A DNA stretch of 63,778 bases, filler included, from Dugesia japonica (lineage: Eukaryota), in the NCBI GenBank assembly GCA_001938525.1. It is 5 parts of 5 records of this genome, joined end to end, with 100 filler letters (N's around TTAATTAATTAA, not from the genome) between each part and the next. Parts side by side here need not be neighbours in the genome. Positions count along the whole stretch, not along the records: positions 1 to 17,723 come from MQRL01425888.1; positions 17,824 to 29,833 come from MQRL01641171.1; 3 more parts are not named here. One strand, given 5' to 3'. The notes below the pieces were generated by a model. It did not search any database and had not been told where the DNA came from. It saw only the letters and a list, made by a program, of their open reading frames with translations. Shown here one piece after another: positions 1 through 63,778 of this stretch. Both the position numbers and the translations under genes were made by a program. Numbering within the stretch: the stretch's first letter is position 1; every line of letters begins with the position of its first letter.

Positions 1-234
1 TTAATCAAAAGAAATCAGCTACCATCCAATTTATTGATTCTTATCAATTTATCAACTCATCGTTAGATGCAGCTTTAAAATCAATGCAAACCACACCGTT
101 AAAAACAAAGGAGTTTAGTGTTAGTCGAATAATTTCATCAAAGGGAATATTTCCATATAATTTTGCTATTAGTTTGGAAATATTAGAAGAAACAACAAGC
201 ATGCCACCAAAGATTCCAAAAAATTCCCATAAAA

Positions 235-550
235 AATTTTCCCCAACTAAATACACATGAAAAAAAGAAACCCCACTTTGCCGCTTAAATACACTGTAAA
301 AAATTTTCACAACTAAATACACAGGAAAGATTTTTGCCAACTAAAATCATTGTAAAAAATTTTCACAAACTAAAATCATTGTAAAAAATTTTCGCCAACT
401 AAAATCTTTGAAAAGTTTTTCGCCAACTAAAAACACAGGAAAAATATTACCAATTAAAAATTGCATAATAAACTTAATTGATGGATTAAAATTATTGTAA
501 AAAATAATTCCAATTAAAAATTGCATAATAAATTTAATTGATGGATTAAA
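235..550. repeat. Degenerate ~31-bp tandem repeat plus a 40-bp direct duplication
   Basis: Recurring AAAAATTTT(C/T)(G/C/A)CCAACTAAAA units; 451-490 and 511-550 are near-identical (CAATTAAAAATTGCATAATAAA.TTAATTGATGGATTAAA). Confidence 0.75.
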
Positions 551-699
551 TTACCGATAATGTACATCATAGATTAACGATCAAATTTCAAATCATCGCA
601 CTAATTACATCACTATTCGACATGGGGGTTCTACTGAATGTGTGCTGGCTATTACTGCCACTTTCTACCTACTTAAAATACATCAAAATAAAGAAATGA

Positions 700-1520
700 T
701 AATCAAATTATTCTATGTAAAACATATCCTCACAAGCCTTATATTACACAGTTATTATGAAAATAATACATGGTTGTTATGGAAATCACACACTTATAAA
801 ACCTATATTACATCGTTGCTAAGTAAATAATACAATGTAAATTTACAAATATTGCACTCCTAAACCCTATATTACACGGAAACTTTGTAAAAATTGCTTA
901 TAAGCTTTATATTGCACGTTTGCTGTATATAATTTCCTCATAAGTCTTATATTTCCTAAACCTTTTTTTGAATGGTTGTTATGTAAATAATACAAGGTCA
1001 CTAGGTAAATAAAAAACTCATAAACATTATAATACACGGTTAGCATGTAAATAATATATTCATAAACCCTATAAAACATGGTTACTATGTAACTAATACA
1101 CACAAAAACTATATATTAAACGGTTGTTATGTAAATATTACACTGTACTTAAGCAAATATTATACTCGTAAACATTATATTGCACCGTTAATATGTAAAT
1201 ACTATACTCATAAAACCGATAATACAAGGTTACTGTGTATTAATACACTCATAATCCTTAAAATATATGGGTTCTATATAAATAATGCAAGGTAACTATG
1301 CAAATGATAGTTTCATAAACCTTATAATACACGGTTACTATGCAAATAATACACAAAAAAATCATTTATTATATGGTGTTATGTCAATAATATACTCTTA
1401 AACGGTTGCATGTAAAAAAAGCAAGGAAGCTATACAAATAAAAAACTCATAATACTTAAAATACATGGTTACTATGTAAATAATAAACTCATTATGCTTA
1501 TATTATATGGTTGCATATGA
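700..1520. repeat. Degenerate ~40-bp minisatellite
   Basis: Many units resembling TAATACACTCATAAACCTTATATTACACGGTTACTATG(T/C)AAA; a related unit recurs at about 4430-4500. Confidence 0.75.
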
Positions 1521-2552
1521 ATTTTTATTGATTTTTATAATGTAATAGGCATGCAAGTCAAATTCCACAAGACTGCAACACACATACACTAAAAATCATG
1601 TGCCCAGGAATTTTTTATTAATAAATACAAAAGGTACACAACTCAGATGCAACTCAGATACAACGCACTTACACTGAAAATCACGAGCCTGAGAATTTTA
1701 AAATTTCCTACTTAAAGAAAGTTCAACATAGTCGCCATTTTGATTTTTTAAAGTTCAAAATATGTGCCATTTTGAGTTTTTATTGATTTTTAAAATTTTT
1801 TAATAAATACAATAGGTATGCAACTCAGATGCAACCCACATTACTGAAAATTACGTGAATTTTAGAATGCCCTGTACCATGCAAAATTAAGAGACTCCCC
1901 ATGTTAAATTTAGTGGTTCCAAAATATCAAGACTGCTTATCTCATGCAAAATACCCATTCCATACATAAAAATATATAAATATATAAATATATAAAAATA
2001 TATTCCATACAAAAAAATATATCCCATACCATGTAAATTATCCAAACTGCTCGATATATTAAAATAATTTCTATTACAAAATGTCAAGATCGTCCATACA
2101 ATTTAAAATATAGAGAATTCTCTCGTCCCTTGCAAAATATCCACACTGTCCCATCTCATAAATAAATTAATTAATTTAATTAAATTAAATTATACTAAAA
2201 AGATTTCCCCCCATATAAAAATAAAATTTTAAATTTCCAGCCAAAAAATATTTCTTTTTGAATTTCCCGCCAAAAGTAATTTTTTAAATTTGACCTACTG
2301 TTTTAAAACCACCATAACAACTCAAACACACAGGTTTTAAAATTTTAAAATACACACACACACTCCCAGGATAAAAGAAAGTGATCCGATCAAAGATTTT
2401 TCGATCCCAAAAAATCTTAGAAAAAAAACTAACTCAAAATACTAGCACAATCGTAATGTGTTTTCGAGCCCCCCATGGGGGAAGAGGAGGATGTTGCACG
2501 ATAACTGATTAAAGAATTATCCCAGAAAACCTTGACAAAAACAAATTGTGCC

Positions 2553-2574
2553 AGTGCGCTACTAGCTACCTACT
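2553..2574 (-). mobile_element. Right terminus of a Polinton-like element (...CTACCTACT)
   Basis: Reverse complement AGTAGGTAGCTAGTAGCGCACT matches 63350-63371 at 21/22; Polintons typically start 5'-AG and end CT-3'. Confidence 0.6.
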
Positions 2575-3117
2575 AGATATTTGATTTTATTTGAAATAAT
2601 GAATATATTACTTTGTTCTTTTTTATTATACATATATATAATGCATTTTATTAATATTTTTTTGTAAATGAAAATGAATTCAAGAAAAGCGACAATGAAC
2701 AGGTTGAATATTTATTATTTTGTAATATTATTAATAAATTTATTTAAGGAATGCTCACAGATATTTTGGAAAAACGAGTATTGATTGAAGAAGAACTAAA
2801 GCCATTGTTACCGGATGTGATTATCAACTAGTATTTGATAGCTGAATTTTGCACACTTCACTGTATCACGTGTGCAAAGTATAATATGATGGTAGTTATG
2901 GAGAACCATCTGTCTGAAATGGAACATTATAATAATTACTTTTGTTATTATTAAATAAATGTATTTATATTTTGTCTTTCTTTTATTAAGTTTTTTTTAT
3001 TTATTATATTAAAAAATGTTTTTATAATTATAAATTAACAAGACGTTTTCATGTTTTATTTCAGTAATGGAAAACATAACGCTAAGTAAACATTAAATAA
3101 ACATTAAGTAAACAAAT

Positions 3118-3310
3118 TTATATCTTTTTTGAAATGTTTTTGACTTTCCATATAAGTCCTACTGAATTCATTGATTTCTTGAAGCCTTTAACCTCCACTT
3201 GAATCATTCATTGACTGTCGCTTTCATAATTGTTTTCATCTTGTTCATTAAAGGCTATATAAATTAGTCTCATTGACGTTAATTTGCCTGCTAAATCTTG
3301 CAAACATAGC
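3118..3310 (-). pseudogene. Decayed ORF resembling the C-terminus of the 18626 gene (possible OB-fold SSB)
   Basis: Translates ...YIAFNEQDENNYESDSQ*MIQVEVKGFKKSMNSVGLIWKVKNISKKI*, sharing the hxhxG(F/Y)KK...WKh pattern with VKILLQGYKKNGIQIPVWKL. Confidence 0.35.
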
Positions 3311-4515
3311 TTACAGTATATTTCTATACTTCTCATGAATTCGAGATGGAAGCAAACTAAATTTTGAATTTTTATTGAAACTGGTTTCTAAAATTAAATA
3401 ATAATTTATAATGAAATAAAAAATATTTACTTTGAAGTCATAGATAATTAAAGTCTTTAAAAAAATATTTGTAATTATGGAAATCTGTAATTTTTCCAAG
3501 TTTCAAAATTATTGTTGACATGTTTTCTTTAGTGACTTTATTTTCTTGCATTTTTAGATTGTAAAATTAATTAGTTTTATGTAAACGTTTGCTTATATAC
3601 CAGTTGCAATACACACAAACTCCTTATTTGCGAGTTTCAATTGGTTAATATTTGCTATAATTGATATGATTTGTTAATATTTGTTTAAACATATATGATT
3701 GGTTACCGGGTTTATATTAATATGATCTGGTTTTAAAATAAGTTCACTGACCAAGAAGAAAAGATACTTTCAAAGGATACTGAGCATGAAGAAATAGAAA
3801 ATATAATATAAGCCAATGATAACGGAACAACCAATATTAATGAAGAAATAAATGAAGAAAAAACTTATAAAGATGACAAAATGGAAGATACATGTCATGA
3901 TGAAGGTGTTATTGGATACAAAAATGAATAAAACTATTATATGAAGAGTTTAATGAATTATGAGTTATGAACAATTTCATCATAGCACTTCAATCGGATT
4001 TCCCTTTTAATGAAAATAAATTTTTGAAGATGACCGATGACTATGAGAAGAAATTTGTAAATGAATGCTATATTAATAAATGTTTTATTGGATAATTGTT
4101 ATCTTTTATTTTTCTTATAAATAGTAAATTAGGTTTTAAAGTAGTAAAATAATAAATGATCCTTATTGTAAATATGTTTTTTATTAATGAATGCAGGATG
4201 TATGCAATATGCATGCACTACAGCAACACGTGCTTAGAGATTTTAATAAATGCAATAGGCATGCAAAATAAATGCAATAAACAACACATGCCTAGGAAAT
4301 TTAATTATTCAAATCTATTTATTAAACAATAAAACAAAAATAATAATTACATCAATTCCATCTAAACAAATAAAATAACACAACATATGTCAATAGAGTT
4401 AAAATCATGCATTTTGGATGGTGACCTCATATTAAACTGTTAATATGTAAATAATACACTCATAACCCATATAATGCAAAGTTGCCATGCAAATAATAAA
4501 TATATAATCCCTTTA

Positions 4516-4788
4516 GGCTTGTGCTCTGATTTGATCTACCAATTTAAATGTAATGGATGTAACGTGACATACATTGGATAAACTTTCCGTCATCCATGCA
4601 GCAGAGTTCAAAAGCATAGTCGAAATAGTGGTATTAGTAATTTTGTTGAGAATCTAAAAACATGTGGGAAATCAGTAGGATGTTCTGATTTTAAAATTAT
4701 GTACAGTGGATTTAACAATTATTGGAAGAGAGTGATATGTGAATCTTTGTTGATAAGGGCATTAAATCCTAAAATTAATATTTTTATA
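4516..4788 (+). pseudogene. GIY-YIG endonuclease remnant (Penelope-like element)
   Basis: LIYQFKCNGCNVTYIG*TFRH...KH...KRVICESLLIRALNPKIN; the IY..YIG pattern, catalytic E and terminal N are present; one in-frame stop. Confidence 0.8.
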
Positions 4789-6524
4789 ACTGCAACAAAA
4801 CATTTCTTATAATAAATAATTGAATTACCACACATTTTCTTGTTACTATACACAGAGCCCTCGATATGTATATGTATAAAAATATTTTGAAAAAAATTAA
4901 CAAAAAAATTTACTTGCAATTAATTTATGTTACAAACTACATGTATGAGGTTAACGAAAAAAAATAAATATATTTACTTACCTTGTCAATCAACAGTTAT
5001 ATATATTTTTTTGTGACGCAGTGCATATAGCTAACTGTTTACAAAAGTTTAGAAGCAGATAACATAAACAATAAATACTTCTGATAAAAGCAATACATGC
5101 CAAGTGTAGGCATATTATTGTTTATTATTTTTATTATAAAATTAAAATGAAATAATGTTATTGAGGAAGACTAGAAAAATTATAAAGTGTGTCCTCAAAA
5201 GAGGAATGGAATCCATTGAATTCGCGAACTAGGACAATAAAAGCAGAAATGAATAAATACGAACAATGCATTAATAATAAAGTGGATTATTTGTATCATC
5301 GAACACAAGCATCAATAGAGAATTTGTATCGATTTTTGCTGGTTCAGTTAATTCTAATAAGTGATTCATTGTTTTCCAATATCATATTCTGGTTAGTTTA
5401 TATTTTCATTGCTTCTTTATTGAGATTATCTTTTTGATAGTTTCTGTTGATCGATGTGCTTGTTTTTTCGACAGTTCTTTTTATGTGTAATATGCAATAT
5501 ATTGTCTCGATTTCCTATTGAACAGCGTAATCTACTTCCTCTTCGTTCTCAGAGATTTTCTTAACTGTAATCATATTTACTTGTGCGATAAACCCTTAAT
5601 TGCTTCTTGGAGCTTTTATCTCGGTTCTTTTTATAATCAGGTTTATCCATTTTTCACAGTTTATAACTCTTGTATTAATTGAAGCTGATTACTATGTGAT
5701 CGGTAAACTACCCATTTTTTGTAATGCTCATAATTGCTTTTCGTATTTCATTAGTATATCGATTGGATTTCCTTTCATTATTTCATCTAATATTCAAAAT
5801 TGTAGGTATTGCCACACTAGTTGTTTCGTTTTCTAAACCTTCGTTAAATCCAAAATTTGTATTATATCTTTACGTCCAAATCTGATTCCAGCTGTTTATA
5901 TGTGTATCGACATCATCTTGTTCAATATAAAATTAAAATATTTTTAAAAAAACATGACAATTTAAACAAATTCGACTTTTTACATGAATTTCCGTAATTA
6001 TTCAACCAAAAACTGACTAAACCAGAGGAAAAATTTGACTAATGTTGGCTTAACCAAATAAATAATTGAATGAATCGCATAAAAATTACCCAAACCGTAA
6101 AATGAAAAAATAATCAATTTAAATAGTGTCTGATAGAAATTTTGATATAGCCAAAAAATATTTAATAACGAATTCGAAATGAAATTTTTCGATTGAAAAT
6201 TACATTTTTTGTTTATATTAAAATACGTGTTTCTAATCGATTCAATTTGTAGCGTTGTACAACTATTAAATAGGATATTGTGTATTACTTATAGAATTAG
6301 TCACAAAATGAAGATTCACAAATTATCAGTGATATTCAAATAAGAAAATGTAAGAATTGATTTTAAATGTTTTGATTTTGAAATTTAATAAATGAACTTT
6401 CTATGTGAAAAAATTTTGAATCGAATTTAATAAAATTTCGTTGTTTATATACGTGGAAATTAGAAGTTCGTCATTTTTGATCTAACAGTTTCTCTATATG
6501 TTCTTTTCAGCAACCAACTTTACA

Positions 6525-6575
6525 AGAAGGTTGATAGTGGCGCACTGCCACAGGTACATCATCCCCTAGAAAAAA
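6525..6575 (+). mobile_element. Degenerate left terminus of the same AGTAG family
   Basis: AGAAGGTTGATAGTGGCGCACT matches 63350 at 19/22 and is followed by ATCATCCCCTAGA like ATCACCCCCTAGA at 63374. Confidence 0.5.
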
Positions 6576-7401
6576 TACAACATCACTGATTTTCTATAGT
6601 ATAACGAAATATAAATGTAATTATTTGTTTTAATGAAGTCTGTAGGATAATACATTACACTTGCGGCATAATTAGGTATGGTTAATCGCATATTTTCTAA
6701 AGTATAAGAAAATTGAAAACAGATTTTTTGTATTAATTTTGGCGCAATTTTTAAATTTGAATTTTAGTTAATTTACTTAATATAAACCAACCAGTATACA
6801 CTCGAAGGATTATGAATATGAGACTGTACTTATCCTACAATGCGTGTCAAACGGAGATTCACGCTTTAATGAAATTACATATGCACCTTGGCAACTACTT
6901 TTCATCGAATTAACTACTTAATTTTTAATGAAATTTTGAAATTATTTATTTATTTAATGAAGAAAAACCATCCACATTTTTGTTCGAAAATTAGTACATA
7001 TGACAGAATTTCTTTCACATGAGTTCTTGTACAATCTATAAAGCATATGATCCAACTTCATCAACTTAATTATGTCTATATATACAAATGTGATGAATGA
7101 TCAAGTCTCATGCAGCTGATTGTGCGCGATATACATGGCAAGTAATCAGGTCTCAGGAAACAAGTGGTAAATAATAACTGAAAAGTCATTCAAATGAGCG
7201 GGTCTCGCTCAGCGGGGGTGGATGATAAATGATTACATTCACACATTTATTGTGAGCTAGTGATTACTGTGGTATGCTTTATACGTAAATCGCGCATATA
7301 TAGAAATAATTATCAATGACAGCGCCTTTATTTTGATAAAATTAACAAAATAATAAAATTTTATAATAATTTTATATTAATTTGATAACAACAATTTTCA
7401 A

Positions 7402-7800
7402 TTAACCCTTGCGCCCAGAAAGCTTTTGTACCAAAACCACACAGTAGTGTCTGACAGACACTACATAGAAAATCTTTTAAATTATAACAAAAGATAAAAA
7501 ATCTATTTTTATTACAGAGAAGAACACTGTTTGCATTGAATTTCTATGTAGAATGTTCAAGACAAGCATTTTGATTACATGTATTGCAACATTGTTTTGA
7601 GTTCCTGCAATTTTACACGGGCATATGTGACACCTTTTTCTTTTTACTGCGGATTCTTTTACGATTGAATCTTCAAACTGCTCTTGACTTGTACTTGCAA
7701 TATCCTACATGGCTTTCAAGTGTAACTCAGTAAACCTGTTTTTCCTTAGTCTCTGAATCTTGATTGTCACTGTCAGAATTATCATCATGATTTAAGTCTT
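7402..7800 (-). mobile_element. Internally deleted piggyBac remnant
   Basis: TTAA followed by CCCTT terminus at 7402-7410; subterminal palindrome GTAGTGTCTGACAGACACTAC; minus strand encodes a frameshifted Cys-rich C-terminal domain KRCHICPCK...CCNTCNQNACLEHS...CKQC. Confidence 0.75.
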
Positions 7801-7879
7801 GTAATACAATTAGTAGCTAATTATTAATACTAATACAATTAGTAGTAATACAAAATGCCTAGCAATCTCACAGGAATTT

Positions 7880-7897
7880 TGGGGGCTCAGCCAGGAT
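7880..7897 (+). promoter_or_regulatory. tRNA-Pro-type primer binding site of an LTR retrotransposon remnant
   Basis: TGGGGGCTCAGCCAGGAT resembles the canonical tRNA-Pro PBS TGGGGGCTCGTCCGGGAT; purine-rich decayed coding-like sequence follows. Confidence 0.55.
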
Positions 7898-9234
7898 CTA
7901 TCGATTCGATTTCTTGCAGAATCAAAGAGAAATAAACAGGGAGGACAATCAGCAAGAAAAAGACGAATACGAATATTTTAAACAAATTGTATATTCAGAG
8001 AGAAAATGTGCTTTAAAAGTAGAAATTATTTGGTATTTGTATATTAAAATCATTTGTATTAAACGTATTATAGTGTAGAATTATTATTAATATATGTTCT
8101 TATCTTTTTATGCCCTGCTTGCTTTTTCTAGAATGATTAGAAATGATTCAACCACCACTGAAAAATCAAATGAATGAATTGATAAAGTGAATATAATGAA
8201 ATATGATTCTGAAGTTCGAGTAAAATGAATTTTTAAGAGAAATGGTGGATAATCTCGTAGAATTAAGAAGTAAGATGTGCGCATTATAAATGATAATTAT
8301 TTGAAAATTTTAAATGAATTTTAGTCTAATGGTATTTTGATAAATATTATTAAAGCAGTGTTTAATTTTGCAACAGTAAATAGTTTGGCTAAAAAAATTT
8401 TGTAAAAGATTTTTGTAAACAACTTGTAGTAAATATTTAAGTAAATACTTGAGTAAAGATTGATTAAATTTGTAGTAACCTAATTTCAGTAACGAATGTG
8501 CGTAATCATTTTAATTAAAAGATTTAAGTAAAGAATTGAACGAACAATTGCAAATTATTGATTTCATTGTTTTATTTATTGTTTTGTTATTTTGATTATT
8601 ATTGAGCTGAGCTAACCTTAATAAGGATATTGTTGAATTAACATAGAGATTGATAAAGAAATTGATAATTTTACACTAAGAAATTTAATATCTTGACTTA
8701 AAATGAGCATAACAGTATTAAAAAACATGCAGAAATTGAACACGCACAACCTTGCATTGAATAATGATGAAATGGCTGAAAGATTATGAATTCATAAACA
8801 TATTCAGAATTATCTCACTTGTTTCGAAAGTAAGATCAAAATATTACCGGGTAAGTGAGGATAAATGAAGGTTGTCGCAAAGCATCGTACAAATGAAATG
8901 TTAAAGAGAAGTGTAAAATCGTGTTTTCAGGTTGGGAAAAGATGGACTGATAAAGACTGTTCCGGATCGGGTAAAATTATATAAAATACAATGAACATAT
9001 AAATTATGAAAGATACGTGCAAGATCAAGTTATCAATCATGTCGGGGTTGAAAATTCAAAGCTCAGGCACGATGTGTAATGGGATTGAGACACGGTGAAC
9101 AACAACATGATTATAAAAATTATAAAAATGAATAAAGAAACGACGGAATGAATCACAGTACATAAGCATTCACTATGAACAATCGGAAAGATGAATCTTT
9201 GAGGGCTCTGGAATCAACTATCATGCAATCAGCA

Positions 9235-9765
9235 ACCATTACCATAACCATTACTATAACCATTACCATAACCATTACCATAAGCAATACCATAACAATT
9301 ACCATAACCATTACTATAACCATTACCATAACCATTACCATAAGCAATACCATAACAATTACCATAACCATTACCATAACTATTACCATAACCATAACCA
9401 TAACCATTACCATAACCATTACCATAAACATTACCATAACCGTTACCATAACCATTACCATAACCATAACCATAACCATTACCATAACCATTACCATAAC
9501 CATTACTATAACCGTTACCATAACCATTACCATAACCATTACCATAACCATTACCATAACCATAACCATAACCATTACCATAACCATAACCATAACCATA
9601 ACCATTACCATAACCATTACCATAACCATTACCATAACCATTACCATAACCGTTACCATAACCATTACCATAACCAAAACCCTAACCATAACCATTACCA
9701 TAACCATTACCATAACCATTACTATAATCATTAACATAACCATTACCATAACCATTACTTTCCCA
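9235..9765. repeat. (ACCATA/ACCATT)n hexamer microsatellite, about 530 bp
   Basis: Directly visible; it explains the poly-TI and poly-MV ORFs. Confidence 0.97.
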
Positions 9766-9779
9766 TTACCTCTAAATTT

Positions 9780-10425
9780 TCTCTATAGAAAACTGGCAGC
9801 AAAGAAAATTCTCATATTAAACACATTATTCAATTCGGTAAATAATATTGTAAAGTTAGATGAGTTAAGTTCAAATAAAAATGAAGCTTTTTGTCATAAT
9901 GATTTAACAAGGGATGATGAAAATCAATATTTAAGATTATTAAAGAAACTTTATGGAGAAATAGGCAAGTTTGCTAATAATCAAGTGTTTAAGTCATAAA
10001 TATCTTTAATACTTTCTAAGTTTTGTTCAGATAGTTACAAGAGTTTAATAATTGATGGATTGAGTACTGAAAATAAAATGTATTTGGAAAATATTCAATT
10101 ATTAGAAAATCCCTATCAAAAAGAAAGAGATTAACATAATGAATTAAGAAAAAAATATAATGAGACATTAAAACCTGCAAATGTAGAATTATCTTGTTTA
10201 AATATGAGTGTTACAACATTAAAAAATGTTGATGAAAGTAAATTTACACCACAATACTTTAATGAATTAGCAAATAAATTTGTTGGACCAATTAATAAAT
10301 TCGATACAAGGTTAAAAAGACAAGATGTTCCAAAGGAATACCAAGATGAGTTAAAAACTATTTATGCAGGAAAAAGTAATTTTCCACAATTTCGAGTCAA
10401 ACAAACAAAATCAAAAGCACCATAA
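9780..10425 (+). pseudogene. Unknown element-A gene interrupted by two stops
   Basis: The tail of ORF 9175-9999, 10000-10203 and ORF 10204-10425 share one frame and abut the MCP. Confidence 0.5.
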
Positions 10426-10428
10426 TGT

Positions 10429-11729
10429 TTGTATTCAAAAATGGATTTGAATTATAATTATAAATTTCCTCATGTACAAAATAAAGTAGGCCTACTGAAA
10501 ATTTCACCAACCTCTGGTTCAATGATTAATTTAAATAAATCAGGAGAAGTAACATTTCAATCTTTAAAAAACACAAACCTATTGGACATTCGAAATGCAA
10601 AATTGTATTACAAGATTGAAATTGAACCAAAAGATGCTGTACTCAAGAATGATTGGTTTCCCAGTTTGTTTAGTTCAATGAGATTAAAACTTGGATCATC
10701 AACTATAGAAAGTATTGAAAACCCTGGAGTGGCATCTAAAATGTTGAATTTAATTATGATGGATGAATCTTATTTAAAATCTCCACGTGCATATGGAGGT
10801 GTACCTGATGTTAAAAATGGAACAGTTGACGATCCTAGTTTTGAAGCAAGAAAGTAATTGTTTTCATCTGGTTATTTCCCCTTGTGTAATTTCTTTGGTT
10901 TTTTACAAAATTATAATAGATTATTATTTAATGTTTTTATACAATTGGATCTTAATAGAAATGTACAAGATGAATTGATATTTTTTAATAAAAAGGGTAA
11001 AATTGAAATAAAGACTTTGGAATTACACATTCCAGAATGGACTTTGAATCCTAGAACAGAATTAAACTATGTGGAAAGATTAGCAACCAATAAAGGAATC
11101 CAAGTTTCATTTTTGGAGCGAGATGTAAATAAAAATTTAATTTCCAATAGAACAAACTTTTCAATTAAAATGGAAAATTTATCCTAATGACCAAACTTTG
11201 TAATTGTAGGATTTAAATCAACCAATTCTAGTTTTGATGTTAATAATAATTTGTTTTTTTTGAGTAGTTTAATAACAAAAAAGATTACAGTCAAGCAGAT
11301 GTAACAAAAAAGATTGATAAACAGTAGATAAACAAAGTTATAATAGAATAGAATAATAGTATAGTTTGTATATTATTTTAAATGTATACAATTAGAATTG
11401 AATAAAACATATTACCCAAATACTAGAATTGAATTTGATTACAAGAATACAATATTTCCATATCATAATTATGTGGATCTATGTGTAGCATTTAATTGTT
11501 GACCGCAATTGTCTATAAAACAATGGACTAGTTTGTATCCAATATTTTGTTTTGATACTTCTGCACAAGATGATAAAATGACAATAAACAATGTAGATAC
11601 ATAACAAAGGATAAAGAATTAACTGGAGACTTGTATTGGTTAATGTTACAAGAGAAATATGTTGAGTTTAAAATATCAAATGGTAAAGTCATGTTTGTAG
11701 AAAACATCAGAGGGGATGATGTAAAATGA
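10429..11729 (+). pseudogene. Double jelly-roll major capsid protein
   Basis: ORFs 10429-10857 and 10858-11187 are in frame across one stop; motifs LFSSMRLKLGSSTIESIENPG, PLCNFFGF, IKTLELHIP, PNFVIVGF, LELNKTYYP, LYPIFCFDTSAQ fit Polinton/adintovirus DJR capsids. Confidence 0.85.
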
Positions 11730-11789
11730 TGATGTAAAATACGACTGACTGACTGACTGACTGAAGATCGACTTAAAAGTGTTTATAAA

Positions 11790-13226
11790 ATGGCTACTTT
11801 CAAATGTTAAAAATTTTAACTCTTCAAGAGTGTAAGTAACAAGTCTCGTCACTTGAATATTTGTAAAGGCGTAGGAGCGACCGTAGGGAGAAATTCTTTT
11901 GGAAATATAAATGACAATGTTATTGGAAATTCTATTGGACATTCTATTGGAAATGTAAATGAAAATATTATTAGAAATGTTATTGGAAATTTAACCAACC
12001 AGAGAGCTCACTCCGTTAGCTCTGGTGGTGACCTTTAATCTTCTAAAACAACTTCATTATTATTAAAACCATTTACTAGTGAAAAGTATCCAGGAGAGCG
12101 ACATTTGTTTAAACATAATTATACTGGACCAGGAACTAGATTAGATATAAGATTAGATGAAAATAACAAACCAAAACCAGAACAAAAACCAATTAATAGA
12201 GTAGATGAAGCAGCTTTAAAACATGATATTGCTTACATTTCAACAGACATTAGAGATAGACATTTGGCAGATGTAAATTTGATTCATGATTTGAACAATA
12301 TGGAAAATCCTACTATTTCTGAAAAGATTCAAAAAGCTCTTGTTAAAGCAGCAGTGAAGGGTAAAATTTTAATTGGAAATTCTATTGGAAATAAAAATGT
12401 AACCAAACAGACTCATCGCTTCAATCGGAGTATATTATCATATATTATATATTATAAATATAGAAAACCAAAATATTTTCTAAAAGTAATAATAATTAGC
12501 AAGGATGAAACTTGTGGCTGTGATGTAATTAATATGGTTAAAATATCAACTGAGGGTTATAGATATATTTTAGTTTGTATAGACTTGTATACAAGATTTG
12601 GTTTTTGTAAACCAATGAAAAATAAAAATCAAAGATCTTTAAAAGAAGCTTATGAAAATATATTTGAAGAAAATAATAGAATTCCAAATAATATTTGGTC
12701 TGATAAAAAGTCTGCTATTAGATCAAAATACTTAAATAAATTCTTCAAGGAAAATAATATTAATTTGTATCATACTGAAAAAGGTAAATCAGTTTTTGCT
12801 GAAAGACTTATTAGGACTCTAAAAAATAAAATGTGGAAATTTTTTACTTTCGTTGGTAATCAAAATTGGGATAATAATTTGTTAGATAAAATTGTAAATG
12901 AATATAATAATACAATTCATTCTAGTATTAATGTGACTCAAAAAGAAGCATCTGAAAATCCAAATGTAATAAAAGAAATTATTAATAAACATAATAATGA
13001 AAATGATGTTAGTTTTAAACAGAAATTTAAAATTGGAGACAGAATTAGAATTTTCAAATACAAGTACAAATTTGAAAAAGAATTTACAGCCAAATGGACA
13101 AACGAATTATTTGTTGTAACAAAAGTATACAAAACAAAACCATTTACATATGGAATTAGTGATTTGGATAATGAAAAGATTCTAGATAGATTTTATGATA
13201 ATGAGCTTCAGAAAACAGTTTTGTAA
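11790..13226 (+). pseudogene. Zn-finger-like / parvovirus-type PLA2 / rve integrase fusion; 12105-13226 still open
   Basis: HNYTGPGT...PINRVDEAALKHDIAY (Ca-binding loop YxGPG, catalytic HD) followed in frame by CDVINM, LVCIDLYTRF, IWSD, AERLIRTLK, YNNTIHSSI, FKIGDRIRI...FYDNELQ. ATG 11790 and ORF 11853-12038 share the frame, with 3 stops. Confidence 0.9.
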
Positions 13227-13303
13227 AAGCGACCGAAGGAAGCGGTAGAAGCAGTAGTTTTTCCCTTCATTTTAGAATTTTTATTTTATATTAATATTAA
13301 ACA

Positions 13304-13687
13304 ATGTTAAATTATTACTACAATAAAATGTCAAATATTACAGAACAAGGTTTAATAGATTTGATTAATAGTAACAAATGTAAATCTGTTACTATTAATG
13401 GAAAAAAATATTGGATTAGAAAACGAGTCAAAGAAGAATTAAAAAAACATCAAGGTAAATTTTTGCCGCTTTTGGGTTTAATTTCTGAAATAGTTGCTGG
13501 AATAAGTGCAGCTGCCACTGCTGGTGTAGCCGGAGCAGCTGCCAGGATTGCATCTGCAGTCGCAAATTCACGAGAAGCAATTAAAAAGAGTAAAGAAATT
13601 ACTGAAATTGAAAAAAGAACAGAATTTTTGGATAAAGAATGGAACAAAAAAGGTCGAGATCATGTTCTAAAAGAATATGCAGTCTGA
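13304..13687 (+). CDS. Small Polinton/adintovirus virion protein with a GG|FLP-like amphipathic Ala/Gly segment
   Basis: Basic N-terminus, then HQGKFLPLLGLI...AGISAAATAGVAGAAARIASAV, resembling the recurrent GGFLP...GGAAGIA proteins of these elements. Confidence 0.65.
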   Translation: MLNYYYNKMSNITEQGLIDLINSNKCKSVTINGKKYWIRKRVKEELKKHQGKFLPLLGLISEIVAGISAAATAGVAGAAARIASAVANSREAIKKSKEITEIEKRTEFLDKEWNKKGRDHVLKEYAV

Positions 13688-13696
13688 GATGTAAAA

Positions 13697-16223
13697 ATGA
13701 AAAAATTTAATAATGAACAACATCAAAAGGAAAATGCACAACGATTACTTTTAATTCAACAATTGTACAAGGAATATGTAAATGATTATGAAATTAAAAC
13801 ATGTCGTGAAACAATGGTTGAATTAAAACGAAATCCTGAAGTAAAATAGAATTATCATAAAGTAGAATCTGAATCCTTGAACGAATTTCGACAAAGAATT
13901 AATTTTAATGAAATTGAAAAATATAGATTAAAAATTATGAATATAATCAAAATATTCTTTGATAATTATCAGAAAACAGTTTTTTATTTGAGTTTTTCAA
14001 CGAAATTTGAAAAAGATTATGGTGAAAATACAAATCGAACATGGTTTCGTGATTTTACAATTTCTGCTGGAAAGATTACAATTGAGTCTGACATTTCAAT
14101 TGTAGTTGATGTTATTCTAGATCAATTGAATCAAGAATTTTCGAAGTAAAAGGAGAAGGATCAGGTTGGTCATTTGATTTTTTGAATCATTTACAATTTA
14201 TTTATCAAAAAATAAATCATTGACTGAACAAAGTTTTTCTCCTTTACCTCGTGAATCGTCTTCAACAGTTGGTTTATTAAACATTAAAAATCCAGACAAC
14301 AAATGTTTTGATTATTGTATTCAAGCTCATTTGAATCCTTTATTGAGTGATTCGATTTATAATTATATTGACAATTTCTTTAATTTGGAATTTCCAGTTA
14401 AAATTTCAGACATTAAAAAGTTTGAACGTGAAAACAATTTCTTGGTCAATGTATTTGAAATTGTACCAGATCAACAAGAGCAAAAGAAAATTGTTAAACT
14501 ATACAATTCTCATTTTGATTCTAGGTCTGTCTTCAGTTAGAAAATGTAATTTATTATTTTTCAATAATCATTATATTCTCATTCGTGATTTGCATAAAAT
14601 ATAAAAGAGAAAATGACAAATTACATTCCAAATATTTATCACTTTTTTAATATTCTAAAGCAAAAAAAATGTCAGAAATAGCATATGAAATATTTAAAAA
14701 TGAATATTCCAAATTTAAGCATCTATTGGAATATACATTATACTATATGAAACTAGATGTACTAATTCTTACAGATTTCTTTGAAAATTTCAAACAAATA
14801 TCAATATACAGAAATGGAATCGATCTATTATATTGTTATTCTACACCAGGGTTAACATGGAAAATTGGCATGAAAGTTTCAAATTTAGAATTGAATTCTC
14901 CAAAAGAATAGAATTATGATTTATATCTAACCATTGAACAAGGAATACGTGGAGGTTATTCTGGTGTATGTGGTAATAGACATGTAGTGGCTGATGACGA
15001 GCACACTATAAAATGTCTAGATCAAAATACTTTATATTCTGCATGCATGACTGAAAGATTACCATTTGGTAAAATGAAATGGGCAAATGATTTGATCTAT
15101 CAACCGACAAGTAATGAATTTTTAATCCTAAATAATAAATAATTTTAAACAGATTATATTTATACAGTAGATTTAATTTATCCAAAAACAATAAATGACA
15201 AGACAAAATATTATCCACTAGCAGTAGACAAACAAATTGTCGATTACAATCAATCATCAGATTATCAAAAGAAATTATTGGGCACCAAGAAACAAAGTAA
15301 ATGTCCAAAATTAATTACGAATCAATTGGATAAAAAATATTATGTATGTCTGAACCAGGTTTTGGATTTCTATCTTGAACAAGGAATGCAATTGACAAAT
15401 GTACACAAGAAAAGTATAATAAAAACAAATCACTGGCTTAAAGATTATATTGAATCAAACATTACCAATAGAAATCTTGCCAAGAGAAATCACGATGCAT
15501 TTGGTGACAGTTTCTTTAAATTATTAAATAATGCATTTTATGGCAAGAGTCTAGAAAATGTTCGTAATCGTGAAAACTTACACTTGGCTACATCTGAAAG
15601 AATGATTAAAAATGCTGCATCAAAACCATCATTTAAATCTTCAATTATAATTAATGACCAAGTTGCTTTATTAAAAAATTTCAATTCATCAATCATGTAT
15701 AATAAATTTCCATATATTGGCTTCTTTGTTTTGGAATATGACAAATTGATAATGTACAAGTTTGTATATCATTACATGGAAAGTTTGATACCAGGACAAT
15801 ACAAAATCCATTTTTCAGGTACATATTCTCTAATAATGAAATTTATTCATCCTAACCAATCATGGGATGAATTTAAAATGAAAATATAACATTTATTTGG
15901 GAATAATCTTTTCCATATGAAGGATGAATTTCCAAATAAAGTAATTACTGAGGAATTTTTCATCAAGCAAAATCTTATTGCTAGTAAAGGAAAACACCAA
16001 ACACAAGGGAGTAAGTAAAACAAATCTCTTGACTAGTTTACATTATAAAAATGTCTTGTATAATAATGAAACTATCCAAGGAAAAAATTATTCAATAAAT
16101 TCCAAATTAAATGTTGTAAAAGAAACCCAACAAGTGAAAAAGGCACTAACCCCATTTGATGATAAAAGATACATTTTGAATGATTGTATTACAACTCTAC
16201 CATATGGATTTCATAAAAAATGA
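13697..16223 (+). pseudogene. Protein-primed family B DNA polymerase, frameshifted and internally deleted
   Basis: GEGSGW, LNIKNPDNKCF, YMKLDV (ExoIII), STPGLTW, GIRGG, LDQNTLY, FFKLLNNAFYGKSLEN, degenerate FSGTYSL for YxDTDS, KHKGV, PFDDKRYI...TLPYG; ExoI/II region missing near 14610. Confidence 0.93.
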
Positions 16224-16425
16224 ATAAAATAAAATATGATATTAAATATGATCCAAAGGAACCAATAGAAATTAAAAATAAAAATAAACAACTTGATAAA
16301 TAATCATTCATCATTTTTAATCAATTTTAATAATCATTTTTAATCACCATGTTCATTTACCATGTTCATTCATCATATTTAATATCCTTTTAAACCACTC
16401 GTTTAAATTTTCGTTGCTGCTAGAA

Positions 16426-16530
16426 TTTTACATCATCATTTACATCATCAATTCACATCATCATTTACATCATCAATTTAGATCATCATTTACATCATCA
16501 ATTTACATCATCATTTACATCATCATTTTA
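16426..16530. repeat. Tandem 12-13-bp TTTACATCATCA(A) array; inverted copies at 11715-11740
   Basis: About 8 visible units; GATGATGTAAAATGATGATGTAAAAT at the MCP stop is the reverse complement, followed by (GACT)n. Confidence 0.85.
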
Positions 16531-16955
16531 AATAAACATTCCTCGTTTAAATTTTTATTCACCATTTAAATTTTCATATTAAATATCGTTCCCCGATTTA
16601 ATTTTAATATTAAATATCATTCCTCGATTAAATTTTTATTGCCGCTTGATTTTGCCAATTAGAATTTTAAATAACCAACACGACTAAAAATAAAAAAACT
16701 GTTGAAATTTAAAATCAAAATCAAAATTCCAAATCAAAATCAAAATTACAAATTAAATTAAAATACCAAATAGAAAATACGAGCAGAGATATATAATCGG
16801 GAATAAGCACCTTTGTCCTTTTCATCCTCAACTGTTGGCCATGAAAGCGGAAAGTCACCGTTGGCCGCTTCTACCCCAAATGAAAAATCACTGTTTGAGT
16901 GGGCAATAGTTAAGTGGGGGGGTGGGGTGCCTATTCCCGACTTTATATTTCTACT

Positions 16956-17239
16956 TACAGGATCATACTTTATAAGTCGTAATGCAGGAAACAATTCTAG
17001 TGTAAACCAGCAATTTGTTGTTTTTGCTAATTTATACAAATTGATTACAATTGTTAATGATTGCAAACAAAAATCTTTAATATAATATTGTAATTTTTCC
17101 ATTTCCAACGGTTTTTACATCCCATTATTCGACAATTTCCTGATTTTAAGAATATTATTGTATACTTACCGATAGGAAACTTCATTTTGCTTGTTACATC
17201 TTGTGTCACTTTACCTTTGTAATTAATATTAACTAACAT
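16956..17239 (-). pseudogene. TATA-binding-protein-like gene, frameshifted and truncated by element A
   Basis: MLVNINYKG...YTIIFLKSGNCRIMGCK (compare TBP IFxSGKxxxxGxK), then after a frameshift QSLTIVINLYKLAK...FTLELFPALRL (compare YEPELFPGL). Confidence 0.7.
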
Positions 17240-17357
17240 TACTAATGATTTTTATTAAATGTTCGTGTATATATGTATTTTTCAAAAATAAAATTGATTG
17301 ATTCATTTAAACAAAGTCAAACAGTATAATAAACAATCCATTAAATTAAATCTGTAA

Positions 17358-17665
17358 AATATTGAGTTAAGAAATGATGCTGTTTATCAAATTAAGGGTT
17401 TAAGCGGTAGTGGAAAAATCTTATTTGTATGCAAGTTACTAAAATCTAATTTATTTAAATTAAAGTTTAACAAATATATTGGCACAGAGGTGCAGATGAA
17501 GAGCATGGGTTGACACAATCAAAATTTTCCAAATTTAAAAGGAAAATTATAAATGAATTTGATAAAAATTGGAGCAAGAAATTGAAACCAGGTTATGTTA
17601 TCGTAGTAGATGATCTGTATCAGGAGACAAACAAAGAAAAGGACTTTAATAATTTTGTGAGGTAG
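17358..17665 (+). pseudogene. FtsK/HerA-type (A32-like) packaging ATPase fragment
   Basis: Walker A KGLSGSGK, one frameshift, then Walker B YVIVVDDL; not in the ORF track. Confidence 0.85.
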
Positions 17666-17723
17666 ATTAAATAGACAGATTGATTCAAGGAATTTTTTTG
17701 TGGCAAATCAATAAAAAAGTAAT

Positions 17724-17823
17724 NNNNNNNNNNNNNNNNNNNNNNNNNNNNNNNNNNNNNNNNNNNNTTAATTAATTAANNNNNNNNNNNNNNNNNNNNN
17801 NNNNNNNNNNNNNNNNNNNNNNN
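17724..17823. other. Artificial contig-join spacer (also about 29834-29933, 44894-44993, 54958-55057)
   Basis: 100-bp blocks of N with a central TTAATTAATTAA, which puts stops in all six frames. Confidence 0.9.
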
Positions 17824-17837
17824 TATTATCAAGACTT

Positions 17838-19234
17838 TAAGACATCAAACTACAATAACAATAATAACAACAACAATAACAACAAATTTTCTAAAAACGA
17901 TTAGCAATTGAAAACATCCATCAATTTCCATACACGAATTTTGATGCAATTTTTTCTTTTGTAACCCTGTAGTAAATGTTTGACTTTAACCATAACATCT
18001 TGAGCGGGCATACATGGATTTTCAGAATTGTCATACCAATTGAAGTCAGTCGCTTGAATATAGAAAGATTTTTCATATGAATATTTTTTTCCATTTCTGT
18101 TTCAATTTGACGTAATTCATCTTTCAAAAATTGAATATTTCTATCTGTCAATTGCGATATCTGGAAGCCGAATTTAACTTTTTGCAACTTGACAACGTCC
18201 GGTAGAAGCAACGATTTATGCTCTTTAAGGAAAGCCATTTGATAACCATGATAAGTTACCATCGGATTAAAATTTCCCAAAGAAAATAAAATTAATGGAA
18301 TAATAGTACAATTATAATTAAATAAAACCATCAAAGTTTTGCTTTTCCTCACCAAATATTTCTTCATAAGTTAATTTTCTTCGATTTTGATCTATTTGTT
18401 CATTGAATTGACAAGAAAAATCAAGCATCTTTTTCAGTCGTCTCATTAATTTGAGAATGAATTCTACCTTTCTTCCACCTTCGGTATATGTTTGCAGCTC
18501 CTCANNNNNNNNNNNNNNNNNNNNNNNNNNNNNNNNNNNNNNNNNNNNNNNNNNATCAAGACATCAAACTACAATAACAATACTAATAATAATAACAACA
18601 ATAACAACAAGTTTTTTAAAAAGGATTAACAATTGAAAACGTCCATCAATTTCCATACAGGAATTTGGATTCCATTTTTTTTGTAACCTTGCAGTAAAAT
18701 TTTAACTTTAACCATACCATCTTGCACGGGCATACACGGATTTCCAGAATTGTCATACCAATTGAAGTCCGTCGCTCGAATATANNNNNNNNNNNNNNNN
18801 NNNNNNNNNNNNNNNNNNNNNNNNNNNNNNNNNNNNNNNNNNNNNNNNNNNNNNNNNNNNNNNNNNNNNNNNNNNNNNNNNNNNNNNNNNNNNNNNNNNN
18901 NNNNNNNNNNNNNNNNNNNNNNNNNNNNNNNNNNNNNNNNNNNCTCTTTAAGGAAAGCCATTTTATAACCATGATAAGTTACCATCGGATTGAAATTTCT
19001 TAAAGAAAATAAAATTAATGGAATAATAGTACAATAATAATAAAATAAAACCTTCATTGTTTTGATTTTCCTCACCAAATATTTCTTCATAAGTTAATTT
19101 TCTTCGATTTTTGATCCATTTGGCCATGTTCATTGAATTGACAAGAAAAGTCAAGCATCTATTTCAGTCGTCTCATTAATTTGAGAATGAATTCTACCTT
19201 TCTTCCACCTTCGGTATATGTTTGCAGCTCCTCA
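17838..19234. repeat. Tandem duplication of about 720 bp
   Basis: About 17838-18504 versus 18556-19234; diverged through the coding part and nearly identical near 18440-18504 / 19170-19234. Confidence 0.85.
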
Positions 19235-19262
19235 ATTGCTTTTTCAACTGGTTTTTTGTCAT
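18626..19262 (-). pseudogene. Intron-containing unknown gene, possible OB-fold ssDNA-binding protein; second copy at about 17903-18504
   Basis: Removing a 39-nt GT-AG intron (19159-19197) and a ~52-nt intron (about 19000-19051, acceptor mutated) joins MTKNQLKKQ...RCLTFLVNS...EEIFGEE...NFNPMVTYHGY...VKVKILLQGYKKNGIQIPVWKLMDVFNC. Confidence 0.5.
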
Positions 19263-19680
19263 CTTCAATGGAAATGTAGCGAGAGTTATTCATCATTATC
19301 ATCATTTGAAATTTATGATAAAATGAAAAATGGCATTTCCTTATAAACTATTTTACTTAATCAATAGTATTGATGTCATCAAACAACATTTTGGCAAATT
19401 AAAATATTTATTGCATCTGCATTGCTACTGTTTAATTTAATGTTTTTAAATTAAAGAGAAAAAGAAAAAATACATCCAAATTTGTATTAGATAATAATAA
19501 ATTTAACAATCATTTGAACAATAATNNNNNNNNNNNNNNNNNNNNNNNNNNNNNNNNNNNNNNNNNNNNNNNNNNATATACCTTGTTTTTATTTCTTATT
19601 TAATATGTTTAATTTAATGTTTTTAAAGTAAAGAGAAAAAGAAAAAATAAATCCAAACTTTTTATTAGATAATAATAAAT

Positions 19681-19875
19681 TTAACAATCATTTAAACCAT
19701 AATCGTTTTCAACATCATCCATAAGGTTTTTCTTTTCATCATCCATATCGTTTCCTTCGTCTTCATTTGAATCAAGCATGTTTTTAGATGAAGCAAGTTT
19801 CAAAACTTCTTCAATCAACGTAGTTGCATATTCATTGATAATGAACAAACTTTGTTTTTCCTCTTCAATATTCAT
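19681..19875 (-). CDS. Small acidic hypothetical protein
   Basis: ATG-initiated 64-aa D/E-rich ORF transcribed divergently from the TBP-like gene. Confidence 0.35.
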   Translation of the reverse strand: MNIEEEKQSLFIINEYATTLIEEVLKLASSKNMLDSNEDEGNDMDDEKKNLMDDVENDYGLNDC

Positions 19876-19965
19876 AATTGTAAAGAATTTTTAATCACCA
19901 TATTGATTTTGTTTATAGTCAAAAAGTATAAATAGACCGAAATAAGTCACTTTTATTTTGTAATT

Positions 19966-20167
19966 ATGTCATTGTCAAATATTTGATTATAAAGGATATA
20001 TTACTGAAAATTTAGATAGTCTTCAATTTAGTTATAAACCGAAACAATGTGTATTAAAATATCCCGATTATACAATAATCATATTTCAAAATGGAAAATG
20101 TAGAATAATGGGATATAAAATGCCATTAGAAAGAAAAGACCTTCCATTCAAGATAAAGGAGATTTAA
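19966..20167 (+). pseudogene. Second TBP-like gene (N-terminal repeat only)
   Basis: MSLSNI[fs]DYKGYITE...KPKQCVLKYPDYTIIIFQNGKCRIMGYKMPL...PFKIKEI*; homologous to the 17239 gene; TATAAATA at 19927. Confidence 0.7.
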
Positions 20168-20717
20168 GTAATAATAATAATAGTAATATAAAACAACTTT
20201 AATATTTTTTTTTAGTTTGTCGTTTCAACCATTTGACAATTGAAGACGAATTANNNNNNNNNNNNNNNNNNNNNNNNNNNNNNNNNNNNNTATTTCAAAT
20301 TGTCTTATTATCTTTCGAAATTATAATAGTAATAAAATTTAATAAAAATAGTTTCATAAAATATTTATTTTTAAGACTAAAAAAACTTAAATTTCAAAAA
20401 AAAATAATATTCAAAAAATATTTTCACTTTTCACAAATTTTTTTTTATTTTTCTACTAAATAAAATATCTATTTCCCATTACAAAAATAAACTTTCAAAA
20501 AAGTATTCTAAAAGTTGCTCAAAAATATAGGAAGAATCACGGAAAGGAACTTTGTAACGTTATATCGTCACCAATATTCTATAAAAAAATTTCACAAAAT
20601 TATCATTAGACTCTACATATTTTCCTATATTTTTTCAGTTTTTAAAATATTCAATTATCTAAAAATATTATTTTATTTTTTCATAAAAAATTCAGAAAAA
20701 ATTCAAGAAAATGTTTT

Positions 20718-20974
20718 ATTGCCATAGTAACAGTTGCCAAACATCCGCCCACCTTAGCTGCACATTACCCACTAAGTTTCCGCGCGCCATTCTCCTTAGT
20801 TACCGCACAAAATCAATTTTTTCAAATCTCTGTTGGTTGCCATGGAAACCGTCGTGATCACGGTTCCGGTACCGTTACCATGACTACAATCGCGATCACC
20901 GTTTTTAGTTGCTGAGATGTTTTAGTTATCAAGCCCCCTCCCCCCTTGTCCTCAACTCCTCCCTTCTATCTACT
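20718..20974 (+). mobile_element. GC-rich right terminus ending CTATCTACT, with X-box and E2F-like motifs
   Basis: GTTGCCATGGAAAC at 20836-20849, near-copies at 20718 and 20874, TTTCCGCGCGCC at 20777, C-tracts, then CTATCTACT ending 20974. Confidence 0.55.
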
Positions 20975-21389
20975 GATGGCGCCAGTCATAATTGTTTTAC
21001 AATTGCAATTATTGCGAGAATAATTGTCGGACATAACCATTGATCGTTTTACAGAATTCATTTAAAATAAAAGCTTCGATCAAAAAAATTTTTTTTTGAT
21101 ATCATAATTTAGTCCAAATGAAATTTATAACTAAATGTTTTGCAAGAAATTGTATGCCATTGTATTAAGATTGTCTATACCTTACAACACAATACTCCTA
21201 ATGCTGTTTTCACATGATAGATACGTTCCTCAAAAAGATACAGTAATTATATAAAAACGAGGTACTGGTTTCACATTTGAAAATAAATTAAAATAATGTC
21301 CCTCACATATACGAATTTATCTTATTTATGTAAATTACACCATTTATTTTGTTTTATAAATAGCTATTTATAAAAAATAATTTATATAA

Positions 21390-21699
21390 CAGTGGTGCAT
21401 GACATACGGCCTGTAACTATGTTACATGCGGCCCACGACCTAAGTCCATGAAAAATCTAAAATATATTTTTTATAGAAATATAATTTTAAACAACCAATA
21501 TTTCACGGAATCATTACGATCTCCTCCCAAAAACTAGCTACGAAATGGCACTTTAACAGTGCTATTTTAAATTTTCTACTTTATATGGGATAGTATAGTA
21601 CCTTTCATACCAGATACTTTAATATCAGCCCGACAATTTTGTATGCATGGATAGTGACATTGATTTAAATTGATGTTGAAAAACGATTGTGCACTCCTG
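21390..21699 (+). mobile_element. hAT-like MITE, copy 1
   Basis: Ends CAGTGGTGCA... and ...TTGTGCACTCCTG; internally similar to 50685-50953. Confidence 0.65.
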
Positions 21700-21929
21700 A
21701 TTTTGAATAACTAAACAAATTCAATAAAATCAATAATAATTTAACAAAAAAATATTATTTTATTCAGATTGTTAACTGGAAATTTTGCTTTAGCGTTAAT
21801 AATAACTTTTTGAATTCGAGATATTTACTTCAATAACAACATTAAAACAAATGATTTTATTTGTTTATAAGTATTAAAATATTAATACTACATTACTACC
21901 TCCTCTAATCTGGAGACTTCTTGAGGATG

Positions 21930-22370
21930 AATGCTGGGCATATCCTATTCACTGAAACGTTTTCTAGTTTGCCTTTTTTCATTATATGTAGTACCTAACT
22001 ATCACTGTGTCGATTTGTTATTGAACAAGCCCCTTCTTAAATTGGCTGAAGTGGGCTTCTGTTTTCACTTTTGATCAAATCACTTTTGCACTTTTCCATT
22101 ATTTTATTCATGGCTTTCATTGTTGAAATTGTGGTTCTATGTAATATTGCAGCTTTCAATTTCTTATATGTGGCTTTCACTTGATGATCCATTTCATGTG
22201 ACACCTAGTACAATATATTTGGTGTCAGACTGGTAAGTAAGTAAAATTATTTTTTCCTTGAATTTTGAATTTTTGATTGCTTAAAAGCTGTATCAACTTG
22301 GGCAAATCAATTTGCTACGTTTGTAAAGTAATTTCGCATTTTGATTTGGAGAGTATAATCATCTCCACTT
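21930..22370 (-). pseudogene. Gypsy-type gag N-terminal remnant (DUF7041-like)
   Basis: FAQVDTAFKQSKI...FYLLTSL...YKKLKAAILHRTTIS...ENRSP resembles WFAQVE..F...KF...Y..LK..L..R...S...DRKPS. Confidence 0.55.
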
Positions 22371-22948
22371 TTGACACCATTATTGTTAGCTAGAAATTCT
22401 GATTAAGCCATAATAAAAATTTCTTGAATTGGTAATATTTATTTTAAAAACAATATTTAATGAAATAATTTGATTTGTTCATTAGTATTAAAATAGTAAT
22501 ACTACAACTCATAAAAACTGAAAAATAAGGAAAGAAACTATTTCAACAAAACAAAAAAATAGAAATTCTGAACCATATGTTTTCTGGTAATTGCAGTTTT
22601 ACACTACAAAAGAAAATAAAAGATTATATATGTTTTTCCATTGAAACAAATTTTTAATGAATTTTTTTGATCATTTAAAATCAAATTCACGCAAAAATAT
22701 GATAACGTAAAAACCGAATTGGTTGCATATGAGATTGGTAGATTAGAATAAATTATATTAGAACATATATAAAATGTTAGAGAAATATCAGGATTCAATA
22801 TTTGAAATTCAAATGAAAATACAAAATTCAACAAAAACACGTATTAAAATTTAATTTTAGTATTTTCAATATATATANNNNNNNNNNNNNNNNNNNNNNN
22901 NNNNNNNNNNNNNNNNNNNNNNNNNNNATATATATAAATATATGCAAT

Positions 22949-23342
22949 AAAATATGTCATTTATAAACTAGCATGCATTATATGTAAAGAAACATATATA
23001 GGTCAAACATCCAAAACCAATCGATCAAGAATTAAGAAACATCACGAGCAAAAAGAAAGTGAAGTCTTCCAACACTCTCAACACAAACATACAATTTCAC
23101 CAGAACTACATCATATAACATATTATACGCTAGGAACAGGCTACATTTGCACAATTTACAGGAAGAAACATGAATAATTACTAATTAAAAATGATAAATC
23201 TGAAATCAATATAATTTATAATAATTAAATAAATCAAACAATTAAAATTTAATAAAATAAAATAAATAAATAGTTTTTTTTATTTCAATAATAAATCTTG
23301 AATATATCAAAAGGTGAAAATCTGAAGAAGTCAAAATTAGAA
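22949..23342 (+). mobile_element. Penelope-like element 3' part: GIY-YIG remnant and start of the pLTR
   Basis: KYVIYKLACIICKETYIGQTSKTNRSRIKKH...SEVFQH, followed by CTGAAGAAG at 23322 just before Polinton B. Confidence 0.8.
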
Positions 23343-23475
23343 AGTATGTGGTTAGGTGAATTATCACACTTTGAGTGTAAACTTTCAAAATGAAAATACT
23401 GAACTTTCATAATCTAAATGTTTTTTATGTGTGAATTTTCTCGTCTTAATATAAATAATGAACTTTCACACCTTA

Positions 23476-25810
23476 GATGTAGTGTTTCTTTCCATCCAAA
23501 AAAGCTTATTGTCTAAGCACGACAGTGCACATTTCTTGCTTTCGATCGTATACAGCCGGTGATTTATTGATCGAAAGCTAGTTTGCTTAACTTTAATTAT
23601 TTACCTAACTTGTTTTTCTTCATTTTCTTCTTCTTCTGCACATATTCCATGATATATATTTAAATAATTTACATTTTGGATATTAGTTTGTTTTAAAATA
23701 ATACCTTTGACTTTCATCGTTATGATTGAATCTTTTATCTTCTTCAAACTGTAACACTTTGGTCGCAAAAAACTCATTCATCATAATCTTCTCCTTGACT
23801 TTCATCTTTGAACAACCTGATTTTATTGGCCACTTCAGTAGTATAAAGTGGATGAACTTTAGGATAATTATTGGTAATCAGTAAACCGTCCGATTTCATT
23901 TCACTCAACAATTTGTTTTATCCACTCCAGTACATGGTAAGAAAAAGCTGTCCGTATTACTTGCAATGATATTGATTTTGCAGTCAAATTGATTTCTATA
24001 TTTTTCTTACTCTTCATACTGTAACTGGTACATGAGCAACTTGCTAAGATTTAACACCACCTAACCAATATAACTAGGCCTATCCAGACAAAAACAATCC
24101 TTCTCCAGCAAGACAGNCTTTTATCCCTCTGCAATATCCATAGTATCTTTGAATGTTACTTTGCTCGTATATGTAACAAATTTATTTTCATTATTACAGA
24201 ATCAGATATTCATTCACTTCGTTAAATTCTCAACCGTCTTGGCGTACAGAGCATTATTCAGCAACTTATAGAAATCCTTCTCAAATTTTGTCTTGGAAGC
24301 CGCTTTTCTCGCTGAATTTGAGTTCAAGTAATTCATAAAAATCTCCGCATGTTTAAATTTAATAATCCTATGTACTGCTGCCACATGAGCTCCAAGCTTT
24401 ATGTATAGTTCCAACAATCGCCAATAAGTAATGTAATGACTTTTTGGCTCATGTGTTAGCAGTAGCTTTTTCACCTTTGATCCTGGTGGGCATTTATGCT
24501 CTGGAGCTAAAAGTAATTGATCTAACCTATCATGATGTTCAATAGGCATCTCCAGATCAATTTTCAACAGGTATCCAACTTCATTATTGTTGTTGCTACT
24601 ACATAATATTATTTGGTACTTCTCTTCAATCTGCTCTTCCAATATGAATTCAAAATCTCTGTATGGTAAAGGCTGTGTTAATTCCCATTCATATAGATTA
24701 TTAACATCATTGTAAAGCAATGAAGTATTCTCATCTGCTAGCACGTAATGTCTATTTACGAATGTCATAGCACTTCAAATTCTTGTTTAAAATAACCGAT
24801 ACATTTCCGGATCTTGTAGTAATTCCAATGGTCTATCCAAGGTTTTAAGAGCACTTGACCAACTCAATCCAGGTAGCGATACGAATCAAAGTGACTCTAA
24901 CCTATGTTCTTCAAGTGCCTTTTTTCTGAATGTTTGGAATACATAAGCCAATAGGTAAATAACCAGTTTCATATAATATCAAATCTATTACAAAAGATTC
25001 TCGCTCTTAGATTCCGTCCATGCCGACATTGCTATTTGATATTCTTCACTGGTTATTTTTTGCCATTTTGCTGGTAGGAAGTTTTGATTAACAAGCGTCT
25101 TATAAGATGTCGCAAATTTGAATGGAAATATTCCTTTACTCTGATGTTCTTGCTGTGGAAATTCACTTGATTTAATTGGCTAGCCTTCGAGATTTGCAGT
25201 TAATGCTGATAATGAACTGCTCAGAAATCAAAAGGAATCAATAAACCGAATTGTGACTTTATTACCCATACATGCAAACATTGCCAGGAATCTTTATGTG
25301 GTTTGTGATATTGACCAGAGCTCCCAATGCTGGAATAGATTTAGGTCATACTTGATTGTATGATGAGAATCATAAACTTTAAAGTTATGAAACACAACAG
25401 GTAATTCCATCCTGATCTTCTTGGACAAGTTGCATTGATTGTCTGCAGCTCCAATACATTTTCCCGAGAAATAATCGTGATCTCGAACCAGCTTTTTGTT
25501 TTTAATTCCATACAAGTAGCAATGTGCGCTTTTCAATCGTTGTTATTTTCATGTCTGCACACATGTTTTTCTTGTACCAAGGTGCAACCACATTTTTTGA
25601 TAATGCATCAATACAATGGAGAAACTGAAACATACAATTTTCTCCAGAAAATGAATGATATTCACATTTTCTTGTTTCGTCCAGCAATGAAATTAATAAA
25701 AGTCCCACAGCTAATGGTACATGCTTTACTCGACCATCATCTTTCTGAATCAAAAGAGCTTCTATATATGCGTATACTATTGAACAATATACCAATATTA
25801 TTATCACAAT
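23476..25810 (-). pseudogene. Protein-primed family B DNA polymerase of element B
   Basis: VRDHDYFSGK...CNL, VVFHNFKVYDSH, IRFIDSF, KGIFP, SLPGLSW, YNDVNNLY, FYKLLNNALYAKTVEN, NTDSF, KVKGI, LSCLDNK; many stops and frameshifts. Confidence 0.92.
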
Positions 25811-27283
25811 TATTATTTAATTATAATTTATTATTATTATTTATTCTCTTGGAAAATATTTAATGTGAAAATTATAAATAAACTATTCACAACATTATAT
25901 TTCATAAAAAAATAATCAATTCAAATTTATTATCAATTTATCGTTATTTATTATTCTTTTCAAAATAAAAAATCAAAAGTACTAATTTCAGAATAAATAT
26001 TAAATTAACATTTTCCAAACATCCAACTAATTATCAGTGGGTTATTTTAATAATATTAAATAAAAAAATTATTTTCACGAGGTTCAAAAAAGGTTATAAT
26101 TACTTTCATAAAGTCATTACAATAATATATTAGAATTTTTTAAACAATAATTCTAATAAACAATAATTTAATTTAAAAAAAACATATATTAAAAAAAAAT
26201 ATATTAATTAATAAATTATTACTTTATCATTTAATTAATCATTATTCTCTTTAAAAATATTGTATATATTAATAAAAAAAATGTTTTCGTTTAAAATAAT
26301 AATTTCAATTTATTATTAAAAATAATAATTACTTTATCATTGCATCAAAATCATCATCAATTGAATCCATGTATGTAAAAAAAAATCATTTTAAAAAATA
26401 ATAAATTAAATTAAAAAAATGACTTTCAGCATTTTCATTTTTAATTCCTGTAGATAATATCACTGTTGTATCCATAAATAATTTTTTGTTTAATTGAGAA
26501 TATTTCAAATTCATAGTCTGTAAATAATTTTGTTAAAATATAATAAGTTTAATTTAAAAAGCTTTTCCGAGTCTTTACTTAAAAACCTTGGCGATGATGC
26601 TGCTGCATCAAAAGATTCAGATTTATTTGAATTCATGTCTGAAAAAAAGTAATTTAAAAACAATAAAATAAATTTTATAAAATACCTTTTTCACATTCAT
26701 TTAAAAATCCTAATGATAATTCTTCCTCATTCATTGAATTAATTTTGTAATAATAATAAATAAGAAAAATATTAAATTTTAAAAAAAATTACTTGTTTTT
26801 AGTATTAGCGGATTTCACTAATAAATAATGAAATTAATTATGAAATTTTTTTAAATATCGATAGAGTTCAAAGTTGGACTTTATCAACAATATACCAATT
26901 TATCATAATAATAAATAATTGTGATGTAATAATTTAAACTTACCTTTAAACTTCATTGTAAAAATTTTATAATACAATATAGTGATGTAATAATTTTTAT
27001 AATGAAAATTTTAACTTACCTATGATCTATTGATATATATCAATATATTATTACGTTTATATTAACTTATCGATAATATATTGCTTTATGTTTATATTGA
27101 AACTATTATTTTATATAAAATAATGTNNNNNNNNNNNNNNNNNNNNNNNNNNNNNNNNNNNNNNNNNNNNNNNNNNNNNNNNNNNNNNNNNNNNNNNNNN
27201 NNNNNNNNNNNNNNNNNNNNNNNNNNNNNNNNNNNNNNNNNNNNNNNNNNNNNNNNNNNNNNNNNNNNNNNNNNNNNNNNNNN

Positions 27284-27350
<67 letters not shown>
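27284..27350. repeat. (ATT)n microsatellite
   Basis: Directly visible next to an N-run. Confidence 0.95.
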
Positions 27351-27353
27351 GTC

Positions 27354-27388
27354 AATTCCTGACGAAGTCAAGGTCGAAATATCGAATT
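27354..27388 (+). ncRNA. Minimal type I hammerhead ribozyme (Penelope-type)
   Basis: AATTC CTGACGA AGTCAAGGTC GAA ATAT C GAATT: stem I AATTC/GAATT, CUGANGA and GAAA cores, palindromic minimal helix III; stem II imperfect. Confidence 0.7.
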
Positions 27389-27479
27389 ATTATCCAATAT
27401 CAATAAAAAAACCAAATTTTTATTATAGCTTTTATTTTAAAATAGACGAGGAAAAGGTTAAACAATCAACTAGCATATA

Positions 27480-27775
27480 TATTGTTCCTAAGGTTAATAG
27501 GCTATGCAAATGTATTTGATGGAACTGATTCCATGTGCAAACATAAATAATGATTATTGATATATTTTGATATGTGTTGATTTATTTAGTCCATACGCAC
27601 GTGGAGTTTCAGTAAAACGGAAATCTGATAAAGATATTTTGTTGGCTTTGACGGCAATGATTAAAGATGTTCACCCGAAAGCTATTCAAACCGATTTGGG
27701 TAAAGAGCTTTATAATACCCCGGTCAAATCATTACTGAAACAAAATTGCATACTGCACTATCCAGTATTTTCTCA
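27480..27775 (+). pseudogene. Polinton integrase core fragment
   Basis: YILICVDLFSPYA...KRKS...PKAIQTDLGKELYN...ILHY; breaks off before the catalytic E. Confidence 0.8.
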
Positions 27776-27779
27776 TATG

Positions 27780-28058
27780 TGTCTTACATATGTGCAATCA
27801 ATTATTCGTTATATGGGTCTGTTAAATGTAGATCGAAACAATGGTATTACAATGAAGGAATTTAAAGACTCATTTACGTTTTTCACCTCTGTATCGGCTC
27901 AGGACCTTGCAGTTGATCAACCAAAATTGCCTAAAACCGGCAATCTCAATTTGGATGTGCGATTCTAGAAAGCCTTGACAGAATCAGTAACAACGTATGC
28001 ATATGGAATATTTGATTTGGAAATTCAAATCACCAAGAATAGAGTAGTAATTGGATAA
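27780..28058 (+). pseudogene. Polinton major capsid protein, C-terminal fragment
   Basis: NNGITMKEFKDSFTFF...DL...KTGNLNLDVRF*KALTESVTTYAYGIFDLEIQITKNRVV fits the classic Polinton MCP C-terminus. Confidence 0.8.
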
Positions 28059-28172
28059 ACAATGCATACATACATACTTGTGTGTATGTGTATTGCAGAA
28101 CATGAAGTATGGATTGTTTTTCTACAAAGAATAATTTTATTGATTGATAGTAATTTCTAGATTAAAACAATA

Positions 28173-28494
28173 TTGAAACATAAATTTGGTAGTAGGCGAT
28201 TCAAAAGAGTATATCCACTGGAACAATTACCGGACTTTCTTCGAAATGGATCCTTTGTGATCAATACACACACATCAAATTTAGATGGTGTACATGGGAT
28301 TGCTATTCACGTCAAACCAAATATTAATCGTGTATTTGATCCAGTGGATATGTTTTATTCACCAATGCTGGTAACAAATTGGAGCGTATACAGCAGCGTG
28401 TCGAGTATAATCAAGTCTTTTACCAAATTCTATTGATATTTTTATGTGGACAATATTGTATTAAATGGCTCAAAAGCCAGTATAGACAATCTTA
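28173..28494 (+). pseudogene. Adenain-like cysteine maturation protease
   Basis: FVINTHTSNLDGVHGIA (HW mutated to HG), FDP, then after a frameshift YQ...CGQYCI. Confidence 0.82.
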
Positions 28495-28519
28495 ACGTGA
28501 TTATTAATAAATATTTAAA

Positions 28520-28966
28520 ATGTCAGTGTTTTTAATTGATTATGAAGTCTTTCAGTATAATAATGGTGACTATCTAATTAAANAATTGCGTAAAATGGAT
28601 GTTGGTAATATTCTTCAACCGTTTTATTACATGTTTGCCATGACGGAATCAATGGTTAGTTTACCAAAGTCTGCTCAAACAACCAATGAGTACTTACGAC
28701 TCTGGCGTCGTCATCTCAGATGGATTGATCTAGATTGTAAATTTGATCCAATTCAAATTCTGAATGACTTGCAAGCAATTCTTGATAATGCATTGTTTTA
28801 TGTGAATGGAAAGAAAATTAATACTCTCAAACACTTTTTTCCGAGTCTTCTAACTGTTAATTATAACTCAAAGGGGCAATCTCAAATAAGTATATCGGAT
28901 AATAATGTCTGTCCATATTATAATCAAGGAGATTACGGTGCTTACAAGAAATGTTTAAAACTGTAA
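28520..28966 (+). CDS. Polinton accessory protein with a DnaQ/DEDD-like fold
   Basis: FLIDYEVF...YLIKxL...TNEYL...HLRW...FYVNGKK and a C-terminal CP...C, resembling a recurrent Polinton gene (D.E/Q.F...KE...H...W). Confidence 0.55.
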   Translation: MSVFLIDYEVFQYNNGDYLIKXLRKMDVGNILQPFYYMFAMTESMVSLPKSAQTTNEYLRLWRRHLRWIDLDCKFDPIQILNDLQAILDNALFYVNGKKINTLKHFFPSLLTVNYNSKGQSQISISDNNVCPYYNQGDYGAYKKCLKL

Positions 28967-29933
28967 GTACATTGCCAGCAATCGTGTAAATAAACATTTT
29001 CTTTACGTATTTTTTTTATTAATAATAATATAAATTATTATAATAATATTGATAATAATAATAAAATATTAAGATTCATCAATAAAGTCATGCTTGAAGT
29101 GTAAAATTTCACACATAAAACATGAAGGTTCACACGTAAAAATATATTGAAGCTCATCATTAGTTTTACTTCAAATTGGAAAAGGTTTGAAAAATCTAGA
29201 TTTAAGGTGTGAAAGTTCATTATTTACATTACGGCGAGAAATTTCCCACATAAAAAACATTTAGATTGTGAAAGTTCAGTATTTAGATTAAGGCGTGAAA
29301 GTTTACACTCGAGGTGGGATAATTCACGCATAAAAAACATTTATTAAAGGCGTGAAAATTGACCTCAAAGGTGTGAAAATTCACTCCAATTGTTGTTTAC
29401 ATAAAGAGGCGTGAACGGTGATGCGCCACTTCAAGTCGTAAAAGCAACTAACCAACTACTTCAGAAAATTTGAACTACTAACAAAAACTAATAAAATATT
29501 AAAAATAAATAAAGAAAACAACATTTTGATCGAAACTTTCAATTCAAATTTATATTTAAATGTAATTTTAAAATATAACCATTTTAATAATCAATTTAAT
29601 AATATTGATATCTGACAAAAATTTTAAAATACGATTTTTATGTTTATTGAATTTATATTAATTGAAATCAGTGTTTCGAATCCAATAATTATTTTAGAAA
29701 TAATTACATTAGCATTAAATATTTTATATTAAATAATCAATGAAATAAATATAATAATAAATATATTATTTATAATTAAAATTAAATTAATAAATTTGTG
29801 ATTAGAAAATTTTTTTCTGGAATTCGAAAATTCNNNNNNNNNNNNNNNNNNNNNNNNNNNNNNNNNNNNNNNNNNNNTTAATTAATTAANNNNNNNNNNN
29901 NNNNNNNNNNNNNNNNNNNNNNNNNNNNNNNNN

Positions 29934-30500
29934 GTCAGAATTACAGAGGGCAGAATAAATAATAAATGGTCAGAATTTATATAAAATGGTCAGAATTTAT
30001 ATAAAATGGTCAGAATTTATATAAAATAGTCAGGATTACAGAGGGCAGAATAAATCATAAATGGTCAGAATTACAGAGGGCAGAATAAATAATAAATGGT
30101 CAGAATTACAGAGGGCAGAATAAATAATAAATGGTCAGAATTTATATAAAATGGTCAGAATTTATATAAAATAGTCAGAATTACAGAGGGCAGAATATAT
30201 AATAAATGGTCAGAATTTATATTAAAAGGTCAGAATTACAGTGGGCAAAATAAATAATAAATGATCAGATTTTATATATAATGGTCATAATTTAAATAAT
30301 AATATAATATAACCGAAATGGTTATAAAATTCTGACCGTATAATAATTTTATTCTGACCATAAATTTATTAAAATTCTGAATATAAATTTATTNNNNNNN
30401 NNNNNNNNNNNNNNNNNNNNNNNNNNNNNNNNNNNNNNNNNNNNNNNNNNNNNNNNNNNNNTAAAATTCTGATCAAAAATTGATTTAAATTCTGACCATT
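29934..30500. repeat. Compound 20/35-bp tandem repeat with inverted copies (foldback/MULE-like end)
   Basis: GGTCAGAATTACAGAGGGCAGAATAAATAATAAAT and GGTCAGAATTTATATAAAAT units; inverted ATTCTGACC units from 30330. Confidence 0.85.
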
Positions 30501-31299
30501 TAATTTGTCGTAATAAATTAATAAGTTATTTCCTGAATAATACAATTGTCTAAAATTCGAATTACAACTATAATTCATTTAAAATAAAAGCTTCTATCAA
30601 AATTTGTTTTTTTTTTGGTTTTTGAAAATAAAGCTATATTTTGACTTTGTTTTCTTTGCTAAAAGTCAATTCTTGAAGAAGACATTCCAAATATAGAATT
30701 ATTTTCAAAAACCAAAAAAACAAATTTTGATTGAAGCTTTTATTTTAAATGAATTCTAAAAACAATTATTCTCGCAATAATTGCAATTGTAATACAACAT
30801 TTTGATCGAACCGATTTAATTTAGTGAAACTTTAAAGGTAACATAATTATTATTCATTCTAGATATCAAACGATAGTTCTCCGTTTTTACCTTTTTAATT
30901 TTCCTAATAAATGCCTCCATAGGCTCATCCGATAAAAACTCGATAGAAATTTCAAAACTGTAATTGAGCCAAATAATTATTAATTACAAAATTTATTTTT
31001 CACGATTTTCCCAATTCAAAGAATTTAGTACAAATATACTAAATTTTATAAGATAATTCTAGTTTATTTCATGTGTAAGGTCAGAAATTAATTGAAATTT
31101 AGAAAATGACCCTAAAATAATACATTTAAAAAAATTGTTCCAAAAATTAAACATGTTAAAAATATAATTATAAAAAAATTACAAAAATTAAATTAAAAAT
31201 ATTAAATTACTCATACTTAAATTATGAAACCCTTTTAAACGATTAACTTTAATCCTTTCAATTTATTTATTCCAACTTTCTTTTATTACTTCAAATAAT

Positions 31300-32030
31300 T
31301 TCTCAAATTATTCTCTAATGACATTATAACGCCACATAAATTCATAAAGATATATTTTTCTAAGTCCTCTCATATTTTTACAACGAGGTTTTTGTTTATT
31401 CTAATATGATTCAACATTCTGAGTATGAGCTCCTATTTTAGGATTAATAAAGTTAACTTTATGGTTAACTGTCAGCTGTTCCTATTCCAGTGTAACAAGA
31501 GAATAATCAGCCTTCCACTCATCACTATGAATAATACTACCCGGATGGACTATCTGAGTAATTGTTGGGAATGAAATTTCATCTTTTCTATCAGGTAGCA
31601 CCTACATGAATCATTTAGCGATAACAGAACTGCATCCTACAATTTCTATAACCCATTTTTGAGAATCCGAAACCTGGATGTTAATTTTGTTTATAACAAA
31701 ATAAACTTTCGTCAATTTGACATACAGCAATTTCCTCGCCGAGTTTAATTGGATGTCTCAAGAAGTAGTAGATCTTAATTAGATTGTAATTTTTAATATG
31801 GCACATACTTTCTTCAATTATCCATCGATATAAAATCTCCAGCAAAGCTTTAAGATCGATTGTGGAACTGCCAAAAAATGAAATTTCTCTTATGAATGTT
31901 ATAGTTTTATAGTGACTGCATTGTTTATTTTGGCATTTCCATACAAATATATCTCTTATGGATGTCTTTTTTGTTCAATTCATCTCAATTTCATAGTACT
32001 TACATTGTATTGCTGAAGTCGTCAACAAAT
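31300..32030 (-). pseudogene. Merlin/IS1595 transposase remnant
   Basis: CQIDESLF, WVIEIV, LPDRK, VHPGSIIHSDEWKA, LTVNHKVNFINP..GAHTQNVES. Confidence 0.85.
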
Positions 32031-33279
32031 TTTATTTAAAGACCTGTATAACAAATTATTTATAATAATTTTAAACCACTTATTAAAAAATATTAGATTA
32101 ATAAATTACAAAGAAATAGTATTTAATACCCAATAAAATGTTATAAAAATCACACTTAAATAATACATATTGACCCTAAAATTAAAGATATTCAAAAAAT
32201 GATCCTAAAATAATACATTAAAAATTCGCTTAATAAAGAAAAATATCTAACGAAATTGTCATAAATATAAATAAATTGTTAATATTCAATTTTTTAATCA
32301 CCTAATTTAGAGCTATTACAGACATTTTAGAGCTATCGAAACTTTATGTAATAATAAATCTTTTAAAAATGTAAAATTCGGATTTTTTTAAATATAATGA
32401 TTTGGACCCAGACTCCTTGGTTTTTTAAAATATTGGACCCATTTAGATAGAGTTTAAAAAGTCGGATTTTCAGAAACACTACAAGTGGTTCACTCGAAAT
32501 TATTAAATGGGTCGCTCGTGGGTCAATAGTTGTCGATGCCTATTTTTGATTGTTTATAATAATTAAAGTTTTCAAATGTAAATAATTTACTCTCGTAATA
32601 GCATGTATGGTTTTTTTATATTCTGAAATTCACTTTGCTTTTATTTTTAAATATCTACTCAGGTTATTGTTTACCATTTATTTTTAGTTTTTTGATTTTA
32701 TATATTAAGTTTAAGATTGAAAGTGACTTTTATAGTTTTGATGTGATATAAATATATTTCTTTTCAGCATATTTCACTGAGCAAAATTATTTAGTCAAAT
32801 TTGCTTGTCAACAAATAACATGTCAACACAATTTTTATTAGAGTATTACTAAATACAAATTGACCTTCCTTATTCACTTATGTAAATCCTTGACTAAATG
32901 ACATCATTTTGGATCAATCAATTCAGAACAAACGAAGTTAAAATATTTTCACATGTAATTCAAATAAAATGTGTTCATTAATAATAATTACCGTAGTTAC
33001 TTTACAAATAATAAAAAAACTAAATGAACTATCGGGTTGTTAATTGAATTACACTAATAATTGTTCTCTATATTTCTCACGAGAGGATAAAAACGTATTT
33101 ATCTGTATTATCTTTTTTCAGTTGACATATTTACTCTTTAAGACGACCAATTTGTTATTTAAAAGCAAGCTATAACCTAGTGTATTACTCTTATTTATTA
33201 ATTGTTAAAATCAGTTCTTTAAATTATACACTGATAATTACATATTTAAATTTATTATAATTTAGCTAAAAATAATAAC

Positions 33280-36200
33280 ATGACAAAACGTTATACAGTT
33301 CATGGACAACTCATTAATGGTAAGAATCATGATCGAAATAAATATGATTATAACTGTAAGATTTAGACGATCAAAACGGTGATCTTTTTATTGTTCGTTT
33401 GAAGAAAAACGATGAAAAAGATACATTACCACCAAAACAAACGCTTATTAGTGATATTATTGTTGATGGTATAGAAAATTAAAAACTTTTAAAACTATAT
33501 TCGTAATTTGGTGTATTTAGAACCGAAATTGACTTTTGTGGTAGATGATTTTAAAAAATCAGATTCTGTAGGTTTAGATATTGTACAATCTGAACCTCTT
33601 TGTACAATTCAATCGCACACGGTATTCATTTTATTGATATTTTTTATTATGTGAATTTTATTCCCTTTATTTATTACTTTATTTTTTTATAATATATTTG
33701 GTTAATATTTTGAAATTGTAAATATTCTAAATTTGACTTGTTAGGAAAATCGTTCGAAGACAATTTATTTTCAATATAAAAACTATCAATTTTATAAATA
33801 TTTAATTAAACAAAATTCAAGAATAACTCTATAAAATAAAACAGCATAAATAGAATGGATCATCAGATAAAAATAATTTTAATTTATTTTTTGATTAATA
33901 TTTTTCACAATTAATTCATCTTCATAAAAAATATTTAAAATTATTTTAATAAGATTTGAAAAAAACTTTCCAAATAAATTATACATTATTCATTTATTAT
34001 TTTACAATTATTTTTATTATTATTTTTATATGGCTAAATTGTAAATGAATTTTCTACAACTTTTCTTTCAACTTGGTAGTTTTCATGTTAGTAATTCGCA
34101 TTGAATTGATACTATCAATTTAAATATTAAAATTATCTTTGAATTAAGATTTTAATAGCTTTGTTACAATTTTAGATATTTGCATTTGATATACAAAGAT
34201 TTATTTAAATTAAAAACAAATATGTGCTAATGCACATCTTCTGCCCTCGACTATACCATCTCAGGCTCTTTCTCGTTGTCTTTTGTTGGTCTTATTCTGC
34301 TTGATTGGTATCGTTTTTTGCCTTGATTTCTCCTGGTTAGTTTTTCAGTGCCTCCGATTCAATTGGAATTTCTTCGTCATCAAGTGGTCCACACTGAAGA
34401 TATATTTCATTTAGTTTCTCTTCAACCAATCCATTATTAACTACGAGAATTTCAGTATATTACGGAATAACATCTACAAAGTTTAAGATATTGTGGAAAA
34501 TCCAGGTAAATTTACTCCATCTAATATTAGAAACTATCATATCCGTTTTAACTTGGCCAATTTTACTTTTCGTTATTTTCAGTTTTCTTTGGGTTATATC
34601 ATTTCCTATTCTCCAAGAACCAAAGCATCCAATCGCAAGGGTATCTAGGAAAATCTTCCAGTTCGGCAGGTTGTTTTGTAGGTAATCTTTTAGTGATGGG
34701 TATTTTGAAATGTTGGCCTGTTTTTCTTCTATATTATCGAGGCTATCATAAGGAGTCTTGGTATCAAGGAACTAGAGTTCTCTGTTTTCTTTTATTTCAT
34801 TTTGAAACATTGAATTTGCGAGTTCACATTTACGATCTTATAGAATTTTGAATTTGGAATTCGAATCATCTAAGGCTTAAAATACTGAAATATTGACGAT
34901 CGCATTATACCGGTTTATGACATAATAATTAGAAAATATAAAATTTTTTAAGATCTTTTAAATTATAACGTCAATGCAGCATTTAAATATTAATGTTTAT
35001 ATAATCTCATGATAATAATCATTTTTTGACCTTGTAAATAACTCAATAAAATAAAAGCTTCGATCAATATTTTTTTGTTTTTCATAATAATTCAAATTGA
35101 AATTCAATTCAATAATAATTGAATTGTTATCAAAAACAATAAAAAATTTTGATCGAAGCTTTTATTTTAATGAATTCTGAAAAACGATCAATGGTTATGT
35201 CCAACAATTATTCTAGCAATAATTGTAAATAACTGCTTAATTAAAAACAAAATATTCAAATCAATAATTTTAGTTTGTATCAACGTATCATAAATTTCAT
35301 ACACAGACATTTCACATAAAAACTTTTCACATAAAAACTTTTCACATAAAGAATTTTCACATAAAACTTTTTCACATAAAAACTTTTCAAATAAAAATTT
35401 TTCACATAAAAACTTTTCACATAAAAACTTATAATAATATATTAGATCAAATAAATAAAAGATCAGAAGAACAAATCAGGCATTATTAAAACTAAAAAAA
35501 ATCAAATTATTATATCAGCATGGTTAATGCTTAATTCGATCAAATAGGTTAAAGATTTATGAAATAAATACCAGATAATATAATTNNNNNNNNNNNNNNN
35601 NNNNNNNNNNNNNNNNNNNNNNNNNNNNNNNNNNNCTTGATGAAAAATTGCATTAAAAAAATTGTTAAAATATATGGCTCTTCCATTTATACCTGAAGAA
35701 GATAAAATTGATGTATTCAAAGACCTTTTTAGCAGTTCATCTCCAGTATTAGAAGATTTTGTGAAATATATTGGCCGTGTNTATATTGGAGCAGAACCTA
35801 ATGGTGAAAATTGGAATTTAATTACTCCTAAATTTGCTGTCAATACTTGGAATTGTTATAATTTTGTAATTTCTGGATATAGAAGGACAAATAATGCTGA
35901 AGGATGGCATTCTCGATTCCAAAAAGTAGTTGTTGCAAAGCATGCAAAAATATGGAAATTCATAGATTATTTGAAAAATGATGAAAGAGAAAAAATGATG
36001 ATGAAAATTTTGATTTCGCAACTGCTGGCAGGTCATACTAAAATCATACTAAAAAAAATATATTGTCAATAATAGTAAGATCGAAATTATTGTTCAATCC
36101 TGTGCAGAATGTCAAAAAAATGGAGATATAGGTGACTATCTTTTAAGCATAAGGAAATTACTCAAAAATAACTTTGTATTTATTGATGAATAAAAGTTAA

Positions 36201-39200
36201 TTCTTATTTGTTGTTCTTCTGATCTTTTATTTATTTGATCTAATATATTTTTTATGTTAATATAGGATATTTAAACTTTTTTTATTTCGGTTAACTTTTA
36301 TTATTTTGTTTGTGGAGAAATCTTTTGAGCCCGACAGTCTCCTGTCTCAATGTTGGAACAACCGGGATGTATGCTTTATAATTAATTTATTTTCGATGNN
36401 NNNNNNNNNNNNNNNNNNNNNNNNNNNNNNNNNNNNNNNNNNNNNNNNTTAAAACGACTTTATTCATAACAAAACTAAATAAAAAAGATTTAATGTTTTA
36501 ATTTTTTTAATATTATTATACGGTTTTATATGAAAAGTCTTTATGGTAAAAGTTTTTATGTGAAAAGTTTTTATGTGAAAAGTTTTAATGTGAAAAATTT
36601 TTATGTGAAAAGTTTTTATGTGAAAAGTTATTATGTGAAAAGTTTTTATGTGAAAAATTGTTATGTGAAAAGTTTTTATGTGAAAAGTTATTATGTGTAA
36701 AGTTTTTATGTGAAAAATTGTTATGTGAAAAGTTTTTATGTGAAAAATTGTTATGTAAAATGTCTGGGTACCATAAATTTTTGCACTTTTTGACTGAAAA
36801 AATTAAAAATGAATATTTTAATCAAAACCATTTGTTGCAGTTCATTTAAATATTTCCCCGTATATTCCCCCCGCTCCTCATGAGGTTTGTAAAATCTTGG
36901 ATAGCCTGAATGGTGTATATGGGAAAATGCAGTGCATTTATTCGTTCTGTAAAAACGTTTAACATAACAATATTCTTTATATTTTAAATCAAATAAACTT
37001 TCAGTATTTTTGTTGAATTCGTCATCTGAATGAGTTATTTTTATTCTATAAAATAAAGAAAAGGTCGGTTAAATAATAGTCCAGAGAATTAGGTGGACAT
37101 AAGGAACCTTTATTGTGAATTATTTGAAATTTTCCTTACTTTTCTTTGAAATGAGTAGTATTATTACAATATCATGAATGAAGTTTTTGATAAATATGAT
37201 TTACTTGTTACTAACTCAGTTGTTATTTCTTGCGGAATCAATCAATATTACAGAATCATTGAAAAATATAAATAAAATTACTTTGATATTTTTTAGAGAA
37301 ATTAAAATTATTCACCATCAATTTTTAACAAAAGATATTGAAATAAATAGTTGATTTTGTACTTGATATTATATTCTGTATTTTTAATACGATTTAATCC
37401 TAGTTTATAGTAGACACGCCCTTAATTTTTTCATGTGAATGTCGAATATGTTATTATTAAGCACTTGATTATTGCTTAGAAAAAAATTATTCGAAAAAAA
37501 AAATTTCATTGATGAAATTAGAATATTTATGAAATATTTTCTTATTCGATCTCATTTAAGGGTAATCAATAACTTAAATTTGAATGCAACTTCTACAGTC
37601 AAACCCGCTTAAATAGATAGTTGTATAATCAATATCCATTAAAGCGAGTTATCCATTTATCAGTTAAATTTTTTAAACTTTTTCTTTTTAATTTCATTAA
37701 TCAACGAATAATTAATATATTATTAAAAACATTGGAAACTAGCAATTTATTTAATGAATAAAAATTAATATGAAACAAAAAATCCTTGTCAAACTTTAAA
37801 TTTATTAGCTATTGCACAATAAGTTTCATTTTATTCTACTTCAACTCGCTGAGCTAATGAAAGTGTTATTAATGATCGCTTTGACATGTTTTAAATGCTT
37901 AAGATACTCCTAAACGGTTGGCTATGGTAATTTATGTCTAATAGAACTGTTAGATGAGTTTTGGAGAACTCATCGAAGAATTGAATTTACAACTAGCTTC
38001 CATAAAAGATTTATTTATTTTTTTTATAAAAACTGTGAATATAAATTTGTTTGGAAAAAACAAATTTATATTCGAAACGAAAAATAAAATCTATCAGCTT
38101 TTTAAAAAATATTTCATTAATTCAGTTTATTTTACATTTTAATAAATAACGTAAAATTTAAAAATACAATAAAAATTATAAAATTGTAATATAGATTGTG
38201 AATTAGAAATTTTATATTTAACACAAATTATAAAGTTCAAATTCGCTTTCTGTAAACAAAATAAAATTTAAAATCCGTTTGCTTTTAACGGTTAATTTTA
38301 AAATTTATTTTACAAATTATTTTATTGATTCAATTTAAATATTTAACAAATCTGATTTTAATAAATTCCGTTTCAAAATACAAAAAATTTAGACTTGCTT
38401 TTAAAAACTATCTTACAAGAACTATTTTGGGATTACCAGATATAATTTAGATAAAGATATAGATATATTTGTTGACTTTTATAAAGTTAATTTTTCGACC
38501 ACATATGTCCACGAGTTAATTAACTAAAAGTTTAATAGTGCAATATTTTATTAAATAAATAAACAAATAATTAAAATATTCTATATTACCAAAAAATACT
38601 AAAATGTAATTTTATTTCAATATCTGTTCATTTTTTAATTTAATTTTTCTCTTTAATTTGGAATTATTTTTTTATTTTATAAATAAAATAAACGTGGTGA
38701 TATTGTTAATAAAATTTTGATATTATTAGTTTAGTTATTCATAGTAATCATCAATAATATCATGTCACTCTGCTGGCTTTGAAAAATTACTAATGGTTGA
38801 ATAATCATCATACCTATGTTGTTCTGATTTCATATTGACACAAAACACTAACTAGTGTATTCATTTTATAAAAAATTTATCTCTGAAATTATTATTTGAA
38901 ATATCAATGTAGTTTACAATAATTGTTATTTGCAATATTTAGGTTAATATACCAAATACTTCTGACCAAAGTCTTTCAAATTTTTTTTCATCTTCACCAG
39001 TAATTTCTGAAAATTTGTTAGTAAATAACAATTTTCCTACAAACGATGATTTTGATGATATATTTTTGCAATCTGATCTCAGGTTAATAATCTTTTATGT
39101 GATTTTCAATATCAATAATAAAATATTAGTCTTAATATAACAAAACGATTTGTAAGACCTACTAGAAATCAAAAAATTTCTTCGCGCAATCCTATTAAAA

Positions 39201-42200
39201 AATTAAACGAAAGATCAGATTTAAAGAATGAATATGAGGAAAGGTTAACTGGAGTTGCAGAAAGAGAACTGAAACGATGTCAAATTGAGAATAGTAAATT
39301 TTTATTTTGTTGAAAATTTTTAGTGCATGATAATGATTTTAGTACAGTCTAAGGCTGGTTATGTAGAAGAAGCTCTCGCAGGTCTTACAGCTAAAGAGGA
39401 TTTTTCAAAAATTAAACTCAAGAGAACTGACAGCAATAAATTATTTGAACAATTTATTAGTCCGTATAAAGATGTGATGCTTATTTCTGTAAAAGGTTTG
39501 CACTAATTTTTTGTCTTGAACATTTATTAATACCGTAAACAACATCTCAATGATAACTTTCCTTTACAAATAGAGGGTTTTCACACAAAATACAACTTTT
39601 ATATACAAAGTTTTATTAGACAACAAAACATAAAAACCTGACTAATTGGGTGTAGTTGTTGTCAGCAGATTGGAACGCAACCGACCATCCACAAACTTAA
39701 TTTTTTCTATTTTCTCATCTATTCCAAATATTTCTCATCTTTCCTGCATAGCTTATAATTTTTTTCCATATTTTTTGAGAGTCCTTTATCGCTGAAAATC
39801 TATAATCATATGAAATTTGATTTACTTATATTTTTCTGTCCATTCATAGCCAAACATAATTCATGCAATTTACAATATTCGAATAGTCAAAATAAAAAAT
39901 CTTCATAATAATAAAAATTATGTATAAATAATAATATAAATAAATACACAAAAATGAAAATCTTACTAACTAAAACTAACTCTATTTTCTATAAAACTAA
40001 AAATTATTATATAAAGTATTATATAAAAAGACAATATATTATTTAATAAATAAAGACGTGTACTGATATTTTGATTTATTAATTATTCTTATTTTATAAC
40101 TAAAAACTTTTTAAAAAGTTTAAAAGATATTGAAGTGATGATGCAATTTTAAAAGCAGAGTCAAATCATATTTGAAATTCGTATTTAAAAGAAATAGTAC
40201 TGTTCACAGACATCTGTGGCATATTCATAGCATTATTAAACTAAAATTAAAATTATTTAATATTTTTTACGAATAATAAATGTACTATCTTTCTCTTGTT
40301 TGTCTTGATCCTGAATGATATATTGTTAATTTTCTAAAATTTTAAAAATGCTCTTAAATCCTATTGATAGTAATAATTTCCTATTTTCCAAATATCAAGA
40401 CTTCAAACTTCCAATGATAAAGATATGCAGAGAGCCTTGCATGTTGGATCGAATGATTTATATATTTTTCCCACAATTTAATAAGTTTCTTTATTCTTAT
40501 CGTCCGCGCTTTCATAGCTTAAATTTTAATCGAATATATAAAACTGTCCAGATTAATTTCGCCACATCTATATTTTTACCTGATCTGGTAGACGGACAAA
40601 TAGTCCACGGAGAAAAATATTAAATTGCACGAACTTTTTGTCTTAGTTTTGTCCTACATCCACCTGATCTTTGAAATATTTAAGTTTTCCATAACATTTA
40701 TACGAAATGATTTTTATACGTCAAAACCTTTATACGAAATTGCAATATTTATACGAAAACACTTTTATATAAAATAAATTTTAAACGAAAATACCGAGGA
40801 TCGTTTTTATATATCTTAATGTCATTTCGAATATAATAAATGTGTCCTTTATAAAAATGGAAATTTTTTAAATAATTTTTCAATGTATTTAGAATTTTAA
40901 TTTCTAGTCTGGGACATGTTTAATTATAATATGCATACCAAAATATGGTAACAATTAATAAATATCCTAATAAAGACCTATGATTATATAATCTATATAC
41001 ATATCCAAATAAATTAAAATGTATGATTTGGAAACAAAACTTCTCGTTTTGATTTTTGATAAATTTGAAAGTTGAAATAAAGGAGATATATATATGTGTG
41101 TGTGTGTGAATTGTATTTGTTTTATTGAATAAAAAATTTTCAATGAAATAAATGTATGCTTTATGTGTGTGTTGATAAAAGTCCAAAAGTCTATTTGTGA
41201 ATATATTAACAATAGATTAAATATATTATGTGACTAAATAATGAAAGATTAATTTTATCTTATCATTTGTTATTATTTTTCTCAAAAATAGTATTGTAAA
41301 ATATTTCAAATTTTTGGAATATTTTTCGTTTTGATGAATTATTGTTAATATCTGTTAATAGAGCTTTAAATATTTTCAGCATTAACTTGTTAAAGTATCC
41401 TCAATTCAGCTATATAGTACGCTAATCCTAGAAGCTTATAATTAATAGCAGACCTTGTTCCTTTTTTTTGTGATACCTTAGATAATACATATACACTGCC
41501 CAGCAATGGGGATTTCTTCGGTTTACTTAATTAATTATAGGTATGTTTATCGCGGCGTGTTTACTACGTGTAGTTTCTTTACGAATTCTTGGTTTAATTG
41601 TTCTATACACTAATAGTAGCTTCGATTTAAAATCGATTGATTCTTCAGCTACTAGTAGAAGTGTCAATCGGTTTTTAACACTATAACCAGTCTGTGTTTT
41701 TTCTTTCTCTTCTATAAATTTTCGCAGTTGAAATCATTTCTAGAACAACCTAAACTTGTCAGGTTACAAATTCTATTATCTGCGTAGTCTTCCTTAGGCT
41801 TTTTCAATTCATTTAAAGATAATTTTCTGATTTTGCATTGACATTTTATAATTTCATGTTTCTTTTCTAATGTAAATCACTTGAGGTTTATGTTACTCCC
41901 ATACAGTCTTCTACGTTTTGTTTCTTCACTCATTAAACTTCTAAAAATAATAAAAATTTATTTATTATAAATTAATTACGTAATAATTACAAATGTAAGA
42001 ATAAAAACCGAGTTAGATCGAAACTCACGTTATTCAACATCGCACAACGCAAATTATTCTGTATATATTTTATGTTATATTTGATAAAAAATTTAATAAA
42101 TTTTGTAATTAATTTCTTCCATCATCTAGGAAGGAAAAGTATTCAAGTTCGTCTTGTTGAGCCCATTTCTTCTTCGATTAACATTGGTGACTGTTATTTA

Positions 42201-44166
42201 TTACTTACAAAACAGCTTGCATTCGTTTGGATAGGCGAATGTGCTAATGTTATTGAGATCAATAAAGTTAATGAATTAGGTTCTTGGATTACAAAATGTA
42301 AGGAATTGAATTACAGCGGTAGTTCAGACAAACCTATTGTGGTCAAATCAGATGAAAATGCTACGAATAATTGTGCAATTCAATTCTGGAAATGTCTTCA
42401 TTATGATGCCATACAAATGATCAATCGTAAGGAAGTTTTATTACACTTTCTAGCAAAATTTACATGATTTAGTTTTGTATCATTGTGTCCTATCATTAGA
42501 TTATTTATAGAAATGGTTACTTTATAGATAATTTAACTTTCTGATTTTGCGATTAATTTTTCTATCCATAATATTAGTTTAATTCGTAATTTAATTATTT
42601 AAATTAAAAACTGATAAAAATAAAATACAAATATAAATGATATTAAATTTCATATTACCTCGGAATTAGTTTATTCAATTTTAAATTATTTGTAATTAAA
42701 ATTTTTTGGATGAATTAATTTTCTTTACTAATTATATAACTAGGTAACTTATGAGAGGTAAAGAATGCGCGTAGAAAAAACATTTGCAGAATTTTTTTTA
42801 AATTAAATTTTATTTATGCATCATTATATTTTTACAAAAAGTAAAGATTTTCAAAATTTGTAAATTTTTTATGCTTATTTTTAAAATTATCTGCTCTCAT
42901 AAATTTTGTTCTTTTTTAATATAACTTTCATTGTAAGTTTTAAAATGTTCAATAAAATAAATATAAATCTGTATCATTAGTTTTGAGGTTTAAAATTTTG
43001 AGCATCACGAACAAACAAATAAACAAACATACACCACTGGGATTTTAATATATTAATTGGAGTTGCTTTTTTAAATTTAGTTACGATGTTATCATTGCTT
43101 TTATAAATCTTTTGAAAATTCTACAATTACATGAGTTATTGCAAGAATAATTGTTGGACTTAACCATTGATCGCATTTGAGATTTCATTGAAATAATAAC
43201 TTCGATCAAATTAAATTGTTGTTTTATAGATATTCGAATTTTCAACTATTGTATTTATGAATATGCTAATATTGTCTTCATAATATTCTTGAAGAAGACA
43301 ATAGTCGAAAATTCGAATATCTATAAAATAACAATTTAATTTCATCGAACCTATTATTTCAATGAAAATTTTAAAATTCTCCTTTATCTCCGAATATAAT
43401 TCATATTTTCTGAATTATTACGACACCGCTTATTAGTCGTAAAATATTAAATATTTTTTAATTTTCAATAAGAGTAAAGAATTCTTAGAAAAGAGTTCTG
43501 GTGGAAATTCGGAAAACTAAAAATTAAAGAAAATTGAATTTGCTCTTTATTTTTGTTCAAAATAGATTCTTTAATTGTTTAAATTTTTCAAAAATCTGAT
43601 ATAATAATTTGGTATTATTGATTAATACTATTAACGTAAATGTAGCTCCTGGAGATGTATTGGAAGATGAATTATACGAAAGAATGATACAACGAACTAA
43701 TATGATTTATAAAGTTGTTGGAAATCAGTTAGTACCCTTTGATGAATACTGGGGTTCACCTCTTAAACATAAAATGTTAACTGACGATCAAGTTTTTATC
43801 TTTGATTTTGGAACAGAATTGTATTTATGGACTGGATCCAAAGCTGATATGAAAACGAAAGCTAATGGACGAAATTTGCTCAAGATGCTATTTTCTATAG
43901 GTTATAATTACGAATCTTGTTCCATCAATCCTTTAGATCCATTACCAAGTAAGAAATTTTCTTATTTTTATATAAGATTTATTGTGATAATAGACAATCA
44001 AAAAGAAGCAAAGCCAACTAAAGGATCTGCTCGACCTAATTGGGTGATCGTTGGAAGACTGCCACAGAAAGGAGAAACAACATTATTTAAAGAAAAATTT
44101 TCCGATTGGCCAGAAACGTCAAGATTAATTAAAAGTTCTTTGCAGTCTAAAGCTAACAATGAAAAA
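33280..44166 (+). CDS. SVIL: Supervillin-like (villin/gelsolin family) gene, 3'-partial
   Basis: Phase-compatible GT-AG exons 38943-39082, 39130-39293, 39343-39495, 42130-42426, 43646-43948, 43994-44166 give SRNPIKKLNERSDLKNEY, ALAGLTAKEDF, PYKDVMLISVKGRKSIQVRLVEP, VFIFDFGTELYLWTG, RPNWVIVGR...ETTLFKEKFSDW. Exons 33280-33319, 33367-33468, 33521-33621 are phase-compatible, but their linkage is inferred. Confidence 0.88.
34560..34800 (-). pseudogene. Restriction-like endonuclease domain of an R2/NeSL-type non-LTR retrotransposon
   Basis: FLDTKTPYD...NISKYPSL...LAIGCFGSW...ND fits the D.K.P..KY..L..vGalGsw pattern. Confidence 0.65.
35298..36772 (+). mobile_element. Internally deleted MULE transposon with tandem-repeat TIRs
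   Basis: TTTCACATAAAAACT array (35310-35430) inverted to the AGTTTTTATGTGAAA array (36540-36760); flanking direct repeat (C)ATAAATTT at 35289-35297 and 36772-36780; ORF 35662-36072 MALPFIP...WNCY...RTNNAEGWHSRF. Confidence 0.88.
43283..43320 (+). ncRNA. Minimal hammerhead (U3 variant) inside an inverted Penelope pLTR pair
   Basis: ATATTC TTGAAGA A GAC AATA GTC GAA AATT C GAATAT: perfect 6-bp stem I and 3-bp stem II; inverted arms at about 43182-43251 and 43298-43367. Confidence 0.65.
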
Positions 44167-44390
44167 GTAAAACACTTTTTATTTTAATTAATTCTTTTTA
44201 AATTCTTTAAAAATATTTTTTATAAAATTAAATTATTTGAATAAAAGTAAAAGAAATATTTTAATGAAAAAATAACATTAAAAGATTTTAAGAATCAGAT
44301 ATATCGTATAAATTCTAATGAATTTCATTAATTTGAATATTTTATCTTGATAATTCGGGACACACCACTTATTAGAATTGATACATTAAT

Positions 44391-44893
44391 ATGCATGGCG
44401 TGACACAAAAACAACGAGACGAGACTAATGCTGTAATTTTATTTATTCACAAAATGAGTACAACTATTTGTGGCCCTATTCAAAATATAAATCGTCATTA
44501 TTCACACACACCTGCATTCCACCGTTCAAAACAATACTACAGGTCGCTTGTCGTCAGGATGTGTAATAGCTCCGTCGTCTTTGCCCGTACTGCTTTCATT
44601 GTTGCAAAACGCATTCCTTTAAGCGTCAAATTTATTTTTGGGAATAGGAAAAAATCGCACGGCACTAAATCAGAAGAATATGGATGATGTTCAAGTACAG
44701 TGATATTTTTACTGGTCAAAAATTGATTGGCTGATAAAGCTTTGTGGCACTATTTTTGCATAAACTTTCTTCATGTGTAACACCTGCGTTAAAATACGTC
44801 GAACACTTTCTCTGTCCATATTTAACTGCACGAACACTCGTCTTCTCTCTTTCCTTGTTGTATCTTGAACTTTTGCAATGTTTTCGTCATTGA
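44391..44893 (-). mobile_element. Mariner transposase remnant in a supervillin intron or downstream region
   Basis: HHPYSSDLVPCDFFLFPKI..LKG.RF matches the mariner HPPYSPDLAPxDF motif. Confidence 0.85.
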
Positions 44894-45249
44894 NNNNNNN
44901 NNNNNNNNNNNNNNNNNNNNNNNNNNNNNNNNNNNNNTTAATTAATTAANNNNNNNNNNNNNNNNNNNNNNNNNNNNNNNNNNNNNNNNNNNNGCTGTAT
45001 TTGTTAATTCAGCCAGACTTGGATCGTTATCTCTCTGAACATCGTATTTCAAATGATCTTTGTTTAAAAGTCCTTCAATAAATTTATAAATTAAATTGAA
45101 AATTCAATCAAACTTAAGTAAAATGGAAACCCTAATCATGATTTGAAGTTAACTATTTCCAAAAAGTGAACCACGTTTGTAATTAAAATTATAGTAACTA
45201 ACGGATAGAACCAAATAGTATGACGAACTCAAATAGTATGGTCATAATT

Positions 45250-45950
45250 TCAATCAAGAAAATAAAAATTTCGGAGGACAAAATACATGAGACAATAGAA
45301 GAAATACATAAATTATTATGTCATACCTGAGTGGAGAAGGTATACGAATGCATAAAAACATATACATTGCGAAAGATTTGTTGAGCCAAATACAGAAAGT
45401 TGTTCGTTGTTGTGAAATTTGTCAGAAGATCAAAGTAGTGACGACGTCAACTAAAGAGAAGACAAGGAGATTAGAAGCTACCAATTTGTTTGAAGTCATA
45501 TTCACAGATATATGTGGGGCAATGTGGGTAACAAGTGGACGAAAAAAATACATTATTGGAATAATCGACCAGTACAATAAATATCTGGTTCTTATACCAT
45601 TGCCTATATAAGTCCAGTAAACAATACGAATAAGCCATTTTTGAAAAGTGAATATTTAGATTTGGATGTCCAAGAGAAATAAGACTCGATTGTAGAAAAG
45701 TTTTTGAAGCCAGAGTTAGAAGAGAGTTTGCACTGAAGTTAGATATTAAACTTTGTATTTCGAGTCCCTATCATCATAATGCAAACGGACAAATTTAAAG
45801 AAAATTCAGGACGATTCGAGATTTGATTAATGCAACACTTTAGGAAAGAAAGACATCAGATTGGGCAGATCTTTTACCAGAAATAGAATTTACAATGAAC
45901 ACAACAAAGCAGAAGATTACTGGAAAGAGTCCAGCTGAGATCGTACCTGG
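45250..45950 (+). pseudogene. Gypsy LTR retrotransposon integrase remnant
   Basis: CCEICQK, FEVIFTDICG, GIIDQYNKY, FGCPREI..D, SSPYHHNANGQI*R, WADLLPEIEF..NTT. Confidence 0.85.
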
Positions 45951-46195
45951 AATTACACACATGTTTTTTAATTAATTTTATGCTATTAAGCAAACATAAA
46001 ATTCATTAAAATTAGTATAATAATTGCAAATTTTCTCCTTAATGAACAAAATCAAAAAGCAAAAACTTCATATAGGTTGTTTTCTAGTAACATTAAATAA
46101 TGTATGATTCTGAACAGTATTAATGTTAAAATTAGATGTTCAGTCAAATTTAATATCCAATAAGTTATACTTTTTGATTAGTTTTAAATCTTATA

Positions 46196-46562
46196 TGTGA
46201 TAATTTACTCTTCATTGATCTTTTTTCACACCTCACTAGCCCTCAGTTATTATAGCTCTGTTCACTAGTGCTCAGTCATGTATATTCGAAACTCTGTGCA
46301 CTGGTTCTCAGACATTAAGACTCTGCTAGCTGTGCACTGGTCCTCAATACTCTATTTACTGATCACTAGTGCTCTACCCACTGTAGACTGATCTTAAGGT
46401 ATTAATGGTTTTCTCGGTCTTCATAGGTCTTCACATTTTACTAATTTTCTCACTCTTTGCTAGTATCACTTTTCATTGGTGATACATGGACTGTTTGGTT
46501 AGTTATTTTACTTTGATTGAATCAAGTTTCTATTTGAGGATTTAATTATTTAATTCTATACA
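46196..46562 (+). mobile_element. Possible LTR
   Basis: TG...CA bounded, internal CACTAGTGCTC-like repeats, followed by TTTGGGG (PBS-like start); no TSD seen. Confidence 0.35.
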
Positions 46563-46858
46563 TTTGGGGTCATTATGTAACTCATTATGTAATACACACT
46601 TATGTAATATCTGCTTATTTGAAAAAATTTGGATAAGTAAAGATACCAAAAAACATTTTAAAACGTTTTTTGGAAAGTTCTTTGTTTCTTAATTAAGATA
46701 CATTTTTCGGTATCAAAATGTCTTAGACAATATACGTGATTATATACCCAATAAATAATTGTCTATAACTGATGACGATTAGAGCTTTACAATGCATGGT
46801 ATTGTCAAAGAAAAAATCATGAAAAAAAGTTCTACTATTAATTTATCAAGAGACTTAC

Positions 46859-49644
46859 CAAACAAATAATCAATTTTATTAACATCAATTTGTCGAAATT
46901 CATTAGCATTTGTAACAAGAGCACCTTTTGTATTAAATTTTGATTTCCATTCTAAAAGTAAATTTCTGTTATCTTCTCTGCTACCATTTGCAGAAACAGG
47001 AAGAAAATAACTTGAGCCGCCGCCCAAAATAACTTGAAATTTTTCAGCCTGTTTGAATAATTGCAAAGCAATATCATCCACATTACAATTTTTTGGAACT
47101 CTAAGGATTTAAAATTAATAAAAAGTTAATTTTATTGTAATATTAAAAAGTTTCGAATTTATTAAAATGAAAATCTAGCAAAAATCGCTTTCCGTAAAAT
47201 TATAATATTAATAAAAATATTTGTAGATCGGAATTGACAACAATAATTTTTCAGTTTTTATCTCATTTTATTATTCCTGATAATGCACGTTAGTAAAGTC
47301 AAAATTTTCAATCAACAATAGTAAAGGAAACAATTAATAAAAAATCAAATTTTATAATGATAATAAATATTTAAATAATAAATAAATTTATAAAAACATT
47401 ATATAACAAACTTTTACAGAAAAATCCTTACAAAATTCTCTTAAATAAANTTACAGATTTAAATTTCTATTTCTGTTTTGATAGTGAAATCTTTTACAAC
47501 GGGATTACCAACAATTAATATTGTGGTCGAAAAATCATTTCTCGAGATTTCTGGGTAATTCCCAAAAAAATTTTTCTTCTATCACGAGATTATAATGAAA
47601 ATATTGAAATTCTCGTTTCTCGAGAAATCGTTTATTAAGTCATATGTGAACATCAGAGGATGAGAGAATAATTTATTTGAATTTCTTTACCATGAAGTTG
47701 AAAACGTTTTAATTGCTAAAGGTGTATTGCAATTTCTATTCAATGGCCTTGAAAGAAAAAAATATCACCAGAGAATTCGTAGCCAAAATCATAACGTAAA
47801 TTTTCAAGCGAAGAAACGAACTTGTAATATCATTGATAAAATTTTTACAAGACCCTAATTCTATTAGTATACAATATTATAGAGCAACCTATTTTTGTTG
47901 TGCTATCCCCGTTTTGTTATATTTGATTTGTTCTATTCATTGAATGTAATAGGTTTAATAGACTTATGTGGTTAAAGTTGTATTTGGCTCTTTGTATTCA
48001 TCTGATGTTTTTTTCATTCAATTCATCAAATGTGATCGGTCTTAGGAATTTATTGAGTTTATTATATGTATTTAGTTGTACTTTATGTTTGTCTATCTCT
48101 TGGAATAGGTTTAATTAAATGTATTGTGCTGTACTTGTTTCATTTTGTCCGTCAAATGTAACAGGTTTAATAGATTTAATGGATTCTTTAGGTGTATTGG
48201 GTATAATGCAATCATTTGGTTAATTTAATTTACTCAATTTACATAGCGATACATTGAGACATTTATGGTGATTTACATAAATTTCACTAAGAAAAATATT
48301 TTAAGTTCTTTCATTTACATATAAATTATTAAAATGGATTAAATACATTACATTAAAATATATAAGGATTTTATTAAATTANNNNNNNNNNNNNNNNNNN
48401 NNNNNNNNNNNNNNNNNNNNNNNNNTTTTTTTATTTATTTTTTGAGATTGAATCGATATTTCGACTTTTTCTTCGTCAGGAATTGACTTTTCACACTAAC
48501 TACATTAAATTTTACGAAAACGCCGTCAATATTATAGTAATTTTCATTAAAATATGTATTAATTTCATTAGAAGAAAAAATTCATACAATTATTCAAGAG
48601 TTCTTAACATAGCATGCATTATTATTATAGACATTTTTTTTATTTAACTATAATATATAGAGGAATAGTAGCGCACAGTATCAACTCCCCTCATGCAATA
48701 ACTTAATCACTCTGTTTTAGAGGGAACCATTAAAATTACAGCATATTAAGTAATCGGATTAAGTAGTAGTGGATTTTTTATACAGTTTAAGTTTTTGAAA
48801 TTATTATTGGAATTCGGGTAAGTAAAACTAAACTTTTAAAATATGAAAACAAATTCAAAAATTCTTTTCATTAAAATTTAATATTCAAGCATATATTATT
48901 TTTGACAAGCTAGTATTGTATGTTTCATTTTAAGAGGGAAAAGGTTAGCAGAAAAAGTAATGAAAACGGTGTTAAAATCATCACATTTTTCGGGTGAACT
49001 TATCTCATGCTCTTTCAGGTTGGGAGCTCTGTGGCTAGCGTAGGGTATCTTTTAGGTCACATGTCTTTCTTTACACTTGGTATGGTTAGGGTGCTCTTCA
49101 GAATGCAAGGATTCTTTCATTACTTTCAATATTTATCAAACATATAATACAATATGCAAGACATTTTGAACTGACCTAATATTATTAAACAGTAATATTA
49201 AAAACATGATTATTCAAAAAACATCCCTTTAATAAATATGTGAATAAATTTTTATAATTATATTTTTCATAAATTGTAATAATTTTTATTTAATAAACTC
49301 ATTTCTTTCACAAATATTTACATTAAATTAAATTACAAATATTCTTGAATAAATTAACAGTAATATCTTAAATTAAATTAAAAAACATGACAACATACTT
49401 TTTTATATTTATTTAATATTATAAATTTACTTATATTCCCAATTTCTTGATGGAGTATTAGCATATAGGGATCCAGGTGTTGCGTGTGTTATTCTTGTAG
49501 TTGTGACAATTCCAACAGATTTATTGAGATTTGCAAACATGGTGCCTATGGTTAATAAATCGTCTGTTATAGGATTGTATGTGGAGCAGTTTTCGAAATA
49601 AACATTTGGTCCAACTCCAACTACATTAGACCGAATTTTCACAC
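46859..49644 (-). CDS. Alkaline phosphatase, two internal exons (49431-49644 and 46859-47100)
   Basis: Phase-compatible splice gives GVK...KSVGIVTTTRITHATPGSLYANTPSRNWE...DIALQL...VILGGG...GSREDNRNLLLEW...DYLFG. Confidence 0.92.
48451..48484 (-). ncRNA. Minimal hammerhead, same family as 27354
   Basis: Reverse complement AATTCCTGACGAAGAAAAAGTCGAAATATCGATT; stems partly decayed. Confidence 0.5.
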
Positions 49645-49792
49645 CTGAAAAACATTTTTTTTAAAATAATTTTTATTATTTCTAGAAAATAAATGAAATA
49701 TAAGAATATTATAATACACATTTTTTATCCATTAATTACGTCAACAAAATTGCGGGTTTTGAAGAAGTTTAATAATTCTTGACAATGGAAGG

Positions 49793-50488
49793 TGAGATAT
49801 GCAATACTGACATTGCTAAAACCAGTAATACCGATATTATGGAACTTAAATACCGGTATTAAATATTAAGTATTAGACGAGTTTGTTACACTCATTGTTG
49901 AATTCATAAGACCAACACTTTCGATTAACAAAATTCGTTACAACATAATACAATACAAAAAACACAGAACATGAATTCGTCTTCTTGAAAAAATTTATTA
50001 AATTCATATTTACGACTGAAATGGTTAATATTAGTTTAAAAAAATTAGTTTAATTAATTCATAAATTTTAAACTATTTTCAATTTGAAAACAGACTTATT
50101 AATAAATTTTAAAATTTATATATATTAAAAAAATTTAGTTATATTTACAATTTTTAGATTTATATTTTATGTTTTGCTTCGAATATTAGATAACGTAATT
50201 TTATAGTCGGGAAAATAGAAAATCTAAATTTTTATGAACAATCAAATGAAAGAATTTATGCAGAGTTTTATTTTCTACGTGCGAAAAGGTCAAATGACAA
50301 AATGTAAGCAATGTCAAATATAATTAAAACTCAAGGGGAGAGTACAAGTTGTGTGATGTGTTGTTGTTCCTTTTTTTAAAGTTGAACTTTTGCATTTTAT
50401 TTTTTTACTTTTATGAATAACGTTATTAATAAAAGTTTAATGCGAAAATACCGGTATTCATTTTTGTATCCGGTATTGCGATCCCCAA
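49793..50488 (+). mobile_element. Non-autonomous hAT remnant with BED-finger trace
   Basis: Inverted ends ..GCAATAC / GGTATTGCGATCCC, subterminal ATACCGGTAT repeats, and a decayed YF...KCKQC..LK.KGESTS at about 50268-50350. Confidence 0.55.
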
Positions 50489-50684
50489 GACGAGGGTGTC
50501 CAAGATAAATTGATGTCAACAATGTTTGGCGATAAATGTAATGAATCAGAAAGTTGTTTACATAATTAATGGACAGCCCTTAAACATGAACTTTAAAATT
50601 CTGAAATTTTTTTTTTATCCTCAAAACAACATCTTAAATAATATTACTAAATGTGATATATCGAATCTTTAACTTCACCTATAA

Positions 50685-50953
50685 CAGGAATGCACCACAT
50701 ACGGCTCGGGACCCAAGTCCATGACAAATCCAAAATGTATATTTTTATAGAAATATAATTCTTTACAACTAACTAGCTGTAAAATGACACTTTAACCGTG
50801 CTATATTAGATTTTTGTATTATATATAGTATAGTATAGTAGCTATAATATCAGTGATACATAAACTTTGGCCCGAAAGTTTTGCATGCATGACCCGCGAA
50901 ATTGATTTAAACTTATGATGCGACCCATCTAGAAAACAAATTGTGCACCCCTG
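50685..50953 (+). mobile_element. hAT-like MITE, copy 2
   Basis: CAGGAATGCAC...TTGTGCACCCCTG; 8-bp TSD ACCTATAA/ATCTATAA (7/8). Confidence 0.75.
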
Positions 50954-52109
50954 ATCTATAAACTAACATTGTTCAGATTAAGATTTATAGTGATTCGTAT
51001 TTTTTAAAAAGAATTTATGAATGATTATGATATCAAAAGTCATTTACAGTAGACCTTATAATACCGATTTATACAATGGTTTTCATGGTGTATGTTCTTT
51101 TACTTTTAAAATATATTTTGCACAATACTAACAATTTGTAAATGAAATTGATCAAATTAAAGCTAAAATTAAAATTAGTGAATTTCTAAAATAATTAAAT
51201 TAAGAATAAAGCCATTAAAATTAAACTAACATTTTTAAGTTTCAATAAATTAAAAAGTTTAAATCAAAATATTTTTTTTGTTGTCTGGATTTTCGGCGAT
51301 TGTCTTCTTCAGAGATTTATTTTCTAGTTATATTTATTTATGTTTATACAAGTTTGCAATAATATTTATGTAAATTGTTTGCAGAAATTAAGTATGGATT
51401 TCCAATACTTTTTAAAAATAATAATAACACAAATCTTACCGTAAATTAATGCTTATTGAAGTTTTAATTTTTATTGAAGCTTTAATTGAAGTTAATTCCT
51501 AAAGAAGACAAAGTCGAAAATTCGAAACACTATCAAAAAATAAAAAATGTTTGATCGAAGCTTTTATTTTAAATGAAATCTTAAATACGATCAATGATTA
51601 TGTCTAACAATTATTCTCACAATAATTGTAATTGTAAAAATAATATTTACCGCCAATAAAAATATTGACAGATTTAAATTGAAAATTAAAATTTTAAAAA
51701 TTCAAGAATCTTGTCAACCGTTGAAAATAATTTGGAACAATGAAAAGAATCGAACAAAACTTTTAACAGAAATTTAAATTAGTAATCGTTCTATAAAGGT
51801 GTAAAAATGAAAATTCAAGAAAATATATCCTGCGGAATAAATTAAAGAATTTCTGTAAACTAAATTTATAACCCTGAAATCAAATTTATAAATACCAATA
51901 GTAATTTCTTTATTGTTAATTAAACTTGTTATAAAATTATTTATTAGTTAATTTTGTTACTAATTTTTTTATATAAAGAATTTTGTAAAACTCATAAAAT
52001 TATTATTAAAATAGACAAAGCAAGTTTTACAATCCAATATATTACAAGTACCTCGAATTTTCCAACAACCGGAATTTTTGTATGGGAATTTTATTTGATA
52101 GGAATTTTC

Positions 52110-54447
52110 GGATCATCTTTTTTTTGAACAATTTATAGTGATCTATTTAATTGAACAATCCATTACATCATGTTTTTAATTTAAACAATTATTTTAATCA
52201 TGTTTTTAAATTGAACAAAATAAAAAATCTATTTGAACAATTTCATCAAATTTCCGAAAATTAATTTTTTTAATGATTTTTTTAAAATTAACTTTTTTAA
52301 CAAATAAAAATCTATTTTAATAATTAAAAAAATTAAAAACTAAAATAAAAATTTTAAAAATGTTCTCTTCTTAAACCTTTGAAAGCATAAAAAAATTAAT
52401 AATGTACAATATTTTAAAAATGTAGAATATTTTTTACGAAATATGCAATTGTCTTAGGTGGACAACAATTAATTGTCCAAATAGACAAATCTTTATTTCG
52501 GTAATATCTTTTTCTTATTTTTTAATATGTTTACATTTTCTTTTTTAAGATAGAAACCAAAATATCACAGAGGTCGTGCTCTTGAAATGAATTATGGGTT
52601 TTTGGCATAGTTGATTACTGGAATTAAAGCAATTACAATCCGTTTCGAAAGTCTGTTCGCACCCATTTAAATTATAAAAATTTCAGAAAAGTCGTTTGAA
52701 AAGCCAATAGAAAAGGAAGAAACATTATATTTACAAACGATAGTAAGTTTATTATTATTTTGTTGGGTATCCTATCATCTTCGTGGCATGGAATCAACGA
52801 ATATGCAACATAAGGAAGTGGGTATATTATACTATATCTTTTGTAACTCCGCCCATATTTAACCAGCATTCATAGGTCCCAATGCATTCATTTTGATCTT
52901 TATGAAATGCCACGAATGGCATCAGGAGAATTCACAGGTTAATTTAATATATCGATATGACGTTCACTGAGAAAAGATAATGTCGATGAAAATCGATGCC
53001 AAGGAGCATTGTCATGCTGCAATATGAACCTAAGCAGAGGGAAGACCAAGCACTGGCCAACTAGGTCAATGTGATTGACAATCTTGTTTTGATAGGTTGC
53101 AGAATTCAACGTACTCTGTATTCGTTTCAAAATTCATACACCAAAATGTGAAAAGCTTCCCCAAACATGAATTTGCACACCATATTGAATAACCTTCTTA
53201 ATACAAATAGTACTTAATCTTTCATGTTGAAACCGCCTTATTCTTTGGGAGCGACTATGATTATATGTCCAAAACATTGATTCATCACTGAAGACAACAA
53301 GTGCTCATTTATCAACATCCAATTGCTGTTTAGATATCGTCCATTGCAATCTTCATTTCCTTTGCTTATCATTGACCAGCCGGATGACTTCTTAATCCGT
53401 ATTTATTGAGAATGCGGTGAACTGTGCATCTCGACACATGTTGAATGCTACCCATGTTACAAGTACGTAATATTTTCGTTAACGACATGCTTCTATTTTT
53501 CAGCCATGCACGTCGAACAAATCTGTGAGACCGTATTGATAATTTTGGTGGTCTTCCACTGCGTTTCCGATCCACATAAACCCCTTCGGTCTTATATTTA
53601 TGGACAATTTTTTGAATGCTATGCTTTGGCACATCAATATTATGCCTGTCCGTCATTATTTGCTTTATTGAATAAGCACTATACTTTTCTATCATTAATT
53701 CCACAATTATTATTCTGTGCTTCATCAGAACGTTTTGATTATTCATTATATCTAAAATGTGTCATATAATATAAAATACATTTAATATAAGTTGATAGCA
53801 TTATTTACTATATTTTGCAATTTGCATTACTTAAACAAATTGGAAAAATTAAAAATGCGTATTGACTTATGATTTTACATGGGTGTGAACAGACTTTGGA
53901 AAGGGACTCTATATTTTTGCAATTATTACCTATTGTTACCCAATATTACCCATTATAAGGGCTACTGTTCAGAAGGGTTCTATCATAATGGGTGATGAAT
54001 ACAAAGCTTATACTAAATAAGCGAATGTTAAAAATTACATTCATCTAACAGTTAACCACAAAGTACTTATTATTGACAAAGAATGGATTCGATTTAAAGA
54101 AAACTGAAGATTAAAATTGTCGGAATGAAAGAAGTGTATGGTACGATTCTACAGTCCTACCTAAAATAATGGATGTGGAGACAAAATATTCAAATGACAA
54201 GTCCTCAAGCAATTTTTTGTTTAATAAATCAATAAATTTTCTATCGTGTTTTTAATTTAAAATTCTATCATAAATTTTTCTTAAATAAAACTTTAGATTT
54301 TTTAATTTAAAATAAATTTAAATTTATGAATTTATAGATTTTCTATCGCGTTTTTATTAATTCAAATTTCTATCATGTTTTTAATATGAACAATCCATAA
54401 TATTATGTTTTTAATTTGAACAACTTGGTCAAAAAAAAGGATGATCC
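52110..54447 (+). mobile_element. Merlin (IS1595-like) transposon with nested Tc1
   Basis: TIRs GGATCATCTTTTTTTTGAACAA / TTGGTCAAAAAAAAGGATGATCC; perfect 8-bp TSD GAATTTTC (52102-52109, 54448-54455); transposase pieces LGGQQLIVQIDKSLF, KPKYHRGR, WVFGIVD, LPIIRATVQKGSIIMGDEYKAY, HLTVNHK. Confidence 0.92.
52636..53909 (-). mobile_element. Tc1-like transposon, decayed
   Basis: TA-flanked ~40-bp TIRs (AAAGTCTGTTC(G/A)CACCCAT); ORFs with RSGRPPKLS, VFSDES, VWGSF, LQHDNAPWH, NSPD. Confidence 0.92.
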
Positions 54448-56489
54448 GAATTTTCTTTTGAAAATTTTAATTGATTTTTCAAATTGTTTCAACTCTGTAT
54501 TACAATATTTATTTATTTTTGAATAATTAAAATTATCTATTTTTATTAAGAATAAGAATACTTTTATATGATNNNNNNNNNNNNNNNNNNNNNNNNNNNN
54601 NNNNNNNNNNNNNNNNNNNNNNNNNNNNNNNNNNNNNNNNNNNNNNNNNNNNNNNNNNNNNNNNNNNNNNNNNNNNNNNNNNNNNNNNNNTTGAAATTCT
54701 CCATAAAATTATTCATTAAAATATTATAGCATGGTTACTCCAAACTATTTTAACTAAACTTGTCTATAAATTTTAAAATATTGTTGGGGTGGAACACCCC
54801 CTGAAGGAAAATAAACCGAAAAAATTAACAGATAATAATAAGAAGACCAGCAATGAAAAAAATAAAGTCCGAAATCAATCTTAGAAGGAAACGAAATAAA
54901 ATCAAAAGTAAATACGAAGAACCAAGTAAAATAAAAGCTACTTACGAGTGGAAATTANNNNNNNNNNNNNNNNNNNNNNNNNNNNNNNNNNNNNNNNNNN
55001 NTTAATTAATTAANNNNNNNNNNNNNNNNNNNNNNNNNNNNNNNNNNNNNNNNNNNNACATATTTATACAAACATATTTATACAACAAACCCTATATTAA
55101 ATATGTTTAGAATTTTATTTTTAATCAAATGATATCATTTCCAGAGCCATACGACAGATATTTGTTGAGGAATTCATAAAACAATTCAAAGTGTTCTGAT
55201 GCGCTACTACCCTTGGAACAAGAACCAAACATGTTTTGAAAAATGTAAAATTATTTTCTTATACAGAATTTAATTACAAGTTCATCCATACAAAATTTGT
55301 AGTCATACCATAAAATTTCGCCAAAAAATTGAATTCCAAAAATTCAAATTTTCAAACTCTCCGATCAAAAATTCGACAAACCAATATCGAAAAATTTTCC
55401 ATGTATTTTTATCGACCAATCAAAATGCTCAAATTTTCAGAAATCCTTTTCAAAACTCAACATTTAAGCATCACACGCAAACATAACATTTAAACATTCA
55501 ACATATAACTGAACACATACACAAACAAACATAAAAGATGAAATAGCAAAGCTCATCACAGAATGCCTCAGTCAACCAATTCAATCAACATTGCAAGACC
55601 ATCAATCAGTGATTCCATCAGACGTTTATGTTATCTTATTTGACTTTAAGCAGTGATTTAACATTTATCTATTATATTATCCGAATAGTGATATCAAATG
55701 CTGATGTATAATCTTGTAATTTTATTTTTCTTTTTATTTATTTTAATAAGTAAATGGCAATAAATTAATTTTTATTTTCAAATTAACTTCAATAATAGAT
55801 TGTGAAAATCCAAAATAAACATTTCCTTTGAAGTTACAATATAAAGCTATACAAACATATTTAAGAAATGTAGAAATGTATATTGATTAATTTTGTAAAT
55901 AAAGAAAAGAATTTTAAATGTAATTTTATATATTCTTATTTCTTTATCAAATTTATTTTGAATTTTATTTATTTTACGGAATTTACTTGTAATTCTAATA
56001 GAATTTTATTTATTTTGTTAATGTATTCATACATGTAATTTCGGTTTAAATAAAGAGTGATTTCTCAGTCAAATCACCCTAAAACTTTATATCTTAAGTG
56101 AAGTCAAAGTTTACTGAACTGACACTTCCGAGATTAAAATACTAACGTGTAATAAATTGAGTTATCAATAAAATTTTCTAAATGTAATTATTTCATACTT
56201 AATTAAATAGCTGACTACATAGTATCTTTATATCAATATCTTTCATATATATTTTATATGTATTTTATTCCCAAATAAGTTTTTTGAAAAAAATTTCGAA
56301 AGTATTAAAGATAAGATAAGATAAAAAGTGATAAGGTAAAAACGTTTTGAATAAGATAAAGTTAAGAGTAAATTCTTAAAAAATAATACAGTTTTTAAGG
56401 GTTGAAACGAAGCCTGAATTTTAAAACTATTTTATGAATAGTGAATTGAAACGAAATTCACAGATAATTCCTAATCCAGCGTATAAATT

Positions 56490-56830
56490 TTAAATAAAGG
56501 AATCCAAACCTGCAGAAATTTTGAGAACCTATTACTACCTAATTCAGATCTTATAACTATTTTCTCGTTTAATTGCTTTATACCAGCATCAAAGAAATCA
56601 TCAGTCAATGGAACAGCCTTATTAGATAGCCTACAACTCTTAACTGCATCGTCAATAACAAATTCAACTTCAATACCAAATTGAATTTTTACATTTTTCA
56701 TTTCTTTAATTAAAGTCAATAACTTTTCAATTAACTTTCCAGTCAACATAATTTCTTTCATAATACAATTAGAAACATTTAATTTTAATACTCGATAATA
56801 TTTACGTATGTCTGTCTCAACAATCGGTTC
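56490..56830 (-). pseudogene. N-terminal pPolB-like domain fragment from another Polinton-like element
   Basis: KNVKIQFGIEVEF...LNEKIVIRSELGSN resembles the domain preceding the GSGW motif (compare 13877-14170). Confidence 0.45.
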
Positions 56831-57038
56831 ATCAAGATTAAGAGAACCACCAACTTAGTTTTCTTGTAAAAACTTATTCAGAACATCGTTTTCATCACCT
56901 ATTTCCTTATTAAAATCAATAGAATTACTATTTATATCAACAGTCGGATCATTAACTGAATGAACAGTTAGATCAACAACCGGATCAACAAGTAGAGTAA
57001 AAGAAACCTCAACCTTAACGATTGTTTAATCATCGTTA

Positions 57039-57320
57039 TTATATAACCTCAGGATTTAATTTTATTTTCTTACACGGTGGAATATAATAAGTAATTAATT
57101 TTGAAAATAATGCTTTCTTATTAAATTCTATTAAATGATGTGCATGAATCCTATAGAAATCTGTGTATAATCCTATACTTAATGTGTTGCATGTTGAACA
57201 TATGTAATATACCACATTGTTATAATGGCGACCATAATACTTTTTCATGACAGTATGGCAAGAAATATTATGTACTAAATTACCACAGTAATTCTTGTAT
57301 AGCGACCTAGTCCTACAAAA
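57039..57320 (-). pseudogene. Cys/His-rich hypothetical protein
   Basis: SCHTVMKKYYGRHY...YICSTCNTL...HAHH; directly upstream of the pPolB-like fragment. Confidence 0.3.
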
Positions 57321-57397
57321 AGTATGTTATAAATATTATATTTGAAAAGAGCCAAATGATAAAAATAATAATAATATTAACAACAANAATAATAATT

Positions 57398-57431
<34 letters not shown>

Positions 57432-57480
57432 TAATATTAATAATGAAAAATAATAAGAATAATAAAAATAATATTATAAC

Positions 57481-57650
57481 TTAATTACGTAACTAAGTAA
57501 ATCAATAAAAATATATAACTGAGTAAACTCAATTACGTAACTGAGTAAAATATATTTTACTGATTAACTGAGTAATATTACTCAGTTACTAAATAAAATA
57601 TATTTTCTCAGTTATTTACTTTTATTGATTTACTCAGTTACGTAATTGAG
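57481..57650. repeat. Imperfect ~170-bp palindrome built from TAACTGAGTAA units
   Basis: AATTACGTAACTAAGTAAATCAATAAAA ... TTTTATTGATTTACTCAGTTACGTAATT. Confidence 0.8.
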
Positions 57651-60093
57651 TTACTCAGTTAGTCATTTAATCAATACAACAATAAATAATATTAATAAAA
57701 ATAATTAGAATGATCATANNNNNNNNNNNNNNNNNNNNNNNNNNNNNNNNNNNNNNNNNNNNNNNNNNNNNNNNNNNNNNNNNNNNNNNNNNNNNNNNNN
57801 NNNNNNNNNNNNNNNNNNNNNNNNNNNNNNNNNNNNNNNNNNNNNNNNNNNNNNNNNNNNNNNNNNNNNNNNNNNNNNTAAAATTCATATAATTTGCCGT
57901 ATTTGGTGCATTTAATCCATAATTAGAAGCATTTGGTTTATAATTGGAGGCAACTAATCCAAAATTGAATGCGTTTTGTACATTATTGGAGTCATAAAAA
58001 GAATATTCTGATTATTAGGTATCATATTCTAATAATTAAAATTAATCTAAATTAATTAAAAAATTAAATATACTTGATTAAATAATCTTTTCATTGAATT
58101 ACTATTGTTACCATTATTATTAGTATTGTTAATTTGACTATTCATTGTTGATCTAAAAAATAACATTTAAAATTAAAGAAAAAATGGTGGAAAATAATTA
58201 CTTACTGATTTTATTTTTGAAAATATGATGTAATGTAACGTGTGATGCGTTTATATCCTAATTGAATACACACTTAATTTAATTTAATTGATATGATAAA
58301 ACAAAAATATTTTTCGTAACAATTCTTAATAATTTAAATGAAAAATTTAATTAATCTTTAAATAATTAATTAAAAATTCAATAAAATTTACAATAAAACT
58401 TTAATGTACATTTAAACTTCAATCTACGATAAAAATTTAAATAAAACTTGATAATAAAAATATTCCTAATAAAACTTACACAATAAAATTACAAATTAAA
58501 TAAGTAACACGGTTTTTTACAATACATTTATTCAATACGAAATTTCATATACCATGCTGTTTTCTTGGCCATATTAGGTAATGTTAACCACAGGCTTTCG
58601 ATAGCCATTGCCATAGACACTTAAAACTATATACACATAGACTTATGTTTCATGTGATATTATATGTTCCCTCGGAAAATATTATTATTAATGTTCCTCA
58701 GATAATATTAACATTAGATGTCACACAGGCTATATATAATGTTAACATCCAGCGGGTACTATTTATATTATTATCGTCTAAACAATATTAAGATCATGGA
58801 GTCTCACAAAAATATAAACCCTTGCTGCTTTTCCCTCGCTCTTCACAGACAATAAATACACAAGTCAATAAAACATTTCAAACATTTTATATTTCTATTA
58901 AAACGTTTTATAAATTACACAGAGGTATTCAATAACATTCAAAGATTACATAGAAAATAATAAAATTTTTAAGTTAGCAGATAAAAATTCCAACCAACAA
59001 GTAAAACTTATAATCTATCACACTAAATATATAGTTCATCACATTGAAATTTCTAAGTCAACGTTTTAAAAGTACATTTCATCTTATAAAATTCTAAAAA
59101 AAACAAAATTTCTAAGTAAACATGTAAAATATTGGATTCATTATTGAAATTAAACATTTCAACATGAAAATAATCACTTTGTCATGGAAAATTATAATGT
59201 CATCACAAGCATAGACATTTCATCGAAGTATATACATGTATCATCATGATAAATACACGAGTCGTCATTGAAAATTAGAGACCACTACATAGAAAGTATT
59301 TAATTCGTCATTTAAAATACAACTTTCATCATAAACCTTAAAATTCATAGATTTTAAGAAAATAATTTTTCTGTTTCAATTTAATAAGAATCAACTTTTA
59401 CCAGCATAAAATTGCAAATTAAAATTTATCAGTTTGAAACTAATATAAAGCCAAGTTAAGCAACTTATAATCAATATTTATTAAAATTGATCAATTTAAA
59501 TTTAACATGAATCAAATTTTATCTGCTTAAAATTAAAACGGTTCAAATTAAACAGTTTAAAATTAATATAATTAATAAATTAAAATTGATCATTTAGAAT
59601 TAATGTTTTTTAAAATTGATTTTGTTAAATTAAATCTAATTATTTTATCAAAATATGTTAAACAATTATTAATTAATAAAAAATTTTGTTTAAACATATC
59701 AATTAAATATGGCTTGAATGGAATAATTTTATATTATTTCGCCATTTAACAATATTAAGTAAGATGTTTTATTTAATTTGCTATATTATTAATTTTTTTT
59801 ATATTATTTTTTTTATATTATTATTTTTTTATATTTTTACATATTATTTATCACCTATTATTATTTGTGATAAATAATATGAAAGTTATTGTCATTAATG
59901 TTATTAAAAAATTTGATCAATCATGAAAATAAGTAAGGATTTATTTTTATTTAATTTAAACGGTAATGATTTTCTTAAATTAAAGTTAAAGGCTTANAGT
60001 TTAATGTTTTAAAATTATTAATTTAATTTCAGTTAATAAATTGATTTTCAGATATTAATTGTTGTGAATTCCTAATGTTATGATTAAAACAAT

Positions 60094-60207
60094 GTCGTAA
60101 TAGGGATTGAGAATTGTAATTATTTCACATGAACGAGGAATACGTAGTAAGTGCAAGTCACCAGCAAGCGCTGCTCTTTGTACACGCCGCCCGTCACTAC
60201 TAGCATT
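60094..60207 (+). rRNA. Isolated degenerate 18S rRNA fragment (3' region), non-functional
   Basis: TGAACGAGGAAT...AGTAAGTGCAAGTCA...CTTTGTACACGCCGCCCGTCACTACT matches the conserved TGAACGAGGAAT...TTGTACACACCGCCCGTCGCTACT, with a ~12-nt deletion. Confidence 0.88.
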
Positions 60208-61039
60208 TAACTAAAACGTCATTATTACGTAATAATTATGTTATGGTTACTTACCAATTATCGTGTGTTTTAATTAATAGATTTTTATGATCTCGTTTTG
60301 TTTAAATGAGGTTGGATTATTTATTTTTGTTTAAATTAAGTGAAATTCATTGTTTTTTTAAAAGTAAATTTCTTTCCGGACATGTTAACATTAATATTGT
60401 CAGACAATTTTACCATTAAACATTCCCCGAACAACATTAATACTAAATATTCGCCAGGCAATATCAACATTAATATATAAATTTGAAAATAAATGAAATT
60501 TGCATAAAATAATATTAATAAATCGTTTGCCTTACTGTTTCAATTTGAAAATGTCATTCATGAAGAACAAATAACAGATGCTTTTTAGATGGAAATGGTT
60601 TGTGATTGTAAGCACCAGGAATTGATTGAAGGTATTTTGGAATTAAAAGATCATTAATTATGGTAAATTAAGTTAATGTTAGTTTATTTAATTTTCTTTT
60701 AGAATTAGCAGTGCAAATAGTGATTGGGCGATTTCCTAAATTCAAAAAATAATGTATTAATGTGAATTCAGAACAATATTGGAAACATGTTTGAAGAACA
60801 ACATGCATTGACATTGATGACATTATGGATGAATTTCTTTTCGAATTGGAAATGGAGTTTTCATAAAACAGAAACTAAACTCACTATGAAATCCTAAAGG
60901 ATTATATACTCATAGCCGCTGAAGTATACAAAAATAATTTTATATTGTTTTATTAATAAATGTTATCTTGGAAAATAGATTTTTTTATTTTATAAATATT
61001 TTTTATTATTGTAAATAGTTTTCATAAGTATTAGATATA

Positions 61040-62074
61040 AAACATATGTAAAACTATTAATTTGTGCAATAGGCATGCAACACATATGCCACATATGTGC
61101 AACATACAATCATCCAAAAATCAGATGACTAATAATTTTTAATCTTATCAAAACCATTAAAATATACTTATAACACACTTTTGCAACACAAAAGCTGCAT
61201 GCACAAAACACACAAAAACTTTAGACTGCTCGAACAAAATATTTTAAAATAACTCCCCACATCTTTTTCAAATATTCACACACACACCAGAAAAATACAA
61301 CCCATGTATTTTCCTATTCCACATAATTCACTCTACCCTAGAAAAATAATCCTCATCTGATAAAAATGTTTTTCATCAACCCACGCTACATATAAACACT
61401 TAACATTCAACCCTTAAAAAATAAATAAATAACCCAAAATAAATATCCAAACACAACAGCATCATCTAACCTTACTGTAACTCTTTAATTCAAATCTAAA
61501 TTCATCAAAATCCATCTAAACCTCACTACACCATAGCCTTTTTAATCCAAACGCGCGATAACTCATCACAGTGGTATCATGCTGACCTAAGTCTGTAACG
61601 CTCAGGAGCCTTTTAGCACATAGTTTCCTTTTGAAACTTATGGACCAATTTGGAGTCCAAATTAATGAGAGTCAAATTTAACCTAAAAATTGATACCCCA
61701 CACACTGACACACCCAATCTGTGGCAAATTATGTTTTTTCAATATATACTGACACACACATATTAGTACCCTAATTTTTGCCCGGAAAGGTTCACCTGCA
61801 CTTTCCACACATGATTTCACTAAAAACCGTAAACCAAAATTTGCACTTAAAAAAGTCTTCAAAAACTTTAAACCAAATTTAAAAATTTCAAAATGTTCCC
61901 ACATTATTTTTAACAAAAAAATCAAATTTTTCTAATTTTGACTCCATCAAAAATTATTAATCAATCGATCACATCAGAAATCAATATTCAATCAGATTGG
62001 AAATCAACATATCGATCATGAGGGTGTTTTGATTTGACCAATCAGATAAGTGTTGTCATTCTGAGCTATCTACT
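61040..62074 (+). mobile_element. Subterminal region and right end (CTATCTACT) of another AGTAG-family element
   Basis: Shares CAATAGGCATGCAA and ACACACACA..CCAG motifs with 1540-2375 and ends CTATCTACT like 20974. Confidence 0.45.
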
Positions 62075-63349
62075 TAGTATTTTCACACTCTGTAATTTGT
62101 AACAGAATTCTATTCACTTCTTACATTACTTTTTCTAATAGTATTTTAAGAGTATTTATATTAGCAATAGTTGATTTTTCTAATAGATAGTATCCTTCTT
62201 TCTTGATAAAAACCAAATACAAATACATAGTTATCGTTTAAAATTATTTTGACAAAATTAAATTGAGAGCTTAAATTGACTCGAAATTAATCTGAACAAA
62301 CTATGAATACTTTACAATTGGGAAAATTATTTGAAATAAATAAAATCCGTTTCAGTGATTTTAATTTTTCTCAATACACAACGCTCTGATTTAAAAGATT
62401 TTCAAAATAAATTGACTTCATTTAATTGGGTAATTGTTGTAAAAGAATAAATGATTTGGTGTAAAGATAACTTAAAGCAGACTTCAATTTCTATTTTAAA
62501 ATCATTAAATAGTTAATTTTTTTATTTATTTGCAATTTTAGTTTACATTACTTTAGGTTAGTCTCAGAAATAAAATATACAGAACAAATAAAAAATAACA
62601 GTTTAAAAATAGCAGCTAAATACTTGTTAAACATCCTTGAAACTTTCGCATCCAATCCATATTAGAAGTATGTGAGTCACCAACTAGAATATTTTCAATG
62701 ACAAGATTAATTAGGTGTGACCGAACAGTTACATTGTCAACCTTTGATCTATCGTTCGAATCTACCAACTGAAATTTGAAAAAAAAATACGCTTTATTAT
62801 CTAATTATTTTAAGTAATATATCAATATAATAGATGGATTTTTAAATTTTTTTCATTTGAAATGTAGGATTTTGTTTGTACGTTACAATTACGTAAAAAA
62901 TAGTGAAAAAATAAAAATATTATTGATATAACAAGATTTATTTCAATAAATAGGTAATCTTTATTTAAAAAATTTGAGCTGGGTGATATTGTGCTAGTTT
63001 GTATTCATACACTAAAAATAAATTCATTAAACTTTTGAAATAATAATTAATAAAGTATTACATGATATTGTTTTAATCAAGGGTTTTATCATGAATCGTT
63101 AATTTTTCACGCAAAAGACGAGCCAAATCAATTTCTGTCTCTATTTTAGCTAGTTCAGTCATAGCTGAATAATTAATATACTTCACTATACTATCTATAA
63201 TTTATCAATATCCATTGTCAATAAGTTGAACAATTTACTTTTAATTTAAATTATTTAAAATCAATTAACTGTACACATACAAGAAATAAAATATTTTCAT
63301 GATATCATGGGGTCATAAGTAATAAAAAAGATAATTAATCATCCAAATT

Positions 63350-63575
63350 AGTAGGTAGATAGTAGCGCACTAGATCACCCCCTAGACAAAGAACATTTAT
63401 AACAAAGACTATGAGTCATAAGTATGACTCATCGATAATGATAAAATAAAGTCGCGATGAGTCATCGATGACTAGAACAAAGACAATGAGTCATAGGGAT
63501 GAGTCGTCGATGCTAGAACAAAGACAATGAGTAATAGGGGTGAGTCATCGCGATACGAGAACAAAGTTCATGACG
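63350..63575 (+). mobile_element. Left terminus AGTAGGTAGATAGTAGCGCACT followed by a tandem array with AP-1-type sites
   Basis: 21/22 match to the reverse complement of 2553-2574; AGAACAAAG repeats with TGA(G/C)TCA at 63412, 63425, 63458, 63487 and 63541. Confidence 0.6.
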
Positions 63576-63778
63576 CATACATTTTTTTATTTTTCTTTTT
63601 ATTTATTTATTATTTTTTTAAATTTAATAAAGGAATTTAAAATTATTTTTTTTTTGAATTTTTTTTTTAAATATTTTTTTAAAAAATTTTTTTTTTAGAA
63701 TTTCTTTTTTTTGGAAATAATATGTAAACGGTAAATAAATTGTTTATATACAAATTTGTTGTAACACAACCTAACTAA

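What the first reader, a model, noticed from the sequence alone, without database searches (positions are those of the whole stretch)
11790..13226. Parvovirus-type phospholipase A2 fused in frame to the integrase, with a relic N-terminal Zn finger
Seen: one open frame joins a PLA2 domain (YTGPG, HD) to a DDE integrase. The same frame extends upstream through GGDL* to MATFKC*KF*LFKSVSNKSRHLNICK, a decayed C2HC-like finger. Established: parvoviral VP1u PLA2 mediates endosomal escape, and some adintoviruses encode a PLA2. Inference: an entry enzyme and integrase delivered as one virion polyprotein, possibly cut by the adenain protease at a GG site.
Basis: partly seen in the sequence, partly recalled or inferred. 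Interest (0 to 1): 0.72.

Follow-up and report, generated by a model that had tools for sequence, protein, structure and literature searches.

The report
Phospholipase-integrase fusion of Polinton viruses
A dead Polinton (virus-like transposon) in an animal genome joins a membrane-breaking phospholipase to its integrase in one gene, and many relatives do the same either in frame or through a predicted retrovirus-style ribosomal frameshift, which likely lets the integrase ride inside the virus particle.

Summary
Confirmed. ORF 12039-13226 carries a parvovirus-type PLA2 and an rve integrase with all catalytic residues, inside a decayed Polinton. This copy is dead: three stops lie upstream and the first usable ATG lies behind the PLA2 active site. 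The fusion is not a deletion artefact: 64 of 112 homologs carry both Pfam domains, and the window sits in an all-fused clade. The finger matches relatives' C2H2 finger by position and spacing only. New result: in two other integrase clades the same two domains overlap in the -1 frame. Four loci have a Met-less integrase ORF, an in-phase A_AAA_AAC and a stem 5-7 nt downstream, and 114 of 118 PLA2-only relatives carry the matching x-K-N in their tail. Best reading: PLA2 is a virion protein that carries integrase, Gag-Pol style, and the viral protease would free it at GG/GxG sites; packaging, shifting and cleavage are untested. The label 'PLA2-Integrase' already appears in a 2024 supplement. I found no report of the PLA2-to-integrase frameshift in nine literature searches.

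The parts
10426..11600 (+). Decayed double-jelly-roll major capsid gene (several stops; ends approximate)
   Evidence: PF21738 E 2.2e-5, below cut-off; tblastn with the long capsid-like ORF of L001, 10879-11256, E 4e-8
11790..11864 (+). Relic N-terminal zinc finger, broken by two stops
   Evidence: Position and spacing as in the C2H2 finger of 15 of 112 relatives; profile score not significant, iE 1.0; no Pfam hit
11865..12038 (+). Asn/Gly/Ile-rich linker ending in a GG|D motif, then a stop
   Evidence: GG|D in 35 of 56 relatives with an N-terminal extension
12102..12377 (+). Parvovirus-type phospholipase A2 domain, ending in the conserved K-x-x-x-G motif
   Evidence: PF08398 E 8.7e-9; H62 at nt 12222, D63 12225, D78 12270, G113 12375; helical in the model
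12378..12518 (+). Linker and integrase N-terminal helix region, eroded in this copy
   Evidence: Alignment; pLDDT under 50 at aa 113-124
12519..13226 (+). DDE integrase core and C-terminal beta domain; no chromodomain
   Evidence: rve E 9.9e-9; D162/D222/E255 at nt 12522, 12702, 12801; best fold match foamy virus integrase, E 4e-15
13301..13687 (+). Separate pX-like gene
   Evidence: Own profile of 9 pX regions matches 13445-13624, iE 0.014, weak
13700..16223 (+). Decayed protein-primed B-family DNA polymerase (5' end approximate)
   Evidence: tblastn 14190-16217, best E 3e-47
17298..17665 (+). Probable relic of the packaging ATPase, next to an N gap
   Evidence: P-loop-like motif read; profile iE 1.5, not significant

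Best explanation
The ORF is a dead copy of a conserved Polinton gene that joins a parvovirus-type phospholipase A2 to the DDE integrase; the PLA2 likely acts as a virion protein that carries the integrase into the particle, and the viral protease would then cut them apart. Shown: the fusion in this clade, and in other clades an overlap of the same two domains in the -1 frame with a slippery heptamer and a stem. Inferred steps: (1) the heptamer and stem cause a -1 ribosomal frameshift, giving much PLA2 and a little PLA2-integrase, as in retroviral Gag-Pol; (2) the PLA2 module is packaged; (3) adenain cuts at GG|D (releasing the N-terminal finger) and at GxG/GG (releasing the integrase); (4) on entry the PLA2 breaches the endosome and the integrase, already present, inserts the genome. 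The window's clade has the 1:1 in-frame form.
For: Fusion conserved: 64 of 112 homologs carry both Pfam domains (hand count); by own profiles 79 of 112, 31 of 150 and 57 of 120. The window lies in an 8-row all-fused clade, 100/96. Frameshift: of 74 integrase ORFs with a closed 5' end, 7 lack an upstream Met; 4 of these lie in the -1 frame behind a PLA2 end with in-phase A_AAA_AAC. Stems start 5-7 nt after it, z -3.9, -2.0, -4.6, -5.7. 114 of 118 PLA2-only relatives have x-K-N in a short tail; shuffled tails give a mean of 53, maximum 72; the reverse NK occurs in 14. 62 of 114 tails can encode the integrase linker in the -1 frame, 0 in the +1 frame. GxG/GG follows the PLA2 in 148 of 164 fused proteins, against 39 of 1768 background windows. 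Mavirus virions contain integrase and a cleaved hydrolase, and its protease cuts GG|X and GX|G (PMC6048507, passages). Packaging of Polinton lipases was proposed in PMC4642659 (passage).
Against: No particle, activity, frameshift or cleavage data exist here. The GxG motif also ends stand-alone PLA2 and PLA2X proteins, so it is not specific to the fusion. Mavirus has GXG sites that were not cut. The shift is seen at DNA level in only 4 loci, one of which (L005) holds only the PLA2 tail, and its stem is weak (9 of 200 shuffles fold as well). The 118 proteins are one related group picked as top hits, not independent events, and their DNA was not seen. A 1:1 fusion shows that a low integrase ratio is not required. 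Insect elements keep the integrase as a separate gene, so this route is dispensable. This copy has no detectable adenain or penton.
Confidence: 0.6

Rival explanations
1. The fusion stays uncut: PLA2 remains tethered to the integrase and escorts the genome-integrase complex through the endosomal or nuclear membrane.
For: The GxG motif is a general end of the PLA2 module, and not all GXG sites are cut in mavirus. Many linkers are very short.
Against: The motif is kept in 148 of 164 fusions, and a second Gly-Gly motif precedes the PLA2. The hinge is predicted flexible.
Confidence: 0.17
2. The link only couples expression: integrase output is tied to a late gene and acts in the same cell, with no packaging.
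For: Both 1:1 and predicted low-ratio forms exist among close relatives. No Polinton virion has been observed (bioRxiv 10.64898/2026.06.19.733378, passage).
Against: Adjacent genes with their own ATG would couple expression without a covalent link, yet the four shifted integrase ORFs have no Met before the first catalytic Asp. A related virophage packages integrase.
Confidence: 0.16
3. The -1 overlaps are sequencing errors or decay in A-runs of in-frame genes, and only the hard fusion is real.
For: The heptamer is an A-run. Single clusters hold both short and read-through proteins (P0571, P0547, P0534). PLA2X-protease overlaps at A-runs fall in mixed frames.
Against: All four loci are -1 with the same heptamer and a stem at the right spacing. 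114 of 118 separate 90%-identity clusters end the same way.
Confidence: 0.05
4. The window's fusion is a deletion artefact of a decayed copy.
For: The copy is broken upstream and its linker is eroded.
Against: Dozens of full-length relatives at 33-59% identity have the same architecture.
Confidence: 0.02

Closest known systems
'PLA2-Integrase' proteins of Adinto6405 and Adinto15303 (Buck et al. 2024, PMC11071296, supplementary FASTA)
   Same: Same in-frame PLA2-integrase architecture, already labelled so.
   Different: A label only: the main text has 0 hits for PLA2 and does not discuss it in the passages seen. No frameshifted PLA2-integrase form among the 59 PLA2 entries in the stored, cut file.
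PLA2X of Alpha adintoviruses (Starrett et al. 2021, PMC8502044)
   Same: Same PLA2 family and same terminal K-x-K-x-G-x-G motif.
   Different: There PLA2 is fused to pX and the integrase is a separate gene with a chromodomain. Here PLA2 is fused to the integrase, pX is a separate gene, and the window's integrase has no chromodomain.
Predicted -1 frameshift isoforms of adintovirus Penton and Hexon-Adenain, and PLA2X-Adenain labels (PMC11071296)
   Same: A virion protein extended by a predicted frameshift or fusion into an enzyme.
   Different: The enzyme there is the protease; the integrase is not named as a frameshift product in the passages seen.
Retroviral Gag-Pol (recalled, no call)
   Same: Slippery X_XXY_YYZ heptamer plus a 3' stem makes a minor structural protein-enzyme fusion that is packaged and cut by the viral protease.
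   Different: DNA virus-like element; the carrier would be a lipase; the protease is a clan CE cysteine protease in a separate gene.
Mavirus virophage (Born et al. 2018, PMC6048507)
   Same: Integrase and a cleaved hydrolase in the virion; protease cuts GG|X and GX|G.
   Different: Integrase (MV02) and hydrolase (MV13) are separate gene products.

Membership tests
Polinton/Maverick (adintovirus) | Protein-primed PolB | tested here: met
   tblastn 14190-16217, E to 3e-47, decayed
Polinton/Maverick (adintovirus) | rve integrase with DDE | tested here: met
Polinton/Maverick (adintovirus) | Double-jelly-roll capsid | tested here: met
   PF21738 E 2.2e-5, below cut-off; tblastn E 4e-8
Polinton/Maverick (adintovirus) | Packaging ATPase | tested here: inconclusive
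   P-loop-like relic next to an N gap, iE 1.5
Polinton/Maverick (adintovirus) | Adenain protease and penton in the same element | tested here: inconclusive
   Neither found in this copy, which is decayed and gapped; the penton profile had 2 sequences. Adenain-like ORFs lie beside the fusion in L001, L002, L008, L010
Polinton/Maverick (adintovirus) | Terminal inverted repeats and target-site duplication | tested here: inconclusive
   None flanking the element among the 25 longest of 210 inverted pairs shown; not pursued
PLA2X gene | PLA2 and pX in one ORF | tested here: not met
   pX-like ORF is separate in the window and in L001, L002, L003, L010
Parvovirus-type PLA2 | GP calcium loop, HD dyad, downstream Asp | tested here: met
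   PF08398 above cut-off; residues conserved
Parvovirus-type PLA2 | Phospholipase activity | not testable with these tools
   Needs an assay
Programmed -1 frameshift site (relatives L004, L005, L007, L019) | In-phase slippery heptamer in a -1 overlap, stem a few nt downstream | tested here: met
Programmed -1 frameshift site (relatives L004, L005, L007, L019) | Ribosomes actually shift | not testable with these tools
   Needs a reporter, ribosome profiling or junction peptides
Programmed -1 frameshift site (window copy) | Overlap and heptamer between PLA2 and integrase | tested here: not met
   In frame; no in-phase heptamer in the linker
Clan CE protease substrate | GG|X or GX|G at domain borders | tested here: met
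   148 of 164 after PLA2; GG|D in 35 of 56 before it; cleavage itself untested

The most novel reading that the evidence does not exclude
A large group of animal Polintons has independently arrived at the retroviral Gag-Pol strategy: a virion entry lipase is extended into the integrase by a programmed -1 frameshift, lineages switch repeatedly between frameshifted and hard-fused forms, and the integrase is thereby packaged, so these elements integrate from an incoming particle as true viruses.
Probability: 0.5. Interest if true: 0.85.

Novelty: new variant of a known kind. Interest (0 to 1): 0.7.

Why it matters
Whether Polintons make infectious particles and how their integrase reaches a new cell are open questions. 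A covalent link between an entry enzyme and the integrase, kept by two different means, is hard to explain for a purely intracellular transposon. It gives concrete things to look for: a junction peptide, defined cleavage ends and a short RNA cassette that can be assayed alone. It also means that gene callers likely mis-annotate many of these integrases as starting after the first catalytic residue.

Tried and rejected
No whole genome is held, so other copies in the host could not be aligned. The run search listed 8 holders of one organism, none on record as RNA: no RNA holder listed. No reads were laid, so expression and other copies remain open. Two scans of viral contigs found nothing. A DNA pattern for PLA2 end plus heptamer gave 90 viral loci, 0 with PLA2 or integrase, that is chance matches. 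The idea that the integrase was inserted between PLA2 and pX is not supported: pX follows the fusion in the window but lies elsewhere in L001, L002, L003, L010. Three other Met-less integrase ORFs (L054, L058, L067) have no heptamer and no PLA2 end and look decayed. No solved structure matched the PLA2 part by sequence, and the listed Foldseek rows were all integrases or transposases. A TBP-like reading of 16758-17251 got no support. The careful 95-row tree did not finish; a 45-row subset was used. Earlier scan notes held nothing on this fusion.

Full report
Observation. That stretch has Phospholip_A2_4 (aa 22-103, E 8.7e-9) and rve (aa 161-250, E 9.9e-9), both above cut-off. The PLA2 loop and HD dyad and the integrase D, D, E are present and conserved in 25-26 of 26 aligned rows. 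The model (mean pLDDT 83) shows a helical N-terminal domain, a low-confidence hinge at aa 113-124 and an integrase; the best fold match is foamy virus integrase, E 4e-15. The copy itself cannot make the protein: the first Met after the last stop is aa 88, behind the PLA2 active site, and the helix motif that begins the integrase in relatives is eroded.

Context. The gene lies in a decayed Polinton: capsid relic upstream, then a pX-like ORF, PolB and a probable ATPase relic beside an N gap. No adenain or penton was found in this copy; the window's only adenain belongs to a second element at 23.9-29.0 kb. Gelsolin and alkaline phosphatase exons and 20-32% GC indicate an AT-rich eukaryotic host, likely an invertebrate. 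No genome was held.

The fusion is conserved. Of 112 homologs, 64 carry both Pfam domains (hand count). With my own profiles the counts are 79 of 112, 31 of 150 and 57 of 120 in three searches, 164 distinct proteins, PLA2 first in 163 (this threshold admits a few partial hits). The atlas holds clusters of 184, 111 and 72 members with this architecture. L001, a 10.7-kb viral contig, has PolB, ATPase, PLA2-integrase, penton-like, capsid-like, pX-like and protease-like ORFs (these names rest on my reading of the translations, pX with Pfam E 0.046). In a 45-row integrase tree, a subset I chose from 95 rows, the window lies in an 8-row clade that is fused throughout, support 100/96. The deletion-artefact test is therefore failed.

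Finger and Gly motifs. Fifteen of the 112 homologs begin with C-x2-C-x11-H-x5-H. The window relic has the same position and spacing but scores only iE 1.0, so it is probably the same finger, C2H2 in relatives; others carry a C4 ribbon (DUF5679) or nothing. Among P0001-P0064, 56 have an N-terminal extension: 35 end it with GG|D, 16 have G-G/A/S nearby, 5 neither; 3 have no extension and 5 were not scored. GxG or GG follows the PLA2 in 148 of 164 fusions, against 39 of 1768 windows in the integrase part. The same motif ends stand-alone PLA2 and PLA2X proteins, so it belongs to the PLA2 module. The mavirus protease cuts GG|X and GX|G, though not every GXG (PMC6048507, passages).

A frameshifted form. 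Of 81 loci fetched with the fusion as query (the metagenome scan covered 7 of 64 parts), 11 had a PLA2: 6 fused, 2 separate, and 3 overlapping the integrase ORF. In those three and in L005, which holds only the PLA2 end, the integrase is in the -1 frame, has no Met before its first catalytic Asp, and the overlap holds an in-phase A_AAA_AAC. Of 74 integrase ORFs with a closed 5' end, 7 lack such a Met; these four have the heptamer, and the other three have neither heptamer nor PLA2 end. For three loci the joint chance of a canonical heptamer in the overlap was 4e-4, treating them as independent. Stems begin 5-7 nt after the heptamer, z -3.9, -2.0, -4.6 and -5.7; L004 and L005 share a long-range stem. 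A profile of these PLA2s found 2196 short proteins; of the best 120, 118 had the terminal motif, and 114 of these have x-K-N in a tail of median 14 aa, x being Ser in 90 and Pro in 13. Shuffled tails give 53 on average, at most 72. The residue before K-N has an A-ending codon in 114 of 114, and 62 tails can encode the integrase linker in the -1 frame against 0 in +1. These proteins are relatives, not independent events, and their DNA was not seen. The same profile found in-frame fusions of this group, 40 with the same linker motif. Shifted and fused forms are mixed in two separate supported clades, while the 7 insect-type separate integrases form one clade. Some single fusions inside the shifted clades may be one-base errors or decay. 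The tree is unrooted and gives no direction.

Mechanism. A heptamer, a short spacer and a stem are the standard signal of -1 frameshifting, as in retroviral Gag-Pol (recalled). I read the PLA2 as a virion protein (proposed in PMC4642659 and PMC8502044, passages) that carries the integrase into the particle, to be freed by the protease. Mavirus shows that a relative packages integrase and a cleaved hydrolase. Shifting, packaging and cleavage are all inferred. Probability 0.6 for the whole chain, about 0.9 for the frameshift in relatives, 0.97 that the fusion is genuine.

What is known. PLA2 genes in Polintons are known (passages of PMC3671162, PMC5803895, PMC4642659, PMC11296320, PMC8502044 and bioRxiv 10.64898/2026.06.19.733378). 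The label PLA2-Integrase stands on two proteins in a supplementary FASTA of PMC11071296, whose main text has no hit for PLA2 and predicts -1 frameshifts for Penton and Hexon-Adenain (passages). None of the 59 PLA2 entries in the stored file is a frameshifted PLA2-integrase. That file and the supplement of PMC8502044 were cut when stored, and bioRxiv supplements are closed, so an unseen mention is possible. Nine searches and passages of PMC10748475 and PMC12567637 gave no report of the PLA2-to-integrase frameshift; subscription journals are not covered. No paper was read whole.

Verdict. Real, conserved, a new variant of a known kind. The fusion has been labelled before; the frameshifted twin and the Gag-Pol-like reading appear new and are directly testable. 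Interest 0.7.

Noticed in passing
window 23923-28966: A second decayed Polinton of another lineage: PolB on the minus strand, integrase at about 27500-27900, adenain at about 28150-28520; no PLA2 detected beside its integrase, with an N gap upstream.
   Followed up: partly
L078, L083, L086-L089, L091, L092 (PLA2 or PLA2X end); L084, L090: In insect-type elements the PLA2X ORF overlaps the adenain ORF at an A-run (6 of 8 in the -1 frame, 2 in +1), and is fused in frame in L084 and L090; stems are weak. PLA2X-Adenain labels exist in PMC11071296.
   Followed up: partly
proteins P0425, P0426, P0429; P0420, P0423: Triple fusions ATPase-PLA2-integrase, and ATPase-PLA2.
   Followed up: no
window 16758-17251, minus strand: Two short ORF pieces recall TATA-binding protein repeats (recalled motif); no database support.
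   Followed up: partly
window 11900-12030 and the start of the PLA2-integrase linker: A short Ile-Gly-Asn-Ser-type repeat of the upstream linker recurs right after the PLA2, not seen in aligned relatives.
   Followed up: no
window 41976-44187 and 46779-47108: Host exons: gelsolin-repeat gene and alkaline phosphatase; with 20-32% GC and gaps this points to an AT-rich eukaryote, likely an invertebrate animal.
   Followed up: partly
Lottia gigantea gene models, e.g. P0071, P0087, P0100: Named gene models hold the window-type PLA2 followed by pieces of the integrase, so a mollusc carries this clade.
   Followed up: partly
window 9200-9730: Long 6/12-nt tandem repeat just upstream of the element.
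   Followed up: no

Follow-up and report, generated by a model that had tools for sequence, protein, structure and literature searches.

Shortened TATA-binding protein genes in decayed Polinton-type elements of Dugesia japonica: remnants of a likely late-gene switch

To our knowledge, the timing of gene expression in Polintons, and whether Polintons still act as viruses, are open questions; AG...CT is the Polinton-type end motif. Polintons, Mavericks, adintoviruses and MELD viruses are the closest described elements to those reported here, with which they share an AG...CT end as well as a packaging ATPase, adenain and pX-like neighbours (PMC8502044). The Fig. 5 legend of that paper, in its section on non-animal datasets, labels a TATA-binding protein (TBP) gene in MELD viruses with an adintovirus-like PolB, the text naming no element and giving no family, architecture or promoter (Starrett et al., 2021; PMC8502044), and one supplementary text file contains no match to TBP or TATA. 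The beta/gamma-herpesvirus TBP mimics KSHV ORF24 and EBV BcRF1 exemplify a nuclear DNA virus that uses host Pol II with a TBP-fold protein of its own; ORF24 has been modelled as clashing with TFIIB and requires viral partners (PMC12529657). The TBP-like proteins of large dsDNA viruses resemble the family described below in their TBP fold and the loss of the N-lobe regulatory signature, and differ from it in their reportedly diverged adapter residues and, often, a TFIIB of their own (PMC7221094). A literature search limited to article text found no description of this family (hereafter mini-TBP), its promoter box, or the accompanying single-stranded DNA-binding (SSB)-like gene and intron. The word "undescribed" in the initial annotation of this DNA calls for a reservation in view of the TBP gene labelled in that MELD virus legend.

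We analysed a stretch of 63,778 nucleotides from D. japonica, referred to as the window. The region detailed in Table 1 is probably best read as decayed pieces of two Polinton/adintovirus-type elements, each with a shortened TBP gene that, when intact, likely acted as a late-gene switch.

Table 1. Coordinates of features in the window
Feature	Position	Strand	Evidence or remark
Decayed Alpha-adintovirus-like Polinton (DJR capsid, PLA2-like + integrase, pPolB)	10135..16223	+	PF21738, PF08398, PF00665, PF03175
174-bp GC-rich (46%) unit	16782..16955	.	Imperfect ~60-bp inverted repeats, AG...CT bounds
Mini-TBP pseudogene, copy 1	16956..17239	-	Family profile E 4e-13 and 7e-13, two frames
ATAAAC box (candidate late promoter) ahead of ATPase remnant	17329..17334	+	
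Packaging ATPase remnant (A32/FtsK-like), frameshifted	about 17358..17662	+	Contig end at 17723
Artificial join, N44-spacer-N44	17724..17823	.	Identical spacer at 29834, 44894, 54958
Duplicate broken SSB-like copy	17839..18504	-	86-93% identical to 18558-19234; profile E 4e-5
Broken SSB-like gene, internal N gap	18629..19305	-	tblastn to L003 E 8e-4
Candidate 53-nt intron remnant, GT...AG, AT-rich	18999..19051	-	Near relatives' intron position
Acidic ORF, 64 aa	19681..19875	-	
Candidate divergent promoter	19876..19965	.	Between acidic ORF and mini-TBP copy 2
Mini-TBP pseudogene, copy 2	19966..20167	+	Family profile E 1e-21, profile positions 6-65
GC-rich (47%) terminal region ending CTACT	20720..20974	.	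37-N gap between region and copy 2

Both TBP-like stretches are broken genes of a family of ~150-aa proteins. The two homologous pseudogenes of the initial annotation were recovered where it had placed them: the family profile matches the window at 19964-20164 (E 1e-21), 17057-17251 (4e-13) and 16761-17114 (7e-13), with no further match at E <0.7 among the window's ORF pieces, and self-comparison of the window pairs the two copies over 52 nt in inverted orientation (79%). Copy 1 carries a single frameshift near 17113 and two short in-frame deletions and lacks its 3' third; its homology ends at the start of the AG...CT unit, which cuts the gene at 16956, a point missed by the earlier reading. 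Copy 2 is frameshifted a few codons past its ATG and retains the N-terminal lobe as its sole remainder, and the depth of related contigs over it falls off sharply past ~20160. Searches for the missing 3' part of copy 1 to the left of the AG...CT unit, and for the second lobe of copy 2 in the window, returned nothing exceeding chance. Single broken pieces of copy 1 had no match in Pfam or the PDB, and copy 2 reaches PF00352 at E 0.011, which fails the cut-off. Copy 2 is 83% identical to the intact family member P0001, placing it in a subfamily other than that of copy 1, the pieces of which are 61-69% identical to P0095 and P0067. Many diverged copies occur in the genome designated organism A, where as many as 38 contigs cover a single TBP position, and the RNA reads across copy 2 are sparse, derive from other copies and are ambiguous as to strand. 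The window's own mini-TBP copies are dead, and the window by itself contributes decayed copies only.

The initial annotation had proposed one undescribed lineage across the window. Upstream of copy 1 lies an Alpha-adintovirus-like Polinton (PLA2X is an Alpha marker according to section 3.2 of PMC8502044), and the window has pPolB solely on the far side of the AG...CT unit. A single virus uniting this pPolB/integrase/capsid block with the pairing of TBP and ATPase and with the right-hand portion would fit the position of copy 1, ~730 bp from the pPolB end on a shared contig, the 174-bp unit then being a later small insertion. We nevertheless consider it very unlikely, because the two TBPs are of differing subfamilies, an artificial join intervenes, the 174-bp unit is not followed on its far side by the lost end of copy 1, and BLAST gives no significant match between the capsid at 10858 and the capsid-like protein next to mini-TBP at family locus L007. 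With the pPolB element also cut off from copy 1, the single lineage was not upheld, whereas the accompanying caution that an artificial join separates the halves and that two elements may be involved proved justified. The 174-bp unit either marks the end of the adjacent pPolB element or is itself a small, non-autonomous insertion; no clear target-site duplication was seen in its flanks.

The reported head-to-head arrangement of copy 1 with a packaging ATPase on one contig was confirmed, the remnant being, over 17364-17656, 54-63% identical to the Pox_A32-type ATPases of loci L001 and L004, which match PF04665 above cut-off. On the second contig, further N gaps between its parts, at 18505, 18785, 19526 and 20254, and the duplication of the SSB-like gene (86-93% alike) had not been remarked. 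The SSB-like assignment itself stands: the window gene matches a family at E 4e-5 to 1e-4 that resembles Pox_I3/DUF5871/DUF2738 proteins (top feature match 0.93). This likeness to poxvirus I3 and NCLDV SSB-like proteins (PF04661, PF19196, PF10927) extends to a TM of 0.50-0.55 against NCLDV clusters, and for an OB-type fold as in I3/gp2.5-like SSBs the atlas gave look-alikes only (model pTM 0.58), but the family has no Pfam or PDB sequence match and no homologue outside itself, and three of its loci (L001, L003, L005) carry a short phase-0 GT-AG intron at a conserved position. An acidic tail is present on the SSB-like proteins of L011, L012 and L016. Of the features ascribed to the second contig, the acidic ORF, which has no family match, and the GC-rich end held, whereas the intron is only plausible: the 53-mer yields no open frame and its AG is missing in the duplicate copy. 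No splice joint was found among RNA reads (two runs, ~6% and 25% read), which counts neither way. The terminal region is likely an element end, an unrelated repeat of very high copy number beginning at ~20992 and 1 of the 16 contig pieces listed stopping exactly at 20974. Of the paired AG...CT terminal inverted repeats with a 5-6 bp target duplication expected of a Polinton/adintovirus, this one end was seen, its partner being absent from the window. An Rfam search of the window gave no match.

Intact relatives indicate what the broken copies once encoded. A family search returned 354 matches, ordinary TBPs counted in, and P0001 matches PF00352 at E 2e-20. Its AF2 model (119 sequences) has a pLDDT of 95.8; Foldseek against the PDB ranks TBP-containing entries 1-44 (best E 9e-9), and a VIA comparison aligns 146 residues (Z 13.7, rmsd 2.6 A), so that the TBP fold presumed in the initial annotation is supported and the family is, as modelled, a complete two-lobed TBP saddle of ~150 aa. 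Relative to cellular TBP (PF00352; yeast 1YTB, human 1CDW), the whole saddle is alike (Z 13.3-13.7), whereas mini-TBP is ~30 aa shorter, lacks helices H1 and H2, has F99 replaced and a polar base-facing surface, and is encoded by a mobile element. Fold matches in BFVD include TBP-like proteins of large dsDNA viruses, which exceed mini-TBP in length and share 8-18% identity with the model.

Residues were counted over 131 family sequences in yeast numbering, with DNA contacts taken from Table 1 of PMC12529657 and the TFIIB-binding Glu pair and N-lobe regulatory patch as defined in PMC7221094. Three of the four intercalating Phe are kept as in cellular TBP (F116 in 130, F190 in 130 and F207 in all 131), whereas F99 aligns with Pro in 127/131 (by sequence alignment alone, spanning a deletion). 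N69 and the TFIIB-binding Glu are likewise retained (E186, 123/131; E188, 131/131). On the DNA face, polar residues replace V71 (N, 127/131), V122 (R, 130), V161 (T, 112) and L205 (N, 131), with further changes at T124 (M, 130/131) and N159 (S, 128/131). Comparable polar substitutions occur in ORF24 at V122, T124, V161 and L205, but ORF24 is a 752-aa protein with all four Phe and without the TFIIB Glu (PMC12529657), whereas mini-TBP consists of the bare core with those Glu retained. In the N-terminal lobe, H1 is gapped in 130/131 sequences and H2 largely gapped in 120-131. H2, with its basic regulatory patch, is deleted in both alignment and model; in the latter there is no helix from strand 2-12 to strand 28-31, and strand 63 is preceded by a helix of just three residues.

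The ELF/EIF-type stirrup of mini-TBP is closer to eukaryotic TBP than to the archaeal EQF type, as would be expected if the window copies were decayed host TBP/TRF paralogues lying by chance amid Polinton debris. That explanation is largely refuted and scarcely credible, since there are hundreds of equally shortened intact relatives, family members have viral neighbours, and a quick tree of 39/119 family proteins, 12/17 loci and 16 cellular-type TBPs, animal TBP/TRF and TRF2 not among them, splits the 51 family rows from the 16 cellular-type rows (SH-aLRT 98). The separation from cellular TBP thus agrees with the initial annotation; the donor of mini-TBP cannot be named from a tree of this composition.

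The viral neighbours come from 17 family loci, each <5.8 kb. As the initial annotation would lead one to expect, the family is linked to SSB-like genes (10/17), packaging ATPase (3/17) and adenain (2/17, the near-identical L007 and L009; L007 PF00770 E 1e-5), adenain lying outside the interval of the present finding. A further neighbour, present in 4/17 loci, is a gene we take to be PZ/exonuclease-like. Beside mini-TBP in L007 is a 413-aa capsid-like ORF with weak similarity to a PF21738-positive capsid (3/1000 shuffles) and no Pfam or PDB match. At the end of L001 a truncated ORF, presumably the start of an integrase, had no significant match. Neither pPolB nor both element ends were seen in any of the 17 short loci, and viral contigs searched with TBP, capsid-like and ATPase queries yielded no family locus and one cellular-type TBP. 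The adjacency of SSB-like genes, and of the ATPase in some loci, could suit a DNA-bending protein that assists replication or packaging by binding the termini with the SSB-like protein; this is quite unlikely, given that near-invariance of E186 and E188 would be expected only if TFIIB is bound, and that TATAAAC was not found in the terminal region 20293-20974.

A role in transcription is instead suggested by the DNA upstream of the genes, where we examined a single motif, ATAAAC, in the pattern ATAAAC-N22-34-ATG. Locus L004 has 11 matches against 1.85 expected (0/200 shuffles), six of which coincide with the first ATG of ORFs no shorter than 60 aa, and L001 has 4 against 1.42 (7/200 shuffles), three at listed ORF starts; the contigs of these two loci share an assembly prefix. 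L005 (2 vs 3.6) and L007 (7 vs 5.2) show no enrichment of the motif, and 7/17 loci are without any box-ATG match. In some elements the box thus lies ~30-40 nt ahead of non-TBP genes, and of the 30 matches across the family loci not one has its ATG at the start of mini-TBP (0/16 loci holding that start). This placement, ahead of many genes in family loci but of no TBP gene, suggests that mini-TBP may be a late-gene switch for the packaging and capsid genes of the element, operating via the host transcription machinery. AT-rich intergenic DNA favours words such as ATAAAC.

In the proposed sequence of events, host TBP would start the mini-TBP gene at an ordinary TATA box, and the altered DNA face of the product would then bind a (T)ATAAAC box. 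Its conserved acidic stirrup would recruit host TFIIB and RNA polymerase II, while loss of the basic N-lobe helix would permit escape from control by Mot1/BTAF1, TAF1, TFIIA and Brf1; free of that control, mini-TBP would be committed to the packaging and capsid genes of its element. The retained TFIIB Glu pair without a TFIIA/TAF1 face could also give a non-productive complex, as in a decoy or repressor that sits on host TATA boxes or absorbs TFIIB and so lowers host transcription. We regard this as unlikely, since a gene-proximal ATAAAC that avoids the TBP gene, and a DNA face that is altered yet strongly conserved, are more in keeping with recognition of promoters of the element itself. Returning to the late-gene switch, it is a reasonable if tentative extension that a widespread group of animal Polintons runs an autonomous early-to-late cascade, in which the smallest known TBP, a re-specified core, reads TATAAAC, plugs into host TFIIB and is proof against Mot1/BTAF1. 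If true, a virus-like transposon would carry its own orthogonal Pol II promoter system, evolved in parallel with the herpesvirus TBP mimics, and this would be functional evidence for a true viral life cycle of these elements. The first timing mechanism for Polintons would come from such a dedicated TBP and its promoter box, and one small protein would make the question testable. With its TFIIB face retained and its regulatory face lost, the 146-aa TBP also offers a natural experiment on the parts that initiation requires, and is a candidate for an orthogonal promoter system.

Within the window, ATAAAC is not enriched overall, and its two boxes need a wider spacing, set post hoc. The box at 17329 is weak taken singly because the nearest ATG is 39 nt away and out of frame with the ATPase remnant. 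The other lies on the minus strand of the candidate divergent promoter (19916-19911), facing the acidic ORF, while on the plus strand a canonical TATAAATA at 19927-19934 stands 39 nt ahead of the mini-TBP ATG. The layout of L004 matches that of the window, with a minus-strand ATAAAC at 2425 and TATATAAG 40 nt ahead of the TBP ATG.

The initial annotation had described two TBP-like pseudogenes, and both are real: copy 2 matches PF00352 weakly (19964-20164, E 0.011), three of the window's ORF pieces (both frames of copy 1, and copy 2) match a profile of the mini-TBP family of shortened TATA-binding proteins, and an AF2 model of the intact family protein P0001 (119 sequences, pLDDT 95.8) matches TBP over all 146 residues (Foldseek E 9e-9, Z 13.7, rmsd 2.6 Å). 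Both copies are dead genes; copy 2 has a frameshift shortly after its ATG and retains the first lobe alone, and copy 1, which lacks its 3' end, also carries one frameshift and two deletions. Copy 2 as query recovered six intact proteins (144 to 199 aa, 45 to 83% identity), and a profile of these relatives matched 354 proteins, ordinary TBPs included, with 60 representatives at E < 1e-30 in a 50%-identity library; 111 of the best 120 matches are 140 to 165 aa long. A quick tree, with no animal TBP among its rows, splits 51 family rows from 16 cellular-type TBPs (support 98), and a host pseudogene is an extremely improbable source of the copies. Viral TBPs have been described in large DNA viruses (PMC7221094) and herpesviruses (PMC12529657), and a figure legend of Starrett et al. 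(PMC8502044) labels a TBP in MELD virus. We found no description of the mini-TBP family, its minimal build or its promoter box in literature outside subscription journals and Repbase. The interest lies in the family, to which the window contributes decayed, fragmented examples only.

Mapping of 131 family sequences on an algal TBP from L054, for which Table 1 of PMC12529657 served to verify the yeast numbering, shows loss of N-lobe helices H1 and H2, conservation of N69 (120 sequences), F116 (130), F190 (130), P191 (119), F207 (131), E186 (123) and E188 (131), and the changes F99>P (127), V71>N (127), V122>R (130), T124>M (130), N159>S (128), V161>T (112) and L205>N (131). Passages of PMC7221094 assign TFIIB binding to two C-lobe Glu residues, and TFIIA, TAF1, Brf and Mot1 contacts to a basic N-lobe patch mostly on H2. 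Based on these assignments and the kept, lost and changed residues, mini-TBP is predicted to retain the adapter face for the polymerase, to lack the regulatory face and to read a different DNA sequence. The L017 protein, one of two long-branch members, seems to have lost less of the N-lobe helices and perhaps represents a step between full TBP and mini-TBP.

A metagenome search gave at least 481 confirmed matches, from which 80 loci were kept; 17 of these, every one < 5.8 kb, hold family members, and the other 63, sorted by inspection among the matches listed, hold cellular-type TBPs. An SSB-like gene adjoins the TBP in 10 of the 17 family loci, a Pox_A32-type ATPase is present in three (head-to-head in L015, as in the window), adenain in two near-identical loci, a pX-like ORF in two and what we take to be a PZ/exonuclease-like ORF in four. 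Three loci (L002, L006, L014) have no recognisable neighbour, and pPolB was found in none of the 17 short loci. The SSB-like label is a candidate identity suggested by acidic tails and Atlas look-alikes (Pox_I3, 12% of cluster; DUF5871; DUF2738; TM 0.50 to 0.55); sequence libraries searched with this family gave no match. An intron-containing gene had also been annotated, and the SSB-like genes of L001, L003 and L005 do contain a phase-0 GT-AG intron of 43 to 46 nt just before an xxGY motif; the window gene has a similar AT-rich GT...AG stretch, but its frame is not restored and no splice joint over it was seen in RNA. Directly 3' of the L013 SSB-like gene is a leucine-rich-repeat ORF, possibly captured cargo.

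On the TATA box, the TBP N-lobe touches the 3' half, the part in which TATAAAC deviates from consensus. Counted against 200 shuffles, ATAAAC-N22-34-ATG occurs 11 times in L004 versus 1.85 expected (0/200 shuffles), six of these at the first ATG of a listed ORF (the ATPase and SSB-like genes among them), and four times in L001 versus 1.42 expected (7/200 shuffles), three of these at listed ORF starts. Ten of the 17 family loci hold 30 matches between them, and no mini-TBP start is among the matched ATGs. No enrichment was found in L005, L007 or the window. One window spacer repeats the arrangement seen in L004: ATAAAC points left, and a canonical TATA stands 39-40 nt ahead of the TBP ATG. From the TBP fold, residue pattern, neighbours and, in some relatives, positional box, we infer that mini-TBP is probably a switch: host TBP would start its gene early, and mini-TBP would then bind ATAAAC, recruit host TFIIB and Pol II and, free of Mot1/TAF control, drive the genes for packaging and capsid. 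A decoy role for mini-TBP is unlikely, and one as replication helper slightly more so.

Positions of features in the window and in related metagenome loci
Feature	Position	Strand	Remark
Mini-TBP copy 1	16956-17239	-	
Mini-TBP copy 2	19966-20167	+	
Artificial join	17724-17823		inside the interval of the finding
Four further N gaps	18505, 18785, 19526, 20254		inside the interval of the finding
GC-rich unit	16782-16955		174 bp, 46% GC, bounded by imperfect AG...CT inverted repeats
pPolB element	10135-16223	+	
ORF with long 6/12-nt tandem repeat (TITITI...)	9166-9999		just upstream of the pPolB element's capsid genes; possibly fibre-like or spurious
Cys-rich piece	7477-7704	-	left of pPolB element; presumably like a piggyBac transposase C-terminus
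Third decayed Polinton	24214-25542; 27561-28966	-; +	second contig
Spacer with L004 layout	19876-19965		
RFX X-box consensus match	20836-20849		GC-rich terminal region
Looser X-box-like site	20874-20887	-	GC-rich terminal region
Host repeat	20992-21101		
Short match to SSB-like profile	3121-3207	-	C-terminal strands, E 0.003; perhaps a further SSB-like remnant
ATAAAC-ATG match	3097-3136		opposite strand of the preceding match
Leucine-rich-repeat ORF	L013:1304-1843		signal-peptide-like start; ATAAAC box in front
Long-branch family members	L017:642-1232; L015:1471-2022		

The single lineage first proposed across 16956-20974 is not supported, given the different nearest relatives of the copies, the artificial join and an AG...CT cut. 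Copy 1 is nearest to P0095 and P0067 (61-69% identity) and copy 2 to P0001 (83%), P0095 and P0001 themselves being 45% identical, which bears out the accompanying caution that the halves on either side of the join may be two related elements. Homology of copy 1 stops at the start of the AG...CT unit, and its missing part was not found beyond it. Farther to the left, the window holds a decayed element that carries a DJR capsid, PLA2-like+integrase and pPolB. According to PMC8502044, PLA2X marks Alpha adintoviruses and adintovirus-type genes are animal-restricted; from the presence of such genes the host is inferred to be an animal. BLAST gave no significant match between the capsid of this element and the capsid-like ORF that neighbours a mini-TBP in L007. 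Because the unit separates them, the remainder of copy 1 was not found beyond it and the capsids show no significant match, pPolB cannot be assigned from the window to the TBP element; that one virus spans the window is very unlikely. The third Polinton contains a pPolB piece, an integrase piece, a capsid-like piece (44% to L007) and protease-like and PZ-like ORFs; no mini-TBP was detected in it, and in four relatives mini-TBP comes after the PZ-like gene.

The window comprises several contigs with joins built as N44-spacer-N44, and on the second contig gaps lie between the SSB-like gene, an acidic ORF, copy 2 and the end at 20974, which is GC-rich. This contig has two copies of the SSB-like gene, 86-93% identical, so the scaffold may mix copies. 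One contig of another run bridges 19525 to 19709, and one stops exactly at 20974. In two runs of organism A, the stretches with the SSB-like gene and the TBP are covered by dozens of diverged contigs and therefore belong to a repeat family. Summed depth does not equal copy number. Outside the two tabulated X-box sites, the window has no match to either pattern. Directly after the element end follows a host repeat of very high copy number; it has many RNA reads and occurs at least five more times in the window.
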